Assembly (NCBI RefSeq): GCF_022045235.1 | Contig: NW_027266264.1 | Coordinates: forward strand, 88,660,001 to 88,724,000 | Reading direction: 5' to 3' | DNA: 64,000 nt | Source of the DNA: Haliotis cracherodii | Taxonomy: Eukaryota | In this document: in pieces, positions 1 to 64,000 of the stretch | Position numbering within the stretch: the stretch's first letter is position 1 | How the letters are laid out: every line of letters begins with the position of its first letter | Made by a program: the position numbers and the translations under genes | Notes under the pieces: model-generated | The model's input: only the letters and a program-made list of their open reading frames with translations | What the model was told of the DNA's origin: nothing | Database searches by the model: none

Positions 1-1415
1 GCATGAATCCTCACTCTCTCCCAGAGCTCTTGTTCCAGAGCATTTGTTACCAGTCTAGCATGAAGCCTCACTCTCTCCTGGAGCTCTTGTTCCAGAGCAT
101 TTGTTACCAGTCTAGCATGAAGCCTCACTCTGTCCTGGAGCTGTTATTCCAGAGCATTTGTTACCAGTCTAGCATGAGGCTTCACACTCTCCCAGAGCTC
201 TTGTTCCAGAGCATTTGTTACCAGTCTAGCATGAGGCCTCACTCTCTCCCAGAGCTCTTGTTCCAGAGCATTTGTTACCAGTCTAGCATGAGGCCTCACT
301 CTCTCCCAGAGCTCTTGTTCCAGAGCATTTGTTACCAGTCTTGCATGAAGCCTCACTCTCTCCTGGAGCTGTTATTCAAGAGCATTTGTTACCTGTCTAG
401 CATGAGGCTTCACACTCTCCCGGAGCTCTTGTTCCAGAGCATTTGTTACCAGTCTAGCATGAGGCCTCACTCTCTCCCAGAGCTCTTGTTCCAGAACATT
501 TGTTACCAGTCTTGCATGAAACCTCACTCTCTCCCAGAGCTCTTGTTCCAGAGCATTTGTTACCAGTCTAGCATGAAGCCTCACTCTCTCCTGGAGCTGT
601 TATTCCAGAGCATTTGTTACCAGTCTAGCATGAGGCCTCACACTCACCCAGAGCTCTTGTTCCAGAGCATTTATTACCCGTCTAGCATGAATCCTCACTC
701 TCTCCCAGAGCTCTTGTTCCAGAGCATTTGTTACCAGTCTAGCATGAAGCCTCACTCTCTCCTGGAGCTCTTGTTCCAGAGCATTTGTTACCAGTCTAGC
801 ATGAAGCCTCACTCTCTCCTGGAGCTGTTATTCCAGAGCATTTGTTACCTGTCTAGCATGAGGTTTCACACTCTCCCGGAGCTCTTGTTCCAGAGCATTT
901 GTTACCAGTCTAGCATGAGGCCTCACTCTCTCCCAGAGCTCTTGTTCCAGAACATTTGTTACCAGTCTTGCATGAAACCTCACTCTCTCCCAGAGCTCTT
1001 GTTCCAGAGCATTTATTACCAGTCTAGCATGAATCCTCACTCTCTCCCAGAGCTCTTGTTCCAGAGCATTTATTACCAGTCTAGCATGAATCCTCACTCT
1101 CTCCCAGAGCTCTTGTTCCAGAGCATTTGTTACCAGTCTAGCATGAAGCCTCACTCTCTCCTGGAGCTCTTGTTCCAGAGCATTTGTTACCAGTCTAGCA
1201 TGAAGCCTCACTCTCTCCTGGAGCTGTTATTCCAGAGCATTTGTTACCTGTCTAGCATGAGGCTTCACACTCTCCCGGAGCTCTTGTTCCAGAGCATTTG
1301 TTACCTGTCTAGCATGAAGCCTCACTCTCTCCTGGAGCTCTTGTTCCAGAGCATTTGTTACCAGTCTAGCATGAAGCCTCACTCTCTCCCAGAGCTCTTG
1401 TTCCAGAGCATTTGT
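1..1415. repeat. Minisatellite, 57-bp unit, ~25 copies, runs off the left edge
   Basis: Unit GCATGAAGCCTCACTCTCTCCCAGAGCTCTTGTTCCAGAGCATTTGTTACCAGTCTA; 19-aa periodicity in ORF 3..1424. Confidence 0.97.
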
Positions 1416-1624
1416 TTTGCATGAACCAGTGTACAGGCATCTCATCTCAGGAAGTAAAAAGTGTCTTTGAATTGTCTCATTTAGGAATGGCTAAATTTGC
1501 CACAAGTAAAGTAGGTATTGAGTAAGTTTGAACAACAACATCCAAAGAAGTCTCGTTTGGTCTAATTGGTGGCACGTGAACTCCTTGGCTGGGATTTCTG
1601 CATTAACAATACATGTACATGAAG

Positions 1625-1952
1625 GTGAGGTGAAATGGTGAGGTGGGTGAAACGGGGTTTAACGTCGCTGTCAAGATAATTGAACTGTATAGTGATGTGC
1701 ATGCATGTGTGTGTGTGTGGCTGCTTGTACTAGTCCGGACTAATGCCAGTTTTAAGGTGCTAGCTCACCGAGATACCATGCCGCAGTTTAACGTGAATAT
1801 CCCATTCAGACACAGTATACTGACTCCGGGATGACCAGTCCTTGTTTTAGCTCCTCAATGCCAAGCGCCAGGCAGTGTTATAACAAGCATCATCTTTTAA
1901 CATCTTTTGGTATGATGCGGCCGCGGACCGAGCCCCTGACCTTCCACTCTAA
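1625..1952 (-). mobile_element. Degenerate tRNA-derived SINE; central part resembles the Meta/MESC-type domain
   Basis: Plus strand shows tail GGGTTTAACGTCGC, then CAGTATACTGACTCCGGG..ACCAGTCC, AATGCCAAGCGCCAGGCAG, TTTTGGTATGATGCGGCCG and a degenerate reverse B-box; domain name is from recall. Confidence 0.55.
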
Positions 1953-2647
1953 GTCAATAGTTCCGTTCTGTACATAGACATCAGCCCGTGACAACACTTT
2001 CATGCAAGGGACCAGGGGCTTCAGTTGTGTTATTCTCAAAGTATTTACAAACTGGTTAATTTATTTGTTTGTTGAAGTATTAGGTGGAACTTCATAGTAG
2101 CCCAACTGACAGTTTAGTCTATCGTATCCTGTACTCCACACTCTGCCAAGTACATGATGTTAACATTGATTGATGCAGGAAGAATGAGAACATTGCTATG
2201 CTTTGGTATCAAAGTAATTAATTTTGAACAAAGAAAGAAAGAGGAAAAACATTAATGTTTTTTACTTCCATTATGGCTTTCCTTGTTTTGGCTTGTTAAT
2301 TCACTTAAGATGCTGACGAGGTTCTGTGATGGATGCTACCTATCACTGATGCACTGTTCTATCAGCAGACATAATACTGGCATTAATATTATCAACAGAA
2401 AAATTTCTGTAAGTTCGCAATGGCCTATGTTGGACAGATAGCTATCACAGACTTTGCTACCTATGGCATGATGCATACTCTGGTAAAAAATCCATAATAA
2501 TTTGAAGAATTGATGACACTGCTTTTGAAGAGGTAATATCTGCTATCTGTGTTAGTGTGACTCAAAGAAGGCCATGAGGGGACCGTCAGTTCTTAGCACT
2601 CAGTGGACAAATAGAAACATAATCTTTTCTTCTTACATTTCTGTACA

Positions 2648-2786
2648 GTGAGTAAGTATGGTTTTATGCCACTTTTAGCAATATTATGGGGGGGACAGAG
2701 AAAATATGCTTCACACATCGTACCCATTTCGGGAATTGAATTGTGACGACCAAATGCTTTAATCACTATGCTACCCCCCTCCCCTT
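2648..2786 (-). mobile_element. Short SINE (family A), degenerate
   Basis: Reverse complement of 2904-3057 (GCTTCACACATCGTACCCAT, GTTTTATGCCACTTTTAGCAATATT); near-TSD TCTGTACAGT/TCTCTACAGT. Confidence 0.7.
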
Positions 2787-2903
2787 CTCTACAGTAGCGT
2801 AAGGTATTTACAAGATTTTAACAATAAGAAAACTATATTTCACCAGTGTATATGCAAATTAACCTAGTGCATGTAATTAACCTTGTGCATTTCTTAACTG
2901 ATA

Positions 2904-3057
2904 GGGGCAGTGGGGTAGCTTTCGCTCGTCACACCAAAGACCCGAGTTCGATTCCTCAAATGGGTACAATATGTGAAGCCCATTTCTGGTGTCCCCCGCC
3001 GTGATATTGCTGGAATATTGCTAGAATATTGCTAAAAGCAGTGTTGAACCATACTCA
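2904..3057 (+). mobile_element. Short tRNA-derived SINE (family A)
   Basis: GGGGCAGTGGGGTAGC head, B-box GAGTTCGATTCC, tail GCCGTGATATTGCTGGAATATTGCT..AAAAGC..ACTCAC; 11-bp TSD CTTAACTGATA at 2893-2903 and 3058-3068. Confidence 0.85.
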
Positions 3058-3149
3058 CTTAACTGATATCCAACACAATATACAATATCCAACATACAGT
3101 AAAGGTATATAAAATATACAGTACCAGAATATAATATACACTACTGGTA

Positions 3150-3277
3150 ACATGGTTCATTGTATGTCATCCACCTCTAATCATGGGATTGTCTGGTCAA
3201 GACTGGAATATTGACAAGCTGCTGTCATGAAGCTGGAATATTGCTGATTGCGGCACTAAACAACATTCACTCACTCA
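3150..3277 (+). mobile_element. SINE 3' fragment (family B)
   Basis: GATTGTCTGGTCAAGACT..AGCTGGAATATTGCTGATTGCGGCACTAAACAACATTCACTCACTCA; similar to the reverse complement of 26462-26720. Confidence 0.6.
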
Positions 3278-4168
3278 TTAGACATTCAAATACATTCAGA
3301 AGACACAAAAACTGTTTCAGCATGTTTTGTAAACTATCTGCATAAGTCTTTTGGATGAGACATCCAAACTGTTTTGTGTCTGTCGGTGTAAGGAGCTGAA
3401 GAGCCTGCCCTTGCATGTGAAGGTTTGGAGTAAGATTTAAAGATTTTTGATGAATTTTTTTTTAAAGGGTACGAGTTGAACTTGATTAGATGTCAAATAA
3501 TGTGTCACTTTCTGGGGAACTACAACCAGTTTACGTCATGCTCGGGCATGGTGACCCAGTTACAACTTATTCTTCAATGTCAACGTCTTGTGGAGAAACA
3601 TCTCCTCCCTTCATTTGAACTGCCTGGTAATGTCTCTATGAAAGCTTACACACATTCAAGTAGAAAATGCTGACCTTTCAAATATAAGATGAAACCATGA
3701 CCATTCCTTTGAAACAAAACAAATGCTTCTTTAGCTAGCTTGGAGTGCAAGCCCAAATGTTTAATTACAAAAATTTGTCCGAGTATCAGATTGATATTGA
3801 AGTTCACTAAATGGTGAATGACTGCTGTGTTTACTTTGAAGTTGCCCTAAACTCAGTTCATGCAATGTCATGCTTCACAAACACCCATCCTAAGCTCCCT
3901 TCACATCCTCGTCAATAAGATACTGGAAGCCCGCTCTATACATCATCTCAAAATCACTGTTAAATAGCCATTACCCCTCTCGGACTCGTTCTGTCCAGCC
4001 CCCCTCCCTATGCACCTTACAGAAATGTCCTCCTTTGCTAGCATCAGAAATCCTAATTGTCTGGAAAGTCATTTGAAATCTCACATATCCGCACCCAGGA
4101 GAAAACTCTGTCAAGTCAGACTGCAGGGACTTTGTGTTTTGCTTGTTGTACATTTAGATTGCAGGAAC

Positions 4169-7100
4169 AATACATTCAGCACTGCCCAGCAATACATCAA
4201 GCACCGCCCAATAATACATCTGGCACCGCCCAATAATACATCTGGCACTGGCCAACAATACATCAAGCACTAACAAGCAATACATCAAGCACCGCCCAAT
4301 AATACATCTGGCACTGGCCAACAATACATCAAGCACTGCCCAGCAATACATCAAGCACCGCCCAATAATACATCTGGCACTGGCCAACAATATACATCAA
4401 GCACTGCCCAGCAATACATCAAGCACCGCCCAATAATACATCTGGCACTGGCCAACAATACATCTAGCACTGCCCACCAATACTGTATTGTTTTTAGTAC
4501 AGTGCGCACTCGAGTATAATGCGCACCCCCCTCGAGCGAATTCAGTATTTTGCAGAAAAAAAATTACACTGTACCCCTTCAGCTAATTCCGGAACTAAAC
4601 TGGAAACAGCAATCAGCTGTACACAGGCTCTCTTGGAACATACTGGTGATTCGGTCAAAACACACCCAAAGATATAACTTTACTGGGTTTTAATGCAAGG
4701 ATCGGCAAAAATTGTATCTGAAACTATTTTTTTATCAGGAATAGTATATTCAATTATCTTGTTATTTTAGTTGCAGCTCCTACTAAATATATTTAAAATA
4801 ATTATAACCCTAAGTGAAAGCAGCTGATCGCTATTGCCGGTTATTATTTTTCACATCACATGTCTAGTTTGACCAGTCACCGTTGAGGCTCCTGCGCACA
4901 TGATCGCGAGAACTATGTGTTGACATAGAATCGTCAAACTATAACAAATATGACTTTTAACGAGTAAAGGATTGCATTTATGATACATGTATCCATTCGT
5001 CAATAGCAGTAATCTGAATGTGGTTGCTTTTAATAAAGGTGAGTGGTGCGATCTTCCGATCGCTTCACACACGATTTCAACGAAATTATTTAAAGCTATA
5101 TTAAAAGGAATTTTTAATCAAATTTATGAAATAAGTTACAAACATATATCCAGATATACAAAGAACACTTTTTATAGCCAGACTGTGTAATTACATGATT
5201 AATTTGCATACTTCAGTATGGATTTGTTGACATGGTATTTCCGGTGTTACGTGCTCACAGTAATGTCTTTCTGTTGTGGGAAAAAAACCATCAAAACTCA
5301 TTATGGCGTGTATAATGCGCACCCCCTTCTACACAGCTGTGTTTTTTAGAAAAAAAGTGTGCACTATACTCAAGAAAAAACGGTACATCTAGCACAGCCT
5401 AGTTATACATCTAGCAATGCCAAACCATATATCTAGCACCTGCCATAATACATCTGGCACCACCCAACAATACATCTAGCACTGCCCACAAATACATCTG
5501 GCACCACCCAACAGTACATCTAGCACTGCCCTACAATACATCTAGCAATGCCCAACAATACATCTAGCACCGCCAACAAATACATCTGGCACCACCTAAC
5601 AGTACATCTAGCAATGCCAAACAATACATCTAGCACTGCCCAACAGTATATCTAGCACTGCCCAACAATACATCAAGCACCAGCCAACAGTACATCTAGC
5701 ACCGCCCATAATACATCTAGCACTGCCCAACAATATATTTAGCACTGCCCACAAATACATCTGACACCAACCAACAGTACATCTAGCACTGCCCAACAGT
5801 ACATCTAGCACTGCCCAACAATACATCTGGCACCACCTAACAGTACATCTAGCACTGCCTAACAATACATCTAGCACCGCCCATAATACATCTAGCACTG
5901 CCAAACAATACATCTAGCACTGCCCACAAATACATCTGGCACCAACTAACAGTACATCTAGCACTGCCCAACAATACATCTAGCACCGCCCAACAATAAA
6001 TCTAGCACTGCCCAACAGTATATCTAGCACTGCCCAACAATACATCTAGCACCGCCCAACAATACATCTGGCACCACCCAACAGTACATCTAGCACTGCC
6101 CAACAATACATCTAGCACTGCCCACAAATACATCTGGCACCAACTAACAGTACATCTAGCACTGCCCAACAATACATCTAGCACTGCCCAACAGTATATC
6201 TAGCACTGCCCAACAATGCATCAAGCACCACCCAACAGTACATCTAGCACTGCCCAACAATACATCTAGCACCGCCCATAATACATCTAGCACTGCCAAC
6301 AATACATCTAGCACTGCCCAACAATACATCTAGCACTGTCCACAAATACATCTCTCACCAACCAAAAGTAGATCTAGCACTGCCCAAAAGTACATCTAGC
6401 ACTGCCCAACAATACATCAAGCACTCCCCAACAATACATCTAGCACTGCCCAAAAATACATCTAGCACCGCCAAACAATACATCTAGCACTCCCCAACAA
6501 TACATCTAGCACTGCCCAACAGTACATCTAGCACTGCCAAACAATACATTAAGCACTCCCCAACAATACATCTAGCACTGCCCAACAATACATCTAGAAA
6601 CGGCAAACAATACATCTAGCACTGTCCAACAATACATCTAGCACTGCCCAAAAGTACATCTAGCACTGCCCAACAATACATCTAGCACTGCCCAACAATA
6701 CATCTAGCACTGCCCAACAATACAGCAAGCACCGCCAAACAATAGATCTAGCACTGCCCAACAATAAATCTAGCACTGGCCAACAATACACTTAGCACCG
6801 CTGAACAATACATCTAGCACCGTCCAATAATACATCAAGCACCGCCAAACAATACATCTAGCACCGCCCAACAATAAATCAAGCACTGCCCAACAATACA
6901 TCAAGCACCACCAAAAATTACATCTAGCACCGCCCAACAATAAATCAAGCACTGCCCAACAATACATCAAGCACAACCAAACAATACATCTAGCACTGCC
7001 CAACAATAAATCAAGCACTGCCCAACCATACATCTAGCACTGCCCAACAATAAATCAAGCACTGCCCAACAATACATCAAGCACCACCAAACAATACATC

Positions 7101-7372
7101 TAGCACTGCCCAACAATAAATCAAGCACTGCCCAACAATGCACCAAGCACCACCCAACAGTACATCTAGCACTGCCCAACAGTACATCAAGCACCGCCAA
7201 ACAATGCATCTAGCACCGCCCAACAATACATTTAGCATTGCCCAACAATACATCTAGCACAGCCCAACAATACTAGCACCGGCAAACAATACATCTAGCA
7301 CTGCCCAACAATAAATCAAGCACTGCCCAACAATACATCTAGCACCACCCAACAGTACATCTAGCACTGCTA
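4169..7372. repeat. Minisatellite, 22-bp unit, interrupted by a TIR element
   Basis: Unit CAACAATACATCTAGCACTGCC; resumes in register after 5385. Confidence 0.95.
4483..5383. mobile_element. Non-autonomous Tc1/pogo-type DNA transposon, 901 bp
   Basis: Imperfect TIRs CTGTATTGTTTTTAGTACAGTGCGCAC and GTGTGCACTATACTCAAGAAAAAACGG; TA TSD at 4481-82 and 5384-85; subterminal direct repeat TATAATGCGCACCCCC near both ends; removal restores a minisatellite unit. Confidence 0.8.
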
Positions 7373-7373
7373 G

Positions 7374-9354
7374 CACATAGTGTATGATGAAACAAGGGCA
7401 TTGTGACACATAGTGTATGATGAGACAAGGGCATTGTGACACATAGTGTATGATGAGACAAGGGCATTGTGACACATAGTGTATGATGAGACAAGGACAT
7501 TGTGACACATAGTGTATGATGAGACAAGGGCATTGTGACACATAGTGTTGGTGAGACAAGGGCATTGTGACACATAGTGTATGATGAAACAAGGGCAATG
7601 TGATACATAGTGTATGATGAAACAAGGGCTTTGTGACACATAGTGTATGATGTGGCAAGGGCATTGTGACACATAGTATATGATACGCCAAGGACATTGT
7701 GACACATAGTGTATGATGAAACAAGGGCATTGTGACACATAGTGTATGATGAGACAAGGGCATTGTGACACATAGTGTATGATGAGACAAGGGCATTGTG
7801 ACACATAGTGTATGATGAAACAAGGGCAATGTGACACATAGTGTATGATGAAACAAGGGCTTTGTGACACATAGTGTATGATGTGGCAAGGGCATTGTGA
7901 CACATAGTATATGATACGCCAAGGACATTGTGACACATAGTGTATGATGAAACAAGGGCAATGTGACACATAGTGTATGATGAAACAAGGGCTTTGTGAC
8001 ACATAGTGTATGATGAGGCAAGGGCATTGTGACACATAGTGTATATAGTGTATGATGAAACAAGGGCATTGTGACACAAAGTGTATGATGAGGCAAGGGC
8101 ATTGTGACACATAGTGTATGATGAGACAAGGGTATTGTTACAGATAGTGTATGATAAGACAAGGGCATTTTGACACATAGTGTATGATGAGAGAAGGGTA
8201 TTGTGACACATGGTGTATGATGAGGGAAGGGCATTGTTACACATAGTGTATGGTGAGACAAGGGTATTGTGACACATAGTGTATGATGAAACAAGGGCAT
8301 TGTGACACATGGTGTATGATGAGGCAAGGGCATTGTGACACATAGTGTATGATGATGAAAGGGCATTGTTACACATAGTGTATGATGAGGCAAGGGCATT
8401 GTTACAAATAGTGTATGATAAGACAAGGGTATTGTGACACAAAGTGTATATAGTGTATGATGAAACATGGGCATTGTAACACATAGTGTATGATGATGCA
8501 AGGGTATTGTTACACATAGTGTATGATGATGCAAGGGCATTGTGACACCTAGTGTATATAGTGTATGATGAGGTTAACGGTATTGCGACACATAGTGTAT
8601 GATGAGACAAGGGCATTGTGACAGATAGTGTATGATGAGGCAAGGGCATTGTGACACATAGTGTATGATGAGGCAAAGGTATTGTGACACATAGTGTATG
8701 ATGAGGCAAGGACATTGTGACACATAGTGTATATATTGTATGATGAGACAAGGACATTGTGACACATAGTGTATATAGTGTATGATGAGGCAAGGGCATT
8801 GTGACACATAGTGTATGATGAGGCAAGGACATTGTGACACATAGTGTATATAGTGTATGATGAGGCAAGGGCATTGTGACACATAGTGTATGATGAGGCA
8901 AGGGCATTGTGACACATAGTGAATGATGAGGCAAGGGTATTGTGACACATAGTGTATTTTAGGCAAGGGTATTGTTACACATAGTGTATGATGAGGCAAG
9001 GGCATTGTGACTCATAGTGTATGATGAGGCAAGGGCATTGTGACACATAGTGTATGATGAAACAAGGGCATTGTGACACATAGTGTATATAGTGTATGAT
9101 GAGACAAGGGCATTGTTACACATAGTGTATATAGTGTATGATGAGGCAAGGGCATTGTGACACATAGTGTATGATGAAACAAGGGCATTGTGACACATAG
9201 TGTATGATGAAACAAGGGCATTGTGACACATAGTGTATGATGAGGCAAGGGCATTGTGACACATAGTGTATGATGAGGCAAGGGCATTGTCACACATAGT
9301 GTATATAGTGTATTATGAGGCAAGGGCATTATTACATGTAGTGTATTATGAGGC
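7374..9354. repeat. Minisatellite, 33-bp unit with 42-bp variants
   Basis: Unit ACACATAGTGTATGATGAGACAAGGGCATTGTG; some units carry a 9-bp ATAGTGTAT duplication. Confidence 0.96.
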
Positions 9355-9839
9355 ACAACAATAGCAAGATGTCATTGTGTCAAGAGGTAATATTGAGGGA
9401 AACTGAAATATATGATGTTTCATTTAAGTTTGTTTTCCAAACCTGTTGTCAGGATGAGTTTTGATGAAATGTCCAAGGAGCAGACAACTCCTGTCATGTA
9501 CTACCCCTGGGGTGTTCACAAGCCTACCACAGACTAATGTATTCCCAAGTTCACCGAATAAAGGAACCTGAAGGGTTATATACAAGCTTTATTTCATTTC
9601 AGGAGGGATGAGATATTTATGCATGACGGTTTTGCTATTGATTTATGCTTTCCCTTGTGCAGGTCTGCATCATAGTTCATGGTGTAGACATGGGGATCAG
9701 ATTGCAGTGAATCCCATTCAGTTACACACATTATTATCTGAATCCCATCAGTTATATACATTCTATTCAGTGGTTTGACGTTCGAAACCTCCATTTTTGT
9801 GGCAGACATTGTTACCTCTTTATTTCAGAAGAATTAAAT

Positions 9840-11530
9840 TAGTCCAGGTATATCAATGTTGCAGTGGGCCATCATTAGACAGGGAGAAACGATATCATTG
9901 AGAATCAGTCCAAATATATCGATGTTGCAGTGGGCCATCATTAGACAGGGAGAAACGATATCAATGAGAATCAGTCCAAATATATCGATGTTGCAGTAGG
10001 CCATCGTTAGACAGGGAGAATCGATGTCAATGAGAATCAGTCCAAATATATCGATGTTGCTGTAGGCCATCATTAGACAGGGAGAAACGATATCATTGAG
10101 AATCAGTCCAAATATATCGATGTTGCAGTAGGCCATCATTAGACAGGGAGAAACGATGTCAATGAGAATCAGTCCAAATATATCGATGTTGCAGTAGGCC
10201 ATCATTAGACAGGGAGAAACGATGTCAATGAGAATCAGTCCAAATATATCGATGTTGCAGTAGGCCATCGTTAGACAGGGAGAATCGATGTCAATGAGAA
10301 TCAGTCCAAATATATCGATGTTGCTGTAGGCCATCGTTAGACAGGGAGAAACGATGTCAATGAGAATCAGTCCAAGTATATCGATGTTGCTGTAGGCCAT
10401 CGTTAGACAGGGAGGAACTATGTCAATGCGCATCAGTCCCAATATTTCACCATTGCAGTTGGCTATGGTTAGACGGGGAGGAACTATCTCAATGAGAATC
10501 AGTCCCAATATTTCACCATTGCAGTAGGCTATGGTTAGACAGGGAGGAACTATCTCAATGAGAATCAGTCCCAATATTTCACCATTGCAGTAGGCTATGG
10601 TTAGACAGGGAGGAACTATGTCAATGAGAATCAGTCCCAATATTTCACCATTGCAGTAGGCTATGGTTAGACGGGGAGGAACTATGTCAATGAGAATCAG
10701 TCCCAATATTTCACCATTGCAGTAGGCTATGGTTAGACGGGGAGGAACTATGTCAATGAGAATCAGTCCCAATATTTCACCATTGCAGTAGGCTATGGTT
10801 AGACAGGGAGGAACTATGTCAATGAGAATCAGTCCCAATATTTCACCATTGCAGTAGGCTATGGTTAGACGGGGAGGAACTATGTCAATGAGAATCAGTC
10901 CCAATATTTCACCATTGCAGTAGGCTATGGTTAGACAGGGAGGAACTATCTCAATGAGAATCAGTCCCAATATTTCACCATTGCAGTAGGCTATGGTTAG
11001 ACAGGGAGGAACTATCTCAATGAGAATCAGTCCCAATATTTCACCATTGCAGTAGGCTATGGTTAGACAGGGAGGAACTATCTCAATGAGAATCAGTCCC
11101 AATATTTCACCATTGCAGTAGGCTATGGTTAGACAGGGAGGAACTATGTCAATGCGCATCAGTCCCAATATTTCACCATTGCAGTTGGCTATGGTTAGAC
11201 GGGGAGGAACTATGTCAATGAGAATCAGTCCCAATATTTCACCATTGCAGTAGGCTATGGTTAGACAGGGAGGAACTATCTCAATGAGAATCAGTCCCAA
11301 TATTTCACCATTGCAGTAGGCTATGGTTAGACAGGGAGGAACTATGTCAATGCGCATCAGTCCCAATATTTCACCATTGCAGTTGGCTATGGTTAGACGG
11401 GGAGGAACTATGTCAATGAGAATCAGTCCCAATATTTCACCATTGCAGTAGGCCATGGTAAGACAGGGAGAAACAATGTCAATGAGAATCAGTTTAATTA
11501 CATCACTGTTGCAGTAGGCCATGGTTAGAC
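9840..11530. repeat. Minisatellite, 63-bp unit, two variant domains
   Basis: Unit TCAATGAGAATCAGTCCCAATATTTCACCATTGCAGTAGGCTATGGTTAGACAGGGAGGAACTATG-like; variant switch near 10410. Confidence 0.96.
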
Positions 11531-11821
11531 TTGGAGAAGCTACATGTCATTCACCAAATATAATGTGACATGTTCAAGAGGCTTAAGTGAAATGTTGTAT
11601 TACCTCGAAATTGATGGAGCAGTACATCACAAACTGCAGTCCGACTTTCTCAACCTGTGATCACTGTATGGAAATTGGAGAACCTGACTGATTAGACAAG
11701 ACTGTTTTCTAGCTGAAAACATAAGCACATGACAGTGCACGTTAAAATGATTCAATGTATCTTAGAGAACTGAATGTCAGGCACTGGCTTGTCAATTTAC
11801 TGATGGAAACTAATAAGGTAC

Positions 11822-12477
11822 CACCATACAGTATGACCTTATAACCCCACCTTGCTACCATACAGTATGACCTTATAACCCCACCTTGCTACCATACAGT
11901 ATGACCTTATAACCCCACCTTGCTACCATGCAGTATGGCCTTATAACCCCAACTTGCTACCATACAGTATGACCTTATAACCCCACCTTGCTACCATGCA
12001 GTATGACCTTATAACCCCACCTTGCTACCATACAGTATGACCTTATAACCCCACCTTGCTACCATACAGTATGACCTTATAACTCCACCTTGCTATCATA
12101 CAGTATGACCTTATAACCCCACCTTGCTACCATACAGTTTGACCTTATAACCCCACCTTGCTACCATACAGTATGACCTTATAACCCCATCTTGCTACCA
12201 TTCAGTATGACCTTATAACCCCACCTTGCTACCATGCAGTATGACCTTAAAACCCCACCTTGCCACCATGCAGTGTGAAACCCAATCTTGCAACCTTGGA
12301 AGTATGACTTATTAACCCCACCATGCCACCATGCAAGTATGACCTTATAACCCCACCTTGCCACCATGCAAGTATGACCTTATAACCCCACCTTGCCACC
12401 ATGCAAGTATGACCTTATAACCCCACCTTGCTACCATGCAGTATGACCTTATAACCCCATCTTGCCACCATGCAGTC
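11822..12477. repeat. Minisatellite, 34-bp unit
   Basis: Unit ACCATACAGTATGACCTTATAACCCCACCTTGCT. Confidence 0.95.
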
Positions 12478-13999
12478 TTACCTAAGACACTTTTGTAAAA
12501 TGGTGTCAAAATGTGCCTTCTGATTATTTTACTTTAAAAAACATAAATGATATTATATCCTTTTTTTTAGGATATCAATGCAGTTTATATAAAACATTGA
12601 TGAATGCCAGACACCAGATCATGTCTGTCCCCCCACCAATGTCATCACGAGGCCTATATTTACTATACACAAGGAGATCTGTGCATGCCATTGTCTCTGT
12701 CCTGCAGTGGTAGTTGAGTGATATTGATATGTACTGCTACCATCCCGATCGGAGTATAACAGCATCCCCATCCTCACCTTGGAGACGAGGCTAAGAGTCA
12801 GGGCAGTCATTGAAGCTAATTTTCTATATGACTTTAGCATGGCAACACTGTTAATGGTGTTCAGACAACTCATGGACTATTTGCTTCATGGAGAGTGTCA
12901 GTGAGAGCCTGGGCCAATATCAGTTTGCAGACCATTAAATGCTTGCAGGGGGAGGGTATTTTACCTCCATTCATAATGCCTGCATTGCCAACTAACAAGG
13001 GTAGAGTACATTCTGTTGAAAGAGGAAGCTTCCTGAAAGTTTGATGTAGATAAACTCCAATGTCTCCTCTGATGCTTGTGATGGCCTATGTTATGACTGG
13101 TGCTTCCTGTGGGTAGAAAGCCATTTAATCAGAGAGAACACCAAAAGAAACTGCTTGTTTGATACACTGCATGTGAATAGAATGAAGACCATTAATGTAG
13201 AGTAAAACCAAAGCGTAAGTAGTATTGACCACCGTTTACCTGTTTTATTCTGCAAGATATGTAATTCTGTACAGCAAAACCCCGTGGGTCTGTGTAGTGA
13301 AGGAATCTGCTGCTTGAGCCACATGTAACTGACAGTAGTGGCGACAGTGATGGTGCAGCATATTATCAGTTTGTTCCGCCTTAGCTGTACTCACGACAGG
13401 CGTACTCTCATACAGCCAAAAGAATGATCTTTACTATAGTGAATTTTGAAACAATTACTTGCTTGAATGGACATTAGTTCTTCAAGGCTCTGTTTGACAA
13501 TGTGGACACACAATGACTTGATCAATAGGTGTTGAATAGCGTCTACCATGGAAACATTACCGTTACTGATGCACCCAGAGAGACCTGTCCCATGCAGGGA
13601 CACTGACAGACAAACATGTACATTCTGCTCCCTCATCACATGTGCACAGTGGGACACCAGTTGGTAGATGGGACACATTCCTTCCTGGAGTCTGGAACAG
13701 TGCTATTTATTGCCTCCTGATTGCTCCACTTATAGACAATAGCCGTGTGACTCCGTCCGACACATGGACAAGATTCATGGGGCATCATGCATGCTTTTCG
13801 CTAAAGGCTGCTGGTATCAAAACATTAGCAGCATCATGCATGTAGCATCACTACCAGCTGCACTTTATGTAGTTGGGATTTATCCTCACTATAGTACAAA
13901 CATCTCCCAACATGTTGGTGTACTGAGGGAGACAGGGAGCTGTTCTTCAGGATGATTTACTGTCATGGGGAAACATCACAAAAAGTCATGACCCGGTAG

Positions 14000-14960
14000 T
14001 AGTTGAAATCCCAAGCCTAATAAAATGAAATCCCAGCACCTTAAAAATGAAATCCCAGTTACCTAGAAGATGAAATCCCAGCCGCCAAAAGATGAATTCC
14101 TTGGTACCTAGAGGAAGAAGCCGCAATCCAAGGTATCAAGAAGATGAAATCCCAACTCCTTATAGATGAAATCCCTGGGACACCTAGAAGATGAAATCCC
14201 AGACCTAAAAGATGAATACCAAGATCCCTAGAGAAAGAACCCCAGCCCTGAAGATGAAATCCTAAGAATCTAGAAAATTAAGTCCCATTCCTTATAGATG
14301 AAATCCAAGGTATCTGGAAAGTGAAATTCCAGCTCCTAAAAGATGAATTCCTAGGTATCTCGAAGATGAAATCCCAATTAACTCCTTAAAGTTGAAATCC
14401 CTGACACCTAGAAGACAAAATCCCAGAACCTGAAACATGAATTCCTAGGTATCTAGAAGATAAAGTCCCAACTCCTTATAGATGAAATCCCAGACACCTA
14501 GAAGATGAAATCCCAGCCCCTAAAAGATGAATTCCTAGGTACCTAGAAGAAGAAGCCCCAGCCCTTTGAAGAAGAAATCCCAGGTATCTAGAAAATGAAA
14601 TCCCAGCCCCTTATAGAAGAAATCCCAACTCCTATTAGATTCTCGACCTCTATAGAATAAGATAACCTATACACGGGCGGAGACAGCTTTTTTGAAAAGG
14701 GGGGTGCACAATTAAGATCTATTTATTGTCTTTGGTGGTAATTTATACAGAAATCAAGATTTTTTTCGGAATAAAAAGGGGGGGTGTACACACACACACA
14801 CCCCCCTCTGTATCTGCCCATGCTATACACCAAGAAGTCAAAATCTTTGACTAGCTCTTTTAAAGATGAAATCTAAGAGACCCTGAAGAAGATATCCCAC
14901 TTAAAGATTAAATGTCCCAGACACCTCAAAGATGAAATGATGTAGATCTTGAAAGAAGAA
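14000..14960. repeat. Old, degenerate ~23-bp tandem repeat
   Basis: Recurrent AGATGAAATCCCAG...CCTAGA motif. Confidence 0.75.
14672..14822. mobile_element. MITE, 151 bp, possibly Transib-like
   Basis: TIRs CACGGGCGGAGACAG and CTGTATCTGCCCATG; 5-bp direct repeat CTATA at 14667-71 and 14823-27. Confidence 0.6.
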
Positions 14961-15757
14961 ATTGATGCCTGAAATTGTTGTCACGTCTCTAAGAGTAAAA
15001 ACATTAGCAAGTTTATATATAGTTACTCAATAATTCTCTATAGGTTATGTCAAGCATACTAAAGTCATGTTTCAACCAGGTAGTGTTTTATTGTCCTTGA
15101 GAAAGCTGTAGGGAATTATTAATTGCTTCAATACCTGAGAGACCAGTATAGATGTTACTTACACAGCGTTTACTGTCACTGGAACAAGACAATGACAGCA
15201 CTCAAGTGTCGGCGGACATAGATACGGATGTCGTTGTCTAACAGAACAAGTACTGGGACGACTGTCTGCGTGTGATGTGTATGATGACTTCATTTGTTGT
15301 ATGGAAGGCTGTGGCATGCCAATGTGATAACAAGCATGAACCTCACACCGTGCCATTGTACCCACACTGATACGCAGAGAGTCTTTGTGTGGTAGAAGTG
15401 AAGGAATTGATTGTGTATCTGGGAGACTATTAGTGATGACAGGTTACAGGGTCCTTTGTTGGTGAGTATCTGTTCTTCACAACCTCTGCTCAATGAAGTG
15501 TATTCTAGCCTTGCTTGCAGTGTCTTGGTTCACAGCTGCAGAGTGACAGTGGTTTTACCTACCTACCATTTGTTTGCTTATTCCTAACAGCATCGGCTTT
15601 GTAATCCACTCCAGGAGCAATTGCTATGAGTTGATGCAATGTTAATTAAGAACTTTTACCTGTTGATTTGTTGGTGGGAAGGGAAGCAATATGGGTAACT
15701 GCAACAAACATTGTTGAACATCTTCTTTGATAGGCATTTAGAAGTTGGAGTACTAAG

Positions 15758-15916
15758 TAAGGATAAGAATTTATGGATGAACAACTTCTTTATTACAATT
15801 AAGAGTGATGTTTCGGTATAGGTTATCACTTGCTTGATAACGGTGTTAGAACCTACACTGAAACGTCGCTCTTAATTGTATTAAAGAAGTTGTTCATCCA
15901 TAAATTCTTATCCTTA
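15758..15916. mobile_element. Long inverted repeat, probable Penelope-like element terminal remnant
   Basis: ~67-bp arms at 15758-15824 and 15850-15916 with a ~25-bp spacer; motif CTTGATAA-stem-GAAACGTCG...TAAAGAAGTTG. Confidence 0.6.
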
Positions 15917-16731
15917 ATTGTTGAACATGACATGTTTCATATATTTTACTTCTTGTCAAAACAACCATCCCCAATGATCTGAAATGTTATATGAATGAGT
16001 AACACAATTCATTTTCCCAGTCTTGACCAAAAACCTTTAAGTGAGAGGGCTGATATAAAACATTGGTGAATGTGTGTGTATATGCGGCAGTACTAGAGAC
16101 TGTGTGTGATGACTGGAGACAAACTTAGCCATGTCTGCAAGTGATGCACAAGTCACTTTAACATACACCAGAGACACATTTCAAGGGGGTGTGATGTCTG
16201 TCCAGTGGACACATTCATAAATGTTTCAACATCTATGTAGTGGCTAAATATATGACTAGGATTTTAGTCAAATAATCAACTCCTGGTAGAGTCTCGAGAT
16301 CCTGTGACCTTACATATCAAATTCCTGATATGACAACTGGTTTGAAGAATACATGTACTGTTATATATGACCAGTGGTCAGTGATGTCCTCAGCAGCCAT
16401 GTGGACCATGAACCAACACTAGGGCTTGCTCTGGTTGAGATATGAATCATGTGTATGTGTCATTCCCTTTGCAATTAAGAGTTAATAGTCATGAAAATAA
16501 TTCTAGAGAGGAGTTACCCTCATATATGTTTTAGGATAATATTTTTTCTTGACCTTCAGGATAACCCATTTTCCTCCTGAAGAGCCATAATGCCCAATTT
16601 TTGTGTGGCTATCTCAGCAGTGGTGGCATGATATATATTGTCATGTATTTTTTATCTAATTAAATTTTTATACTTTGAATATGAAAGTTTCATTGGATGA
16701 AGTGTGTTCTCAGTATAGGCACTGTCACATA

Positions 16732-17961
16732 TAGTTGGGTAGGAAGAAGGGGGTATTGTGCACCCCCCGGAAATCAATTTCTAATTGGTGTTTCTAAACT
16801 GGAAAAATGTCATAGAAAACGATTTGCTATGTTAAAAAGTTGTCAAAATGTCCCACGTACCATTTTTATGCAAATTAGTCGCCATTACTGGAAAATGCAT
16901 ATTTCGTCATATCTCAGCCCATAGTGCAGATAGCTCAATACTTAAGGTGTCTAAACCCATGTTTTGAGGGTCTAAGAGCGTTATAAAACTATTCTTGAAA
17001 TGATCAGATGTGTTATTATGCAAATTATTGCAGCCATTAGTGAAAACTCTATTTTTCGCCATATCTTGGCCAATATCAATGATAACTGCAGACATAGAGC
17101 GTATGGACCTATGTTCTGAAGGTCAAGGAATATAAAAACATAAATACATGTATATATATTTTAAAACAAATTTATTTTCTGATGGTTCAAGAACACAATA
17201 ACACTATAACACAATAACACTATAAGTGTCCTAGTACATGTAGAATGTATGCTAGCATGTCCAAGCATGCTAAGTATGCAACAGAACAGCTAGGACTGGG
17301 CCATACAATTCTGTAAGTTACAGTCAAATTCTTTACTCATCACTCATCATCACTTTCATCTAAACTGTCAAACTCATCATTTTCATCGTCATCTTCATCA
17401 ACAACATGTTCATCTCCTTCCCGATCACCAGCATCCAGGAGATCAACCAGCGAGGTTGGTAGGACAGGACCATTTGACCACATTGGTTCCAGGACTCCTT
17501 GGTCAGTTCTCATCCACCCCTGCTGCTCCTCGTAAGGCTTGGGTTTCTCCACAAAAGGTTGGTCAGCTCGCTTGTACAAAGCAACCCGATGGTTCACACG
17601 CTGAATGTGTGGCTCCAAAGCAGATTGGCATGGGTGAAGGCGAGCTAGGTCGACCTTAGACTTGGAAGTGAGTTTCTTGTCCTCTCCCACCATTTTGCGG
17701 AGCAGCTTGACACGGACGGCGTTCACAGAAGACTCACGACACTGTCCGTACATCAGACATGTGAACTGCTCTAGCTGCTTCATCACCTGAGGCTTGACGT
17801 TCCAGTCGTCACCCAGTTGCCTGAAGGCCTTGTGGAAGGCGCCATCCCAGAAGATCTGCCCTACCCCAAGGATGTTAAAGTGTGTTGTGCATCACTTGCA
17901 GACATGGCTAAGTTTTTGATTTCCTGGGGGTGCACAATACCCCCTTCTTCCTACCCAACTA
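16732..17961 (-). mobile_element. Academ-like DNA transposon, internal-deletion derivative
   Basis: TIRs of at least 36 bp, TAGTTGGGTAGGAAGAAGGGGGTATTGTGCACCCCC, at both ends; TAG termini; 3-bp TSD ATA; carries a C-terminal coding fragment. Confidence 0.8.
17340..17845 (-). pseudogene. C-terminal fragment of an Academ-like transposon protein
   Basis: FHKAFRQLGDDW..FTCLMYG..LHPCQSALEPHIQRVNHRVALYKRA..PKP..GW..LEPMW..PVLP plus acidic tail; matches the recalled LPPCxxAL..H..R.NY..W..P..GW pattern; N-terminus deleted. Confidence 0.7.
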
Positions 17962-18109
17962 ATATTGTGTTTTCTTGTGCTTATTTGTGGTTAAGATATT
18001 TTTAAAAGTTGACTTATTAATTATACCTTTATGCAAAACTGTATAGACAGTGATGGATTTACCTTTAGACCTCTATTATAAAAATATGTGTACAAAGACC
18101 TCAAGGAGG

Positions 18110-19710
18110 CCCATGTGTACACAGACCAATGTGTACAGAGAGACCCATGTGTACAGAGAGACCCATGTGTACAGAGTGGCCCATGTGTACAGAGAGACCC
18201 ATGTGTACAGAGAGACCCATGTGTACAGAGAGACCCATGTGTACAGAGTGGCCCATGTGTACAGAGCGGCCCATGTGTACAGAGAGACCCATGTGTACAG
18301 AGTGGCCCATGTGTACAGAGCGGCCCATGTGTACAGAGAGACCCATGTGTACAGAGAGACCCATGTGTACAGAGAGACCCATGTGTACAGAGAGACCCAT
18401 GTGTACAGAGAGACCAATGTGTACAGAGAGACCCATGTGTACAGAGAGACCCATGTGTACAGAGTGGCCCATGTGTACAGAGAGACCCATGTGTACAGAG
18501 AGACCCATGTGTACAGAGAGACCCATGTGTACAGAGTGGCCCATGTGTACAGAGCGGCCCATGTGTACAGAGAGACCCATGTGTACAGAGTGGCCCATGT
18601 GTACAGAGCGGCCCATGTGTACAGAGAGACCCATGTGTACAGAGTGGCCCATGTGTACAGAGTGGCCCATGTGTACAGAGTGGCCCATGTGTACAGAGTG
18701 ACCCATGTGTACAGAGTGACCCATGTGTACAGAGTGACCCATGTGTACAGAGTGACCCATGTGTACAGAGTGGCCCATATGTACAGAGTGGCCCATGTCA
18801 ACAGCGTGGCCCATGTGTACAGAGAGACCCCATGTGTACACAGACCAATGTGTACAGAGAGACCCATGTGTACAGAGAGACCCATGTGTACAGAGAGACC
18901 CATGTGTACAGAGAGACCCATGTGTACAGAGAGACCCATGTGTACAGAGAGATCCATGTGTACAGAGTGGCCCATGTGTACAGAGCGGCCCTTGTGTACA
19001 GAGAGACCCATGTGTACAGAGTGGCCCATGTGTACAGAGTGGCCCATGTGTACAGAGAGACCCATGTGTACAGAGTGGCCCATGTGTACAGAGTGGCCCA
19101 TGTGTACAGAGTGGCCCATGTGTACAGAGTGACCCATGTGTACAGAGTGACCCATGTGTACAGAGTGACCCATGTGTACAGAGTGACCCATGTGTACAGA
19201 GTGGCCCATATGTACAGAGTGGCCCATGTCAACAGCGTGGCCCATGTGTACAGAGAGACCCCATGTGTACACAGACCAATGTGTACAGAGAGACCCATGT
19301 GTACAGAGAGACCCATGTGTACAGAGAGATCCATGTGTACAGAGAGACCCATGTGTACAGAGAGACCCATGTGTACAGAGACCCATGTGTACAGAGAGGC
19401 CCATGTGTACAGAGAGACCCATGTGTACAGAGATCCATGTGTACAGAGAGATCCATGTGTACAGAGAGATCCATGCGTACAGAGAGATCCATGTGTACAG
19501 AGAGATCCATGCGTACAGAGAGACCCATGCGTACAGAGAGACCCATGCATACAGAGAGACCCCATGTATACAGAGACCCAAGTTTACATAGCCCATTGTG
19601 TCGAAACCCAAGTGTACAGAGAGACCCATGTGTACACAGACACCATGTGAACAGAGGCCCATGTCTACAGAGAGGCTTATGTGTACAGAGACCCCATGTA
19701 TACAGAGGCT
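18110..19710. repeat. Minisatellite, 18-bp unit with a ~431-bp higher-order duplication
   Basis: Unit CCCATGTGTACAGAGAGA; rare variant TCAACAGCGTGG at 18798 and 19229. Confidence 0.96.
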
Positions 19711-19850
19711 GACCCACACCGTTTCTTTGCTGCCATTGATAACCATACATTCTGTGGAATTATTTATGATCTCTGTTGGCATCATACCCACATGATAACT
19801 GTCTAATATATTGTTAATGATTCGAACACTGCTTGTGTCTTATAAGCACA

Positions 19851-20295
19851 TGTAGTGGCCATTGTGTAATGTGCTAGACACAACTGACAGTGTTTATGGG
19901 TAGTGGCCATTGTGTAGTGGTGCTAGACACAACTGACAGTGTTTATGGGTAGTGGCCATTGTGTAATGTGCTAGACACATGTGACAGTGTTTATGGGTAG
20001 TGGCCATTGTGTAGTGGCGCTAGACACAACTGACAGTGTTTATGGGTAGTGACCATTGTGTAGTGGCGCTAGACACATGTGACAGTGTTTATGGGTAGTG
20101 GCCATTGTGTAGTGGCGCTAGACATATGTGACAGTGTTTATGGGTAGTGGCCATTGTGTAGTGGCGCTAGACACATGTGACAGTGTTTATGGGTAGTGGC
20201 CATTGTGTAGTGGCGCTAGACACATGTGACAGTGTTTATGGGTAGTGGCCATTGTGTAGTGGCGCTAGACACATGTGACAGTGTTTATGGGTAGA
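19851..20295. repeat. Minisatellite, 49-bp unit
   Basis: Unit GTAGTGGCCATTGTGTAGTGGCGCTAGACACATGTGACAGTGTTTATGG. Confidence 0.95.
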
Positions 20296-20957
20296 CGGAT
20301 GATCAGACAATATTTGTGTGGTTAATATGGAGTTGATTGGCAGCCCGACACTACTCACAACACTCTGTTAAATATTGATACCATTACCTATCCTATCATA
20401 TTGCACTTGCTTTCCAATTGTTTTGATTGATGTAAGTTATGCCAACATTAAGCCAGGAATGAATTGAAGATATATAGTAATTTGTGAAACAGTTTTAATT
20501 ATGTATTGCAATAATCGTGATATGAGAGAAGGATGTCTTTAGTTAATATCAGTGTCATTTACTGAGAAGAGCAACTCATCGTTTATTGATTCAGTTCGTT
20601 TACTATTCACTGATCTGATGTGTCACTGACATTGTTACTCTGAAGTTTGTAATGAATGTTGATGGGTTTGTCACAACAGCTCCTGGGTTTACTGGCATCA
20701 TCGTAACCTTGTGGAAATCAATATGAGTCACCTGACATTGGACATCTTCACGCTACGTGTGATGTGGCTTCCTCCCACGTGACACTCACCTGTTTCCGTA
20801 TCACTCACACAGAGGGTACACTGGCTGGCTAAAGGTGTCAGTCCTACATTTGTAATGTTTGTGTCAGTATCAGAGTGTACATAGTCCATTCACAAACTCC
20901 AAACATCCACCAGTGACAAATGAAATGGAGTATTGTGACTCTTTGTTAAGCTATATT

Positions 20958-21053
20958 GAGTGAGTGATTGAGGATGGTTTTACGCCACTTTTAGCAATAT
21001 TCCAGCAATATCACGGCGGAGAACACCAGAAATGGGCTTCACACATTGTACCC
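20958..21053 (-). mobile_element. SINE family A, head replaced by a minisatellite
   Basis: GAGTGAGTG..TTTTACGCCACTTTTAGCAATATTCCAGCAATATCACGGCGG..GGGCTTCACACATTGTACCCA. Confidence 0.8.
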
Positions 21054-21705
21054 AAGCTATATGACTGTTGACTAGACAATGTGACTGTAGTACAAGCTAT
21101 ATGACTGTTGACTACATAATGTGACTGCAATATAAGCCATATGACTGTTGACTAGACAACATGACTGCAATACAAGCTATATGACTGTTCACTAGACAAT
21201 GTGACTGTAGTACAAGCTATATGACTGTTGACTACATAATGTGACTGCAATACAAGCCATATGACTGTTGACTAGACAACGTGACTGCAATACAAGCTAT
21301 ATGACTGTTCACTAGACAATGTGACTGCAGTACAAGCCATTTGACTGTTGACCAGATAATGTGACTGCAATACAAGCTATATGACTGTTGACCAGATAAT
21401 GTAACTGCAATCCAAGCCATATGACTGTTGACTAGACAATGTGACTGCAATTCAAGCTATATGACTGTTGACCAGACAACATGACTGCAATACAAGCTAT
21501 ATGACTGTTGACTAGACAATGTGACTGCAATACAAGCTATATGACTGTTAACCAGAGAACATGACTGCAATACAAGCTATATGACTGTTGACTAGACAAT
21601 GTGACTGCAATACAAGCCATATGACTGTTGACCAGACAATGTGACTGCAATACAAGCTATATGACTATTGACCAGACAATGTGACTGCAATACAAGCTAT
21701 ATGAC
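21054..21705. repeat. Minisatellite, 40-bp unit
   Basis: Unit CAAGCTATATGACTGTTGACTAGACAATGTGACTGCAATA. Confidence 0.95.
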
Positions 21706-21849
21706 ACCAGAGAGGAGTGAACACCCCTTTATGAACGATATATACTTTGTAGAAATGTAAATGTATTAAAACTCTATAACTTACTTATTTGGTGATATAT
21801 TCCACACACCATAAGAGTCCCTACCAGACCAGATGACTCCATTAGCAAA

Positions 21850-22090
21850 CCATATGACCCTTCACAAGGTCATATGACCCCAAGCAAGGCCATAATACCT
21901 ACACCAGATCTTATATATATGTTCGCACACAGGGCCATATGGCCCCACACAAGGCCAAATGACCCCACACAAGTCCATTTGACCCAACACAAGTCTATAC
22001 GACCCCACACAAGGCCATATGACCCCACACAAAGCCATATGACCCCATACAAGGCCATTTGCCCCACACTAGGCCATATGACCCCAAACC
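21850..22090. repeat. Degenerate ~20-bp tandem repeat
   Basis: Unit GGCCATATGACCCCACACAA. Confidence 0.8.
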
Positions 22091-22157
22091 ATTTTCTCTG
22101 CGCTCTATCATCTTCATCAGGCAAGTGAGTTAACTATCAGTAAAAGTCCAGGTTCCA

Positions 22158-23222
22158 CCTTTTGTAGTCAGTTCACTCCCTTGCCTCAGGATGATGTGGA
22201 AACTGGACTTTTGTAGTCAGTTCCCTCCCTTGCCTCGGAATTATGTGGAACCTGGACTTTTATAGTCAGTTCCCTCCCTTGCCTCGGAATGATGTGAAAA
22301 CTGGACTTTTGTAGTCAGTTCACTCCCTTGCCTCAGGATGATGTGGAAACTGGACTTTTGTAGTCAGTTCACTCCCTTGCCTCAGAAGAATGTGGAAACT
22401 GGACTTTTGTAGTCAGTTCAGTCCCTTGCCTGGGGAAGATGAGGAAACTGGACTTTTGTAGTCAGTTCACTCCCTTGCCTCGGGAAGATGTGGAAACTGG
22501 ACTTTTGTAGTCAGTTCACTCCCTTGCCTCGGAATGATGTGGAAACTGGACTTTTATAGTCAGTTTCCCCTTGCCTCAGAATGATGTGGAAACTGGACTT
22601 TTGTAGTCAGTTCACTCCCTTGCCTCAGGATGATGTGGAAACTGGACTTTTGTAGTCAGTTCACTCCCTTGCCTCAGGAAGATGTGGAAACTGGACTTTT
22701 GTAGTCAGTTCACTCCCTTGCCTCAGAAGAATGTGGAAACTGGACTTTTGTAGTCAGTTCAGTCCCTTGCCTGGGGAAGATGAGGAAACTGGACTTTTGT
22801 AGTCAGTTCACTCCCTTGCCTCAGGATGATGTGGAAACTGGACTTTTGTAGTCAGTTCACTCCCTTGCCTCGGGAAGATGTGGAAACTGGACTTTTGTAG
22901 TCAGTTCACTCCCTTGCCTCAGAAGAATGTGGAAACTGGACTTTTGTAGTCAGTTCAGTCCCTTGCCTGGGGAAGATGAGGAAACTGGACTTTTGTAGTC
23001 AGTTCACTCCCTTGCCTCGGGAAGATGTGGAAACTGGACTTTTGCAGTCAGTTCACTCCCTTGCCTCAGGAAGATGTGGAAACTGGACTTTTGAGGTCAT
23101 TTCATTCCCTTGCCTCAGGAGGATGTGGAAACTGGACTTTTGAAGTCAGTTCACTCCCTTGCCTCAGGAAGATGTGGAAACTGGACTTTTGTAGTCAGTT
23201 CACTCCCTTGCCTCAGGAGGAT
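22158..23222. repeat. Minisatellite, 49-bp unit
   Basis: Unit CTTTTGTAGTCAGTTCACTCCCTTGCCTCAGGAAGATGTGGAAACTGGA. Confidence 0.96.
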
Positions 23223-24837
23223 GGGTCTTCATGTGAGGAAATGTGGTACCCACCTGGAGTATCACTGCATCCTCTGTGCTCAGCCTGTCCACGACAATCA
23301 CCCACCCTTGAATGTGGACAGAACCCAATTTAGCAGCACATGATCAAAATATGCATTATTCATTGCGTGTCTATAAGGGGAATCTACTGCAGGTCTATAG
23401 TGCATGGATATGTCTAAACTCAAGGCAAGGGGTTATTTCTTGGGAATAAAATACTAACATAATACAGCTATCAGCCACCACCTCAATAGTGTCCGTCCAG
23501 CATCAATGATGGGGTATTGTTTATTAATTCCGAGTCACTCTGATTGTATAGATCACATATTTTCCATATGATCAATAAATATGTTTCATGTATGTTGAAT
23601 ATCATTTAGGTTATGATCACAAGTGAGATATAAATGTGATCCACATGCTGAAGAGACAGGTGCTGAAATGCCACACTGATATGTCCTGTGTATTTTGTTT
23701 TGTTTAGATTGGATGTTTTGTCATTTCTACAAATATTTACATGATACGTCCAGCAGGGCTATGTTAGCATTAAACGTTGTGTATTTAATATAAACATTCT
23801 GTGTGACAAAATGAATCCAGTTGAAACTTTTCTACATGATATTGATATAATGCGGTTGACGAGAATGTGCCATCAGTCTCTACTTTAATACTCAAGTTAT
23901 TTCTTCACCCTGACGCCTTCGCTGACATAAAAGTGAAGTAAACTTGATTTCACAGATTCATACTTCTTTGGGTGGTACAATGAACAAGAGTTCTTTGGTG
24001 ATCTGTGGTACGGACTTGTGTTTAAATTTTGATCAAAAGAATTTTGGTTTTATCTTATTCAATTCTAATTCGGTCTATTCTGGTTATGAAGTAGTCATTT
24101 AGAAGCAATTGTGATGGTAAGAACAATTTCACCATTTGGCTAAGTTGAATTTCCATCACATAAGGACTTCAGGTTTGGCAATGGCACAAAAAGTTTTAAA
24201 AAGTCTGGAGCCAAATGAATAAAAATAATCCTGGAACCAGGGGTGGGCTACAGTGCCCTTGGATTCCGCAGTCACATAGATTGTTTTACATTATCTGAGA
24301 AAGTTGTCAGGCAGGAATGGTCTTGTATGATGAAATACAACTATCTGTCAGCGAGTTTCATCCCTAATCACTGGTAAATCTGGAGGGGGAATCTAGTGCT
24401 GTATTCATATGCTTGTACATTTTATTACCTGTACTTGCATTGTTTTAATGTTTGTGAGACAGATGAAGCCTTTAATCAGCATGCTGTAGACACCTGCAAC
24501 TACAATGAATTACAGACTACTTTCTCCTTCTCTCAGCTATTGAATCATTTCGTTCAAACACTCCACAAGGTCCATTTACATGAGAGACATTTTGACTTCA
24601 GCCTTGAGGATTTGACTTGCAATGGTAGCTATTTCTATAGCCTGCCTCCTTCCACAATACTGTAATTAGGAATATATTGTGCTGAGTTAGAATAGAGGCC
24701 AAATGTAATAAGCACTGGCTTAATAGAACAGGAACAATATTACGTCAATGAACTGTCATAGCTATGAGAGAGTCATTGTAACCACAGGGTGTTGGAGCAT
24801 TGAATGTGGGGGAGCACAGGACGCTTCAATCAGAGCA

Positions 24838-24926
24838 GGGGGCACGGGGGGCCCAGTCGCCTAAGGCGCTGCAATTTGCTGTGCAGAGTTGCGTGCCTTG
24901 GGCATGCCAGAAACCATGATTGTGGG
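24838..24926 (+). mobile_element. Head fragment of SINE family C
   Basis: Colinear with the first ~90 bp of 45671-45956; stops at the start of the B-box. Confidence 0.8.
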
Positions 24927-25110
24927 TGCTTCATTCAGAGCATAGAGTGCTTCATTCAGAGCATGGAGTGCTTCATTCAGAGCATAGAGTGCTTCATTCA
25001 GAGCAAAGGGTGGTTCATTCAGAGCAAAGAGTGCTTCATTCAGAGCATAGGGTGCTTCATTCAGACCATAGGGTGGTTCATTCAGAGCATTAGATGCTTC
25101 ATTCAGAGCG
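24926..25110. repeat. Minisatellite, 21-bp unit
   Basis: Unit GTGCTTCATTCAGAGCATAGA. Confidence 0.9.
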
Positions 25111-25461
25111 TGTAACAAGGTAAATATCATGTAAATTATGGTAAATAACAAATCCGTACTGAAATACGCAATTTAATCCTTTTATTTCACTGGTTGTAAA
25201 AAGTGTTCATTCTTTATCTGGACTTTTGTTTGTAATCTATTACAAGATTTCATTTGTGAGCACCTGGTGTCATAACTGATTTTCAGTGGTCCATTCATAT
25301 AAATTTTTAATCTATTTTGCCCTTTATGCCAAATCTTTAATCTGTTTCAGCAGATAATCTAGACTGGTTATTCTCATGCAGTGATAATTTATATTTACAT
25401 CAATTTCGGCGAAATATTGTGTGAAGTGATTGGCAAACTTCACCAACTCAGTGTTTGTTTA

Positions 25462-25590
25462 GGGGGCGGTCGGGTAGCCCGGGTTCGATTCCCAACATGG
25501 GTACAATGTGTGAAGCCCAATTTTGGTGTCTCCCACCATGATATTGCTGAATATTGCTAAAAGCGGCGTAAAACAATATTCACTCACCAC
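25462..25590 (+). mobile_element. SINE family A with an internal deletion in the head
   Basis: B-box GGGTTCGATTCCC, shared body and tail; TSD TGTTTGTTTA at 25452-61 and 25591-600. Confidence 0.85.
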
Positions 25591-26461
25591 TGTTTGTTTA
25601 CAGCAACCATGGTCAGATTGCTACTGATGGCGCCTTTAAACCAACTTCAGTTGACAGAGAATGGATACATAAATCATACATGTCACACTTCAACTTGTTA
25701 AAAGTCATATTTCATATAGTCTGACTGTTATATGGCAACATAGTGTTTTTGTGATCAAAACAGTGAAAAGACACATCCGTGACTGGTCAAATTGTTCCAT
25801 ACATACAAAATATCCAGCAATAGCTGTCAGCTGTACCAAAGTGCTATGCTTATGGTTATTCTTATTTCAAATATGTACTGTAAAATCTGCAATCATTGCA
25901 ATAAAATTGTTTTAAGTTATATCATTAGGTAATTTTTAACCGAATCACAGGTAGATTTGGAGTAGATGTGCACACAGCTAATTGCCATTTCCAGCTTAGT
26001 TTACGAGAAAATAGACACAATAATCTCAATCTCTGCAAATAAAAAAATGCTTAGCAGAACATGATGTATGATTTAAATGGTAAATCATCATGTCTTGTGA
26101 TGTTTTTTCTCAAATTTCACATTTCAGAGTGTGATACTAGCTTTTATTTAACTGATTTGCACATGCATTTTCAATCCTCATCGTCTATGATCTACGCTAC
26201 ATACATTCATAAGCAAAATATTACTTGTCACTGAAAGATGATTACATTTTATTCACTGCAAACATGTTCATTTACAATCATTATGCAATGTGTTGATCAT
26301 CAGCAGTGAATATCCACTGTGTATCTGTATAACACCCTTCCTATGAACCCCGACGACAATGATATATCGATGGTTCACTGTCGTAAGGAAATGGCAATGC
26401 CCTTCATCATGTTTCTTTATAAGTACTGGCAACAGTTCATCTTATAGTAGTGCAGCTTCAT

Positions 26462-26720
26462 TGTTTGGTTTTTTTGTTTGTTGTTTAACGCTGCACACAG
26501 CAATATTCCAGCTATATGACGACAGTCTGTAAATAATCAAATCTGGAGCAGACAATCAAGTGATTGCCTTCACGAGCATCACTGCACCACAATTGGAATA
26601 CAATGACATGCATCAACCAAGTTAGTGAGCCTGACTACCCAATTCTAGGAGTTGGCATAGTCGCCTTTTACGACAAACATGGGTTGTTGAAGATCTATTC
26701 TAACTCGGATCTCACATGGT
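26462..26720 (-). mobile_element. SINE family B, head missing
   Basis: (TTTG)n-like tail, TTTAACGC..CAGCAATATTCCAGCTATATG, hairpin TAGTCGCCTTTTACGAC. Confidence 0.7.
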
Positions 26721-27449
26721 TGAGAGTGATTATAGGTTTGTCCAAGGAGTTATGTAATTGTCATCAGTTGATAGCAACTGAATAGTTGTGAGGAGGTTAC
26801 TTGTTAATAGAAGTATGTTTCAATACAGAATTATAGTTTTTAAGTAATTTTTGGTAAACTTTAAACAATATATTTGAAGAATTTTAAGATTCTGTAAATA
26901 TTCCATGACTGAGAGAATGAGACTACTTAGATAAGTAAATAACTATAACTGTTGAGTGCAAGCACCAGATCCCTCCTTTATACATGATACTGAAGATGTC
27001 TAAACCCTCAACAAGCCAAGTGAGCTGTGTACGTGCTAATGTTGTCACTATATTCACAGTATTCAACCTGGGGAGGGGTCGGCTCTAGGACCCTGGTTCT
27101 ATTTCTTGTTTATGCATATTTCATTTTGTTTCAGTGTGGCTCTGTCAAGTGGTTTGAATAAAGGACTGAACTGTCATCCATCAGCAATCCCAATCTGATA
27201 GAGAACACGCTTGAACCAGCATCAATATCGATATGAGCGACAGGACTTGAATATTGAGATTAAATCAGCCAACAGCAGTAGGCTAGGAACGATGTTTGTA
27301 TCAATGATTTAATAAGCAGTGTGTGTGTGCCATGTCGAAGAGGGAGACCATGAGCTCCTTGCCCCTGACAGGGATATCCACAAGTGATTTCATTGGATTC
27401 TTACACATGTACCAGAACAGCAATCATCACTGACAGCTCACTGACAAGC

Positions 27450-27504
27450 ATGATGTGTTTAACATTCCAACTGATCCTGTGCTGGTGTCTGCATGTGCTG
27501 ACAG
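27450..27504 (+). CDS. Candidate first coding segment (signal peptide) of a host gene; putative exon 27135-27504
   Basis: Acceptor TTTTCATTTTGTTTCAG ending at 27134; ATG at 27450 gives MMCLTFQLILCWCLHVLT; donor CAG|GTAGGT at 27504/5 in phase 1; no homology evidence. Confidence 0.35.
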
Positions 27505-28924
27505 GTAGGTGATATGTATATTTTGCTAGCCCTGTTAGGTTTGTGTCAAGGGGCCAGAGGTGTGTCCCTCATGCCATGGTGGTCGTACATTTTACTACCT
27601 CAACAGGAAAAACTATTTGTCCTTTCCCTTCTTTCCCTTCACTTCAATAACTTTTGATCAGGTTCTTCAAAAAAGTATTGAGTATTTTCTTTTGGTTCCT
27701 TCCTCTGGTCTTTCATCTGTGAATTTCCAGAAACATGCATTCCTTTAATGGATGACCAGATGTTGTGTGGGGAAACGATGCCAATTGGCCAAGCCTTCTT
27801 GCGTGAATATATTTCACAATCTTCTTTTTTAAAGACCTCCCAAAATAATAGCTTCGTTTCAGATACTCAATCCTGAAGTTAAATAAAAGCAAAATCCTTG
27901 TTCTCCTTATTGTGAACTAAATGTAAATAAAAACACTTGCCAGCCAACATTTTACCCAATGTATCATATGTAAAGCTATGTGTTCACATATTCTAAAAAT
28001 GTTTGAATTAAGAGCTAAATGTTGCAAGTTGTTCACAATGGTGGATGCTATTCAGTATGAAGCTCTGACAATAAACGAGGAACTGAAGTTGCCACCACAA
28101 TAAATAAAATTCAGGTGATTCAGTGGCATTTGATTGGCTAATCGTGCAATTGTTTATTGCATTTATGCTTCCATAAACTGATTCAAAAGTTAGGTCATGC
28201 CCACAAAAAGACTACTGTCACTTAAATGGTTGATAACAGAATGGAATTGGAAACAGCTGAAGCTCAGCTGGCATAAAAGTACATTGCTTGTGTGTTGCCT
28301 GGCACTGCTCACATGTTCCGATATATGTTCCCGTAATCCTTTTTTGGAACCATTCCTATTAGTCTTAGGACAGCATATATAATATTTTACCCCCTCCCAT
28401 GTGACATTTTCCCCTCCCCTCCCCTCCCTATGATAAATTACCAGTCCCTGAGTAATGTTCAAATTCCTAAAAAAAATAATTTAAAAAATAGAATTGTGTT
28501 GGCCCCTATCACTGTGTCATGTTATCATGACAACCCCAATAATCTCACCTTGCCTCCCCAGTAATAAATAGCCAGTCCATCTATAGATATTACAAAAATA
28601 TTTAGTTAAAAATATGTAACTTCTAACAATTGCAACTTAATTATATTTTATATCCTACATAACTCTACTGATATACAACTTTAATTTTCTAAAACAATTT
28701 TTACCATACTTTCTCTATTATATTTGAGTTGTCTTGTTCCCTGTTCCCAACATGTCTTCAAGAAACGAGTAAAACTACTTTGGAATTGATGTGATCGAAA
28801 ACTGGACAATGGACGACTATTTAGGTTTAATAAATATCATATAACTACACAGTTTAAGAAGAATATTATTTCTATTTTGATTGCAGTTACACTTTCAAAT
28901 GGTTGCTTGTCTCTGATCTTAGGT

Positions 28925-28980
28925 TGTCACGATATGGCTGAAATATTGCCGATATGACGTTAAATCTGAACTCACTCACT
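28925..28980 (+). mobile_element. SINE/LINE 3' tail fragment
   Basis: GTCACGATATGGCTGAAATATTGCCGATATGACGTTAAATCTGAACTCACTCACT, similar to the other SINE tails here. Confidence 0.55.
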
Positions 28981-29794
28981 GATCTTGGGTAATGACAAGC
29001 TGCCAGTATTCATGCTGTGGATGTTCCCCTCAATGTAATATAAGACAAATCCCAGTCAAACTGCTGAGCTCTTTTCTGATTCTCGTTTTTCATTTTTTGT
29101 TATGTTTTTCAGGATAATTGTTTTCACATAAGTAAGGTATGATCGCGGTGTATCATTTGATCTCCATCCCGACAACCGTTGTATCCACTGGCAACTACTG
29201 TTTAATTTACTTGACATAAACCTAGCCATTTCATGCAGCAATATCTCCCATTTTTGTTGCATTTTGTGATCTGAATTGTGTCATAATTTGGTCATAATTA
29301 AATGTTTTCACATTTGCCCCTATCCTCAATGAACTATCAGGATTTGTTTCAGGATTTACTTCTTTATGATACTCTTATGTCTTTCTTTTAGATTATGCTT
29401 ATTTGTATTGTGATTGAATTGTATTTTTCCTTTTCTTTAATTTGCTCATTAACAGAGTACAGGAATTGCTCATTAACAAACATTTAATCCTGTCAACCAT
29501 AACTCTTCAATATGGTGTCGGAATATTTTCACAATAACTTTATGTATTTCATCCTAATATTTTTACCGGGTTGGAACTAAATTTTGGCGGAACAAAAACA
29601 TGCTTCCAATTTGCATTACTGCGCTGAATGATGTCGCTGATTGCGTGTTCTTGTCTGTTACGAGTTATTGTTTTAGTTATTGCAACCATTTTTTGTGATT
29701 AAATAAGCAGTCTGTGATGTTATTATTGTTGATGTATTTATTCATAAGAATTGGCTGAATTTGTTTTTGCATTAATGGAGTTATACAGACTGGT

Positions 29795-30887
29795 GTACAC
29801 AGTTTGCATCAATGTATCCGATACATGTATTCACACAGTTTGCCTCAATGTATCCGATACATGTATTTACACAGTTTGCGTCAATGTATCCGATACATGT
29901 TTTTACACAGTTTGCGTCAATGTATCCGATACATGTTTTTACACAGTTTGCGTCAATGTATCCGATACATGTATTTACACAGTTTGCGTCAATGTATCAG
30001 ATACATGTATTTACACAGTTTGCGTCAATGTATCAGATACATATATTTACACAGTTTGCGTCAATGTATCCGATACATGTATTTACACAGTTTGCGTCAA
30101 TGTATCCGATACATGTTTTTACACAGTTTGCGTCAGTGTATGCAATACATGTTTTTACACAGTTGGCGTCAATGTATCCGATACATGTATTTACATAGTT
30201 TGCGTCAATGTATCCGATACATGTTTTTACACAGTTTGCGTCAGTGTATGCAATACATGTTTTTACACAGTTGGCATCAATGTATCCGATACATGTATTT
30301 ACATAGTTTGCGTCAATGTATCCGATACATGTTTTTACACAGTTTGCGTCAGTGTATGCAATACATGTTTTTACACAGTTGGCGTCAATGTATCCGATAC
30401 ATGTATTTACACAGTTTGCGTCAATGTATCTGATACATGTATTTACACAGTTGGCGTCAATGTATCCGATACATGTATTTACACAGTTTGCCTCAATGTA
30501 TCCGATACATGTATTTACACAGTTTGCGTCAATGTATCCGATACATGTTTTTACACAGTTGGCGTCAATGTATCTGATACATGTATTTACACAGTTTGCG
30601 TCAATGTATCCGATACATGTTTTTACACAGTTTGCGTCAATGTATCTGATACATGTATTTACACAGTTTGCGTCAATGTATCCGATACATGTATTTACAC
30701 AGTTGGCGTCAATGTATCCGATACATGTATTTACACAGTTGGCGTCAATGTATCCGATACATGTTTTTACACAGTTGGCGTCAGTGTATCCGATACATGT
30801 ATTTACACAGTTTGCGTCAATGTATCCGATACATGTTTTTACACAGTTTGCGTCAATGTATCCGATACATGTATTTACACAGTTTGC
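29795..30887. repeat. Minisatellite, 36-bp unit with an internal palindrome
   Basis: Unit TACACAGTTTGCGTCAATGTATCCGATACATGTATT; contains ATGTATC-C-GATACAT. Confidence 0.96.
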
Positions 30888-31144
30888 ACACAATTTTTTG
30901 TTTATGCTTCCATAAATGCAAAAACTAGTGAGGTCAATTCTGAAATGGAAGTTTTTCTCTTGGAAATGTTATTCAATCTAAATATGAAATAGTTTATTCA
31001 TGAGGCCATGCTGTATGCTATGTTTTTCAAATTTGGAACACAGAAAAAATGATGCAATAAGTATTCCCACTGCAGGTGGAAAAAAGAAGAATCACATTTG
31101 AACAATACATACACATTTGATGACGCTGTTCAACCAGCCTGACA

Positions 31145-31210
31145 GCATCACACATGAATAACATCGTCAAATGTGTGCACACATTTCACGATGTTATTCA
31201 TGTGTGATGC
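31145..31210. repeat. 66-bp spacerless palindrome with one mismatch
   Basis: GCATCACACATGAATAACATCGTCAAATGTGTG|CACACATTTCACGATGTTATTCATGTGTGATGC. Confidence 0.9.
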
Positions 31211-31236
31211 ATTAAGTGTACAATACTGCTGTGTCA

Positions 31237-31702
31237 TGTGTCAGTGGTCAGGTGTCACTGGTCAGATGTTAGTGGTCAGGTGTCAGTGGTCCGGTGTCAC
31301 TGGTCAGGTGTCAGTGGTCAGGTGTCAGTGGTCAGGTGTTAGTGGTCAGATGCCAGTGGTCAGGCGTCAGTGGTCAGACGTCAGTGGTCAGACGTCAGTG
31401 GGCAGGTGTCACTGGTCAGGTGTTATTGGTCAGGTGTCAGTGGTCGGGTGTCAACAGTTCAGTGAGAGTGGTCAGGTGTCAGTGGTCAGGTGTCAGTGGT
31501 CAGGTGTCAACAGTTTGGTGTCAGTGGTCAGGTGTTAGTGGTCAGGCATCAGTGGTCAGGTGTCAGTGGTCAGGTGTCAGTGGTCAGGTGTCACTGGTCA
31601 GGTGTCACTGGTCAGGTGTCAGTGGTCAGGTGTCAGTGGTCAGATGCCAGTGGTCAGGTGTCAACAGTTCAGTGGCAGTGGTCTGGTGTCAGTGGTCAGA
31701 TG
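31237..31702. repeat. Minisatellite, 14-bp unit
   Basis: Unit GTGTCAGTGGTCAG. Confidence 0.93.
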
Positions 31703-33544
31703 ACAAGTTATTTGGACACTGAGATATAAGGACAATGGGCTATATGGACAATGGCTATATATGGACACTTTTAAGTTGATAACTAAAACCACTTAAAGGG
31801 GCACTGATCTAAAGCAATTCCTGGGACTGGTTGTTGCCTTTGTTATTGTTTTTTCCCTGTGAGTACCCTGATGATGTAGCAGAAATCTAGACTAGTTCCT
31901 GACCTGTGCTGCACCATTCACACTTGTCGCTTTTATTGAGAGTGTAAGGACGTATAGTCACATTGATCAACAAAATGAAATACAGTTCAGTCTTGAAAAT
32001 AATAACAACATGTTGGTATCTTTGCATAGGTAATGATGACGGCGTTTTGATAAGTCACTTGCTTGGTATTGTGCGATTTTCGTTTACACTATTTTGACTT
32101 GAAACACAAAGAAAATATTTCACCTGAGCATTGCTTATTTTATGGTGTGTATGTTTTAAAATAAAAAATGTATATTTTCACCTAGGCAATTCATTAAACA
32201 CCTAAATATTTAGTTATTTTACCAATTGACTGAAAATGTTTATAAATTGCCTGAGTGAATCACATTTTCACATTGCCTGTAACATATATATGCCTACAAA
32301 CGAAACAATGTCTGTCTCGCATTGAAGAACTTCCCAACGAAAATGCAGAGGAATAAGAATGAATCTGTCCAATGCTACAGCAAATGAAGGAAAACTAAAT
32401 GCAAATATCATAATTACAACCTACAAAATTTATGTGTATAATTTTAGGCAGCTTCCTTGTTCGAGGAATGAATCCAATATATTTCCACATAAAGGAACAA
32501 TATCCCACACGTCTGCAGCTGTACAAATAAACTTATTCGATGTCACATGTCTCCATAACAATCAAATATTCTAAAATATACATAGCTTTTCGGGATATTA
32601 TAACCTGTGTTCGTTTGTTTGAGTTGTTTCACATAGGTGTCAAGTCTCAAAGGTCAGCTGCGAAAGCCAAAGTGACAACTATTTTCATAATGTCCACAGT
32701 TCTTTAAAAAAACATAGAGTTAGATGACAATGATCAGCTAATCCTTTGAACAAAGTATGTTGTTTTTTACATTGGCAGATATGGGGGTATTCCATCTGCT
32801 TTAGTAAACATATACATGTTAACACTTACTTTTGACAAATCCACTGTGCAAAATAACAGTGATTATACCTTTAACATAATTTATACTGATCCTCTGATGG
32901 CGAGAAATGATCAGTTGATTTACACAAAAGTAGATCAACTGATCACTCCTCTTGCTCAGCTGCCACGTGCATATTACATAACATACATTTCACCCAACTT
33001 CAAACCAGGATTCAGATAAAATAATTACCCCAGACACAAGAAATGCCAAATGGGAACCTTTGTCTGGTAGTCTGAGCGGAGCTACCACTAATTATACCTG
33101 TAATAAATTCATTAACTGAGGTTCAAGTGAATGACAACAAATACACAGGCGTAGGGTTATACCAGGAAACATGGATGACAACAAGGGAGTAGCAATCATA
33201 TTATCCACACAATCTTATTGCTTTCACTTAAAGGATACATTTTATTGATCATTAAACTATCATCATCAGAGGTATTTCCAAATAAAAACATCCGATGAGC
33301 TTCTAAAGTTCTTTCTGTTTGTTTGTTTAGGCTGAAAAAAATAATTAACATGCGCCCTTTTTAGAAATCTTCATACATCATGGCTCCATTATGACAGGCT
33401 CCGCCATCATGCATGATAGCGGAACTTCAAATTAAGACAAGAGATATTATTGGATGAAATGGTCGCGGATGTGGAGGTACTGGTTGACTGCAGCAATGAG
33501 CTTAACCCCTGTTAAGCAACCCCAACCGCAGCAACCGCTGCCCC

Positions 33545-33745
33545 GCAACTACCGTTGCCAAGCAATCCATGTTGCTTACCAATGCAGCGCCTGCTGCCCT
33601 GCAACTACCGTTGCCAAGCAACCCATGTTGCTTACCAATGCAGCGCCTGCTGCCCTGCAACTACCGTTGACAAGCAACCCATGTTGCTTACCAATGCAGC
33701 GCCTGCTGCCCTGCAACTACCGTTGACAAGCAACCCGTGTTGCTA
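33545..33745. repeat. 56-bp tandem repeat (~3.5 copies) built from three short hairpins, in the element's 3' region
   Basis: Units start at 33545, 33601, 33657 and 33713. Confidence 0.9.
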
Positions 33746-34059
33746 TGCAGCTGTCGCTGCCAGGCAAGTACCATTGCCAAACCATGAGCGAGGGCAACTA
33801 TTGTTGCCAAGCTGACCATCCGCTGTAAAGCGGACACTAAGCCATCTGCTGTAAAGCAGAATGGATAAATTGGTTCCTGCTGTAAAGCGGGCAACCCTAT
33901 CCTAAATAATTTATAATTTGGGATGTATCCCAAGACGCCAAATGTAACTTGTAATGCAGTCCACCAGCACCCCGCCACAAGCACCAAGGTGCTTCCCCAC
34001 AACCACGACCATTCGCGCTCATGTACACCCACCGTGTTATCCTATACTGAAAATGTTTC

Positions 34060-34598
34060 TTACAAGCATACTGCGGGAAGGGAGCTGCCAATGTTTTGTG
34101 TGAAAAGATCAAGTCCGGCCGGTGACAAATGAACCCCATCACGCAGGTACAGTTGCTGCTCCTCCGGGTTGAACACTGTGTGGGGAACCCGTATCCCCCC
34201 AAGCTCACGGGCCCTGTTCCCCACTCGTCTGTTCAGCTTCTGCCTGGCCCCGTCCAGGTCCCGGGCACGGCTGGCTACATGCCAGTACCTCCGTGGCAGC
34301 ATGTCTGACCACAGAATGACAGCACCAGGTAGGAGGAGGTGTATCCTCAGGAGTGCCAGCTTGATCTCATGATATAGCTGACACGTGGTTACCTTACCCA
34401 GGTCGTTCGAACCAAGGTGAATCACCACCGCCTTTGGTGGTGTCTGCATTGCTTTGACCTGTGCATCTATCAGCTTGGTCAGCTCCTCCCACCTCATGCC
34501 GCCCCTTGCCAACTAGAGACATCCCCCTGGAATACTGAAGTCACTGTCCTGTAGGTGCTCTCTCGCCTGGGTCAGGAAGCTGGACCCAACCAACCATA
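34060..34598 (-). pseudogene. SGNH/GDSL hydrolase-like ORF of the retrotransposon
   Basis: Block I VWLVGSS (upstream of the tracked ORF), block II ARGGMRW, block III VVIHLGSND, block V DGVH; premature TAG at 34513-34515. Confidence 0.88.
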
Positions 34599-34647
34599 CT
34601 GAAAAGATACTGAATAGGACGAAAGCTGTTCTTGCATTGTTGGTGAT

Positions 34648-35624
34648 TTAAATGTTTGCAGGTATGCGTATATAGCTTTTATAACATTCTGACCCCCACC
34701 TACCAAAGTGCTGTATCAAATCTGAACTCAATCCGTTACCGGCTGCTGTCGTTGCTGCGCCAATCCTGAAGGAATGCGAAGAGTATGCTGCTGTGCAGAT
34801 GCCGCTATGCGCCAGTGCTCTTTATAGCACGGCCTGAAATTGATACCTGGTCAGGGGAGATTTATCAAAGTGTACGAAAGCTTGAGTCTGAGATGTGATC
34901 GAACTGTTAGGTATGCTTTAACTGCAGCCACTGGACACAGATTGTGGCCAGGTATGGCGGAAATGGAAACAACTATGCCATGTGACTGCCTGTCCGTTTT
35001 TGAATGCCTTAGAGCGACTGTTACTGTCATAGTCGTGTCTTGGACTTCTAGGTCTAAGAAAGCGCACCCTGGCTGAGAATGTTTGGTTTGCATGAGTTCA
35101 CTCACCCGAAAGAAACCAAAGAAGGCCAAGCAATATACTGCTTTGAACAATCTTACTTCATAGGTAGAAGAGCAGAAAAATTGCAGGTTGTTTACAATTA
35201 CTTTGAGCAGGTCTATTGTTATTGTTTTTCTGTGATCCTGCCTCCCCTGACACTTTTGCATCCCGGTAATCATTTTAGTAACAACAAAGTGGCCGGTGCA
35301 GTCTTCCATGCTGTGTAGCCTATGGTACGTTGAGATACCGGCCATATACGTCCTTACCGTACTCGGTGCATGTCCTGAAACTGACAGGTGAGCAATGAAA
35401 TGTACCAGATGAGTGACTGGAACCGGCCAGACATCTCCCAGGTTTTGTGACGCCCTGAATGCTTGCAACGCTTGGGTTCCTGCCTGGTAAGTTGCCCACG
35501 TGTTTGCCGCCAGTGATCGCTGAAGGAGCCTCTCTGCCTCGATTGTTATCCCTGCCAGAGATTGTCTGGAAGTGGTGTGGGATGCAGGTTGGCTGATGGA
35601 GCTGCATTGCGGAATCGTTCCCAC
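34648..35624 (-). pseudogene. Tyrosine recombinase (phage-integrase family) of the retrotransposon
   Basis: LAFFGFFRVSEL, HSKTD, CPV; after a frameshift near 34860-34900: PLTRYQF..HSFRIGAAT..GRWGSECYKSYIR; premature TAA at 34822-34824. Confidence 0.92.
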
Positions 35625-38619
35625 TGAAATCTCGACAGTGCATCTGCGATGATATTGTCGTGTGTTGTTATATATCTGGCCTTGAACAAAATGTTATGTT
35701 TGAGGCACTGCAGCACTAGCTGCCTAATCAGTGACATGATTCTGGGTGCCTTTGAAGACTGTTTATTTATTATTGACACTACAGCTTGGTTATCACAAAA
35801 GAAAAGTACTTTCCTGTTAGCAAAGGCTGTCCCCCAAAGACAAACTGACAGCACAATCGGAAACAACTCCAGCAGTGTCATGTCACGAGTCAAGCCGTCC
35901 TCCACCCGCTCACGGGGCCAGAGCCCGTTTGCCCAGTTCCCGTTATACAGTGATCGCTCGCTAATGCGCTCTTCGATAAAGCGCTACTTCGGTTACTACG
36001 CGCGGTAACGCATGGCTCCCAAAATTTATGTACACTTTTATTACTGATAGTTTTACACAGACATAATTGTATTGTTGTTCGTTGTTCATTTGCACATAAC
36101 GCTTCTCATTGCATAATCAACCGTTTATCGCTGAATGGAGTTCTAATAATCTGTTTGAAAACATCCGCGGCAAGTCCCGGAAATACGATTGTTCAACTAG
36201 TTAACTTTTCACACTATCGACCTTTGATCTTAGAAGCGCATGCATGCAATAAAAGAGAACCACAAGCGAAGTTTATATTCTTAATTAGTGGGCAATCCAA
36301 TTTGAGGCGACACTGTCACACACATGTAGTTGCTGTCACAACACGGCGGTCATTCATTTCGTAATCGCGCTTTCGTAACATCGCCTGTTTTTTTCCGTAG
36401 TTATAACAAGCGATTTCATTGGATTAAAATTTGTTTCTAATGACGCTTTCTTGTTTGATAAATTTCAGAAGTTGGCGAAAGATTTTTTGTTAAATCATGT
36501 TAATCTGAAGGAAAGCAGGAAATCACGATATATATTAAAAATATGGAACTTCGCGAATGTATCGTGCTAGGTTACGAGCTGTGACAAAGATTTTTCATGC
36601 ATATATTTTTGCATTAAACATTGTGTCCGAGCCGAGAATTCAAGGCGACGAAAGCCGAGATGTCATTTGACTTACATTACACGCGATCGCACGAAACGAT
36701 GGAAATAATAACTTAGATGTAAGTTTGATTACTTTTAGATATATTTTTGTTGATTTTATTTATCACTTTGTATAATATATTTAAAGATTTGTTTAAAACG
36801 TCTTTATTTTGCTCTTTGATGTGGACCCGTTGTCGAAATGTGTGTCCGAGAATTTTATTTTTAATAACATCGCGGGAAATAGTGAATAATTTTTTAATTT
36901 ATCGATTAAAAATGATAAATTGAAATGGAATACGTATTTCAGACATTGTGAAATGTGACAGATTTAATAAATGAATGATATTACAGGTAGATCTAGGTCC
37001 ATAAAAATATATACTATTTTGATGTGACGTGAGATAAACACATATTGATGATTTGAGATTTTCCGAGCGCGCGCCTCGGCCTCGGTTAAACGGCTCATCG
37101 TCTATAACGCCCACCAATTATTTGGACCCCATTGATAGCGTTATAGCGAGCGATCACTGTAGTATGCGCCGAACCCCACAGTGCTGGCTGCGTCAGTAAA
37201 CAGCTGCAGACATGTATTGTCAGCCCACTTTTTATTCTGACAAACAGACACACCGTTAAATTCCCCCAAGAACCCGAGCCAAACCTCTAGGTCCTCCCGA
37301 ACTCCCCGCGTGATGCAAACACGGTGTGCTTGATGAGTTACCTTTGTATAGGCATCAATCAGTCTGCGGCAAAACGGTCTACCCATGGGTATTGCCCGGC
37401 ACATGAAATTTAGCTTACCCACCAGAGCTTTACGGGTCACTTTGTGCTTACCTGAGGCCAGCATATCGTGTATGATTGCGTTGACATTTACAATCTTTTC
37501 CTGTGGTATTCTAACCTGCATCCTGACTGTGTCGATTTCAAGACCTAGGAATGTTAAGCAGGATGCAGGACCTACTGTCTTCTCATGTGCCACGGGTACG
37601 CCCAGCTCCTGGAAAGTACTGAGACATGTATCAAGGTTGTCACCACAGTCTTTCATTCCTGCAGTTCCGCCTGTGAGAAAATCATCAAGGTAATGCATGA
37701 GTTGGCAGTTAGGCAACTTTTGCTGGACCCACCATTGCAAAAAGGTGCTGAATTTTTCAAACAGTGAGCATGATATGGAACAGCCAAACGGCAAGCATTT
37801 ATCAAAGTAGTATGTACCTTGAAAGCACAAGCCTAGCAACTCAAAGTCCTGAGGGTGTACCGGCATAATCCTGAAAGCTGATTTCACATCAAAATTTGCG
37901 AGTAGAGCATTTGGACCAAGTTGCTGTACCATACTGACAGCCTCGTTGAACCGTGCATATGACACGGAGCATGCTTTGCTGTCTATGTTGTCGTTGATTG
38001 ATCTGCCTTGAGGATAAGAAAGGTGGTGTATTAAACGAAAATCGTCTGTCCCCAGCAAGGACTGACTCTTACCCGTTTGCTTTTTGGGTACGAGACCAAT
38101 GGGTGAAACTTGTAGGTTCAGCAGGGGCGGCGTTTCAAAAGGACCTGCCACCCTACCTAATTTTACTTCCTTTTTCAATTTGGCAGCTACTATCTCTTGT
38201 AAAATGGGATCCCTGGCTGAGCGTAGATTGTCAGACCAACGACTTAGGCGTGCCCCACTATATTCCAGTTGAAAACCTGATTCCAAACCTTGTAATAAAT
38301 AAATGGCATGGGCATGGTTAGAATGCTTGTACCGTTGCAAATGTCGCTTTAATCTAGTGAGTATGAGTGGAGTTGGGGCCACTGCCTTTAGCATGGGTTG
38401 CCTGTGTGGAGTTAAGTTGTTTGGAGGGTCTACGACCCCCCTTTGCGCGAAAGCAAGAATAGGCGGGATGTTGTTCGCCACAATTGGAGCATTTATGAAT
38501 AAACTTGCATTCTGGCCTGGCGCACCTTGACCTGTTGTAGTCCCAGCATGCGTTGACTGTAAAGTCACAGCCCCTGCTGAAAGGCACTGTAAAGCGTTCA
38601 GTCTTATTTTCTTGAACAC
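35546..38619 (-). pseudogene. Reverse transcriptase / RNase H ORF, interrupted at 35948-37159
   Basis: SPIGLVPKK, FRLIHHLSYP, DVKSAFR, LPFG, YLDD, FLGLEIDT, LFTDAAS..GFGAYY|NGNW..LLELFPI..CDNQAVV..NIIADALSR. Confidence 0.95.
35948..37159. mobile_element. Non-autonomous Tc1/mariner-type element, 1212 bp
   Basis: Perfect 16-bp TIR CAGTGATCGCTCGCTA at 35948-63 and 37144-59; TA TSD at 35946-47 and 37160-61; AT-rich non-coding interior. Confidence 0.92.
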
Positions 38620-39603
38620 GGGACATAGTCGGGGTCATGTGCTTCAACCACAATTCACCGTCTATCTTGCCCCACTCCCGAATAGGGTCTCGTGCCATAC
38701 GGTGTCGGAATTGCTGGTCGTAGTTTGACCAGCCAAAACCCCCGGAGCGGACTGCGGCATTACGGATTGTTTCCATGTATGCCAACATGCCCTGTATGGT
38801 AGACTGACAAAAATGTTTCACCAAGTAAATGCTCATATATATGTGGAAAGCTGACGTCCATTGGCCTATGCTTAGTGCCCTGGCATTAGCCGGCTTGGTC
38901 GGCGAGAATCGCAGATTACCTGAAGAATCCATCTGCATCTTAAATGCATCGTCATCGTCATGTGACTGTGCGCCTGGCGACAATGTAGTCAATTCCACAA
39001 ACTCCCCTCTCCATACTCTCTCCCGTACAACTTGACGGACGTGAGCACTGATAGCATCCGCCTGGAAGGTCAGGGAATCCCCTGTTCCCTGATTGGTTGA
39101 CCCCACTCCTGATTCTGCACATGGTGTGACGTCACAGGAAACTCCTGGCTCGCCCGAGTGTGCGCTGCTAAATGACAACACATCGGGATTTCTTGACACC
39201 ACCGACCCCGTTACCCCCAGATCATTTGTACTTACCCCTCGCATGCCAGTAAAGCTCCGAGAAGTACTTGGGCCATCCGTTTGCCTAGCATATCCAGTAT
39301 GCTGATGAGTTGGCTCGATATAGCTAGCCTCAATGGAATGGGCGACACCACTTGTTGGGGCTCTTCGATGTCTCCGTGATCGACTCGCGGGAGAACGTTT
39401 GAATTGTCCGAATCATCTGCTTCAACTAGCAAGTTAGCAGCTATTTGTACACTTGGCAAGGGGGGTCCGTGCAATGGAGATCTAGCTGATCTCCGTGACT
39501 TACCAGTAGCCGATGTCGCTTGCCGGACACTTGGTTCCCTCCTGGCTATTTTCCCGCTCCTTACGAGGCGGTGATTTAAGGGGGCCCGTCTTTTTGGTGG
39601 CAT
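38354..39603 (-). pseudogene. gag: Gag-like ORF1 of the retrotransposon, frameshifted near 39250-39410
   Basis: Start MPPKRR at 39603; VWRGEFVEL, IGQWTSAFHIYMSIY, GWSNYDQQFR, Zn finger CWDYNRSRCARPECKFIHKCSNCGEQHPAYSC; overlaps the RT ORF. Confidence 0.88.
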
Positions 39604-40543
39604 TCTTAATGGTAATTGCAACGAACTATATATGAATGTGCGAATATAACTATGTGTTGTACGGCTGAAAGCTGGAGAGCAAGTGCTGCGTGAGCTGATG
39701 TCACGCTACAACAGGTCATAGAAAATATAAACAAACGCTCCTTTACCGGACGTGCCAAGAGCGGATCTACACCAGAGATGATGGCACCATGCAAAACGGC
39801 ACGTAGCCGCACGGAATGAAGGTATTTCGCTGTAATAATATTAGCAACTGTGCCAAGCCTAACATAAAGGCATTTAGTTCTAATCACTAAATGCTATTAA
39901 AATGAAACAGAAACAGAACAAGCTATCAATCCGAATCACTCGACTTTATGCTAAAACCAATAATCCTCTTTCTTGAATTTATTATGCCATATACCAAAGC
40001 TAACTGGTCATCAAATCATTATGTAACCATACAATAACAAAATGTGTGGCCAAAGTTATGCTTCATGATCGGAGAATGAATAGAACAGAGTGCAAAAAGA
40101 AAACTAGAACGCTGTATTTACAAAAAAGGAAAGGCACAATAAGAAAGGTCACGTGGAATGCCGAGAAATGATGATATTGTCAACTAACAAAAAGAGGTCT
40201 CATGTGTCAAAGACAGTGGATTGAGTTTCCTGACTTTATGGCTTGGGGATGACGGCAGCAAACAACAAACCTGATCATAAAGGTAAACAGAGAGTCACAT
40301 TTACAACTTGCCAGGGACATCATGCATGATGTAGGTGCAGGTGATATGATTCCTAATATTAAATCTAAAATATTCTTATGTCTCTATCTGAAGCCATGTC
40401 TATGTCAATATCACTGGTTCCAGTGTCAGTCTATTGTTTACAGAGTTAATTACTGTTTTGGCAAGAGATGTCTGAACGTGATGACTAGATCTACTGCTGG
40501 AGGAGGTTGTATTGTGGAGGTTGTGGAGGTAGTGGCGGGGTTG

Positions 40544-42046
40544 CAGACCTGTCAACCCTCCCGCAATTTGATGAAATCTCCCAGTCTCCCGCATGATGTA
40601 CTATTTCTCCCGCAAAACAGAATTCTTCATTATTTAAAAAATTCGCCTCCATTGTCCCGTGAGTCAAAACAATGAACGGGACATTTGCGTCCCGATCTGT
40701 CAGGTAGGCTCCCGGATTAGCGACCCTTATCACAGCCACCCACAGGGGGACCCACATGGGCCTTTGTCCAGTAATCAACTGGTAATTAAATTCATATGGT
40801 GAACGATTGAACAATGTAAACTCTTAAGAAAACTTGGATAGTCCTGAAGGGTTGAACTTGAAAGGAAAAATCAGTCAAGTATTCATCACTTCATGAAATG
40901 AACTTTTGTCTTCATGTTCTTAGCGTGTTTATTCTTCCTATAATTTAAGAACGTAGATACATATGGCCGGTCCATTTATACATGACTTTATTGGTTATCA
41001 GATTTGTCAGAAACTTTGTTAAAACATCAACATACCTCAAAGTTACGTCATTGAACTCTTGGAAATGAAAATAAAATATGTCCTGCAAGCGCCGTCTTCA
41101 GAAACACCACTATGCGTGATTGGTTGATTCGGTAGTCGAAATAACAATGAATTACACGATCAGGCTTCCTCACAGCTAGGGTTTCAAAGTCAAAGTTGAA
41201 AGTGAAACTTATAAATTTCCTTTTGACTGACATCGTGTGCACAGAAAATATCAAAATAGAACTTTATCAAATTTCGCGAGAATGTATCATGTGATTATTT
41301 TACATGATTTTTATTGGCTAATAGTTTGCTTGCGTCCCAGATCTGCAATCTAATTTGCATACAACAGTACTAGTCAACCAATGAGATTAATACACGTCAA
41401 GGCCAGAAAGGTCAACAACGACAACGAGACTCATTTCATTCATAAATTGTAGTAAAACGTAATACCGGTAGTACTTCCAAATATGGCATACATTTCTTGG
41501 AATGGAAAAACGTGAACATTTCTAGGAAATTAAAGAAGCGAAGTAATGGGAGTGTCAACAGACTACCGCAGAAAAACCCAAATTAGGGGCAATGATGTTG
41601 CATCAGGATAAATGCATTTGATATTTCTTTTGCGAATTTTGTAACCAACATCGCGCCAAATACTCAGAAAACCTGCATTGTAACGAAGCCTGACAACTGG
41701 TTGGATTGAACACGTCGTCAACTGGTCAAGCTACCGATTGTGAAATTTCAATATCTGTTAGCCTTTATCTGAGATGATCTTTGAACGAAAGTAATATGGG
41801 TAGATTGTGCTGGGTTTATTTTTGGAGGAGGAAAATGCAAACGGAAATTAAGCAAGCTGTACGTATAAGAAACTTATTGATTATTTATTGTTTCAAAATA
41901 TTTGGTTTTCTTTGTAACATATTAAAAATAAAAGTTGGAAATTATCTTATCTTCACTATTTTAAAAATCTCCCCCTTTGGAGGCAAATCTCCCCCATTTT
42001 GAAGTCAAATCTCCCACATTGTCATGTTGAGGGGTTGACAGGTCTA
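40544..42046. mobile_element. Non-autonomous TIR element, hAT-like, 1.5 kb
   Basis: TIRs CAGACCTGTCAACCC and GGGTTGACAGGTCTA; flanking GGGTTG on both sides (only 6 bp match); subterminal AAATCTCCC repeats. Confidence 0.7.
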
Positions 42047-42149
42047 GGGTTGTCATGTGCTAAAGGGAGGTTGTGATCGGGAGGTGTTCTGGGTACAACT
42101 ACTCCAGGTCTACAGACACAATGTTGACCGGGACACCACTCATGGAGAC

Positions 42150-44690
42150 GTGTTCCAGACAGAGCTACTAACTGTGTGCGGCAAGAGAGAACAGTGTTGC
42201 AGACAGAGCTACTGACTGTGTGTGGAGAAACAGAACAGTGTTGCAGACAGAGCTACTGACTGTGTGTGGAGAAACAGAACAGTGTTGCAGACAGAGCTAC
42301 TAACTGTGTGTGGAGAAACAGAACAGTGTTGCAGACAGAGCTACTGACTGTGTGTGGAGAAACAGAACAGTGTTGCAGACAGAGCTACTAACTGTGTGTG
42401 GAGAAACAGAACAGTGTTGCAGACAGAGCAACTGACTGTGTGTGGAGAGACAGAACAGTGTTGCAGACAGAGCTACTAACTGTGTGTGGAGAAACAGAAC
42501 AGTGTTGCAGACAGAGCTACTGACTGTGTGTGGAGAAACAGAACAGTGCTGCAGACAGAGCTACTAACTGTGTGTGGAGAAACAGAACAGTGCTGCAGAC
42601 AGAGCTACTAACTGTGTGCGGCAAGAGAGAACAGTGTTGCTGACAGAGCTACTAACTGTGTGCGACAAGAGAGAACAGTGTTGCAGACAGAGCTACTAAC
42701 TGTGTGTGGAGAAACAGAACAGTGTTGCAGACAGAGCTACTAACTGTGTGTGGAGAAACAGAACAGTGTTGCAGACAGAGCTACTAACTGTGTGTGGAGA
42801 AACAGAACAGTGCTGCAGACAGAGCTACTAACTGTGTGCGGCAAGAGAGAACAGTGTTGCTGACAGAGCTACTAACTGTGTGCGGCAAGAGAGAACAGTG
42901 TTGCAGACAGAGCTACTGACTGTGTGTGGAGAGACAGAACAGTGTTGCAGACAGAGCTACTAATCTTTGTGTGGAAGACAGAACAGTGTTGCAGACAGAG
43001 CTACTAACTGTGTGTGGAGAAACAGAACAGTGTTGCAGACAGAGCTACTAACTGTGTGTGGAGAAACAGAACAGTGTTGCAGACAGAGCTACTAACTGTG
43101 TGTGCAGAAAAAGAACAGTGCTGCAGACAGAGCTACTAACTGTGTGCGGCAAGAGAGAACAGTGTTGCTGACAGCTACTAACTGTGTGCGGCAAGAGAGA
43201 ACAGTGTTGCAGACAGAGCTACTGACTGTGTGTGGAGAAACAGAACAGTGTTGCAGACAGAGCTACTAACTTTGTGTGGAAGACAGAACAGTGTTGCAGA
43301 CAGAGCTACTAACTGAATGTGGAGAAACAGAACAGTGTTGCAGACAGAGCTACTAACTGTGTGTGGAGAAACAACAGTGTTGCAGACAGAGCTACTAACT
43401 GAGTGTGGAGAAACAGAACAGTGTTGCAGACAGAGCTACTAACTGTGTGCGGCAAGAGAGAACAGTGTTCCAGACAGAGCTACTAACTGTGTGTGGAGAG
43501 ACAGAAAAATGTTGCAGACAGAGCTACTAACTGTGTGTGGAAGATAGAACAGTGTTGCAGACAGAGCTACTAACTGTGTCTCATGACAGAACAGTGTTGC
43601 AGACAGAGCTACTAACTGTGTGTGGAAGACAGAACAGTGTTGCAGACAGAGCTACTAACTGTGTGTGTCATGACAGAAAAATGCTGCAGACAGAGCTACT
43701 AACTGTGTGTGGAAGACAGAACAGTGTTGCAGACAGAGCTACTAACTGTGTGTGGAAGACGGAACAGTGTTGCAGACAGAGCTACTAACTGTGTGTGGAA
43801 GACAGAACAGTGTTGCAGACAGAGCTACTAACTGTGTGTGGAAGACAGAACAGTGTTGCAGACAGAGCTACTAACTGTGTGTGGAAGACAGAACAGTGTT
43901 GCAGACAGACCTACTAAGTGTATGTGGCATGACAGAACAGTGTTGCAGACAGAGCTATTAACTGTGTGTGGCATGACAGAACAGTGTTGCAGACAGAGCT
44001 ACTTACTGTTTGTGGAGAGACAGAACAGTGTTGCAGACAGAGCTACTAACTGTGAGTGGAGAAACAGAACAGTGTTCCAGACAGAGCTACTAACTGTGTG
44101 TGGAAGACAGAACAGTGTTGCAGACAGACCTACTAAGGGTATGTGGCATGACAGAACAGTGTTGCAGACAGAGCTATTAACTGTGTGTGGCATGACAGAA
44201 CAGTGTTGCAAACAGAGCTATTAACTGTGTGTGGCATGACAGAACAGTGTTGCAGACAGAGCTATTAACTGTGTGTTGCATGACAGAACAGTGTTCCAGA
44301 CAGAGCTACTAACTGTGTGTGGAAGACAGAACAGTGTTGCAGACAGATCTACTAAGGGTATGTGGCATGACAGAACAGTGTTGCAGACAGAGCTACTAAC
44401 TGTGTGCGGCAAGAGAGAACAGTGTTGCAGACAGAGCTACTAACTGTGTGTGGAAGACAGAACAGTGTTGCAGACAGAGCTACTAACTGTGTGTGGAGAA
44501 ACAGAACAGTGTTGCAGACAGAGCTACTAACTGTGTGTGGAAGACAGAACAGTGTTGCAGACAGATCTACTAACTGTGTGTGGCATGACAGAACAGTGTT
44601 GCAGACAGAGCTACTAACTGTGTGTGGAAGACAGAACAGTGTTGCAGACAGAGCTACTAACTGTGTGACATGACAGAACAGTGTTGCACA
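42150..44690. repeat. Minisatellite, ~44-bp unit
   Basis: Unit CAGACAGAGCTACTAACTGTGTGTGGAGAAACAGAACAGTGTTG. Confidence 0.96.
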
Positions 44691-45670
44691 TAAAGTGGAA
44701 CTCAAGTTACAGAGATGAAATATTGACAGGGGACATCGTTGTGGGACCGGGTTCTAGAGCTGATGCAGTCCTGGTTTCCAGGAATGTCCTGGAGATAACA
44801 TGCAGGAAATCATTGCTCAGTTGCTAGATATTGATTTAGGACATGAAAAGTCATAACTGTTTGGAAATAATGTAGGTTTTGCGTAAACGTATCCTGATTC
44901 TATAAGGGGGAATGGAATGATTTCTGTCGTCTATAACAATGTTTCCCTGGCAACAGCATTAATAGAGGGAATGGAAGTAAAAGTGAAGTATAATCTCATC
45001 TTCTACATGCAGGGTATTGAATATAGCCTCATCTTCTATATGGAGGGTGTTAAATATAATCTCATCTTCTACATGCAGGGTATTCAATATAGACTCATCT
45101 TCTACATGGAGGGTATAGAATATAATCTCATCTTCTATATGCAGGGTATTGAATATAGTCTCATCTTCTACATACAAGGTATAGAATATAGTCTCATCTT
45201 CTACATACAAGGTATGGAATATAGTATCATCTTCTACATGCAGGGTATTGAATATAGCCTCATCTTCTATATGCAGAAAATTGAATGTAGTCTCATCTTC
45301 TACATTGAGGGTATTGAATATAGCCTCATCCTTATATGCAGGGTATTGAATATAGTCTCATCTTCTACATGCAGGGTATTGCATATAGTCTCATCTTCTA
45401 CATGCAGGGTATTGAATATAGCCTCATCTTCTATATGCAGTGTATTGAATATAGTCTCATCTTCTATATGGAGGGTATTGAATATAGCCTCATCTTCTAT
45501 ATACAGTGTATTGAATATAGCCTCATCATCTATATGGAGGGTATTGAATATATTCTCATCTTCTATATGGAGGGTATTGAATATAGCCTCATCTGCTTTA
45601 TGGAGGGTATTGAATATAGGCTCATCTTCTATATGGAGGGTATTGAATATAGCACCATCTTCTACATGCA

Positions 45671-45956
45671 GGGGGGGGGGCACGGGTGGCCCAGTCGTCT
45701 AAGGCGCCGCGATTCGCTGTGCAGAGTTGCGTCCCTTGGGCACGCCAGAAACCTATGATCGTTGGTTCGAATCCTGGTTCGCCCCGATTATGTTTCTAGG
45801 TTTGTCAGCACCATACCCGTGCTCGTGGGTTTCACCGAAGTGGTAAACGTCTGAGACCTGCATCACTTCGGGCTTTCCTCCCACAATAAGCTGACACGCC
45901 ATGATATAACTGGAATACTGTTAAAAGCGGCGTTAAACCCAACTCACTCACTCTAC
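45671..45956 (+). mobile_element. tRNA-derived SINE family C, full length
   Basis: A-box TGGCCCAGTCGTCTAAGGCG, B-box GGTTCGAATCC, tail AACTGGAATACTGTTAAAAGCGGCGTTAAA..ACTCACTC; TSD TCTACATGCA(GGG). Confidence 0.9.
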
Positions 45957-47284
45957 TCTACATGCAGGGTATTGAATATAGCCTCATCTTCTACATGCAG
46001 AGTATTGAATATAGTCTCATCTTCTATATGCAGAGTATTGAATATAGCCTCATCTTCTATATGGAGGGTATTGAATATAGCCTCATCTTCTACATGCAGG
46101 GTATTGAATATAGTCTCATCTTCTACATGCAGGGTATTGAATATAGCCTCATCTTCTACATGCAGGGTATTGAATATAGCCTCATCCTCTATATGGAGGG
46201 TGTTAAATATAATCTCATCTTCTATATGGACGGTATTGAATGTAGCCTAATCTTCCACATGCAGGGTATTGAATATAGTCTCATCTTCTACATGCTGGGT
46301 ATTGAATATAGCCTCATCTTCTTTATGGAGGGTATTGAATATAGTCTCATCTCTAAATGCAGAGTATTAAATAAAGCCTGATCTTCTACATTGAGGGTTT
46401 TGAATATAGACTCATCTTATATATGCAGAGTATTGAATATATTCTCATCTTCTACATGCACGGTATTGAATATAGCCTCATCTTCTAAATGCAGGGTATT
46501 GAATATAGCCTCATCTTCTACATGCAGGGTATTGAATATAGTCCCATCTTCTACATGCAGGGTATTGAATATAGTCTTATCTTCTATATGGAGGGTATTG
46601 AATATATTATTATCTTCTATATGGAGGGTATTGAATATAGTCTCATCTCTAAATGCAGAATATTAGATATAGCTTCATCTTCTACATTGAGGGTATTGAA
46701 TATAGGCTCATCTTCTACATGCATGGTATTGAATATAGCCTCATCTTCTACATGCAGGGTATTGAATATAGTGTCATCTTCTTTATGCAGTTTATTGAAT
46801 ATAGTCTCATCTTCTATATGCAGAGTATAGAATTTAGCCTCATCTTCTATATGGAGGGTGTTAAATATAATCTCATCTTCTATATGGAGGGTACTGAATG
46901 TAGCCTCATCTTCTACATGCAGAGTATTAAATATAGCTTCATCTTCTACATTGAGGGTATTGAATATAGTCTCATCTTCTATATGCAGAGTATTGAATAA
47001 AGTCTCATCTTCTACATGCAGGGTATTGAATATAGCCTCATCTTCTACATGCAGGGTATTGAATATAGCCTCATCTTCTATATGGAGAGTATTGAATGTA
47101 GTCTCATCTTCTACATTGAGGGTATTGAATATAGCCTCATCATCTATATGGAGGGTATTGAATATATTCTCATCTTCTATATGGAGGGTTTTGAATATAG
47201 CCTCATCTGCTTTATGTATGGTATTGAATATAGGCTCATCTTCTATATGGAGGGTATTGAATATAGCACCATCTTCTACATGCA

Positions 47285-47573
47285 GGGGGGGGGCACGGGT
47301 GGCCCAGTCGTCTAAGGCGCCGCGATTCGCTGTGCAGAGTTGCGTCCCTTGGGCACGCCAGAAACCTATGATTGTGGGTTCGAATCCCGGTTCGCCCCGA
47401 TTATGTTTCTAGGTTTGTCAGCACCATACCCATGCTCGTGGGTTTCACCGAAGTGGTAAACGTCTGAGACCTGCATCACTTCGGGCTTTCCTCCCACATT
47501 AAGCTGACACGCCGTGATATAACTGGAATACTGTTAAAAGCGGCGTTAAACCAAACTCACTCACTCACTCTAC
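47285..47573 (+). mobile_element. tRNA-derived SINE family C, second copy
   Basis: Near-identical to 45671-45956 with the same TSD and flanks. Confidence 0.9.
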
Positions 47574-50329
47574 TCTACATGCAGGGTATTGAATATAGAC
47601 TCATCTTCTACATGCAGAGTATTGAATATAGTCTCATCTTCTATATGCAGAGTATTGAATATAGCCTCATCTTCTACATGCAGGGTATTGAATATAGCTT
47701 CATCTTCTATATGGAGGGTGTTAAATATAGTCTCATCTTCTATATGGACGGTATTGAATGTAGCCTAATCTTCTACATGCAGGGTATTGAATAGTCTCAT
47801 CTTCTACATGCTGGGTATTGAATATAGCCTCATCTTCTACACTGAGGGTATTGAATATAGTCTCTTCTTCTATATGGAGGGTATTGAATATAGCCTAATC
47901 TTCTATATGCAGTGTATTTAATATAGTCTCATCTTCTATATGCAGGGTATTGAATATAGTCTCATCTTCTATATGGAGGGTATTGAATATAGTCTCATCT
48001 TCTACATGCAGGGTATTGAATATAGTCTCATCTTCTATATGGAGGGTGTTGAAAATAGTCTCATTTTCTATATAGAGGGTATTGAATATAGTCTCATCTC
48101 TATATGCAGGGTATTGAATATAGTCTCATCTTCTATATGGAGGGTATTGAATATAGTCTCATCTTCTATATGGAGGGTATTGAATATAGTCTCATCTTCT
48201 ATATGGAGGGTATTGAATATAGTCTCATCTCTAAATGCAGAGTATTAAATAAAGCCTCATCTTCTACATTGAGGGTATTGAATATAGGCTCATCTTATAT
48301 ATGCAGGGTATTGAATATATTCTCATCTTCTACATGCAGGGTATTGAATATAGCCTCATCTTCTACATGCAGGGTATTGAATATAGCCTCATCTTCTACA
48401 TGCAGGGTATTGAATATAGTCTCATCTCTAAATGCAGAATATTAGACAAAGCCTGATCTTCTACATTGAGGGTATTGAATATAGGCTCATCTTATATATG
48501 CAGAGTATTGAATATATTCTCATCTTCTACATGCACGGTATTGAATATAGCCTCATCTTCTACATGCAGGGTATTGAATATAGTCTCATCTTCTAAATGC
48601 AGGGTATTGAATATTGCCTCATCTTCTACATGCAGGGTATTGAATATAGCCTCATCTTCTACATGCAGGGTATTGAATATAGCCTCATCTTCTACATGCA
48701 GGGTATTGAATATAGTCCCATCTTCTACATGCGGGTATTGAATATAGTCTCATCTTCTATATGGAGGGTATTGAATATAGTCTCATCTTCTATATGGAGG
48801 GTATTGAATATAGTCTCATCTTCTACATGCATGGTATTGAATATAGTCTCATCTTCTATATGCAGAGTATTGAATAAAGTGTCATCTTCTTTATGCAGTT
48901 TATTGAATATAGTCTCATCTTCTACATTGAGGGTATTGAATATAGTCTCATCTTCTATATGCAGAGTATTGAATAAAGTCTCATCTTCTACATGCAGGGT
49001 ATTGAATATAGCCTCATCATCTACATTCAGGATATTGAATATAGTCTCATCTTCTTTATGCAGTGTATTGGATATAGTCGCATCTTCTACATGCAGGGCT
49101 TTGAATATAGTCTCATCTTCTATATGCAGAGTATTGAATAAAGCCTCATCTGCTATATGGAAGGTGTTAAATATAATCTCATCTTCTATATGGAGGGTAT
49201 TGAATGTAGCCTCATCATCTACAAGTAGGATATTGAATATAGCCTCATCTTCTACATTCAGTGTATTGAATATAGTCTCAGCTTCTACATGCAGGGTATT
49301 GAATATAGTCTCATCTTCTTTATGCAGGGTATTGAATATAGTCTCATCTTCTACATGGAGTGTAATGAATATAGCCTCATCTTCTTTATGCAGGGTATTG
49401 AATATAGTCTCAACTTCTTTATGGAGGGTATTGAATATAGCCTCATCTTCTTTATGGAGGGTATTGAATATAGCCTCATCTTCTTTATGGAGGGTAATGA
49501 ATATAGCCTCATCTTCTTTATGGAGGTTATTGAATATAGCCTCATCTTCTTTATGGAGGGTATTGAATATAGCCTCATCTTCTATATTGAGGGTATTGAA
49601 TATAGCCTCATCTTCTGTATTGAGGGTATCGAATATAGCCTCATCTTCTTTATGGAGGGTATTGAATGTAGCCTCATCTTCTTTATGGAGGGTATTGATT
49701 ATAGCCTCATCTTCTTTATGGAGGGTAATGAATATAGCCTCATCTTCTTTATGGAGGGTATTGATTATAGCCTCATCTTCTTTATGGAGGGTATTGATTA
49801 TAGCCTCATCTTCTTTATGGAGGGTATTGAATGTAGCCTCATCTTCTTTATGGAGGGTATTGATTATAGCCTCATCTTCTTTATGGAGGGTAATGAATAT
49901 AGCCTCATTTTCTTTGTGGAGGGTATTGATTATAGCCTCATCTTCTTTATGGAGGGTATTGATTATAGCCTCATCTTCTTTATGGAGGGTATTGATTATA
50001 GCCTCATCTTCTATATGGAGGGTATTGATTATAGCCTCATCTTCTTTATGGAGGGTAATGAATATAGCCTCATCTTCTTTATGGAGGGTATTGATTATAG
50101 CCTCATCTTCTTTATGGAGGGTATTGATTATAGCCTCATCTTCTTTATGGAGGGTATTGAATATAGCCTCATCTTCTTTATGGAGGGTATTGATTATAGC
50201 CTCATCTTCTTTATGGAGGGTATTGAACAACCACCTACAACCTGACCATCAATCTGACCCATCATGTGGTTGCTACATGTATTTATCACGATGATTTCAG
50301 ATTTCTATGGATTTGTTTGATCTTCATAT

Positions 50330-52042
50330 CAGGGGTCCGGAAAACTTAAAATCCCAATCGGACATTTACATTTATGCCACGCCCCCTTCAAACAGCATGT
50401 TTTAGTACGACTTTTTACACACAAATTACAAGTTGTTACGTATTCATAATATGATGAATTATGAATTGTTTCAATTTAAATTGTTTAATTCACCGGACAA
50501 TTAATAACAAATAATATCATTTTAGATATATATGGAAAACATACGTTTGTTAACGATCTGTCAACGTTGTGAACAGTCTAATTAATATTCATGAGTCTGC
50601 TCAAGTGTACGCGTTGTAACATTTGGATCGAGACTATTATCCCATATTTGGTTATCACGTGACCTCACGGGAAAAGTGTTTTTTTTAAACTAAAGATTAT
50701 TTAAAAACAAGACAGATAATATAATCATAAATCCTAAACTATCGTTGATAGCAGTAGTTATTTGAATACTTTTTCATCTGTACTTAATTATTGACCATCA
50801 ACAAATTTGGGGAGTAGTGCACTTTACCGGGCGCACTTTTTCAGATCCAATTAGCGCTGTAGGGGCTCGAACGCGCTTCGCCGGCTCACCGGCTCTGCTA
50901 ATTAATGCGTGTGACGTCACTGCCCGCTCTCCCATTCATCTTTTCTTGAAACCACACCCGCAATTGTTTATGTCAACATGACCGACCAATGGGATTAACT
51001 GGATTAACGCTTGAAAAGGTAAGAATTTATGGCTAACCCTTGCCCAAAGCCAGCTGACCCTAATGACCGAAAAGGGGTTTTGGATCGTAAAGACGTGTAA
51101 GTTTCCCTAAGACCGAAAAACGGGTGTTGGATCGTAAAGTTGTGTAAGTTTCCCTAAGACCTAGAACGGGTGTTTGATTGTAAAGTTGTGTAAGTTTCCC
51201 TAAGACCGAGAACGGGTGTTTGATTGTAAAGATGTGTAAGTTTCCCTAAGACCGAAAACGGGTGTTGGATCGTGAAGCGAGAGTCACCAGAGCGTGAGGC
51301 ACGGTAACGGTATAACGAGACAGCGGTGGCACTATAGCGCGGTAATTGAGCGGATGGTAGAGCTCGGGCTGCGCCCGGTAAACTGCATTGTTGCCCAAAT
51401 TTGATATCGATCGTCCGAGAAAGCAAAATGGCGGTCAATCAAGATTCAATATACGACTAGCTACTGAAAACAATAAAATCTGCAAATCCTCGTTGTATGT
51501 CAACCAAGTGAAAGTCGTTAGCCACGACTTACAAAATGATCATTCAGACTTTGAGGGTTTGGCAGATCCGCTCGACTGATCTGCATCGGTCGACTGGCTG
51601 TCGTCACGCTTTCGCTTCTTGACTGAGGTTACGTATCGTAGCATTGTGAGGATAATGAGGTACATCGATGATGCAAGGTATTTTTGTACAGTTGTAAACA
51701 CATTTTACTCAAATCAACAAGATGTTCTCAGTAATAAATCCTCGATTAATCAGTGTCAACTCAGTTTATTGACTATTACAGTGATTGACCGATTGGACTA
51801 TCATTCTAGGTACGATGTATTTACAGCAATCAAAACAAACAAAGCTTGTCAGTGTAGATAATCTTCATTGTGTTACAACTGCAGACAGAAATTGCTCAGT
51901 CTTAACTGTTGATCATGTCCGGTCAAAATTTAAGAATGTCCGGACAGAAAAATTTAAATGTCCGGTAAGCAATATTTTAGACCGGACATTTGAGATTCCC
52001 AATCGGACATGTTCGGCGCATATGACGGTTTCCGGACCCCTG
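50330..52042. mobile_element. Non-autonomous hAT element, 1713 bp
   Basis: Perfect 14-bp TIR CAGGGGTCCGGAAA; perfect 8-bp TSD CTTCATAT at 50322-29 and 52043-50; subterminal CGGACA motifs. Confidence 0.92.
50809..51396. mobile_element. Nested TIR element with an internal ~46-47-bp tandem array
   Basis: Imperfect TIRs GGGGAGTAGTGCACTTTACCGGGCGCA and TGCGCCCGGTAAACTGCATTGTTGCCC, flanked by AAATTT on both sides; CCCTAAGACCGAAAACGGGTGTTGGATCGTAAAG.. repeated ~5 times at ~51057-51275. Confidence 0.7.
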
Positions 52043-52422
52043 CTTCATATGCAGAACACCCATACCTCTGTTGTTGTTAAGGAATGTTGAATCATTCATG
52101 TTAGTGCCAGTCAAGACCTCTCCCCCATAACCCACCAACAGAACTGGAGGATCTACTCCCTAGGGACAAGGCAATGCAGTATGTGACATGATATGAACCT
52201 GTGCTAGAATCATTTAAATATATCATTAGGTGAGAGTCACAATTTTATGGTATACAATACATCAATATTGTCACAAATGTCATCTTTTTGTTTTCCTTAC
52301 ATTCTCTCACATTTATAGAGCAAACAAACACTTGAATTGAAGGATGATTTGATATACTCATATATCAGGGTACGTTGTTGTCATGCAAATTAATTTTATT
52401 AATGTGTCATCTTGACACTCAT

Positions 52423-52531
52423 GGGCCTACTTGCACAAAACGATCTTAGCCCTAAGACTGTCATAAGCCTATGTTAAAGTATAGGAGTTAAGATCATCTT
52501 AGTGCTAAGATCACTTTGTGCAAGAAGGCCC
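52423..52531. mobile_element. PIF/Harbinger-like MITE, followed by a partial inverted copy at ~52558-52618
   Basis: TIRs GGGCCTACTTGCACAAAACGATCTTAGC and GCTAAGATCACTTTGTGCAAGAAGGCCC. Confidence 0.7.
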
Positions 52532-53099
52532 TGGTGTCTAAAGCAGAACTGGTGCATAGATGACCTTAACTCCCATACTTTAACAGAGACTTACAATAGT
52601 CTTAGCGCTAAGATCGTTCAGTGGTGCCAGGTGTGGAATCTGCTGAGGCATCTTGGTGTCACTGGGTGTCACTTCCCATACACACTGATTGCCTGTTGTT
52701 GATATTACTTAAAGACCCATTGCCTTAACATCAATTGTGAACAAGAGCTGCACTACACTTTCAATTATATTGGGAGAAGTGACAAAATGAAAACAATACT
52801 ATTAGCCATATATTCCTTTGCTCTCATGTTATTGAGATTCATACTGACATGAGCTACCGAGCATTTAATAATGGCTCTATGTCTTACTGGTTGGAGCAAT
52901 GATATGAAATACTGAAACTTATTAAACCTTCTATCTAGGAATAGAATCATTATGTTTGCATGGGCTGCTGTCAGTGAAACTTATATAGATGTTTCGGTTG
53001 TGAAGTGAATGTTTCATTCAATTACTTTTGTTGCTAATTACATCATTCCATTTAATCAATTCTAATAACTGAAACGCTACTAAGTGAGGTCACACTCTG

Positions 53100-54380
53100 T
53101 TTGGTGCAACCAGAGTGGATGCACAGCATTGTGACTCATGGTGTTTGATACAACCAGAGTTGATGTACAACATTGTGACTGTGTTTGATACAAACAGAGT
53201 GGATGTACAGGATTGTGTGGACATGTGACTGTGTTTGATACAACCAGATTGGATGTACAGGATTGTGTGGACATGTGACTGTGTTTGATACAACCAGAGT
53301 GGATATACAGCATATATTGTGTAGACATGTAGCTGTGTTTGATACAACCAGAGTGGATGTACAGCATTGTGACTGTGTTTGATACAACCAGAGTGGATGT
53401 ACAGCATTGTGACTGTGTTTGATACAACCAGAGTGGATGTACAGCATTGTGACTGTGTTTGATACAAACAGAGTGGATGTACAGGATTTTGTGGACATGT
53501 GACTGTGTTTGATACAACCAGAGTGGATGTACAGCATTGTGACTGTGTTTGATACAACCAGAGTGGATGTACAGCATTGTGACTGTGTTTGATACAACCA
53601 GAGTGGAAGTACAGCACTGTGTGGACATGTGGCTGTGTTTGATACAACCAGAGTGGATGTACAGCATTGTGACTGTGTTTGATACAACCAGAGTGGATGT
53701 ACAGCACTGTGTGGACATGTGACTGTTTGATACAACCAGAGTGGATGTACAGCATTGTGACTGTGTTTGATACAACCAGAGTGGATGTACAGCACTGTGT
53801 GGACATGTGATTGTTTGATACAACCAGAGTGGAAGTACAGCACTGTGTGGACATGTGGCTGTGTTTGATACAACCAGAGTGGAAGTACAGCACTGTGTGG
53901 ACATGTGACTGTGTTTGATACAACCAGAGTGGAAGTACAGCACTGTGTGGACATGTGACTGTGTTTGATGCAACCAGAGTGGAAGTACAGCACTGTGTGG
54001 ACATGTGACTGTGTTTGATACAACCAAAGTGGAAGTACAGCACTGTGTAGACATGTGACTGTGTTTGATACAACCAGAGTGGAAGTACAGCACTGTGTGG
54101 ACATGTGACTGTGTTTGATGCAACCAGAGTGGAAGTACAGCACTGTGTGGACATGTGACTGTGTTTGATACAACCAAAGTGGAAGTACAGCACTGTGTAG
54201 ACATGTGACTGTGTTTGATACAACCAGAGTGGAAGTACAGCACTGTGTGGACATGTGACTGTGTTTGATGCAACCAGAGTGGAAGTACAGCACTGTGTGG
54301 ACATGTGACTGTGTTTGATACAACCAAAGTGGAAGTACAGCACTGTGTAGACATGTGACTGTGTTTGATACAACCAGAGT
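53100..54380. repeat. Minisatellite with mixed 40- and 50-bp units
   Basis: GTGACTGTGTTTGATACAACCAGAGTGGAAGTACAGCACTGTGTGGACAT and its 10-bp-shorter variant. Confidence 0.95.
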
Positions 54381-56317
54381 CCTTGTACTGTGTGGGAAAC
54401 AGAACATAAACAGAGACATGACATGGGACAAGCCAGATTACCAACTTGGTTTTATCCAGAGTTTAAATCCTGTGACACAGGTAGTTAGCCCCCAGTCTGT
54501 AATCCTTTCAAAGAATCCGTTTATAGAGGAGAATATAACTTATCTTCTTATCTGGAATGATGAAAGTTTTGTATTTTTTGCCTGATCGCCTCAGCAAGGA
54601 TTTAGAGACAGGTTGTTCAATGCAGGGCTGGCAGATGACATCAACGTTGTGGTACACAGACATGCAGTGGAAACAAACTATGTAGTGGTGGAGTTTTATG
54701 GTGGGGAGACAACTGCAGTGTCCATGTCATGTAAACATACTCGTACATTGTATCAAAATAATTGTGACAAGTATGTATGCATGCCACTTGTAGCTGTGTA
54801 CACAAGCTGTTTGTTGCAAGTATGTGTGCTGTTTACAAGTGATGAAAGTGTCTGTAATCTATTTTCTTAGTGTTCAATATTTGATGATCAAGATGATAAA
54901 TATCAAACATCAATTTGTCTTATTTTTTTATTTATATTTTGAGGATTTATTTTGATTTCAGTGAATGACATGACAACACATAACAGTGTACACAGCAGCC
55001 TCCATCCTGCCATCATGGATGATGGAACACTAAGGCACTCATTCTATCCTTCAGTGTGAGGAGACTATCCCAATCAAACCCTAGATTATAGTTCATAATG
55101 TAGAATTGTTTCTATGACAAAAATGTGTGACGTACAATTTGAACTTAAGCATTTTGGTTATTATTAATGATGTTCTTCATTTTGTTGATGTGTCACTAAA
55201 GGTGGCTGTAGTCAAAGTTTGTTCAACTTAAATATGTTTGGTTTTAGTCAGGGAATATGCCAGTTAAGTACAAAAGAATATGATGGAAAGGTTTTTCGTA
55301 CCTCATTGATACTTTTAAGCTGACAAGAACCAGAAGGTCGGTCTGACCCATGTGAGCTAAACGCTTTCCACCTGTGTGTAAACTGAATGTAAACCAGTAA
55401 CATCATGTTACTTGTATAACAAGTTCAGAAATATGCTTTTGCCAAGTATTTGTACTAGTAATCTTTGTACTCTCGACAAATTTGAGAGAGTTATGACAGA
55501 TAATTCTTTGTCAGAATCTTTAGCACTCTATATAGGCAGGTTTATCTCATAGGTTAAAGGGAGACAACTTTATATACAGTTTATGAATGCTTCACCTACT
55601 CTTGATGATTATAGTAGATCTCTTCTTAATGATTGTAATTGTTGTTTGTAACTTAAAATTGTTGTGACTTGATTATATACACATGTACTCTGGGCTGGAG
55701 GCCTTTATTACAGAATAAAAGAGTCTTGAATAAATATCCATGGCATAGAGTCATTATCTGGGAGCTTGTATTTTGGCAAGATTTGTGGCACTACCATACA
55801 GTTTAGTTTAGATCATGCCATTTTAATTGCCAGTTAAGGGTGTGTTGTTTTTTAATATAAATTGCAAAGAAAAAAAAAAATTAAGAAATCTCTGTCATCT
55901 GAAACTTTCTACTTGATAATGCTGCATGTTGACTCTGCCATTGTTGTACTAAATATGTCCCATCTGAGAATCTCCATACAAGTGTGGTGGTACTCTGCAT
56001 TAATGTTGGTTACCTTATAATGGAAGTGTAACCATTACTCTTACGCTGCAGTTAGTTAGTCTGTCCACTCCTGTCAGTTATAAGGCTAGATGGCCATGGA
56101 GAACTTCTTTACCAAGATACTCAAAATGACAATGACAGTGGAAACTGCATCTATTAATACTGAAACTAGCCCGAAGAAGTGTAAAAAGACTCTGGAGAAA
56201 ATGACAGTACTATTCTCTGCTAGTTATGGAAATACATCGTCTGCTAAATGCAGTGAGAAGTGCGATAGGATTAGTTCACTGAGTTCAATTTCGTTTTCAG
56301 CTCCGATATTAGGGGGA

Positions 56318-58400
56318 AAACACATCTATAACAAACACTAGTAGTTATGTTGTAACACATTTATAACAAACACTAGTAGTTATGGGGTAACACATCTGTA
56401 GCAAACATATGTATGTGGAGTAACACATCTATAGCAAATACTAGTACTTATGGGGTAACACATCTATAACAAACACTAGTAGTTATGTTGTAACACATTT
56501 ATAACAAACACTAGTAGTTATGGGGTAACACATCTATAACAAACACTAGTAGTTATGTTGTAACACATCTATAACAAACACTAGTAGTTATGTTGTAACA
56601 CATCTATAACAAACACTAGTAGTTATGGGGTAACACATCTATAGCAAACACTAGTAGTTATGTTGTAACACATCTATAACAAACACTAGTACTTATGAGG
56701 TAACACATATATAACAAACACTAGTAGTTATGTTGTAACACATTTATAACAAACACTAGTAGTTATGTTGTAACACATCTATAACAAACAATAGTAGTTA
56801 TGTTGTAACACATCTATGACAAACACTAGTAGTTATGTTGTAACACATCTATAACAAACACTAGTAGTTATGTTGTAACACATCTATAACAAACACTAGT
56901 ACTTATGTTGTAACACATCTATAACAAACACTAGTAGTTATGTTGTAACACATCTATAACAAACACTAGTAGTTATGGGGTAACACATCTATAACAAACA
57001 CTAGTAGTTATGGGGTAACACATCTATAGCAAACACTAGTAGTTATGTTGTAACACATCTATAACAAACACTAGTAGTTATGTTGTAACACATTTATAAC
57101 AAACACTAGTAGTTATGTTGTAACACATCTATAACAAACACTAGTAGTTATGTTGTAACACATCTATAACAAACACTAGTAGTTATGTTGTAACACATCT
57201 ATAACAAACACTAGTACTTATGGGGTAACACATCTATAACAAACACTAGTAGTTATGGGGTAACACATCTATAGCAAACACTAGTAGTTATGTTGTAACA
57301 CATCTATAACAAACACTAGTACTTATGGGGTAACACATTTATAACAAACACTAGTAGTTATGGGGTAACACATCTATAACAAACACTAGTAGTTATGGGG
57401 TTAATGCATCTATAACAATCACTGGTAGTTATGTGGAGTAACACATCTATAACAAACTCTGGTAGTTATGTGGAGTAACACATCTATAACAAACTCTGGT
57501 AGTTATGTGGAGTAACACATCTATTGCAAACTCTGGTAGTTATGTGGAGTAACACATCTATAACAAACTCTGGTAGTTATGTGGAGTAACACATCTATAA
57601 CAAACTCTGGTAGTTATGTGGAGTAACACATCTATAACAAACTCTGGTAGTTATGTGGAGTAACACATCTATTGCAAACTCTGGTAGTTATGTGGAGTAA
57701 CACATCTATAACAAACTCTGGTAGTTATGTTGCTAATACTTCTAAAAGAAACTCTGGTAGTTATGGGGGTAATGCATCTATAACAAACTCTGGTAGTTAT
57801 GTGGAGTAACACATCTATAACAAACTCTGGTAGTCATGTGGAGTAACACATCTATAACAAACTCTGGTAGTTATGTGGAGTAACACATCTATAACAAACT
57901 CTGGTAGTTATGTTGCTAATACTTCTAAAAGAAACTCTGGTAGTTATGGGGGTAATGCATCTATAACAAACTCTGGTAGTTATGTGGAGTAACACATCTA
58001 TAACAAACTCTGGTAGTTATGTGGAGTAACACATCTATAACAAACTCTGGTAGTTATGGGCATAATGCATCTATAACAATCACTGGTAGTTATGTGGAGT
58101 AACACATCTATAACAAACTCTGGTAGTTATGTGGAGTAACACATCTATAACAAACTCTGGTAGTTATGTTGCTAATACTTCTAAAAGAAACTCTGGTAGT
58201 TATGGGGGTAATGCATCTATAACAAACTCTGGTAGTTATGTGGAGTAACAAATCTATAACAAACTCTGGTAGTTATGTGGAGTAACACATCTATAACAAA
58301 CTCTGGTAGTTATGGGCATAATGCATCTATAACAATCACTGGTAGTTATGTGGAGTAACACATCTATAACAAACACAAGTAGTTATGGGGGTAACACATC
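56318..58400. repeat. Minisatellite, 35-bp unit, two variant domains
   Basis: Unit AACACATCTATAACAAACACTAGTAGTTATGTTGT; switches to the ACTCTGGTAG/GTGGAG variant near 57410. Confidence 0.96.
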
Positions 58401-59649
58401 AAAACAAACACAAGATAACATCTTGTATTGTGAATGTTGGATAGGGGATGGAGACAGATAAGGTTTTGTATTGTGAGGTGGGGATAGGGGTTGGAGACAG
58501 ATAACATCTTGTGTTGTGAAGGCGGGATTGGTTTTGGTGATGATAAGAACTATGAGTACACATCCGCCAAAAGTTCTTGAAGACAAACAGAATTATTTTG
58601 AGAAACCCCACACATGATCAATCAATCTGTTTTGTATCTGAGCTAAACTATCGACCAGATAAATGTGGATGCAGGACATTACTTATATTTGTCATATCCT
58701 CATTTTATGTAACAATCTGAAATAGGGAAACATTAAAAACAGATTTGAAAAGTATATTTTTGCGTAGCCTGAGTATTTTTCTTGCATGAAGTACAGAACG
58801 TGGCTGCTGTTGTTAAGCACGTTTGGTATCAATGGGATAGAGAAAAGCTGGTAAAGGAGCAAAGCTGAGAATGTGATTTTTGTGTGTGGAAAACTTCAAA
58901 TGTTTCTTTTTCATTACTGAGAAAAACTGAGCTAACAAAAGAAAAGCAATGTATGCAGTTTTCTTGCTAATGAAAATATATATTGAGAATAGACAGTGAG
59001 TATGTTCTAGCATGTTTTTGAGGAGCATCAGTTAAGGGAAGAAACCCATGAAAAGCATCTGATTTGCTTCTGTCCTTCCATCACTGTTGGAATCTCATCA
59101 CCTGGGCCTGTTATTCCTTCAAGGCTGGCCTCTCACTGAGGCAGGGAGAGCTTGGGCCTCCAGACCTAGGTGGGGACAGAAGTTGCCCTGCCCTGTATCT
59201 CAACTGACTGACAGAAATTCAATGTGTCGAAATACCGAGAATGTCTGATTTGTAGACACATCAGCATATTGTCAATGACATCATGAATGTATGAGGCTAG
59301 GTGATGACATGTCATTAAACTCTGGACAAATACCCAGTAATGTGGAGCATCAATTTCTAAGCATTTCATCACGGTACTGCCACTTCATGGAGGCTTACCA
59401 CAGTCAACTCATACTATGTTAATTGTGGAAAATTGTTGAGTTGGCTTGTGGTTATGACTTGGTAATTTTAGAAGAGGGTTGGTATTTCCATGATTGAATA
59501 ATTAACAATGCTGCTCTGTGAGATGGTAATGAAGCAATGCATCAGACATGCAGTCATGTAGAAAACTGTCTTAACCCTGAGTGTCTGGGGGCCGAACGTG
59601 AAGATGACCTGCGTTTCAGCTCCATGCCAATGTAAACATAGTCATTGGA

Positions 59650-59650
59650 G

Positions 59651-59693
<43 letters not shown>

Positions 59694-59711
59694 AGGGACA
59701 ACATATACACG

Positions 59712-59750
<39 letters not shown>

Positions 59751-59767
59751 AGGGACAACATATACAC
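59650..59767. repeat. (TGCG)n microsatellite plus a 20-bp tail, tandemly duplicated
   Basis: Two copies of (TGCG)n-TGCAGGGACAACATATACAC. Confidence 0.9.
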
Positions 59768-59864
59768 CAAGAAAAACATTAAGCACACCCTAAAATATTT
59801 CATTATTGTTTAGTCCTAATATTTGTAACAGTCATGAAAGTTATAATTACGGGAAGAATCTTGT

Positions 59865-60070
59865 TTTCTCGAGATGATGAAATCAGTCATGCATGACGAA
59901 AGCTAACGTGCTATGCATGGTATGCCCGTGCAGCATGCTACCCTCGAGTAAGATCCTCCTGTACAAGATTTACGCAGCATTGCATCAGGAGTGGTTGTTG
60001 TTGACCCATCAACAGATCCAACTTCTGACTGGAGGCACAAGACGTAGGCTGGAATGCGTCATCCGTGCGT
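59865..60070 (+). pseudogene. Degenerate Tc1-family transposase C-terminal remnant
   Basis: AALHQEWLLLTHQQIQLLTGGTRRRLECVIRA resembles the Tc1 C-terminal pattern AL..EW....I..L..SM.RR...VI.A; a decayed SPDLNPIEHxW-like motif (SRDDEISHA*) lies upstream. Confidence 0.55.
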
Positions 60071-60074
60071 CATC

Positions 60075-63000
60075 CTTGATGGAGGGAAGTGATGTGACTG
60101 GGTTGTGGACATCCTGGATGCAGGGAATGATGTGACTGGGTTGTGACCTGGATGGAGGGAATGATTTGACTGGGTTGTGGAGATCCTGGATGCAGGGAAT
60201 GATGTGACTGGGTTGTGGACATCCTGGATGGAGGGAATGATGTGACTGGGTTGTGGACATCCTGGATGGAGGGAAGTGAGGTGACTGGGTTGTGGACATC
60301 CTGGATGGAGGGAAGTGATGTGACTGGGTTGTGGACATCCTGGATGGAGGGAATGATGTGACTGGGTTGTGGACATCCTGGATGGAGGGAAGTGAGGTGA
60401 CTGGGTTGTGGACATCCTGGATGGAGGGAATGATGTGACTGGGTTGTGGACATCCTGGATGGAGGGAATGATGTGACTGGGTTGTGGACATCCTGGATGG
60501 AGGGAAGTGATGTGACTGGGTTGTGGACATCCTGGATGGAGGGAATGATGTGACTGGGTTGTGGACATCCTGGATGGAGGGAATCATGTGACTGGGTTGT
60601 GGACATCCTGGATGGAGGGAAGTGATGTGACTGGGTTGTGGACATCCTGGATGGAGGGAAGTGATGTGACTGGGTTGTGGACATCCTGGATGGAGGGAAT
60701 GATGTGACTGGGTTGTGGACATCCTGGATGGAGGGAAGTGAGGTGACTGGGTTGTGGACATCCTGGATGGAAGGAAGTGATGTGACTGGGTTGTGGACAT
60801 CCTGGATGGAGGGAAGTGAGGTGACTGTGTTGTTGACATCCTGGATGGAGGGAAGAGATGTGACTGGGTTGTGGACATCCTGGATGGAGGGAAGTGATGT
60901 GACTGGGTTGTGGACATCCTGGATGGAAGGAAGTGATGTGACTGGGTTGTGGACATCCTGGATGCAGGGAATGATGTGACTGGGTTGTGACCTGGATGGA
61001 GGGAATGATGTGACTGGGTTGTGGACATCCTGGATGCAGGGAATGATGTGACTGGGTTGTGGACATCCTGGATGGAGGGAAGTGATGTGACTGGGTTGTT
61101 GACATCCTGGATGGAGGGAAGAGATGTGACTGGGTTGTGGACATCCTGGATGGAGGGAAGTGATGTGACTGGGTTGTGGACATCCTGGATGGAGGGAAGA
61201 GATGTGACTGGGTTGTGGACATCCTGATGGAGGGAAGAGATGTGACTGGGTTGTGGACATCCTGGATGGAGGGAAGAGATGTGAATGGGTTGTGGACATC
61301 CTGGATGCAGGGAAGAGATGTGACTGGGTTGTGGACATCCTGGATGGAGGGAATGATGTGACTGGGTTGTGGACATCCTGGATGGAGGGAAGTGATGTGA
61401 CTGGGTTGTGGACATCCTGGATGGAAGGAAGTGATGTGACTGGGTTGTGGACATCCTGGATGGAGGGAAGTGATGTGACTGTGTTGTTGACATCCTGGAT
61501 GGAGGGAAGAGATGTGACTGGGTTGTGGACATCCTGGATGGAGGGAATTATGTGACTGGGTTGTGGACATCCTGGATGGAGGGAAGTGATGTGACTGGGT
61601 TGTGACCTAGATGGGGGGAAGTGATGTGACTGGGTTGTGGACATCCTGGATGGAGGGAAGAGATGTGACTGGGTTGTGGACATCCTGGATGGAGGGAAGT
61701 GATGTGACTGGGTTGTGGACATCCTGGATGGAAGGAAGTGATGTGACTGGGTTGTGGACATCCTGGATGCAGGGAATGATGTGACTGGGTTGTGACCTGG
61801 ATGGAGGGAATGATGTGACTGGGTTTTGGACATCCTGGATGCAGGGAATGATGTGACTGGGTTGTGGACATCCTGGATGGAAGGAAGTGATGTGACTGGG
61901 TTGTGGACATCCTGGATGGAGGGAAGTGAGGTGACTGTGTTGTTGACATCTTGGATGGAGGGACGAGATGTGACTGGGTTGTGGACATCCTGGATGGAGG
62001 GAAGTGATGTGACTGGGTTGTGGACATCCTGGATGGAAGGAAGTGATGTGACTGGGTTGTGGACATCCTGGATGCAGGGAATGATGTGACTGGGTTGTGA
62101 CCTGGATGGAGGGAATGATGTGACTGGGTTGTGGACATCCTGGATGCAGGGAATGATGTGACTGGGTTGTGGACATCCTGGATGGAGGGAAGTGATGTGA
62201 CTGGGTTGTGGACATCCAGGATGGAGGGAATGATGTGACTGGGTTGTAAACATCCTGGATGGAGGGAAGAGATGTGACTGGGTTGTGGACATCCTGATGG
62301 AGGGAAGAGATGTGACTGGGTTGTGGACATCCTGGATGGAGGGAAGAGATGTGAATGGGTTGTGGACATCCTGGATGCAGGGAAGAGATGTGACTGGGTT
62401 GTGGACATCCTGGATGGAGGGAAGTGATGTGAATGGGTTGTGGACATCCTGGATGCAGGGAAGAGATGTGACTGGGTTGTGGACATCCTGGATGGAGGGA
62501 AGTGATGTGACTGGGTTGTGGACATCCTGGATGGAGGGAATGATGTGACTGGGTTGTGGACATCCTGGATGGAGGGAATGATGTGACTGGGTTGTGGACA
62601 TCCTGGATGGAGGGAAGAGATGTGACTGGGTTGTGGACATCCTGGATGGAGGGAAGTGATGTGACTGGGTTGTGGACATCCTGGATGGAAGGAAGTGATG
62701 TGACTGGGTTGTGGACATCCTGGATGCAGGGAATGATGTGACTGGGTTGTGACCTGGATGGAGGGAATGATGTGACTGGGTTGTGGACATCCTGGATGGA
62801 GGGAATGATGTGACTGGGTTGTGGACATCCTGGATGGAGGGAAGTGATGTGACTGGGTTGTGGACATCCTGGATGGAGGGAAGAGATGTGACTGGGTTGT
62901 GGACATCCTGGATGGAGGGAATGACATGACTGGGTTGTGGACATCCTGGATGGAGGGAAGTGATGTGACTGGGTTGTGGACATCCTGGATGGAGGGAATG

Positions 63001-64000
63001 ATGTGACTGGGTTGTGGACATCCTGGATGGAGGGAAGAGATGTGGCTGGGTTGTGGACATCCTGATGGAGGGAAGTGATGTGACTGGGTTGTGGACATCC
63101 TGGATGGAGGGAAGAGATGTGAATGGGTTGTGGACATCCTGGATGCAGGGAAGAGATGTGACTGGGTTGTGACCTAGATGGGGGGAAGTGATGTGACTGG
63201 GTTGTGGACATCCTGGATGGAGGGAATGATGTGACTGGGTTGTGGACATCCTGGATGGAGGGAATGATGTGACTGGGTTGTGGACATCCTGGATGGAGGG
63301 AAGAGATGTGACTGGGTTGTGGACATCCTGGATGGAGGGAATGATGTGACTGGGTTGTGGACATCCTGGATGGAGGGAATGATTTGACTGGGTTGTGGAC
63401 ATCCTGGATGGAGGGAAGAGATGTGACTGGGTTGTGGACATCCTGGATGGAGGGAAGTGAGGTGACTGGGTTGTGGACATCCTGGATGGAGGGAAGAGAT
63501 GTGAATGGGTTGTGGACATCCTGGATGCAGGGAAGAGGTGTGACTGGGTTGTGGACATCCTGGATGGAGGGAATGATGTGACTGGGTTGTGACCTAGATG
63601 GGGGGAAGTGATTTGACTGGGTTGTGGACATCCTGGATGGAGGGAAGTGAGGTGACTGGGTTGTGGACATCCTGGATGGAGGGAATGATGTGACTGGGTT
63701 GTGGACATCCTGGATGGAGGGAAGAGATGTGACTGGGTTGTGGACATCCTGGATGGAGGGAAGAGATGTGACTGGGTTGTGGACATCCTGGATGGAGGGA
63801 AGAGATGTGACTGGGTTGTGACCTAGATGGGGGGAAGTGATGTGACTGGGTTGTGGACATCCTGGATGGAAGGAAGTGATGTGACTGGGTTGTGGACATC
63901 CTGGATGGAGGGAAGTGATGTGACTGGGTTATGTGGACATCCTGAATGGAGGGAAGTGATGTGACTGGGTTGTGACCTACATGGGGGGAAGTGATGTGAC
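60075..64000. repeat. Minisatellite, 39-bp unit with shorter variants, runs off the right edge
   Basis: Unit GGATGGAGGGAAGTGATGTGACTGGGTTGTGGACATCCT. Confidence 0.97.

Follow-up and report, generated by a model that had tools for sequence, protein, structure and literature searches.

A hairpin chain in an Ngaro retrotransposon forms the variable inner loop of a larger predicted 3'-end fold kept in seven diverged families

Introduction

Ngaro elements are tyrosine recombinase (YR) retrotransposons of the DIRS order, recognized by reverse transcriptase (RT)/RNase H, YR and gag-like open reading frames set within split direct repeats arranged A1-ORFs-B1-A2-B2, as laid out in the accessible text of 10.1101/2021.08.05.455354, PMC8547959, PMC6681497, PMC4157794 and PMC3783388. 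The Xenopus DIRS-53_XT type, an Ngaro with an SGNH ORF, shares the gag, RT/RNase H, YR, SGNH order and the repeat arrangement of the element described here; it differs in that the copy analysed in this work stops after one B, and the accessible part of that account describes no structure within B (10.1101/2021.08.05.455354). For DIRS-1, the available text of one study states that the primer is unknown, proposes a 3' hairpin in this role, and describes internal complementarity that rebuilds ends absent from the RNA, a likeness to the scheme developed below (PMC7192593). Unlike in DIRS-1, the repeats here are direct rather than inverted and the complementarity is imperfect and interrupted, so that the arm described below is not simply a template. 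A DIRS-1-type ICR, consisting of inverted termini and an internal region matching both ends, was rejected for the locus because of the direct repeats and the imperfect match of the arm.

Strand transfer at the R region of retroviruses and LTR elements involves TAR and poly(A) hairpins, psi stem-loops and short terminal homology. The present element is similar in its short terminal homology, its structure at the poly(A) site and its short hairpins alongside a zinc-finger Gag, but differs in that the structure sits at the 3' end within a split repeat and integration is by a tyrosine recombinase. In the self-priming of Tf1, the RNA end pairs with an internal complementary site and it is the 5' end that is used; an RNA end and an internal complement also occur here, but they are the 3' end and an internal arm.

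The Ngaro class is thus already known, and no earlier description of the fold, its enclosing stem or docking was found in the literature searched, nor any priming, strand-transfer or packaging signals described for split-repeat elements, although Goodwin and Poulter 2004 and Poulter and Butler 2015 could mention B hairpins. The 35-nt arm, its two alternative partners and a G-tract at a repeat boundary are named here as candidate signals in a copying cycle whose priming step the available text on DIRS-1 states to be unknown (PMC7192593).

Results and Discussion

The hairpins lie in the B repeat of a dead Ngaro element

The window, a stretch of 64,000 nucleotides of Haliotis cracherodii DNA, carries on its minus strand ORFs for a gag-like protein with a CCCH finger, RT, RNase H, YR and an SGNH hydrolase, assigned from ORF translations and a domain profile search (Table 1). 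The hairpin-bearing element is an Ngaro tyrosine recombinase retrotransposon of the DIRS order. The match to RT is strong and those to YR, RNase H and CCCH are weak, sister families match RT/RNase H, YR and gag-like ORFs alike, and the SGNH hydrolase lies downstream of YR, as in Ngaro. No methyltransferase domain was matched in the six ORFs scanned. The split direct repeats are present in sister copies, which when intact are ordered A1-ORFs-B1-A2-spacer-B2 with B1 and B2 identical across 609 nt (L003) or 553 nt (L013). The window copy retains A1 and one B only, without A2, spacer and B2, and is dead: its single B lacks 11 nt, RNase H carries a 1214-bp insertion, and there are frameshifts. The first-pass annotation had placed the hairpins in the 3' non-coding region of a YR retrotransposon. 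They do lie in the 3' tail of the element, but this tail is the B direct repeat, which occurs twice in intact copies, rather than a unique 3' UTR.

Table 1. Features of the element and of its predicted tail fold, in window coordinates
Feature	Position	Strand	Evidence or remark
B split direct repeat	33379..33976	-	sole B of window copy; without last 11 nt of sister copies
Hairpin near B 3' end	33400..33423	-	predicted by folding
3' arm of basal stem, proposed dock	33458..33492	-	P1 partner 33458-33474; P2 partner 33476-33492
Variable chain, GCARC-N4-GYTGC type hairpins	33500..33808		includes 56-bp tandem array 33537-33744
Hairpin triplet	33819-33834, 33845-33860, 33876-33891		sense YCYGCT-TTAC-AGCRGR; across families YCYGCT-N4-AGCRGR
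Helix P2 5' arm, at B start	33956..33973	-	arm complementarity, folding, RNAalifold
Side hairpin AGCAC-N4-GTGCT	33980..33993	-	just upstream of B boundary; 4/5 pairs invariant in 5 families, loop varies
Helix P1 5' arm	33997..34013	-	upstream of B, outside the repeat
SGNH/GDSL hydrolase ORF	34060..34512	-	PF13472 E 7e-9
Tyrosine recombinase ORF	34851..35693	-	broken at 3' end; weak PF02899 E 0.01; 34-54% identical to YR of sister families F2-F7
RT/RNase H ORF	35546..38634	-	PF00078 E 1e-14; PF13456 E 0.008; split by 1214-bp insertion (35946-37160)
Gag-like ORF with CCCH zinc finger, two frames	38354..39705	-	PF22628 E 1.5e-4, below cut-off
A1 split direct repeat, element 5' end	39620..39899	-	comparison with sister copies

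A genome search with the window region returned at least 45 matches (40 of 125 candidates scored), in which the hairpin region is present as the first-pass annotation had anticipated. The family of the window copy is termed F1; six further families, F2–F7, were found with SGNH protein searches of the same genome. F2 is young, with many copies 98–100% identical. Many copies stop after one B, and solo A-spacer-B units are also numerous (e.g. L007, L014, L061, L073, L115, L119, L124); these may be products of recombination between repeats or of alternative integration. One solo B repeat, with both ends nearly exact and a target duplication of about 20 bp around it (L133/L197, G000:C15:4689087 region), may be a captured cDNA of B length and is the one case among the classed F1 upstream contexts. 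The insertion in RNase H is bounded by 25-nt terminal inverted repeats, with TA at either end, and is probably a Tc1/mariner-type miniature element. The DxxH motif of the SGNH hydrolase reads DGVH in the window and EGVH, EGIH or RGVH in intact sister families (L061, L064, L068), so that catalysis may not be conserved across families.

The number of hairpins is lineage-specific

All hairpins listed by the first-pass annotation, at 33500, 33528, 33747, 33763 and 33793 and as a trio in each 56-bp unit, were recovered, and its figure of more than 15 agrees with the count between 33495 and 33900, where 16 perfect hairpins reach a stem length of 5 bp or more (18 reach 4 bp or more). Stems recur with 11 distinct loops, as it had described, and three GTAA-loop hairpins (33819, 33845, 33876) and the stem enclosing the chain were missing from its list. 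Dinucleotide shuffles of the same region hold a mean of 2.1 hairpins and a maximum of 6, with 0/500 reaching 16, and a null that preserves the tandem array gives a mean of 2.0 and a maximum of 11 (again 0/500). The excess persists with the array collapsed to one unit (9 hairpins against 1.2 in shuffles, 0/500). Roughly half of the chain consists of copies of a single three-hairpin unit. Folding energy also departs from shuffled controls, as had been proposed as a check, with z of −10.2 for the plus strand as DNA and −4.5 for the sense RNA; 200-nt segments give −7.2 and −2.8 at the hairpin region and −2.3 to +2.0 over the rest of the element.

Across 49 sister-copy rows, in which overlapping loci are incompletely merged, the 56-bp unit is present 0–4 times. 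Short hairpins per B number 13 in F1, 11 in F2 and 7 in F5 against 3.5, 4.4 and 2.3 in shuffles, and 6, 4, 4 and 2 in F3, F4, F6 and F7 against 3.7, 2.3, 2.1 and 1.9 (12 shuffles each); in the two most distant families the number does not exceed chance expectation, and perfect-hairpin counts per 300 bp do not set the B of distant families apart. The length of the chain is lineage-specific, arises from tandem duplication and is not the conserved feature. Within the chain, all 16 distinct hairpins of the type GCRRC-loop-GYYGC are Watson-Crick paired at both variable positions though mixed pairs were allowed, and their half-sites are coupled as nine A-T, seven G-C and no mixed pair (Fisher 9e-5, for hairpins that are not independent of one another).

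A predicted stem encloses the chain in all seven families

At the 3' end of the element a larger fold is predicted, kept in seven diverged families, and the hairpin chain makes up its variable inner loop. A long-range stem, formed by 33458–33492 with 33956–34013, encloses the chain; together with the side hairpin and the hairpin triplet it constitutes what is conserved. RNAalifold, run on an alignment of F1, F2, F3, F5 and F6 made from sequence alone, recovered P1, the side hairpin, P2 and the triplet unaided; F4 and F7 were too divergent and were folded singly. Over the 59 named pairs, 86% of the cells in this five-family alignment pair. Twelve pairs are changed on both sides, compared with 6.0 ± 1.7 in shuffles (0/500) and 2–6 for slid partners. 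These controls take no account of the relatedness of the families, all of them from a single genome, and their counts should not be read as probabilities. F1 supplied the structure that was scored, and part of P1 lies out of register in F5 and F6. The diversity of pair types does not exceed that of shuffles (270/500).

When folded alone, F1–F7 each form 24–35 of the expected arm-arm pairs, on both strands (7/7). A strict ungapped test of the arm found P1 weak in F3, F4 and F7 and missed P2 in a decayed F5 copy. A loosely gapped arm alignment (29 G-U against 8 A-C) was dropped because its scores were mostly reached by shuffles (2–125/300). Within F1, for which 48 and 44 B segments from about 41 insertions were compared, 15 shared variants fall in stems and 20 in unpaired positions, with no significant stem depletion relative to private variants (p 0.26). 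In every family examined, the side hairpin and P2 flank the B 5' boundary. The earlier suggestion of a structured single-strand cis-element is therefore supported by its presence in sister copies, by folding beyond shuffles and by compensatory changes between families.

The arm has a second candidate partner near the likely RNA 3' end

The same arm is also complementary to the 11–15 nt between AATAAA and B2 together with the start of B2. In intact copies, AATAAA ends 11–15 nt upstream of B2 in 6/7 families; it is lacking in F7. The spacer-end bases that precede B2 differ from the sequence before B1, yet extend P2 on the same arm, as RNAalifold also predicts. From the 14 nt that precede B2, P2 gains 7–22 kcal/mol in F1–F6 and nothing in F7; for F1–F6 the extension has p 0.003–0.019 against other 14-mers of the same tail and 0.001–0.086 against shuffles. 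If the register is left unconstrained, the spacer end clearly beats its own shuffles in two of the seven families (F1 and F2). The spacer-end pairing could also serve the fold of B2 alone.

Variants that distinguish B1 from B2 bear on the position of the RNA end. An extra T near B+6 occurs in B2 of 13/24 F2 elements and in no B1, and follows lineage, which suggests that the transcript ends just inside B2. Further in, from +65 onward, most shared variants occur in B1 and B2 alike (F2 +275, four in both and one in B1 only; F2 +293, five in both and two in B1 only; F1 +140, four in both). From these patterns, the RNA would include at least about 9 nt of B2, with the change of template to B1 falling between about +9 and +65.

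The other repeat boundaries carry features of their own

A C-rich tract that is prone to G-quadruplex formation on the minus strand (G4Hunter 1.75–2.45) begins within 8 nt of the A2|spacer boundary in 7/7 families, for example as a (CCCA)3CCC-type sequence at L003:2472–2487, and no second G-quadruplex-prone segment of that kind was found in the tails of the seven families. The B|A junction has a two-stem hairpin fold in 7/7 families with ATTTAG..CTAAAT-type arms (e.g. L003:2178–2240). The window copy lacks both the tract and the junction fold. The first-pass annotation had listed a recombinase substrate among the functions of the chain, which is unlikely because the B|A junction, where the crossover takes place, is about 130 nt distant and has a separate fold. 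An attC-like folded recombinase site was likewise rejected, given that the fold is not centred on the crossover and the junction folds separately in all seven families.

Proposed docking of the RNA end and rival readings

Because the closing stem is also able to pair with the likely RNA end, the fold probably guides copying of the element ends. The reading that we prefer, with a probability of about one half, is that the fold acts in the element RNA as a dock that brings the transcript 3' end to the B boundary, where priming or strand transfer would follow, the hairpins being Gag sites. Of the functions offered by the first-pass annotation, strand transfer has gained support, together with priming. 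The complementarities and boundaries are properties of sequences from one genome, from which folding, the RNA end, binding and function are inferred. The RNA would be cleaved slightly inside B2, so that most of B2 would have to be copied again from B1 with about 10–20 nt of homology. The B1 domain would fold in the RNA, and the RNA end would displace the upstream P1 strand from the arm, in register with the B1 5' boundary; once docked, it would set the priming or template-switch point that regenerates B2. The CCCH Gag or RT may bind repeatedly at the triplet and at the duplicated GC-stem hairpins, the number of GC-stem hairpins drifting by slippage, and the minus-strand G-quadruplex tract at the other repeat boundary may be a matching stop signal. 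More tentatively, Ngaro elements might rebuild their split repeats without a tRNA primer by combining an RNA switch, in which the arm exchanges the B1 boundary strand for the RNA 3' end and so fixes priming and B strand transfer, with a minus-strand G-quadruplex that halts synthesis at the A end, the chain being a Gag-loading loop.

The fold could instead act in minus-strand single-stranded cDNA, as a signal for second-strand priming or stopping or as protection from nucleases, which we consider rather unlikely. Single-stranded cDNA with a suggested secondary structure accumulates in DIRS-1, according to the accessible text (PMC7192593). Folding as DNA has a larger z on the antisense strand (−8.0 against −5.6 on the sense strand) and the G4-type tract sits on the minus strand. 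As RNA the values are z −9.0 sense and −9.7 antisense, and the energies as a whole do not discriminate between the strands. On the cDNA minus strand the triplet loops, each starting with an invariant G, read GTAA, GAAA and GAGA and resemble GNRA/GNNA loops, which are stable. Against these points, the commonest mismatch of the triplet stems is U-G in the sense and C-A in the minus strand (4/5 and 3/5 families), and three frequent stem variants (present in 14, 16 and 9 of 36 insertions; one was judged by eye) toggle between Watson-Crick and sense G-U pairs. Internal mismatches in strand-neutral helices comprise 16 G-U, 4 A-C and 26 others on the sense strand, an enrichment of G-U and not of A-C that has p 0.014 among all mismatches and p 0.08 against A-C alone, with ancestral states counted repeatedly; the strictest ungapped test gives four G-U against three A-C. 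Sense RNA is favoured as the folding strand, by roughly two to one.

Were the fold an RNA packaging and 3'-end-processing signal only, with hairpins that bind Gag and a stem that regulates the poly(A) site but no template switching, this stem would lie over the cleavage region and over the B2 start, which is GU-rich, and both the purine-rich loops of the chain on the sense strand and the CCCH finger of Gag would fit. The position of the B 5' boundary would however be left unexplained and the arm of B2 itself lies downstream of the likely cleavage site, and we regard this reading as quite unlikely. An origin as a by-product, in which the RT slips and switches template by folding back, so that short palindromes are duplicated and made perfect without selection, appears very unlikely for the fold as a whole, although slippage or RT by-products probably account for the length of the chain. 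The varying unit number, the other tandem units elsewhere (103 bp in F3), the growth of a decayed B fragment into a 26-bp minisatellite and the non-significant stem constraint within F1 speak for it, but the mismatches, internal loops and one-sided side hairpin retained by the long stem show that it is not templated, the arm has two different upstream partner sequences, and position and geometry are maintained across families. Finally, the palindromes might be double-stranded DNA sites for dimeric proteins, with B an enhancer comparable to the U3 region of LTRs. Conserved stems whose 4-nt loops and tandem number vary are also what arrays of protein-binding sites typically look like, which counts for the DNA-site reading, and GTTGCC..GCAAC resembles RFX X-boxes. 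It is nevertheless highly improbable; the half-sites are coupled, the wobbles are strand-biased and a stem with a range of 500 nt would be unnecessary.

The fold and the boundary features can be used to annotate Ngaro ends, and the young F2 could serve as an assay element for the docking reading.

Database searches, small RNAs and neighbouring repeats

Rfam models gave no match, with two sub-threshold hits (E 0.26 and 0.5) in six loci, and no relative was found among viral contigs. Metagenome contigs yielded 14 loci, nine of which were examined; five have RT or YR and none has the same motifs, most ending too early. One of these loci (L082) has a similar enclosed domain fold (z −3.7), a weak resemblance in a single sequence. 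Three small-RNA libraries of a related organism, low in counts, gave 11, 393 and 50 reads, mostly antisense and of about 30 nt, with peaks in the ORFs and A and a depth of 0.1–1 over B. The pattern looks like piRNA-type silencing, and the three libraries give no sign of hairpin-derived small RNAs.

Several repeats were observed beside the element or derived from it. The flank at 32239–32777 matches (73–75%) a repeat that also flanks an F5 copy (L070), and a separate inverted repeat lies at 32902–32951, with a folding z of −5.1 over the segment containing it. Unrelated minisatellites dominate positions 1–32000 and 42000–64000 of the window (45 listed). Elsewhere in the genome, one triplet hairpin unit of 26 bp from a decayed B has grown into minisatellites of about 2 kb and 0.7 kb (L134–L144, G000:C16:3873500–3875450 and 3927780–3928510), and arrays related to it also occur in contigs of other organisms.
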